A model generated the notes under the pieces. It worked only from the letters and a program-made list of their open reading frames with translations, was not told the origin of the DNA and made no database searches. This document shows, one piece after another, positions 1 through 13,686 of a DNA stretch of 13,686 nt. Source of the DNA: a virus. The position numbers and the translations under genes were made by a program. Location: the UHGV virus genome UHGV-0355549, one strand, 5' to 3'. How positions within the stretch are numbered: position 1 is the first letter of the stretch; each line of letters begins with the position of its first letter.

Positions 1-451
1 CGTCATCACTTCCGGTCAGCACATCGTGCGTTTTCCCCTTGTTGTCAGTTACGCGGAGATAATCCCCGGAGAAAGTCGACACACGGCTGTAAGCCACACC
101 CACCATCGCATACGCGCTGAACCATTCATTCACGCGTACAGACGGCCCCGCCATCACGCTGAACCAGCGGTTACGCACGGAATCTTCATGCCAGCGGGTA
201 TCGCTGTAGCGCGTTTTTTGCTCATCCTCAGCATTGGCATAACTGAAGGACGTAATCAGCCCCAGCGCGTCCGTAAACTCATAACGGTATTTCACGTTAA
301 TCCCGTTCAGATCATCACTACCGGGAACGTTCGTCGAGGCATGGAGATACCCCGCGCTCAGCGTGGACTGATGTTCTGCTGCACTCGCTGGCGTAGCAGC
401 GGCGACCTGCCAGACTACTGCGGACAAAATAACAGCACATAATTTACGCAT
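1..451 (-). CDS. lom: Lom-family outer membrane beta-barrel protein (Ail/PagC/OmpX family), 5' portion only; 3' end lies beyond the window start
   Basis: Minus-strand ATG at 451 preceded by GAGGT RBS; my translation begins MRKLCAVILSAVVWQVAAATPASAAEHQSTLSAGYLHASTNVPGSDDLNGINVKYRYEF..., with a signal peptide followed by lambda Lom-like sequence; position immediately downstream of J as in lambda. The + strand ORF 26..442 in the track is the antisense shadow of this gene. Confidence 0.88.
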   Translation of the reverse strand, partial: MRKLCAVILSAVVWQVAAATPASAAEHQSTLSAGYLHASTNVPGSDDLNGINVKYRYEFTDALGLITSFSYANAEDEQKTRYSDTRWHEDSVRNRWFSVMAGPSVRVNEWFSAYAMVGVAYSRVSTFSGDYLRVTDNKGKTHDVLTGSDD

Positions 452-469
452 AATTACCTCTCGCTTTTC

Positions 470-499
470 TGCAATAAAAAAGGCGCCATTTCTGGCGCC
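470..499 (-). terminator. Putative rho-independent terminator between J and lom
   Basis: GGCGCC-6 nt loop-GGCGCC hairpin (482..499) followed on the minus strand by TTTTTTATT (plus-strand A run 476..481); sits 20 bp downstream of the J stop. Confidence 0.55.
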
Positions 500-518
500 C
501 GTATCTGGGTTATAAAAT

Positions 519-3500
519 TCAGCTAATCGTGATGCCTGCAGTGGCTTTCTTCATCACCACAACCAGCAAATCGCTGATACTTGCTGTGGGATACCAGTTA
601 TTTACCAGCCATGCTGACACCGAAAACTCCAGTGTCATGTGACCGTGACCGGCAGGCATATCAATAACACCACTGTAAATCAGCGTATTATCCAGCGCGG
701 TACGGTTATAAATTTCAGCACCGTTTTTCCGCACTATCAGACGGCATGAGGAGTAAATATCAGTATGCTCTTTCTCATGTTTAGCGCCGCTGAATGCCAC
801 CGCCGGAATAACAATCTGCCGGTCAAACGGCTGATCGTCATAAACCCTGACGGTAATGGTTCCTGATGGCCACCGCTCCGGTGCACGGGAGTCCCGGGGG
901 AAAGCTTTGCCCACTGTTTTAACGAGATCGCCTTCAATCTGGTTCGCGGACAATTTTCCCAGAACCCGACAGTTCTCGTTAATCGTGACGTTGTTGAGCG
1001 TCCCGGAGTTCGCATTCACGTTACCGCTGATATCGGCATTTTTCGCCGTCAGCCGCCCGTCCGGTGTCAGGGAAAATGCCGGAGGATTACCGCCGCTGGT
1101 AATGGTGGGAGCCGTCAGATATTTCAGGAACACTTCATTCATAAATATCTGATCGCCCTGACCAACAAACATCGGCTTTGTGTTGCCATTCGCAGGATTA
1201 ATCATCGCAATCCTGTCTGCCGCCAGCAGCACCTGACTCTGCATTCCTGCTGGCGTATTCTCAATACCGGCACCGATACCCGCAATATAAAGGCGTCCGT
1301 CCTGCATCTGCTGCAGTTTCACGGCCCACATGCTGTTCAGGTTATTATTTGTATCAACCTGAACTTTCTGTATCTGCTGGATTGCCGCACTCTGATTTTC
1401 CAGTTTTTTATTGACGGTCTGCGTGATTTCATTGCTGACATTCGTAATGGACGTCCTGATTTCAGCCAGGTCCGGCGCAAGCTGACCGTTATCAATCTGC
1501 GTCCACAGCTCCTGGGCCAGATGTGTTTTCCCGATTTCTCCTTTGAAAAAATCCAGGTAACCTTCCGCATCATCGCTCGCCCGACCGACAGCCTCCACGA
1601 ATGCCGATTTGCCAACAGTATTCACACTGCGGATATAAAAATAATAATCATGGCCCGGTTTGATATTGATACTGGCAGCTATCCAGTACAGCGCCGAGCC
1701 AAGATAGCGGGCTGCGGTTTCAACCTGCCTGATATCCGCAATCCGCTTTTCCGAGAACCAGAACTCAAACTGTACCGTCGGGTCATAAACGGCAAGATGC
1801 GGCGTGGCGGTTATCTGAAAATAGCCCGGCGTCAGCTCAATCCGCGACGGTGCTGCCGGTGCGGCAATCCGGAAGGTGGTGGTGGCAGGTTCACCCTGCT
1901 GGCCATAGCTGTTTATCGCCCGCACCGTCAGGGTGTATTCCCCGAGCGGCAGGCCGCTGAAACGGTGCTCCGTGTCTGCGGTGATAGCGGTGGTCACCAG
2001 TCTGGCATCCGTTCCCTTACCACTGGTCAGGCGCAGACTGAAGCGCACACCCTTCACCACCCGCGGCGTGTCCCATTTCGCCTGCGCCAGATACTGGCCG
2101 TCAGCTGCGCTCACCTCCACCGTCAGGTGCTGCACTGCCGGTGGGATGACGCTGTTCAGGGAACCTGACTGCGGCTCAAAGCGGGCACCGTTATCCACGA
2201 TGGCTTCTTTTTCCGGTACGTGCTGCACCGCCGTGATGGCAAAGGTGCCGTCCGTGTTTTCCCGGACGGAGACACAGCGGAACAGGCGACGGCGCAGTGA
2301 CGGCAGGGAGAGTCCCCACACCCCGTATGTCTCCACACCATCAGGCAGGGTACTGACCTGTATCCGGTCCGGCGCGGGGTGTTCGGTGATGTCCACACTC
2401 ACTGGCTTACCGCTGCCGTTAATCAGGTTCACCGTGGCGGCACCGGTCTCCGGAAGTGTCACTTCACGGTCCAGCGTCAGGGTGCGGGTGGCAGCATCAA
2501 TGGACAGGACACGTCCGCCGGTCAGGGTCCCGGCATAGTCGTTATCACAGATTTCAATGATGTCACCGGGTGTGTGCCGCAGCCCCTGAGACCCGAGCGT
2601 GAAATCCACCGTCTGCGTTTCCAGCAGTTCGGTCTTTATCACCCACAGTCCGGCACGGTGGGCCTGACCGCGGCTGGTACAGCCGAACGCGTCCATCTTC
2701 AGCAGGTTGCGTCCGTAGCGCAGTATGGCTTCCGGGTCTTCCACCAGTTCCGTGGAGGTCTGCCAGCCGTTCTGCGGGTCGGTGTAATTCACCTCCACCG
2801 CCGTGTGCCGGTCCTTCAGGGCACTGAAGCTGTAGCGGAATCCCACGCCGTTATCATCCACCACCACATCGCTGTTGGTGTACGGCCACACCACATCCGA
2901 CGGGCGGTCCTGAACGAACGTCAGCGTCTGACCGTTCCATACCGGCATACAGCGCATCGCAGAGCAGAAATCACTGAGAACGTCCCACGCCTTACGCTGT
3001 TGTGCCAGGTACGCATTAAAGGTCATCCGCGGCTCGGTCCCCCCGAAACCATCCGGGACCGTCTGATCGCAGTACTGCCCGATGGCATACAGCGCCCACT
3101 TGTCCACATCCGCCGCCCCCAGACGTTTTCCCATGCCGTAGCGCGGGTGAGTCAGCATGTCCCACAGGCACCAGGCCGGGTTGTTGCTGTATGCCGGTTT
3201 CAGACTGCCGTCCCAGATACCACTGTACGTGCGTTTTTCCGGGTCATAGTTTGACGGCACCTGGATGATACGACCGCGGATATGGTAGTTCACCGTCATC
3301 TGCTGGCCGCCGAACTGCTCCGCATCCACCTGCAGCCCCACAATGGCCGTGTTCGGGTAGCACTGTTTCACATCGATGATTTCGGTGTATGACGACCACA
3401 GCGTCTTATTCTGCAGCTGGTCCGTGGTGCTGTCCGCCGTCTCCCTGACCATCCGGATGTTAAAGGGCCGGGGAGGCAGATTATCCAGAATCACCGAGGC

Positions 3501-3992
3501 CAGGAACTGTGAGGTGGTCTTGCCGTTAATGGTGACGTCCTTTTCTGTCACCCAGTTACCGTTACGCTGTAACTGAATCAGCAGGCGGACGGTTGCCGGG
3601 TTACGGTCACCCTTTGAGGTGGTCTCCACCAGTGACTGCACCCCGAAGGTAACCCGCAGGCGGTCAATGTTCACGGACGTAATGGTGCGCGTCACCGGTT
3701 TTGCCTTCGTCACTTCCACGCCCAGTCCGGTTTCAGCTCCGGAGGACTCAAAGCCTTCCGGTGGTGTCTGCTCCTGCTCCCCGGCACGCCAGACCGCGGT
3801 CACACCGTGTATCACGGGATTACCGTCCGTGTCCGTCAGCGGGGTTTTGTTCACCAGAATACTCTGCAGTCCCTTCACCGGACCTTCTATCGGTCCCTCA
3901 CCAATCGCATCAATCACACTCATCATCTGCGTGGATTTGAGATTATCCTTCGCCTCACGAGGCGTGTGTGCCTTACCGCCACCTTTTCCCAT
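519..3992 (-). CDS. J: Central tail fiber / host specificity protein J (1157 aa)
   Basis: Single long ORF; N-terminus [22 protein letters not shown]... and long collinear stretches (e.g. [82 protein letters not shown]) match lambda gpJ as I recall it; ATG at 3992 preceded by GGAAGG; located between I and lom as in lambda. Confidence 0.97.
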
Positions 3993-4095
3993 ACAGCCTT
4001 CCCCTGAATAAATTAACCGCCACTTGCCATTCCGTACAGAAGTCGGATATCCTTCGCCCGAAAAGCATGAAACACATTTCTGCCATGCTAAAGAG

Positions 4096-4130
4096 AAACC
4101 CCGGTATCAGCAGATACCGGGGTTTTCTTT
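4096..4130. terminator. Perfect 13-bp inverted repeat with 4-nt loop flanked by T-tracts on both strands (possible bidirectional intrinsic terminator or regulator-binding palindrome)
   Basis: AAACCCCGGTATC agca GATACCGGGGTTT (4096..4125) followed by TCTTTC on plus; on the minus strand the same hairpin is followed by CTCTTT. Lies in the non-coding I-J spacer. Confidence 0.45.
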
Positions 4131-4197
4131 CATGCCCACCGATAATCCTGTTGGTTAAAACCGGTAATGGCATAAAAATTCTGAATATCTTCACATT

Positions 4198-4225
4198 TTC
4201 ACACACTGACTGTGGCGCGTATAAT
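4198..4225 (+). promoter_or_regulatory. Sigma70-like promoter candidate (TTCACA -16 bp- TATAAT) with AT-rich upstream region
   Basis: -35 TTCACA at 4198..4203, 16-bp spacer, consensus -10 TATAAT at 4220..4225; AT-rich UP-like sequence upstream (aaaaattctgaatatct); predicted start near G4232. Confidence 0.4.
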
Positions 4226-4231
4226 TTCTCT

Positions 4232-4329
4232 GCGTTAATTTTTTTGTCGTGATATAAGAATAATTCCTTACACTTAATCTTCGTAACTCTCCCGCAGTTC
4301 CTGTCCGCGATCACTGCGGGATTTTTTTA
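4232..4329 (+). ncRNA. Candidate small RNA (about 100 nt) transcribed opposite to the late operon, from the promoter candidate to the intrinsic terminator at 4291..4329
   Basis: Promoter-like element upstream, no credible ORF or RBS inside, AU-rich body, 3' GC-rich hairpin plus U8 tract; an architecture typical of Hfq-type sRNAs. Purely sequence-based prediction. Confidence 0.3.
4291..4329 (+). terminator. Rho-independent terminator (plus strand), convergent with the 3' end of gene I
   Basis: CCCGCAGT (4291..4298) pairs with ACTGCGGG (4313..4320), followed by ATTTTTTTATTCTTTTT; on the minus strand no U-tract follows the hairpin, so it is plus-strand specific. Confidence 0.55.
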
Positions 4330-4335
4330 TTCTTT

Positions 4336-5016
4336 TTACCCCTGCCGCCCGATAACCACGACCTTTCCGCCCCCGCCTTCATCACGGGTGCTGATGTCCT
4401 GGGATATACGGCGGGAGCCAACCAGCATTTCCCCGTAAGGCACCGGCATCGGGTTCCCCTGGGCAATCATGTTATCCAGCGAGGAAAAGTACGTGTTCTG
4501 TCTGCCGTTATCCGTTGCGCGGTAATCCGGTGTTTTTGCCTTCGGGGCCAGCATCTGGGCCACTCCGCCCAGTATCATGCTGGCACCCAGTGAAAACAGC
4601 ATCGTGGTGGCAGAAAAACCACCGGCACTCAGGGCTGTACCCCATAACGCCATCGAGCCTCCGGCCGTGAAGAAAGAGCCCACGATGGCTGCCGCCCCCA
4701 GCACAATCTGCAGTCCACCCTTTCCGGCCCCGGCCAGTCGCGGCACAATGTGGATGACCGTTCCCTCACCCAGCTGTTCGTGAAGACGGGCATACACCGC
4801 CTCCGGTGCCGTGTCATCACCGGCAATACGTATCTGGTACCAGCCTTCGTTCATCTGACGGCGAAAGCCCGGCATCTGCATCGACAGGGCGCGAATGGCT
4901 TCCGCTGCCGTGTTCACATACAGGCTGAGGCGGCGGCCAAATCGTTGCAAATCCCCGTGAAGGCAGATGCGTGCCAGTGGCGGTGACGCCAGACAGAATG
5001 CGTTCGTCGTTGCCAT
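4336..5016 (-). CDS. I: Tail tip assembly protein I (226 aa)
   Basis: ORF MATTNAFCLASPPLARICLHGDLQRFGRRLSLYVNTAAEAIRALSMQMPGFRRQMNEGWYQIRIAGDD... matches lambda gpI (ubiquitin-like N-terminal domain); start overlaps the K 3' end by 103 nt exactly as in lambda; ATG at 5016. Confidence 0.93.
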   Translation of the reverse strand: MATTNAFCLASPPLARICLHGDLQRFGRRLSLYVNTAAEAIRALSMQMPGFRRQMNEGWYQIRIAGDDTAPEAVYARLHEQLGEGTVIHIVPRLAGAGKGGLQIVLGAAAIVGSFFTAGGSMALWGTALSAGGFSATTMLFSLGASMILGGVAQMLAPKAKTPDYRATDNGRQNTYFSSLDNMIAQGNPMPVPYGEMLVGSRRISQDISTRDEGGGGKVVVIGRQG

Positions 5017-5598
5017 TTTTCGGAATACCTCTCCCGTTTACTCAGTTGTTCAGGCAGATGGTGAAGCAGCTCACCGTTGCCGCAGTAAATGGCGGCATGG
5101 TTCGGTACCGAAGCACCAAAGCAGCACAGCAGAATATCGCCCGCCTGTGCAGAGGACAGGGGCACCCGGTAAAAGCCGGTGACCGCCATATTGTCCAGGT
5201 AAAGGTTCTGACCGTGGCGCCACCAGTCATCCTCGCGATGAAAATCCGGCATTTCAGTCCCCGCCAGATGGTATGCATCCCGGAACAGGGTGTAACAGTC
5301 CGTCACCCCGGCAGACCAGCCACCAGGGCAGTGCGCTTTTTATCTGCAGCCGCCGGTCAGCCTCGCTCAGCCAGGGCAGCCCACCGGGATGACTGTGGAC
5401 CAGTGCCACAATCTCCCCCTGCATCTCTGCCCGCAGCCAGTCTTCCGGTGCGATACGAAAATACGCCTCCGGCTCTGCAGAAATATTCACACAAGGGATA
5501 TACCACTCCCCCTCCGGCGTGCTTATCACGAAGCCGCACGACTCCGCAGGCGCACACCGCCGGGCATGCGCCAGAATCGCTGATTCAGTCTGTGTCAT
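4914..5598 (-). pseudogene. K: Tail tip assembly protein K (JAB/MPN metalloprotease-like N-domain + NlpC/P60-like C-domain), reading frame interrupted: N-part 5254..5598 and C-part 4914..5339 are in different frames
   Basis: ATG at 5598, 10 bp after the L stop. N-terminal frame carries the JAMM-like motif (EIVALVHSHPGGLPWLSEADR) and ends ...LPWWLVCRG then runs 17 more codons to a stop at 5254. C-terminal frame (open from 5339) reads ...GVTDCYTLFRDAYHLAG...NHAAIYCGNGELLHH (NlpC/P60-like Cys/His). The span 5598..4914 is 685 nt, not a multiple of 3. Frames switch near a C4 run (plus 5306..5309); removing one base there gives a continuous K of about 227 aa. Confidence 0.55.
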
Positions 5599-5608
5599 AA
5601 ACCGGGAT

Positions 5609-6307
5609 TTACTGCGAAAGTTTATTAATGGAAAGGAAACCGCCAAAATTGCCGACATTCCTGCGCAGTTCACACCCGCGCATGCACTTGCTGCATCTGT
5701 CCTTACGGATATCCGTGGTGGGGTTGTCGAACTCATCCGCCACCGCAGGACCGTTATACCCGCATTCATCTCCCCGGTAATCCCACATACAGGTGTTCGC
5801 CAGCATGATGCGACCGGGAAACAGCGCCCCGTCCGTCTCGGTCGGTGTAGCCAGCACAAACGAGGCCGTCATGGCTGTCAGCTGCGACATCTGCTCCACC
5901 ACCCAGCGGTCACTCAGCTCCTGCTCCGGGTCCGCCTCCGGATTGCCCGCAACGAAATTCACCGCATCCAGAAAACGGGCATACACCCGGCGGCGGACCA
6001 CCGTGGCCCCCACCAGACTCTGCAGGTCTTCCGCCATCCCGGTGACCAGACCGAACAGATTGGACACCGTCAGCGACGGTCTGGCACTGCTGCCCCGGCC
6101 GTTCATCTCAAAGCCGCTGCCGTCAATCGGGTATGCCTCATACTTACGCCCCTGCCAGGTGACCGGCTCCCCTTTTTCATTCAGCTCATTACAGAAAAAA
6201 TACCGCTCACCACCCTGTACCGTCAGGTCGATTTCCCAGAGTACCACCCGCGGTGACTGCTCTGACTTAACCGACTCGTTCAGACTTTCTTCTCGAATAT
6301 CCTGCAT
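5609..6307 (-). CDS. L: Tail tip protein L (232 aa)
   Basis: MQDIREESLNESVKSEQSPRVVLWEIDLT...VGNFGGFLSINKLSQ matches lambda gpL in sequence and length; start ATG overlaps the M stop by 1 nt (TGATG) as in lambda. Confidence 0.94.
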   Translation of the reverse strand: MQDIREESLNESVKSEQSPRVVLWEIDLTVQGGERYFFCNELNEKGEPVTWQGRKYEAYPIDGSGFEMNGRGSSARPSLTVSNLFGLVTGMAEDLQSLVGATVVRRRVYARFLDAVNFVAGNPEADPEQELSDRWVVEQMSQLTAMTASFVLATPTETDGALFPGRIMLANTCMWDYRGDECGYNGPAVADEFDNPTTDIRKDRCSKCMRGCELRRNVGNFGGFLSINKLSQ

Positions 6308-6636
6308 CAGTTCACCACCTGCTTAAACTCCGCGCTGAACTCAACGCGCAACATCCCGACCCGCGCAGACCACCCGGCACAGGTCACCTTTATCTGCCGG
6401 TATGCATAGGGTGGCTTCCACAAAAATGCCTTCCAGCCACCGTGCTCTGCCAGGAACGCTTCCAGATGCCGGGCCTCCTCCCGGGTCACGGAAAGCGTCA
6501 CCCTGTATGTTTTCAGGTCAGCATTCAGCCCTGCCGCCATACGCTGTGAGTACCCGTCACCAAAACGCACTTCACGCACCGATGGCTGCGAGTTCACCTC
6601 CATATCCGGCTTCACTTTCCAGCGAAAGGTTTTCAT
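6307..6636 (-). CDS. M: Tail tip protein M (109 aa)
   Basis: 109-aa ORF MKTFRWKVKPDMEVNSQPSVREVRFGDGYSQRMAAGLNADLKTYRVTLSV...; same length and position as lambda gpM; ATGA overlap with the H stop. Confidence 0.9.
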   Translation of the reverse strand: MKTFRWKVKPDMEVNSQPSVREVRFGDGYSQRMAAGLNADLKTYRVTLSVTREEARHLEAFLAEHGGWKAFLWKPPYAYRQIKVTCAGWSARVGMLRVEFSAEFKQVVN

Positions 6637-9206
6637 CCACCGCTCCCTGATAACATACCGCCATCACGCAACTGCAGCCGGAGTTCATCCTGTGCCCCCT
6701 TGCGGGCCATCTCATACACCGCTTTCATCAGCTGCGGCCCTGCCCGCCCGTTGGGGCCGTCGTTCTGAATCACCACGTGATTGTTCTGATTAAAATTAAT
6801 GCCTTCCGCCCGCCGCATCTGCGCCGGACTTCCGGCACCGCCGACATAACCACCTTCCGCATAGCCCCGCATCAGGCGGTACAGATTGCCGACACCAATC
6901 CGGCTGGTCGCCTCCTTCGTGAAGACAAACTCCCCGCGATGAACAATCCCCGCAGGTTCATATTTACCCCCCGTCCCCGTAAATCTCCCGGTCGCGAAAT
7001 GGAAGTTCGCCGCCGCAGCCTGAATGGCTGTACCGCCTGACGCGGATGCGCCGCCACCAACAGCCCCGCCAATGGCGCTGCCGATACTCCCGACTATCCC
7101 CACCATCGCCTGCTTCAGAAAAATCTCTGTCAGCATGGACAGCACAGAACGGGTGAAACCACGCCAGTTCTGTTCGCTGCCGGTCAGCATCGCTGCCATA
7201 TTCTGTGCAATACCGTCAAAGGTCTGCGTGGCCGCGTTTTTAACCTGCGAAAAACTGTCCGTCGCACTTTCCGCCCACTCGCCCCAGCCGGACTTCATCC
7301 CGGCCATCCAGCTTCCACGAAGCTGCTCCTCCGCAGACCAGGTGTTCTTCAGTGCAGATGTGGCCTTCGCCAGCGCAGCCGGATTATCACCGTACACCTC
7401 ACGAAGGCGCTGCTCTTCCGACTCCCGCTGCGCCTGACGGTCGGTGAGTCCGCGGGCTTTTGCGCTGATTGCCGCCTGCTTCGCGCTCTGCTGCTGTTCA
7501 AACCGCGCCGCCTGCTGTGCCAGCTCATTCAGCCGTTTCTGGTGTTCAATCTTGTCGCCCAGCTCAGCCAGCTGGCGTTTGTACTCCAGCGTCTCTTTCT
7601 CATGGGCCAGCAGGGATTTTTCCTGCTCAGATAACTGCCGTTTCGTGGCGGCCTCTTTCAGGACCACATACTGATTTTCCGCTTCCCATAAATCCCGGCG
7701 CTGCTGGCTGATTTTCTCATTCACACCGCTGTGTTTTTCCAGCGTCCTGAGCTCGGTTTCAAGCGCCAGCAGGGCTGCATGCGCCTGGTCTTCCTGGCGC
7801 TCACCGGCAGACACCTTCACACCGGACGGCTTTTTCTGCGTCGACTCATAATCCTTTTTTGCCGACGCCATCAGCGTGTTGTAATCCGCCTGCAGGATTT
7901 TCCCGTCTTTCAGGGCCTTATTCAGCTCTTCCTGCCGGGCGGTATATTTCTCCAGTGGCGTCAGCAGGCGCTCATACGCCTTCTGCGCCTCTCCGGTATA
8001 CTTCAGCTGTGACGACTCACGCTCAGCCCTGTCCCTTGCCGCCAGTTCACCGGCTTTTTCCATATCCGACTGCAGCGTTGCCGCTGCCAGACCCAGACGG
8101 GCATTTTCCCGGTCATCCCATGCGCCCTGAAGGTTGGCACGAAAAGAGGCGGTTTTTCCCCGGCGCTGGCTCCGGCTCTGGTACCACTGCCATTTTTTAT
8201 CCGCCTCATCAAATGCCTTCTGCGCACTGGCGAGCATATCCGCTGAGGATTCCGGACGACCGATATCCAGAATGGCATCCCACATCGATTTGAATGCCTT
8301 CCCTGTTTTATCCGCCCAGGTCTCCAGTGTTCCCATGTTTTCTTTCAGGCGACGGGTCTGCTCATCAAAGCCTTTCGTGGCGATATCGTTCGCCGCCTGC
8401 AATGCACCGGCCTCGTCTCCGGAACGCTGCAGCTGTGCAACATACGCAATCTGCTCTGCCGTCACGTTACGGAACTGGCGCGCCATCGCCATCAGTCCCG
8501 ACGTCGGGTCAGTGGTCAGCTTCCCGAAGGCTTCAGCGACTTTATCCACCTCCACACCGGATGCAGACGCAAAACGCGCGACACTCTGGTTGATGGCATC
8601 AAACTGTTCACCACCACGCACACCGGCATTCACCAGGGCTGCCAGTGACTCTCTCGCCTGGTTAAACGTCAGCCCTGCTGCCTGCCCGGCTCTTGAGAGA
8701 GTCAGCATACGATCGGCAGTCAGTCCGGACTGATTACCGGAAAGAACCAGGGTTTTATTAAACGCTGAAAGCGTGGAATCTCCCTGGTACCAGGCGTACA
8801 CCAGCGCACCTGTCGCCACCGCCAGCGAGGTGACCCCGACCATCGGCAGGGTGATCGCACCGGCGAGCCCCCTGAACATGGGGATCATCCCGCCGAAGGA
8901 GTCCTTCACCTGACCGCCCTGTTGCAGCAGGATCAGCCAGGGATTCTGACCACCGGCAAGCTGCGTGGCGATATCCGTAAACTGTGCGGGCAGGGTTCGC
9001 ATGGCCGCTTTATACTGCCCGACGGAAATCCCGGCTTTTTGTGCAGCCAGCGCCTGGCGGCTCAGGCCCTGTTCAACAGCACTGGCGGTTTTTCTGGCGT
9101 CGGTATCCAGACCTGAAAAATGACGCCTTACCCGGCTCATCTGCTCATCGAAACGGACAGCATCCAGACTCAGGTCAATAACAAGATCACCAACCGGCTG
9201 GGACAT
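6633..9206 (-). CDS. H: Tail tape measure protein H (857 aa)
   Basis: Long ORF MSQPVGDLVIDLSLDAVRFDEQMSRVRRHFSG... with a coiled-coil-rich centre and a Gly-rich C-terminal segment (GIVGSIGSAIGGAVGGGASASGGTAIQAAAANFHFATG); closely resembles lambda gpH (853 aa). Confidence 0.96.
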   Translation of the reverse strand: MSQPVGDLVIDLSLDAVRFDEQMSRVRRHFSGLDTDARKTASAVEQGLSRQALAAQKAGISVGQYKAAMRTLPAQFTDIATQLAGGQNPWLILLQQGGQVKDSFGGMIPMFRGLAGAITLPMVGVTSLAVATGALVYAWYQGDSTLSAFNKTLVLSGNQSGLTADRMLTLSRAGQAAGLTFNQARESLAALVNAGVRGGEQFDAINQSVARFASASGVEVDKVAEAFGKLTTDPTSGLMAMARQFRNVTAEQIAYVAQLQRSGDEAGALQAANDIATKGFDEQTRRLKENMGTLETWADKTGKAFKSMWDAILDIGRPESSADMLASAQKAFDEADKKWQWYQSRSQRRGKTASFRANLQGAWDDRENARLGLAAATLQSDMEKAGELAARDRAERESSQLKYTGEAQKAYERLLTPLEKYTARQEELNKALKDGKILQADYNTLMASAKKDYESTQKKPSGVKVSAGERQEDQAHAALLALETELRTLEKHSGVNEKISQQRRDLWEAENQYVVLKEAATKRQLSEQEKSLLAHEKETLEYKRQLAELGDKIEHQKRLNELAQQAARFEQQQSAKQAAISAKARGLTDRQAQRESEEQRLREVYGDNPAALAKATSALKNTWSAEEQLRGSWMAGMKSGWGEWAESATDSFSQVKNAATQTFDGIAQNMAAMLTGSEQNWRGFTRSVLSMLTEIFLKQAMVGIVGSIGSAIGGAVGGGASASGGTAIQAAAANFHFATGRFTGTGGKYEPAGIVHRGEFVFTKEATSRIGVGNLYRLMRGYAEGGYVGGAGSPAQMRRAEGINFNQNNHVVIQNDGPNGRAGPQLMKAVYEMARKGAQDELRLQLRDGGMLSGSGG

Positions 9207-10058
9207 ATCTCACACCTCCCGGAATCCCCGCTGAAGCCATCATTAATGCGGCATCATCCACCATGACATCCGCCACATCCGCAGACGATAAAATATCGCG
9301 CCCTCCGTCCCCACCGAACCGGACGCCTCCGGCAAGTCCTGCCGCTTTCTGCATCAGCATTTTGTCCTCATCCGGCCTCTCCACCTGCTCTTCCTCATGC
9401 CGGGGGACAAGCAGACTGAAATCAGAGGGATGCATATCCGGATCGCAAAAAAACAGGCTGAGTACAGCGTACGTCAGCCCGGAAAAATGCATATCCAGCT
9501 GGGTATCCTGAAAATAATGCGTGCGGTAAAAACGGTGCCAGTCGGCATATTCGGTGGATGTCATCCCGGCAAGCATGGCGCGCCAGTCGGGTCTCCCCAT
9601 CTCACGCGCCAGTCTGAGGGCAAAGTTCAGCTCGCCGTCGAAGACTTTCCCGCAGAAAAATCATCATCAGTCAGCGTGTTATTTTTCGCCACTTCAGTAA
9701 TATCAGTATCCGGACGAACAGCTTCGATCATCCCGGACAGGCACAACACCACGTCTTCCGCCCGGGCAATGGCATCGGCAGGCCAGGTGGTGAGCACTTC
9801 CTGCTCTATCTTCATCACGGCCTCATTCATTGACGGTGACTGCGTTTTCTGTGGATGGTTATGCCACAGGGACATCGCCACCAGAAACGCGCCGGTTCTG
9901 ACGAGATCTTCCACGCTTACCTGCAGGTTGCCGCAGGATTCTGCCTGTTCTGCACGCCGTTTCAGGAGGGCAAGATGCTCGATACGCTGCAGCGCAGACA
10001 ATTCGGAAAGCGTGACAGACACACCGTTATATTCAAATTGTTCTGTTTTCAGAAACAT
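9187..10058 (-). CDS. T: Tail assembly chaperone G-T fusion, made by programmed -1 ribosomal frameshift at G GGA AAG (plus 9645..9651); the T-frame part runs from the slip site to the stop at 9187
   Basis: G frame reads ...FSAGKSSTAS* through GCG GGA AAG; the -1 frame from the same heptamer is open (GKVFDGELNFALRLAREMGRPDWRAMLAGMTSTEYADWHRFYRTHYF...) to a TGA at 9187..9189, overlapping the H start by 20 nt. Same mechanism and position as lambda gpGT. Confidence 0.85.
9627..10058 (-). CDS. G: Tail assembly chaperone G (143 aa)
   Basis: MFLKTEQFEYNGVSVTLSELSALQRIEHLALLKRRAEQAE...AMSLWHNHPQKTQSPSMNEAV matches lambda gpG; GGAGGT RBS before ATG at 10058. Confidence 0.92.
   Translation of the reverse strand: MFLKTEQFEYNGVSVTLSELSALQRIEHLALLKRRAEQAESCGNLQVSVEDLVRTGAFLVAMSLWHNHPQKTQSPSMNEAVMKIEQEVLTTWPADAIARAEDVVLCLSGMIEAVRPDTDITEVAKNNTLTDDDFSAGKSSTAS
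9645..9651 (-). promoter_or_regulatory. Slippery heptamer G GGA AAG for the G-T -1 programmed ribosomal frameshift
   Basis: Minus-strand GGGAAAG in X XXY YYZ register within the last codons of G; identical to the lambda slip sequence. Confidence 0.85.
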
Positions 10059-10071
10059 GTATTACCTCCGT

Positions 10072-10824
10072 TTACCCTGCAGCGCCCGCTTCAGTAACGG
10101 TGACTTCAGCCACTGCGGCGAACTGACCATTTCCGCTCACCACAGGGATCTGCACCTTACCTGTCGCCACGCCGTTTACCGTAATTGTCATATCTTTCAC
10201 ACTAATGGTGGCTTTCGACGGATCGGCGGAAACCGCTCTGAACGTCTTGTCGGTTGCACTTTCCGGCTCAAAAGAAACCGTCAGGGTGGTTGTTTTCCCT
10301 TTTGCCACCGTACCGGATGTCGGCGTCACCTTAATCGCACTGACCGGCGTAATTTTGCTGCGTTCTTCCGCTACAGAAGGTTTACCCACGTTAGTGACTT
10401 TCACCGTGCGGGTGATCACTTCTTTCGCCGTCACGGCCTTACCGATACTGCTGACCCAGCCACGAAACACATCCACCGTGCCATTCGGAAAACGGATTTT
10501 ATAGGCCCGGACATCGCCGCTTTCAAACCAGCCTATAAGCCCTTTCTGGCCTTCCTCTCCCGGTTTCCAGGCCAGCGTAAAACTGGTATCACCTGCAGAT
10601 TTCTGCCCCTGCCCGGTCGCGGTCCAGTCCGCGTCTTCATCATCCAGGTAGTTATCATCGTAGGATTCTGCCGTCATCTCGCCCGGCGTCAGATCCTTCA
10701 CCTTAGCCAGTCGCTGCCAGTCATCGTCTGACAACGGGTTTGCATAAGCATCACCCTTGCCGTTGTAAACCCACAGAGTGGTACCGGCACCTTTTACCGG
10801 CTCAAGGGGATTTGGTGTTGCCAT
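10072..10824 (-). CDS. V: Major tail tube protein V (250 aa) with C-terminal Ig-like domain
   Basis: [57 protein letters not shown]...[19 protein letters not shown] matches lambda gpV; GAGGA RBS before ATG at 10824. Confidence 0.95.
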
Positions 10825-10831
10825 ATCGTCC

Positions 10832-11227
10832 TCACATCTCGTATGTAATGGAATAAGTCAGATCTGCAGAACTCCATAACGCCATATCGTCATCACGACG
10901 ATACTCATAGCCCTGCGTAACCATCGTGGTAATCAGTCCTGCCAGTGCCGGGATCGCGGTCATCGCCGGGTAAATCCGGCTTTCCATCCACTGATCAAGC
11001 TCTGAATCCGGTACCTGTGCCGGTAAAAACACCTCAATATGCAGCGTGGCCCGCCAGGTATCTGCATCCAGCTCTTCACCGGTATACTCTGCATCCGTCA
11101 GATAAACCGCGATCGCAGGAAAATCCTCTTCGTCAAAAACAACGGGGCGACCATCAAACAGCGTCGCCCCGTGTTCATGCTGCTCGAGTGCATCCAGCAC
11201 TGCGGCACGAATGTCAGTGTGTTTCAT
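10832..11227 (-). CDS. U: Tail tube terminator protein U (131 aa)
   Basis: 131-aa [46 protein letters not shown]...; same size and position as lambda gpU; ATG overlaps the Z stop (ATGA). Confidence 0.92.
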
Positions 11228-11799
11228 CGTTTTATCGCAATCCTCAGTTGTTGTTTCAGCGCGTATGCCAGTTCTTTAGGCAGGCGTTCACGCCGGATAC
11301 GGTCAACATTCTCATCAAATGCCTGTTTCAGTGGGGCCGCCATCGGGATTTTCACCACCTGAATGGGAAGGCGATTACGCTTTTTCCTTCCCTTGTCGTC
11401 ATTGCCCTCCTCATATCTGGCCTGGGGAAGACGTTGCATAACATGCCAGCGCCCATTATTTAATCGCTGGATAAATGCCCGCTGATAACGATGCTGACCG
11501 GCTTTGAGTATGCTGTCCGGACGACGCCCCAGCATTCTGATCCCCAGCTTAATCACAGGGAGATCACCGCGGTTAACGATAATTCTGGCATTCGGATTTC
11601 TGACCGTCGCCCGTTTCAGTCTGGACCGTTCCTTTACCAGTTTCCGTCTCACCCTGGTTTCCCGGGCAACCTGTGACGAAGACTGATTAATCGCCGTTAT
11701 GGCCACGCGGTTAATGGTCATTGCAGAAGCAGCCGGAATGGCGTTTTTACGAACCCGGCTCAGATTGTCAATCGCCTGATCAAGCCCTTTTATCGCCAT
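11224..11799 (-). CDS. Z: Tail completion protein Z (191 aa)
   Basis: MAIKGLDQAIDNLSRVRKNAIPAASAMTINRVAITAINQSSSQVARE...; size and position as lambda gpZ. Confidence 0.9.
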   Translation of the reverse strand: MAIKGLDQAIDNLSRVRKNAIPAASAMTINRVAITAINQSSSQVARETRVRRKLVKERSRLKRATVRNPNARIIVNRGDLPVIKLGIRMLGRRPDSILKAGQHRYQRAFIQRLNNGRWHVMQRLPQARYEEGNDDKGRKKRNRLPIQVVKIPMAAPLKQAFDENVDRIRRERLPKELAYALKQQLRIAIKR

Positions 11800-11813
11800 A
11801 ATTCACCCTGCGT

Positions 11814-12167
11814 TTATCGTCGCCGGTTAACTGCGGGTGGTTGCCCACGGTTGAGCCAGAGATAACAGCTGCCCCCGTCATCCGGAGAAACACGATCCAC
11901 CCAGAATGTCTCACCATTAATGGTCAGCGTGTCACCACGCCGCACGGCACGAACCGTATCCGTCCGCACAAATAATGACGGGCAGCTTCCTTCAATACGG
12001 ACCCCGCCACCGGCAACCCCCAGCGACTCCGGATCGTCAAAAACCCCCTGAACTTCGCTGCCACACTGTGCCCCCGAGGTGAACTGCGCACAGAGTCCCA
12101 TCACTTCAACGATCGTACTGTCTACCCCGGCGAGGGCAGCATCAAAGGCATTCTGAAAATCACGCAT
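11814..12167 (-). CDS. FII: Head-tail joining (head completion) protein FII (117 aa)
   Basis: MRDFQNAFDAALAGVDSTIVEVMG...FWVDRVSPDDGGSCYLWLNRGQPPAVNRRR matches lambda gpFII (117 aa). Confidence 0.92.
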   Translation of the reverse strand: MRDFQNAFDAALAGVDSTIVEVMGLCAQFTSGAQCGSEVQGVFDDPESLGVAGGGVRIEGSCPSLFVRTDTVRAVRRGDTLTINGETFWVDRVSPDDGGSCYLWLNRGQPPAVNRRR

Positions 12168-12543
12168 ATTCAGCCGTTCCGTGCTGTATCATGGCCGTTG
12201 CCAGTGATGATGGCACCAGAACACGCATACCCCGTAACGCCAGCTCAACGGGACGACCTGTCTCCGGGCAATACCCCATTACTTGCAGGCACTTCCGTAC
12301 CCGGACGGCTTTAACATCATCCGGAGCATCCGTGTTGTTCAACTGCTCACCATCGTCTGTGTGATTTTGATCAGCCCCGCTCTCATCAGAGTGCATAATG
12401 CCCTCCGGGGAAACAGCAAGCTCCTCTTCCCACTCAGACACACGTTGCGCAATATCCGCAGCACTCCCCGACATATCCGCCTCGCGCCCCAGCAGGCCAG
12501 CCAGTTGACGAAGACGATTCAGATTTTCTTCTTTTGTTGCCAT
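12160..12543 (-). CDS. FI: DNA packaging / head assembly protein FI (127 aa from the ATG at 12543)
   Basis: ORF in the lambda FI position, 8-nt overlap with the FII start; strong AGGAGG RBS 5 nt upstream of the ATG at 12543 (MATKEENLNRLRQLAGLLG...). The track's longer start (12591) is a GTG lying inside the upstream terminator hairpin. Sequence similarity to lambda gpFI is weaker than for the other genes, so the call leans on synteny. Confidence 0.78.
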   Translation of the reverse strand: MATKEENLNRLRQLAGLLGREADMSGSAADIAQRVSEWEEELAVSPEGIMHSDESGADQNHTDDGEQLNNTDAPDDVKAVRVRKCLQVMGYCPETGRPVELALRGMRVLVPSSLATAMIQHGTAEYA

Positions 12544-12556
12544 CTCAGCCTCCTGT

Positions 12557-12586
12557 GAAAAAAGACACGGGGGCATTTCGCCCCCG
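12557..12586 (-). terminator. Intrinsic-terminator-like hairpin between E and FI (possible partial terminator or mRNA stabiliser downstream of the major capsid gene)
   Basis: 7-bp GC stem (12568..12574 with 12580..12586, GGGGGCG/CGCCCCC type) with 5-nt loop, followed on the minus strand by UCUUUUUU (plus 12557..12564); sits 9 bp after the E stop and directly before the FI RBS. Confidence 0.5.
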
Positions 12587-12594
12587 CTCACGGA

Positions 12595-13623
12595 TTATTT
12601 CACCTGCACCACCACAAACTCATCCGGATCCGGCAGCACCATCAGCGGTGCGGACTGCGTCATGGTGAATTCACGGGCCGGATCGCCCACAGTCAGCCAG
12701 TGTTTCGGATAACGGGAAGAGGCCACCACACCTTCGGACAACGCCTGCGCATCCTGAATGGCACCATAGCAACGAATGCCCTCTGCTGCCGTATTCCCCA
12801 GGACCAGTGTGCCCACCGGCAGATAACGTTTTTCGGTACCGTCGTCTGCCACATAAGACGTTTTCGCCACCACAATGGCCAGATCACCGTAATACCCTTT
12901 GAAAGACACCACCGCTCCCAGGTCTTTCACTGCCGTTTCGAGTTGTGAATTTGAGCCGCGACGGGTATCCAGTTTTTCGCGGAACAGCTTAAAGCCATTC
13001 AGCAGACGCCAGACCGTACCGTCCATAATGGCAATATTTACAAGACCGCTGGCCTGATCGCAGTAAAGGTCAATATCATGCGTCGGATCAAACGTATCAC
13101 GGTCCTGCTCAGACCATTTTTTACCGTCGGCCTGCTCAATGTTATTTCCTTCAGAGCGTCCGAAATCCACCTCGACCGTGTCAAACTGTTCCCCTTCCAT
13201 GGTGTATTTGCCATACAGCACGGCATTCACCGCCTGCATTTCTTCCACCTGGACAATGGCGTGCTCTTCCTGTTTGAGGTTATCGGTAATGATACGCAGA
13301 CGACGGTAGGCCGGGTCGTTCAGCTGAGCCGGATCTTCACCAGGAAGGCGCTCAACCGCCTGCTGGTAATTAAATTCGTGTTTGGGCTTGACGTAGCCCG
13401 GACGTAACACGCGGGTTTCACCACCGCGATGGCGAAGCACTTTTCCTTCAACGATCGGGGAGACATAGGCCGCCACCGGCGTTTTTCCGGTAATTTTGTC
13501 CAGCATCACCTCTTCGGTGTGGAAATTCACCGTACGGCGGAAAAACAGCTCCAGAAACAGCGCACGGAATTTAACTTTTTGTTCGGTATAACCGAGTAAC
13601 TGGCGGGTCGTAAACAATCCCAT
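12595..13623 (-). CDS. E: Major capsid protein E (342 aa)
   Basis: MGLFTTRQLL...VSPIVEGKVLRHRGGETRVLRPGYVKPKHE...KLDTRRGSNSQLETAVKDLG...TVGDPAREFTMTQSAPLMVLPDPDEFVVVQVK is collinear with lambda gpE (341 aa); AAAGGA RBS before ATG at 13623. Confidence 0.96.
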   Translation of the reverse strand: MGLFTTRQLLGYTEQKVKFRALFLELFFRRTVNFHTEEVMLDKITGKTPVAAYVSPIVEGKVLRHRGGETRVLRPGYVKPKHEFNYQQAVERLPGEDPAQLNDPAYRRLRIITDNLKQEEHAIVQVEEMQAVNAVLYGKYTMEGEQFDTVEVDFGRSEGNNIEQADGKKWSEQDRDTFDPTHDIDLYCDQASGLVNIAIMDGTVWRLLNGFKLFREKLDTRRGSNSQLETAVKDLGAVVSFKGYYGDLAIVVAKTSYVADDGTEKRYLPVGTLVLGNTAAEGIRCYGAIQDAQALSEGVVASSRYPKHWLTVGDPAREFTMTQSAPLMVLPDPDEFVVVQVK

Positions 13624-13650
13624 AAATCAGTTCCTTTCATTAAGAAATCA

Positions 13651-13670
13651 GTCAGGCCAACGCGGTGGCC
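13651..13670. other. Short hairpin (7-bp stem CAGGCCA/TGGCCTG, 6-nt loop) in the D-E intergenic spacer
   Basis: Inverted repeat seen directly; a TAA at 13681..13683 on the minus strand sits where the stop of decoration protein D would be expected, about 57 bp upstream of E, but D itself is outside the window. Confidence 0.3.
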
Positions 13671-13686
13671 TGATAACGTGTTACGG

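What the first reader, a model, noticed from the sequence alone, without database searches (positions are those of the whole stretch)
3993..4335. 343-bp AT-rich non-coding insert between tail genes I and J
In lambda the I-J spacer is about 60 bp (from memory of the lambda map); here it is 343 bp, visibly AT-richer than the flanking GC-rich structural genes, and has no credible ORF (the only ORFs run through hairpins, lack an RBS, or overlap the J start). An AT-rich block with its own signals in a tightly packed late operon suggests a horizontally acquired moron-like element.
Basis: partly seen in the sequence, partly recalled or inferred. Interest (0 to 1): 0.6.

Follow-up and report, generated by a model that had tools for sequence, protein, structure and literature searches.

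The report
Prophage small-RNA gene between tail genes
The AT-rich gap between tail genes I and J is real, and it holds a divergent, uncatalogued allele of a known Hfq-dependent prophage small RNA (PasB in EPEC, EcOnc22-24 in O157), next to a terminator-like leader in front of J.

Summary
I (4336..5016) and J (519..3992) lie on the minus strand. They are 343 bp apart, against 60 bp in lambda. The gap has the lowest GC of the whole window and no credible ORF.

The gap is two modules, not one insert.

Right module, 4172..4335. It has a near-consensus sigma-70 promoter on the plus strand, a roughly 97-nt transcript (4232..4328) and an intrinsic terminator ending 7 nt from the I stop codon. This is the pasB locus of EPEC E2348/69. 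Probe mapping shows it is also the EcOnc22/23/24 locus of O157 Sakai. I found no text linking those two names.

The window carries a third allele class, about 73% identical to either published class. The published PasB census could not have detected it. It occurs in 800 of 5,426 complete E. coli genomes.

Left module, 3993..4171. It travels with J and carries a strong bidirectional terminator-like hairpin. That hairpin is the positional analogue of hairpins upstream of J in lambda, E2348/69 and Sakai.

Expression and targets of this allele are inferred, not shown.

The parts
3993..4335 (.). Whole I-J intergenic spacer (343 bp, GC 0.42)
   Evidence: An identical 343 bp is found at >=99% identity in 619 complete E. 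coli genome records, and at lower identity in 1,669 of 5,426 genomes.
4172..4231 (+). Promoter region of the sRNA gene, about 95% identical between the window and E2348/69 alleles. It includes a TTCACA-N2-TTCACA repeat (4190..4203).
   Evidence: Alignment; scans.
4198..4203 (+). -35 hexamer TTCACA
   Evidence: 11 of 12 consensus matches, 16-bp spacer. The same site is called in E2348/69.
4220..4225 (+). -10 hexamer TATAAT
   Evidence: Alleles carry TATAAT, AATAAT or GATAAT at this position.
4232..4328 (+). Predicted primary transcript (97 nt) of the PasB/EcOnc22-family sRNA, 'W-type' allele. It is antisense to the late operon.
   Evidence: A covariance model built only from PasB-type and EcOnc22-type alleles matches 4232..4328 full length at 62.9 bits, E about 1e-10, and this is the only significant hit in the window. 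The 5' end is inferred from the position of the -10.
4245..4328 (+). Segment equivalent to the published 83-nt PasB (NC_011601 1466343..1466261)
   Evidence: Pairwise alignment; PMC8550237 Table S6. The PasB northern probe matches 4301..4323 on the minus strand at 20 of 23 positions.
4272..4290 (+). Single-stranded stretch upstream of the terminator (ACUUAAUCUUCGUAACUCU), the candidate seed. The core UAAUCUUC is shared by the window, PasB2 and EcOnc22 representatives; E2348/69 PasB has UGAUCUUC.
   Evidence: Folds; allele alignments. The seat of the seed is proposed for PasB in the 2026 preprint.
4291..4320 (+). Terminator hairpin: invariant stem CCCGCAG (4291..4297) pairing with CTGCGGG (4314..4320), and a variable loop
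   Evidence: 7 pairs; none varies across 18 alleles, one allele has a gap at four of them.
4322..4328 (+). U7 tail of the terminator, ending 7 nt before the I stop codon (4338..4336, minus strand)
3993..4171 (.). J-proximal 'long' leader module (GC 0.475). It is replaced by an unrelated 85-nt module in E2348/69 and Sakai.
   Evidence: long and short modules occur with either sRNA allele.
4090..4131 (.). Bidirectional terminator-like hairpin: A-tract 4090..4098, stem 4099..4108 pairing with 4113..4122, T-tract 4123..4131
   Evidence: Folds: -27.2 kcal/mol (z -6.1) on the plus strand and -28.3 kcal/mol (z -5.1) on the minus strand. Analogous late-direction hairpins occur upstream of J in E2348/69, Sakai and lambda.
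4064..4089 (.). Second, weaker hairpin (AGCATG..CATGCT)
   Evidence: Fold (fourth sequence).
4024..4053 (+). Weak promoter-like site TTGCCA-18-TATCCT (9 of 12). Together with the 4099..4131 terminator it would give a roughly 75-nt plus-strand RNA. Speculative.
   Evidence: not above the shuffle expectation.
3990..4004 (-). J ribosome-binding site GGGGAAGG (4004..3997) and ATG (3992..3990)
   Evidence: Read directly.

Best explanation
The gap is a mosaic junction made of two modules.

(1) The I-proximal 164 bp (4172..4335) is an sRNA 'moron', a self-contained transcription unit on the strand opposite the late operon. It has a near-consensus sigma-70 promoter, a transcript of about 84-97 nt (4232 or 4245 to 4328) and an intrinsic terminator with a U7 tail that stops 7 nt short of the I stop codon. 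It is a divergent allele of the sRNA known as PasB in EPEC E2348/69 and as EcOnc22/23/24 in O157 Sakai. By analogy with those, it is transcribed from the repressed prophage and stabilised by Hfq. The terminator U-tail and U-rich/A-rich tracts are the likely Hfq contacts. It would base-pair in trans with host and mobile-element mRNAs through the single-stranded stretch upstream of the terminator. That stretch and the 5' half differ from both published alleles, so this allele probably has a different target set.

(2) The J-proximal 179 bp (3993..4171) belongs to the J side of the junction. It carries a strong bidirectional terminator-like hairpin. This most likely insulates the sRNA unit and J from read-through in the lysogen and is overridden by Q-modified polymerase during lytic growth.

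Shown here: homology, position, orientation, intact signals, distribution and modularity. Inferred: expression, Hfq dependence and trans action of this particular allele, and the role of the hairpin.
For: Position and homology:
- PasB is annotated at NC_011601 1466343..1466261 (minus strand, 83 nt, prophage PP6), between the genes now annotated as tail assembly protein (I) and gpJ.
- The window aligns to that locus across promoter, body and terminator.
- The PasB northern probe matches 4301..4323 at 20 of 23 positions; chance expectation is 0.
- The EcOnc22/23/24 northern probe from Tree 2014 maps inside the same unit in all three 240-bp I-J gaps of Sakai prophages Sp15, Sp14 and Sp11.
- A covariance model built only from PasB-type and EcOnc22-type alleles hits 4232..4328 on the plus strand, full length, at 62.9 bits and E about 1e-10.

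Signals:
- Promoter TTCACA-16-TATAAT, 11 of 12 consensus matches, also called in E2348/69.
- The terminator stem does not vary across 18 alleles.

Experimental support for the homologues:
- PasB northern at the predicted size; transcript down log2 -6.8 and -2.4 in an hfq deletion; 37 RIL-seq interactions.
- EcOnc22 is about 85 nt and destabilised in an hfq deletion.

Moron character:
- Lambda gap is 60 bp.
- GC is 0.33-0.38 against 0.56 for the window.
- Alleles and left modules reassort.

Not protein-coding.

Hairpin analogues upstream of J. The short-module hairpin shows compensatory changes, CAGGCACC/GGTGCCTG versus CAGGCATCC/GGATGCCTG.
Against: - No expression data exist for this allele.
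- The published 5' end and both northern sizes (83-85 nt) are about 13 nt shorter than a start 7 nt after the -10 would give. The 5' end is therefore uncertain, or the RNA is processed.
- The sRNA body is only about 67% identical to PasB and about 69% to EcOnc22 outside the terminator, so shared function is not guaranteed.
- There is no Rfam family to test against.
- The predicted 5' helix with compensatory pairs is not the minimum-energy fold of the window allele, and it rests on a few linked haplotypes.
- The function of the left module is pure inference. That module is nearly invariant, so covariation cannot test it.
- The simple terminator scan did not call its hairpin.
Confidence: 0.8

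Rival explanations
1. The sRNA works mainly in cis. It is perfectly complementary to the I-J junction of the late mRNA. It could therefore pair with leaky or induced late transcripts, trigger RNase III cleavage or interfere with convergent transcription, and so hold down J (the tail-tip host-specificity protein) in the lysogen or tune the I:J ratio. This is not exclusive of a trans role.
For: The position (abutting the I stop) and the antisense orientation are kept in every allele, while the body sequence diverges to about 65-70% identity. A cis-antisense RNA tolerates that pattern automatically. All 72 measurable I-J spacers next to close I homologues carry the unit. The promoter is about 95% conserved against about 67% for the body between the W and E alleles.
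Against: PasB has 37 trans partners on Hfq in RIL-seq, and both homologues depend on Hfq, which is typical of trans-acting sRNAs. Positional conservation may only reflect linkage to the I allele. No effect on phage production has been reported.
Confidence: 0.25
2. The left module encodes a second small RNA on the plus strand, roughly 4060..4131: a weak promoter at 4024..4053, a 5' hairpin, an A-rich linker and a strong terminator.
For: The layout resembles an sRNA, and the 72-nt fold gives -31.9 kcal/mol with z -6.9. There is a promoter-like site with 9 of 12 consensus matches. The module is nearly invariant across about 60 viral contigs.
Against: The promoter match is no better than the shuffle expectation. 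No Rfam family matches; the best hit is STnc310 at 19 bits, E 0.44, which is terminator-like only. There are no expression data and no sequence hit in the literature. The hairpin is symmetric, so it looks equally good on the other strand.
Confidence: 0.15
3. The gap encodes a small protein: the 113-aa minus-strand ORF 3973..4314, the 94-aa plus-strand ORF 3968..4252, or a short peptide.
For: Open reading frames exist. One phage record annotates a 66-aa hypothetical protein overlapping the J start.
Against: There are no PHROG hits and RefSeq annotates nothing here. The ORFs run through the terminator hairpins, overlap the J start and lack a ribosome-binding site. Alleles differ by indels that are not multiples of three.
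Confidence: 0.03
4. It is a non-functional recombination scar: AT-rich filler left at a mosaic boundary between I and J alleles.
For: The gap is a mosaic junction whose modules reassort, and IS elements insert into it.
Against: The promoter and terminator are intact and conserved. Homologous alleles are abundantly expressed and Hfq-bound. The unit is kept in about 800 + 956 + 542 genome sets.
Confidence: 0.04

Closest known systems
PasB (pathogenicity-associated sRNA B), EPEC O127:H6 E2348/69 prophage PP6; Pearl Mizrahi et al. 2021 (PMC8550237); census in Zhu, Shabalina and Storz 2026 (bioRxiv 10.64898/2026.05.13.724894)
   Same: Same locus: between tail genes I and J, antisense to them, with the 3' end 5-7 nt from the I stop. 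Same promoter (TTCACA-16-TATAAT, about 95% identical). Same terminator (25 nt identical) and a similar length.
   Different: The body outside the terminator is about 67% identical, and 74% overall. The candidate seed and the 5' half differ. The longest shared exact word is 25 nt, so the census criteria (word size 28, query coverage above 75%) cannot find this allele. The window has a 179-bp J-side module where E2348/69 has 85 nt.
EcOnc22/EcOnc23/EcOnc24, E. coli O157:H7 Sakai prophages Sp15, Sp14 and Sp11; Tree et al. 2014 (PMC4104026, Table S2)
   Same: Same I-J position and orientation. Same terminator stem and U-tail. Shared core UUAAUCUUC and CUCUCCCGCAG. EcOnc22 is about 85 nt on a northern blot and is destabilised without Hfq.
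   Different: About 73% identical overall. The Sakai promoter region is much more divergent; no consensus-type site was called there. Sakai has the short J-side module. Its targets are unknown.
Morons of lambdoid phages (Juhala et al. 2000; the concept as used in Tree et al. 2014)
   Same: Extra DNA between genes that are adjacent in lambda, with its own promoter and terminator, deviant base composition, and expression from the prophage (shown for homologues).
   Different: The payload is an sRNA rather than a protein. It is transcribed against the late operon.
AgvB/AsxR anti-sRNAs (Rfam AgvB and AsxR, RF02702/RF02703, accession order as quoted in the preprint)
   Same: Prophage-borne, Hfq-dependent sRNAs with a conserved 3' part and a variable targeting part.
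   Different: They sit at a different site (downstream of PR'), are shorter (51-60 nt), and show no sequence or Rfam match here.

Membership tests
PasB / EcOnc22-24 sRNA family (I-J junction sRNA of lambdoid prophages) | Gene lies in the I-J intergenic gap, antisense to the late operon, with its 3' end a few nt from the I stop codon | tested here: met
   Window. E2348/69. Sakai.
PasB / EcOnc22-24 sRNA family (I-J junction sRNA of lambdoid prophages) | Sequence and structure homology to the experimentally validated members | tested here: met
   A covariance model built without any window-type allele hits 4232..4328 full length at 62.9 bits, E about 1e-10. Mosaic intermediates link the allele classes.
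PasB / EcOnc22-24 sRNA family (I-J junction sRNA of lambdoid prophages) | Operational definition used by the 2026 census: blastn hit to E2348/69 PasB at word size 28 with query coverage above 75% | tested here: not met
   No hit at word size 28. At word size 11 only 25 nt align, 30% coverage. Method as described.
PasB / EcOnc22-24 sRNA family (I-J junction sRNA of lambdoid prophages) | Own sigma-70 promoter and intrinsic terminator with a poly-U tail | tested here: met
PasB / EcOnc22-24 sRNA family (I-J junction sRNA of lambdoid prophages) | Expressed as an RNA of about 83-85 nt whose level depends on Hfq, with trans partners on Hfq | not testable with these tools
   Shown only for the E2348/69 and Sakai alleles.
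Moron (lambdoid phage accessory transcription unit) | Extra DNA between two genes that are adjacent in related phages | tested here: met
   Lambda I-J gap is 60 bp against 343 bp here. In the phage collection, close relatives of this I protein (>=90% identity, 130 records) are separate from lambda-type I (60-80% identity, 114 records); the sRNA module matched 70 phage records.
Moron (lambdoid phage accessory transcription unit) | Own promoter and terminator, and base composition unlike the flanks | tested here: met
Moron (lambdoid phage accessory transcription unit) | Protein-coding payload (classical definition) | tested here: not met
   No credible ORF. The payload is an sRNA.
Moron (lambdoid phage accessory transcription unit) | Expressed from the repressed prophage | not testable with these tools
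   True of the homologues in E2348/69 and Sakai lysogens.
Any Rfam 15 family (including AgvB, AsxR, Esr41, STnc100, IsrG) | Score at or above the family gathering threshold | tested here: not met
   No hit at gathering thresholds across the whole window. The best sub-threshold hit is 19 bits.

The most novel reading that the evidence does not exclude
The I-J junction of lambdoid prophages holds a swappable sRNA cassette. The promoter, the terminator and the position are fixed, but the targeting body comes in at least three roughly equidistant allele classes (PasB type, EcOnc22 type and the window type) plus mosaics. Each class would have its own regulon, and each is also a perfect antisense to its own I-J late mRNA. 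The window type is unstudied, though it sits in about 15% of complete E. coli genomes. On this reading, the published conclusion that PasB is missing from EHEC would be a search artefact.
Probability: 0.35. Interest if true: 0.45.

Novelty: new member of a known kind. Interest (0 to 1): 0.33.

Why it matters
Prophage sRNAs rewire host regulation in pathogenic E. coli. This locus has been found twice under two names, and I found no text connecting them. The only census used a search that sees one of at least three allele classes. Counting all three (800, 956 and 542 of 5,426 genomes, with some overlap) changes the picture of who carries it. O157 strains typically carry several copies of the EcOnc22-type allele, whereas the census reports EPEC/EHEC isolates as carrying PasA, PasC and PasD rather than PasB. 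About 15% of complete E. coli genomes carry the window's allele, whose targeting region differs from both studied alleles. That gives a concrete, testable case of how horizontally moved sRNAs diversify their targeting region while keeping promoter, terminator and genomic address. For annotation, it explains a recurrent unannotated AT-rich gap in tail operons.

Tried and rejected
- Rfam at gathering thresholds over the whole window, and at E<=10 over 3900..4450, gave nothing meaningful.
- A PHROGs scan of the three ORFs in the gap found no family.
- A full-text literature search for six diagnostic sequence strings, including both northern-probe cores and the left-module hairpin, gave no hits.
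- A scan of GTDB representative genomes for the 23-nt promoter word found only E. albertii and two tiny contigs labelled Asaia and Streptomyces, which I take to be contamination. There is therefore no evidence for spread outside Escherichia.
- RNAalifold proposed a 5' U-rich/A-rich helix with three compensatory pairs, which beats the shuffled and slid controls. I do not rely on it. The window allele would have a 2-nt loop there and folds differently on its own. The support also comes from a few linked haplotypes.
- The published EcOnc22 coordinates (2902714..2902774) at first seemed to fall in the left module. The northern probe shows that they refer to an older Sakai sequence version, shifted by about 130 bp, and that the RNA is the terminator-proximal unit.
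- I tried to estimate presence versus absence from close I homologues. The sample is biased, because all 72 measurable spacers had the unit: it is linked to that I allele.
- I did not extract the PasB target list from the RIL-seq tables.

Full report
**Observation**

The late-operon genes lie on the minus strand of the window. J is 519..3992 and I is 4336..5016. PHROGs confirm both identities. The gap 3993..4335 is exactly 343 bp. Its GC is 0.42, against a mean of 0.562 (sd 0.042) for 343-nt windows. It is the lowest-GC stretch of the 13.7-kb window. In lambda, I ends at 15444 and J starts at 15505, so the gap there is 60 bp. The ORFs that cross the gap (113, 94 and 44 aa) have no PHROG family. 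RefSeq annotates nothing at the identical sequence in strain 7/2. Alleles of the gap differ by indels that would break any reading frame.

**Anatomy**

The plus strand, antisense to the tail genes, carries the following signals:
- a promoter TTCACA (4198) - 16 bp - TATAAT (4220..4225), 11 of 12 consensus matches;
- about 70 nt downstream, a hairpin with stem CCCGCAG (4291..4297) pairing with CTGCGGG (4314..4320), followed by T7 (4322..4328).

The T-run ends 7 nt from the I stop codon (4338..4336). Further toward J there is a 10-bp GC-rich hairpin (4099..4122). It is flanked by an A-tract and a T-tract, so it looks like an intrinsic terminator on both strands (-27.2 and -28.3 kcal/mol, z about -6 and -5). 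A weaker hairpin lies at 4064..4089.

**Identity of the right module**

BLAST shows that the 343 bp is common. It matches 1,669 of 5,426 complete E. coli genomes, with 619 genome records at >=99% identity. It also matches 70 phage records, mostly Stx-converting phages. Most of those phage records match only the I-proximal half, 4172..4335.

The literature identifies that half. Pearl Mizrahi et al. 2021 (PMC8550237, Table S6) list PasB as follows:
- an 83-nt RNA at NC_011601 1466343..1466261, minus strand, in prophage PP6, between two co-directional genes;
- a northern probe AATCCCGCAGTGATCGCGGAGCT;
- a northern blot at the predicted size;
- strong loss in an hfq deletion (log2 -6.8 and -2.4);
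- 37 RIL-seq interactions.

In the current RefSeq record, those coordinates fall 5 nt after the tail assembly protein gene (I) and upstream of gpJ, in a 240-bp gap. The probe matches the window at 4301..4323 on the minus strand in 20 of 23 positions; none is expected by chance. The window aligns to the E2348/69 gap through promoter, body and terminator.

**A second, unlinked name for the same locus**

Tree et al. 2014 (PMC4104026, Table S2) list EcOnc22 (Sp15), EcOnc23 (Sp14) and EcOnc24 (Sp11) of O157 Sakai. They are plus-strand Hfq-CRAC peaks. EcOnc22 is about 85 nt on a northern blot and is destabilised in an hfq deletion.

In NC_002695.2, all three prophages have a 240-bp I-J gap on the minus strand with the same promoter/body/terminator layout. 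The published EcOnc22/23/24 probe maps to the sRNA body in all three gaps, with 23 nt exact. The published coordinates are offset by about 130 bp, which is close to the 128-bp length difference I recall between the Sakai sequence versions.

The PasB entry in Table S6 lists no EHEC homologue. The 2026 census preprint never mentions EcOnc. A 2021 review lists EcOnc22 with unknown targets. So the link between the two names appears not to have been made in the texts I could read.

**The window allele**

From the predicted start to the U-tail, the window allele (W) compares as follows:
- 74% identical to E2348/69 PasB (E), and 67% outside the terminator;
- 73% identical to Sakai EcOnc22 (S), and 69% outside the terminator;
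- E and S are themselves 73% identical.

The promoter is about 95% conserved between W and E, and the terminator is identical. A scan of IMG/VR with the promoter word returned 120 contigs carrying 32 distinct sRNA bodies. These form a mosaic series in which the 5' block, the middle block, the pre-terminator block and the terminator loop reassort. The exact window body was the commonest, at 39 copies.

A covariance model built only from E-type and S-type alleles hits the window once. The hit covers 4232..4328 on the plus strand, full length, at 62.9 bits and E about 1e-10. Homology is therefore secure.

The census of Zhu et al. searched Escherichia genomes with the E2348/69 sequence at word size 28 and required more than 75% query coverage. 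The longest exact word shared with the window is 25 nt. There is no hit at word size 28, and only 30% coverage at word size 11.

Megablast with allele-specific queries of about 100 nt finds the following among 5,426 complete genomes:

| Allele class | Genomes | Places |
|---|---|---|
| W (window) | 800 | 985 |
| E (PasB) | 956 | 999 |
| S (EcOnc22) | 542 | 1,246 |

The S-type hits are mostly O157:H7 and other EHEC, typically with several copies per genome. So the published census sees one class of at least three.

**Structure**

The terminator stem does not vary across 18 alleles, while its loop varies. The stretch just upstream is single-stranded in the folds, and that is where the preprint places the PasB seed. 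It reads ACUUAAUCUUCGUAACUCU in the window. The core UAAUCUUC is shared by the window, PasB2 and EcOnc22 representatives (E2348/69 PasB has UGAUCUUC), but the flanking positions differ.

RNAalifold also proposes a 5' helix between the U-rich leader and the A-rich tract. It has three compensatory pairs and beats the controls. It is not the minimum-energy fold of the window allele and rests on linked haplotypes, so I treat it as tentative.

The published 5' end (equivalent to position 4245) is 13 nt downstream of where the -10 predicts initiation (4232). The 5' end is therefore uncertain, or the RNA is processed.

**The left module**

The sequence between J and the promoter comes in two unrelated forms. 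The long form, present in the window, is 188 nt up to the promoter word. The short form, 85 nt, is found in E2348/69 and Sakai. Both forms occur with either sRNA allele, so the two modules recombine independently.

The short form has a late-direction terminator-like hairpin just upstream of J, called by the scan in E2348/69 and Sakai. It shows compensatory changes between variants. Lambda's 60-bp gap has an analogous hairpin with a U-tract. The window's 4099..4122 hairpin is in the analogous position.

I infer that this is a conserved terminator or insulator (or mRNA-end) element of the J leader. The sRNA unit sits between it and the I stop codon, where lambda has only 16 nt. The long module is almost invariant, so covariation cannot test this.

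A plus-strand promoter-like site (9 of 12 matches, not above shuffle expectation) together with this terminator could define a second RNA of about 75 nt. That remains a minor rival.

**Mechanism**

Best-supported reading: an sRNA moron transcribed from the repressed prophage, bound and stabilised by Hfq, and acting in trans through the pre-terminator single strand. This allele probably has a target set different from PasB and EcOnc22.

The RNA is also perfectly complementary to the I-J junction of the late mRNA, and the position is kept while the sequence drifts. A cis-antisense role on J is therefore a live, non-exclusive rival.

Shown here: homology, address, orientation, intact signals, modularity and distribution. 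Inferred: expression, Hfq dependence and targets of this allele, and the role of the hairpin.

**Verdict**

The element is a new member (an uncatalogued allele class) of a known sRNA family, not a new kind of system. Interest is modest. The useful by-products are the link between PasB and EcOnc22-24 and the blind spot in the published census.

Noticed in passing
L036 and L126 (IMG/VR contig 2534681940_000025; NZ_BAKW01000035.1), equivalent to window position about 4208: An IS3-family element is inserted in the spacer between the -35 and -10 of the sRNA promoter, which should inactivate the gene in those copies. The element begins TGAACCGCCCCGGGAATCCTGGAGACTAAACTCCC and looks like IS629 from memory.
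   Followed up: partly
L177 and L179 (IMG/VR), equivalent to window position about 4143: Another IS3-family element sits inside the long left module, expanding the apparent I-J spacer to about 765 bp.
   Followed up: partly
L126 (546-bp contig labelled Asaia platycodi JCM 25414) and L128 (3,408-bp contig labelled Streptomyces flavalbus): GTDB representative assemblies of unrelated genera hold small contigs with this E. coli prophage I-J sequence. This is almost certainly assembly contamination.
   Followed up: no
L005 1446..1505 (lambda 15445..15504): Lambda's own 60-bp I-J gap holds a GC-rich hairpin followed by a U-tract in the late direction (AAACCGCC-TGCG-GGCGGTTTTG; -21 kcal/mol, z -2.8). 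It is a positional analogue of the hairpins upstream of J in the other phages.
   Followed up: partly
L067 (IMG/VR), equivalent to window 4080..4126: A 47-nt deletion variant of the long module removes the bidirectional hairpin exactly, between short TTTCT repeats. The hairpin is therefore dispensable in at least one contig.
   Followed up: no
Window 4190..4203: The -35 region holds a direct repeat TTCACA-TT-TTCACA. Part of it lies inside the search pattern, so its invariance is biased. It could be a regulator binding site; PasB is higher in static overnight LB than in DMEM.
   Followed up: no
NC_002695.2 (L129, L130, L131) versus Tree 2014 Table S2: The EcOnc coordinates in the 2014 table are offset by roughly 130 bp from the current Sakai RefSeq record near 2.9 Mb. 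Taken at face value, they point to the wrong part of the gap.
   Followed up: yes
Window 4917..5016: The long I ORF (226 aa, ATG at 5016) overlaps the upstream K-like gene by about 100 nt, as in lambda (I is 223 aa there). RefSeq annotates a 193-aa version of the same gene in strain 7/2.
   Followed up: no

What the first reader, a model, noticed from the sequence alone, without database searches (positions are those of the whole stretch)
4198..4329. Candidate antisense-oriented small RNA: near-consensus promoter plus intrinsic terminator on the plus strand
TTCACA-16 bp-TATAAT with an AT-rich upstream region, followed about 65 bp later by an 8-bp GC-rich hairpin and a U8 tract, defines a compact unit of about 100 nt with no ORF. 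The AU-rich body with a 3' stem-loop and poly-U resembles Hfq-binding sRNAs. It is transcribed convergently to the late operon, so it could act on host mRNAs, on the I-J region of the late transcript, or simply insulate it. Prophage-encoded regulatory sRNAs have been described in pathogenic E. coli lambdoid prophages, but I cannot tell from sequence whether this locus matches a known one.
Basis: inference. Interest (0 to 1): 0.65.

Follow-up and report, generated by a model that had tools for sequence, protein, structure and literature searches.

The report
PasB-family prophage small RNA gene

Summary
A TTCACA-16-TATAAT promoter (4198-4225) is followed 65 bp later by a 9-bp GC-rich hairpin and a U7 tract (4290-4328), on the + strand. 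It lies in a 343-bp gap between lambda tail genes I and J, which run on the - strand. No promoter-plus-terminator pair of this kind appeared in 300 shuffles.

The unit is homologous to PasB. PasB is an 83-nt, Hfq-dependent sRNA found by RIL-seq and northern blot in the same I-J gap of EPEC E2348/69 prophage PP6. It is also homologous to EcOnc22/23/24, Hfq-crosslinked RNAs in the I-J gaps of Sakai prophages Sp15, Sp14 and Sp11 (about 85 nt for EcOnc22, destabilised without Hfq).

The most likely mechanism is a lysogen-expressed, Hfq-dependent, trans-acting base-pairing sRNA. In EPEC, the PasB stretch CUCCUUCACAUUGAUCUUC pairs with ribosome-binding or start regions of RIL-seq partners (napF, caiF, yijD).

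The window copy is a divergent allele:
- It is 72% identical to PasB and differs at 5 of 18 seed positions, so its targets probably differ.
- It occurs at 99% identity or more in 613 complete E. coli genome records, and no listed hit carries an annotation there.

PasB function has not been worked out. Side observations are a conserved CRP-like dyad in the promoter and rare tandem cassettes with a swapped body. Interest is low.

The parts
4172..4197 (+). AT-rich upstream promoter element, nearly invariant across alleles. It contains the dyad TCTGA-ATATCT-TCACA (4180-4195), which resembles a CRP site.
   Evidence: Alignment of 39 distinct variants from 127 loci: both half-sites are invariant and only the centre of the spacer varies. 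The left half-site lay outside the retrieval pattern. TGTGA-N6-TCACA with at most 1 mismatch gives 3 matches in the window against 0.42 expected. This is a hypothesis only.
4198..4225 (+). Sigma-70 type promoter: -35 TTCACA (4198-4203), 16-bp spacer, -10 TATAAT (4220-4225).
   Evidence: 11 of 12, best in the window; shuffles. The -10 is kept as NATAAT in all but one of the PasB-type variants; copy B of the L096 tandem array has TATCAT. The -35 is not kept in the Sakai-type allele (TCCGGC).
4232..4328 (+). Predicted primary transcript of the PasB-family sRNA, about 97 nt. An nhmmer profile built from 12 alleles matches 4232-4327.
   Evidence: 70.9 bits, E = 1e-19, the single copy in the window; alignment with PasB and EcOnc22.
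4244..4328 (+). Stretch equivalent to the published 83-nt PasB (5' end estimated from RNA-seq coverage) and to the Hfq CRAC peaks of EcOnc22-24.
   Evidence: The 12-nt difference from the predicted start is unresolved. It could reflect 5' processing or the imprecision of coverage and northern sizing.
4256..4264 (+). Three A-R-N triplets (AAG AAU AAU), conserved as a motif across alleles (EPEC AAC AAA AAC AAC; Sakai AAA AAU AAC). Candidate contact for the distal face of Hfq.
   Evidence: Read from alignments A2 and A3. The link to Hfq is an inference from the known ARN preference of its distal face (cited in PMC4104026).
4265..4282 (+). Single-stranded candidate seed UCCUUACACUUAAUCUUC. The flanks UCCUU and AAUCUUC match EPEC PasB. 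The core differs between alleles.
   Evidence: Unpaired in the MFE folds. The homologous EPEC stretch pairs with RIL-seq partners. It matches the EPEC seed at 13 of 18 positions.
4290..4328 (+). Intrinsic terminator: 9-bp stem (4290-4298 / 4313-4321), 14-nt loop, U7 (4322-4328).
   Evidence: The seven core pairs are invariant in 12 diverse alleles, so there is no covariation.
4336..5016 (-). Context: tail assembly protein I gene. Its stop lies 8 bp beyond the sRNA 3' end.
   Evidence: Pfam Lambda_tail_I, E = 1.8e-16.
519..3992 (-). Context: tip attachment protein J gene. Its start lies 240 bp from the predicted sRNA start.
   Evidence: Pfam J-protein domains, E = 1e-31 to 1e-41.
4097..4124 (.). 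Second, stronger hairpin in the J-proximal half of the gap (10-bp stem CCCCGGTATC/GATACCGGGG), T-rich on both strands. It lies upstream of the pasB-like promoter and is not part of the sRNA.
   Evidence: fold of 4060-4133: -31.9 kcal/mol, z = -7.3. Its role was not tested.

Best explanation
Window 4198-4328 (+) is a self-contained gene for a PasB-family small RNA carried as a moron between tail genes I and J of a lambdoid prophage.

In the lysogen, host RNA polymerase starts at about 4232 from the TTCACA-16-TATAAT promoter and stops at the hairpin plus U7 (4290-4328). The product is 85-97 nt, AU-rich and largely unstructured.

Hfq binds it through the 3' U-tail and probably the ARN triplets. 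The single-stranded CU-rich stretch just upstream of the terminator (4265-4282) then pairs in trans with host and horizontally acquired mRNAs. Many of these sites lie over the Shine-Dalgarno sequence or the start codon, which would block translation.

What is shown and what is inferred:
- Shown here: the sequence anatomy and the homology.
- Shown by others, for homologues only: expression, size, Hfq dependence and the partner list.
- Inferred: that this allele behaves the same way, the seed position, and that its targets differ from those of EPEC PasB.
For: Anatomy and chance:
- Searches give the promoter, terminator, fold and absence of an ORF.

Synteny:
- The unit sits in the I-J gap and is convergent with I and J.

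Homology to PasB:
- PasB is at NC_011601.1 1466343-1466261 (-), between I and J of PP6, and is 83 nt.
- Its northern probe AATCCCGCAGTGATCGCGGAGCT is the reverse complement of the terminator hairpin.
- The window RNA is 72% identical to it, and an nhmmer profile scores 70.9 bits.

Experimental data on PasB:
- Northern blot confirmed its size and its Hfq-dependent stability.
- In delta-hfq versus wild type, log2 fold change is -6.8 and -2.4 in the two conditions.
- It has 37 RIL-seq interactions and is the second RNA in the chimeras.
- Partners include napF 5'UTR, map, hflX, fabR, caiF and tolC 5'UTR.

Homology to EcOnc22/23/24:
- These are Hfq CRAC peaks on the convergent strand of the I-J gaps of Sakai Sp15, Sp14 and Sp11. 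EcOnc22 gives a band of about 85 nt and is destabilised in delta-hfq.
- After the +128 coordinate shift between genome versions, checked with two HnrS copies, the peaks fall exactly on the homologous RNA body.

Conservation:
- 37 distinct PasB-type variants from 127 loci keep the -10, the 5' leader, the ARN block, AAUCUU, the terminator stem and a U-tract of at least 6.

Seed:
- EPEC PasB CUCCUUCACAUUGAUCUUC pairs with the napF SD plus GTG start (16 bp, -26.6 kcal/mol; shuffled seeds -14.0 +/- 2.8).
- It also pairs with map (-24.9), the caiF start (-21.8) and the yijD RBS at the fabR 3' end (-17.3).
Against: - There are no transcript or Hfq-binding data for this allele or its host strain.
- Rfam has no family that matches. 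RefSeq shows no feature at this locus in any listed hit.
- The terminator stem is invariant, so there is no covariation support.
- The 5' end is uncertain. Promoter geometry predicts 97 nt, whereas homologues were sized at 83-85 nt.
- PasB function has not been elucidated.
- Three of the seven RIL-seq partners I tested (E2348C_2648, hflX, tolC) gave duplexes no better than shuffled seeds.
- The window allele pairs with the EPEC target sites only at shuffle level, so its targets are unknown.
Confidence: 0.85

Rival explanations
1. The RNA acts mainly in cis as an antisense RNA. It is perfectly complementary to the I-J spacer of the late transcript. It could direct cleavage there or uncouple J-lom-stf expression from the upstream tail genes. 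Alternatively, the abundant late mRNA could sponge the sRNA during lytic growth.
For: The gene is convergent with the late operon and lies wholly inside the I-J spacer. The position is conserved in every homologue examined.
Against: The RNA overlaps neither the I coding sequence (stop at 4336-4338) nor the J ribosome-binding site (start at 3992, 240 nt from the predicted sRNA start). In EPEC the homologue is recovered on Hfq ligated to many unlinked mRNAs. Nothing in the data addresses the late transcript.
Confidence: 0.1
2. The element is only a transcriptional punctuation mark or a fortuitous promoter. In this view the hairpin insulates the late operon, and the promoter-like hexamers are chance or non-productive.
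For: Promoter-like sites as a class are not enriched in the window: 5 found against 7.2 expected. A site with 11 of 12 matches alone occurs in 8% of shuffles.
Against: On the late-operon strand the hairpin is preceded by A7 and followed by GAGAGTTACG, so it is not a terminator for that strand. The promoter-plus-terminator arrangement never arose in 300 shuffles. It is conserved across divergent alleles. Homologous units give detectable Hfq-bound RNAs.
Confidence: 0.03
3. The unit encodes a very small protein rather than a regulatory RNA.
For: None, beyond the general existence of prophage small proteins.
Against: No ORF of 20 aa or more starts within 4232-4329. The only in-body start codons are followed by stops after two codons (read). 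Indels between alleles are not multiples of three.
Confidence: 0.01

Closest known systems
PasB (pathogenicity-associated sRNA B) of EPEC O127:H6 E2348/69, prophage PP6 (Pearl Mizrahi et al. 2021, PMC8550237; distribution study by Zhu, Shabalina and Storz 2026, bioRxiv 10.64898/2026.05.13.724894)
   Same: Same slot (I-J gap) and same orientation (convergent with the tail genes). Same upstream element, -35, -10 and 5' leader GCGUUA plus U-run. Same terminator stem and U7, and the same CU-rich blocks UCCUU and AUCUUC.
   Different: Only 72% identity over the RNA, with a longest shared word of 25 nt. The 5' third differs. The core of the RIL-seq-supported seed is CACAUUG in EPEC and ACACUUA here. 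The loop is 5 nt longer in the multiple alignments. The window allele pairs poorly with the EPEC target sites. A word-size-28 BLAST with a 75% coverage filter, as used for the published census, would probably miss this allele.
EcOnc22 / EcOnc23 / EcOnc24 of EHEC O157:H7 Sakai, prophages Sp15, Sp14 and Sp11 (Tree et al. 2014, PMC4104026, Table S2)
   Same: Same slot and strand, homologous promoter region, body and terminator. They are Hfq-crosslinked in vivo, and EcOnc22 gives a band of about 85 nt and is destabilised in delta-hfq.
   Different: 72% identity to the window RNA. The Sakai allele has a poor -35 (TCCGGC), an AATAAT -10 and a different seed core (AUAACGUUAAUCUUCAUCG). The papers I read do not link PasB to EcOnc22-24: the homologue note for PasB in Table S6 is empty, and 'EcOnc' does not occur in the 2026 preprint.
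HnrS (EcOnc10-12), a 66-nt prophage sRNA that represses hha (Poudyal et al. 2026, PMC13502914)
   Same: A prophage-encoded, Hfq-associated, short sRNA with an intrinsic terminator, located in the late region. It shares the octamer UAAUCUUC with the window RNA.
   Different: It occupies a different slot, after Rz and before the terminase genes, and has no overall homology. HnrS pairs with hha through CUUCUACC, which the window RNA lacks (and direct reading).
AgvB / AsxR anti-sRNAs (EcOnc01-03; Rfam RF02702, RF02703)
   Same: Short, convergently transcribed, Hfq-binding sRNAs at moron positions of lambdoid prophages.
   Different: They lie downstream of PR' near stx and the lysis genes, are 51-60 nt long and share their own conserved 3' region. 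Rfam models give no hit in the window.

Membership tests
PasB / EcOnc22-24 sRNA family (lambdoid I-J gap) | Sequence homology to the reference RNAs across promoter, body and terminator | tested here: met
   Alignments A1 and A2. 72% identity to PasB and to EcOnc22. A profile of 12 alleles hits 4232-4327 at 70.9 bits, E = 1e-19. The PasB northern probe matches 20 of 23 nt.
PasB / EcOnc22-24 sRNA family (lambdoid I-J gap) | Location between tail genes I and J, transcribed convergently to them | tested here: met
   I at 4336-5016 (-), J at 519-3992 (-), both with Pfam support. The arrangement is the same in E2348/69, Sakai Sp11/14/15 and O157 PPompW.
PasB / EcOnc22-24 sRNA family (lambdoid I-J gap) | 3' intrinsic terminator with a poly-U tail that serves as the Hfq proximal-face site | tested here: met
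   9-bp stem plus U7 at 4290-4328. The stem is identical to the family consensus.
PasB / EcOnc22-24 sRNA family (lambdoid I-J gap) | Own promoter at a distance that gives an RNA of about 83-98 nt | tested here: met
   An 11 of 12 sigma-70 match, with the predicted start at about 4232. This is a prediction; the 5' end was not measured.
PasB / EcOnc22-24 sRNA family (lambdoid I-J gap) | Same seed as EPEC PasB, which would imply the same targets | tested here: inconclusive
   13 of 18 seed positions are identical. The conserved flanks are kept and the core differs. EPEC target sites score at shuffle level with the window allele. This bears on functional equivalence, not on homology.
PasB / EcOnc22-24 sRNA family (lambdoid I-J gap) | Expressed in the lysogen, bound by Hfq and stabilised by it | not testable with these tools
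   Known only for the EPEC and Sakai alleles.
Any curated Rfam family (including AgvB RF02702, AsxR RF02703, STnc100) | Score at or above the family's gathering threshold | tested here: not met
   0 hits at gathering thresholds in the whole window. In 3950-4400 only sub-threshold chance hits were found, the best being 27.3 bits against a 48-bit cutoff on the other hairpin. No match means nothing reached threshold for any Rfam family; whether Rfam holds a PasB model was not checked.
HnrS (EcOnc10-12) | Located between Rz and the terminase genes; 66-nt sequence with CCCAAUCAGUACAUU (anti-mazF) and CUUCUACC (anti-hha) | tested here: not met
   HnrS was located in Sakai Sp9 and Sp12. It is in a different slot and only the octamer UAAUCUUC is shared.

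The most novel reading that the evidence does not exclude
The I-J gap may host a modular, duplicable sRNA cassette. Its control region (with a conserved CRP-like dyad), 5' leader and terminator stay fixed while the seed mutates or is swapped outright.

Under this reading the window allele is a functionally distinct sibling of PasB. It is present at 99% identity or more in 613 complete E. coli genome records, and no listed hit carries an annotation there. It would regulate a different set of host mRNAs, possibly in response to cAMP-CRP.
Probability: 0.25. Interest if true: 0.45.

Novelty: already known. Interest (0 to 1): 0.2.

Why it matters
It matters mostly for bookkeeping and follow-up.

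- It ties three things together as one family: PasB (2021), EcOnc22-24 (2014) and an unannotated allele present in hundreds of E. coli genomes. About 31% of complete E. coli genomes carry some version of this I-J insert, and no listed hit carries an annotation for it.
- Because the alleles differ in the seed core, strains that carry the 'same' prophage sRNA may regulate different host genes.
- The EPEC partners include virulence genes (map, bfpB, espC, cesD2) and core genes (napF, tolC, caiF, fabR/yijD).
- It does not open a new category. Prophage morons that encode Hfq-dependent sRNAs are well established.

Tried and rejected
- Rfam, at gathering thresholds and in permissive mode, gave no family.
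- HnrS looked promising: it is 66 nt, lies in the 'late genes' and occurs in Sp9, and my phage hits were PPompW prophages, the name pointing to the ompW site where Sakai Sp9 sits. Its Sakai coordinates put it after Rz, not in the I-J gap. A shared octamer UAAUCUUC suggested hha as a common target, but the window RNA lacks CUUCUACC, and full-length duplex scores were not better than shuffles.
- svsR/co293 sits at the 3' end of cI and is unrelated to this locus.
- My first promoter pattern for the viral scan had one N too few and found nothing. The corrected pattern gave 120 or more loci.
- The genome-contig scan with a 3'-end pattern gave mostly chance hits in unrelated taxa. The real copies were in E. 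albertii, plus three short contigs in non-Escherichia assemblies whose I and J are 91-99% identical to the window's, which probably reflects contamination or mis-binning.
- Searching paper full text for sequence fragments gave no hits.
- A TSS table from the Sakai dRNA-seq and Term-seq study is not held.
- Scanning the translation-initiation regions of the window's own late genes for pairing with the seed found nothing convincing. The best was H, at -19.9 kcal/mol against -14.8 +/- 2.5 for shuffles.
- Covariation could not be assessed because the terminator stem is invariant.

Full report
**Context.** The window is the late (head and tail) region of a lambdoid prophage, read on the - strand. 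ORF 519-3992 (-) is the tip attachment protein J. ORF 4336-5016 (-) is tail assembly protein I. Pfam supports both: the J domains score E = 1e-31 to 1e-41 and Lambda_tail_I scores 1.8e-16. A RefSeq genome that carries an identical gap shows the usual order from the major capsid protein gene through J, lom and stf, with no feature annotated between I and J. The finding lies in a 343-bp I-J gap (3993-4335).

**Observation.**
- The scan finds TTCACA-16-TATAAT at 4198-4225 on the + strand. It matches 11 of 12 positions and is the best site in the window.
- It also finds a terminator-like hairpin near 4304-4320.
- Read directly, the stem is 9 bp (4290-4298 / 4313-4321) with a 14-nt loop, followed by T7 at 4322-4328. 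The tract is therefore U7, not U8.
- A promoter with 11 of 12 matches or better arises in 23 of 300 dinucleotide shuffles. The promoter-then-terminator arrangement arises in 0 of 300.
- No ORF starts inside the unit.
- The RNA folds into little beyond the terminator (-19.4 kcal/mol, z = -2.3).

**Distribution.**
- The gap sequence occurs in 51 phage records, mostly Stx-converting phages and PPompW prophages. The sub-module 4172-4327, which is exactly promoter plus RNA plus terminator, is conserved on its own in Stx1a and Stx2c phages.
- It occurs in 1669 of 5426 complete E. coli genomes, and no listed hit is annotated.
- The 97-nt RNA of the window allele is present at 99% identity or more in 613 records.
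- Rfam has no matching family.

**Identification.** Literature search led to three candidates.
- svsR lies at the 3' end of cI and is unrelated.
- HnrS (EcOnc10-12) lies after Rz and is not this locus.
- PasB matches. Table S6 of Pearl Mizrahi et al. 2021 gives PasB as 83 nt at NC_011601.1 1466343-1466261 (-), in PP6, with northern probe AATCCCGCAGTGATCGCGGAGCT. Those coordinates lie between I (ends 1466255) and J (starts 1466496), on the opposite strand. The probe is the reverse complement of the terminator hairpin. It is exact in the O157 PPompW allele and matches 20 of 23 nt in the window.
- The alignment shows shared upstream element, -35, -10, 5' leader, CU-rich blocks, terminator and U7.

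**Link to EcOnc22-24.**
- Table S2 of Tree et al. 2014 lists EcOnc22, EcOnc23 and EcOnc24 as homologues of one another in Sp15, Sp14 and Sp11, on the + strand. EcOnc22 gives a band of about 85 nt by northern and is destabilised in delta-hfq.
- All three peaks fall in the I-J gaps of those prophages, and those gaps are homologous to the window's.
- The table uses genome version NC_002695.1. Two HnrS copies, at 1.78 and 2.23 Mb, show a shift of about +128 to version .2.
- With that shift the three Hfq peaks cover ACUUUUUUGAUGCCUGAAAAAUAACUCCAUAACGUUAAUCUUCAUCGUUCUCUCCCGCAG. This is the body of the homologous RNA up to the first terminator arm.
- The papers I read do not connect PasB with EcOnc22-24.

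**What is known about the homologues.**
- PasB size and Hfq-dependent stability were confirmed by northern blot.
- In delta-hfq versus wild type, log2 fold change is -6.8 in DMEM and -2.4 in overnight LB.
- PasB is higher in the non-activating condition (overnight LB) than in DMEM.
- It has 37 RIL-seq interactions, almost always as the second RNA in the chimeras.
- Partners in overnight LB include the prophage gene E2348C_2648 (71 chimeras), napF 5'UTR (70), map (67), the nlpD intergenic region (56), hflX (55), fabR (50), bfpB, raiA 5'UTR, ftsZ, espC, caiF, tolC 5'UTR and others.
- The function of the Pas sRNAs 'has not been elucidated'. Only two papers in the library mention PasB.

**Mechanism.** I fetched seven partner regions and looked for pairing.
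- The EPEC stretch CUCCUUCACAUUGAUCUUC forms a 16-bp duplex with GGAAGGUCAAUGUGAAG of napF, which covers the SD sequence and the GTG start. The energy is -26.6 kcal/mol, against -14.0 +/- 2.8 for shuffled seeds.
- The same stretch pairs with map (-24.9), with the caiF start codon region (-21.8), and with the yijD ribosome-binding site at the 3' end of fabR (-17.3).
- tolC 5'UTR pairs with the adjacent AUCUUCAUUUGUC.
- E2348C_2648 and hflX gave nothing better than shuffles.
- This places the working seed just upstream of the terminator, as the 2026 preprint proposed from conservation alone. It also suggests that ribosome-binding-site occlusion is a common mode of action.
- Immediately 5' of the seed, every allele has three or four A-R-N triplets (window 4256-4264, AAG AAU AAU). 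These are the kind of motif that binds the distal face of Hfq. That link is an inference.

**The window allele.**
- It is 72% identical to PasB and to EcOnc22, and its longest shared word with PasB is 25 nt.
- The published census used word size 28 and more than 75% coverage, so it probably missed this allele and the Sakai one.
- The seed flanks (UCCUU, AAUCUUC) are kept, but the core is ACACUUA instead of CACAUUG.
- On the EPEC target sites the window allele scores -9 to -17 kcal/mol, which is at shuffle level.
- I infer that it is expressed and Hfq-bound like its relatives. Its promoter is better than that of the Sakai allele, which is expressed. I also infer that it has a partly or wholly different target set.

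**Conservation.**
- A promoter-region pattern retrieved 120 or more viral contigs. 127 loci gave 39 distinct 205-bp variants.
- Among the 37 PasB-type variants, these features are invariant or nearly so: the -10 (NATAAT), the CTGCGTTA leader, the U-run, the ARN block, UCC, AATCTT, the stem CCCGCAG/CTGCGGG and a U-tract of at least 6.
- The stem never varies, so covariation is uninformative.
- Outside E. coli, genuine copies were seen in E. albertii. Three short contigs in unrelated assemblies look like contamination.

**Rivals.**
- A cis-antisense role on the late I-J transcript cannot be excluded and may coexist with the trans role. However, the RNA overlaps neither the I coding sequence nor the J ribosome-binding site, and the homologue clearly contacts unlinked mRNAs.
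- A pure insulator role is unlikely, because the hairpin has no T-tract on the late-operon strand.
- A coding role is excluded by the sequence.

**Verdict.** The element is an allele of a known, experimentally detected prophage sRNA family whose physiological role is still open. Interest is low. The modest new points are:
- the PasB to EcOnc22-24 link;
- the seed divergence of a very common unannotated allele;
- a conserved CRP-like dyad in the promoter;
- rare tandem or body-swapped cassettes.

Noticed in passing
window 4180-4195 (+): The dyad TCTGA-ATATCT-TCACA lies in the conserved upstream promoter element. It matches the CRP half-sites TGTGA-N6-TCACA at 9 of 10 positions, with AT-rich flanks. 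Its centre is about -44.5 from the predicted start, which is 3 bp further than a classical class II site. The half-sites are invariant in 39 variants and in the extra cassettes of L096, while the spacer centre varies (ATATCT, AACTCT, AATTCT, ATTTCT). The Sakai-type allele has no usable -35 yet is expressed, and PasB is higher in overnight LB than in DMEM. Both fit an activator such as cAMP-CRP. This is untested, and the pattern alone is weak evidence: 3 matches in the window against 0.42 expected.
   Followed up: partly
L096 8163-8883 (IMGVR_UViG_3300029741_000087); also L045: The I-J gap here is 721 bp and holds three tandem promoter-sRNA-terminator cassettes on the strand opposite I and J. 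Two are PasB-like. The third, next to J, has the same promoter and the same GCGUUACAG plus U-run leader, but an unrelated body and a different terminator (UCUCCCGU...ACGGGAGA plus U7). Only 2 of about 125 phage loci show this. It suggests the cassette can duplicate and exchange its body.
   Followed up: partly
window 4024-4133 (+), hairpin 4097-4124: The J-proximal half of the gap carries a very stable hairpin with a 10-bp stem. The fold of 4060-4133 gives -31.9 kcal/mol, z = -7.3. T-rich tails follow on both strands (+ TTTTCTTTC, - TTTCTCTTT). On the + strand it is preceded by a weak promoter-like site, TTGCCA-18-TATCCT, at 4024-4053 (9 of 12). It could be a second + strand RNA of about 70 nt, antisense to the J leader, or a terminator that shields the sRNA promoter. 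Sakai and EPEC have an unrelated hairpin (ACAGGCACCC...GGGTGCCTGT) at the same place, T-rich only on the late-operon strand. The only Rfam hits are sub-threshold.
   Followed up: partly
L004 4343-4403, L005 4272-4333, L006 4323-4382 (Sakai Sp15, Sp14, Sp11): Coordinates in Tree et al. 2014 Table S2 refer to NC_002695.1. They need about +128 to match NC_002695.2 from at least 1.78 Mb onward, as checked with two HnrS copies. Without the shift the EcOnc22-24 peaks would appear to lie upstream of the promoter.
   Followed up: yes
L013, L017, L018 (contigs filed under Parendozoicomonas haliclonae, Streptomyces flavalbus and a Clostridiales MAG): Short contigs (460-3442 bp) in non-Escherichia assemblies carry full PasB-type cassettes. 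In L013 and L017 they are flanked by I and/or J genes 91-99% identical to the window's. This most likely reflects contamination or mis-binning rather than true hosts.
   Followed up: partly
L003 12047-12272 (Sakai Sp9): Sp9 appears to have lost K, I and part of L: a 438-bp 'minor tail protein' gene is followed by a 187-bp gap before J. It still retains a PasB-type cassette in that gap (nhmmer 54.7 bits).
   Followed up: no
window 4232-4328 compared with HnrS (L002 about 3146-3211, - strand): The window RNA and HnrS, an unrelated prophage sRNA, share the octamer UAAUCUUC in their single-stranded regions. CU-rich, anti-Shine-Dalgarno-like seeds may be a recurring theme among these prophage sRNAs. 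The specific hha pairing of HnrS is not conserved here.
   Followed up: partly
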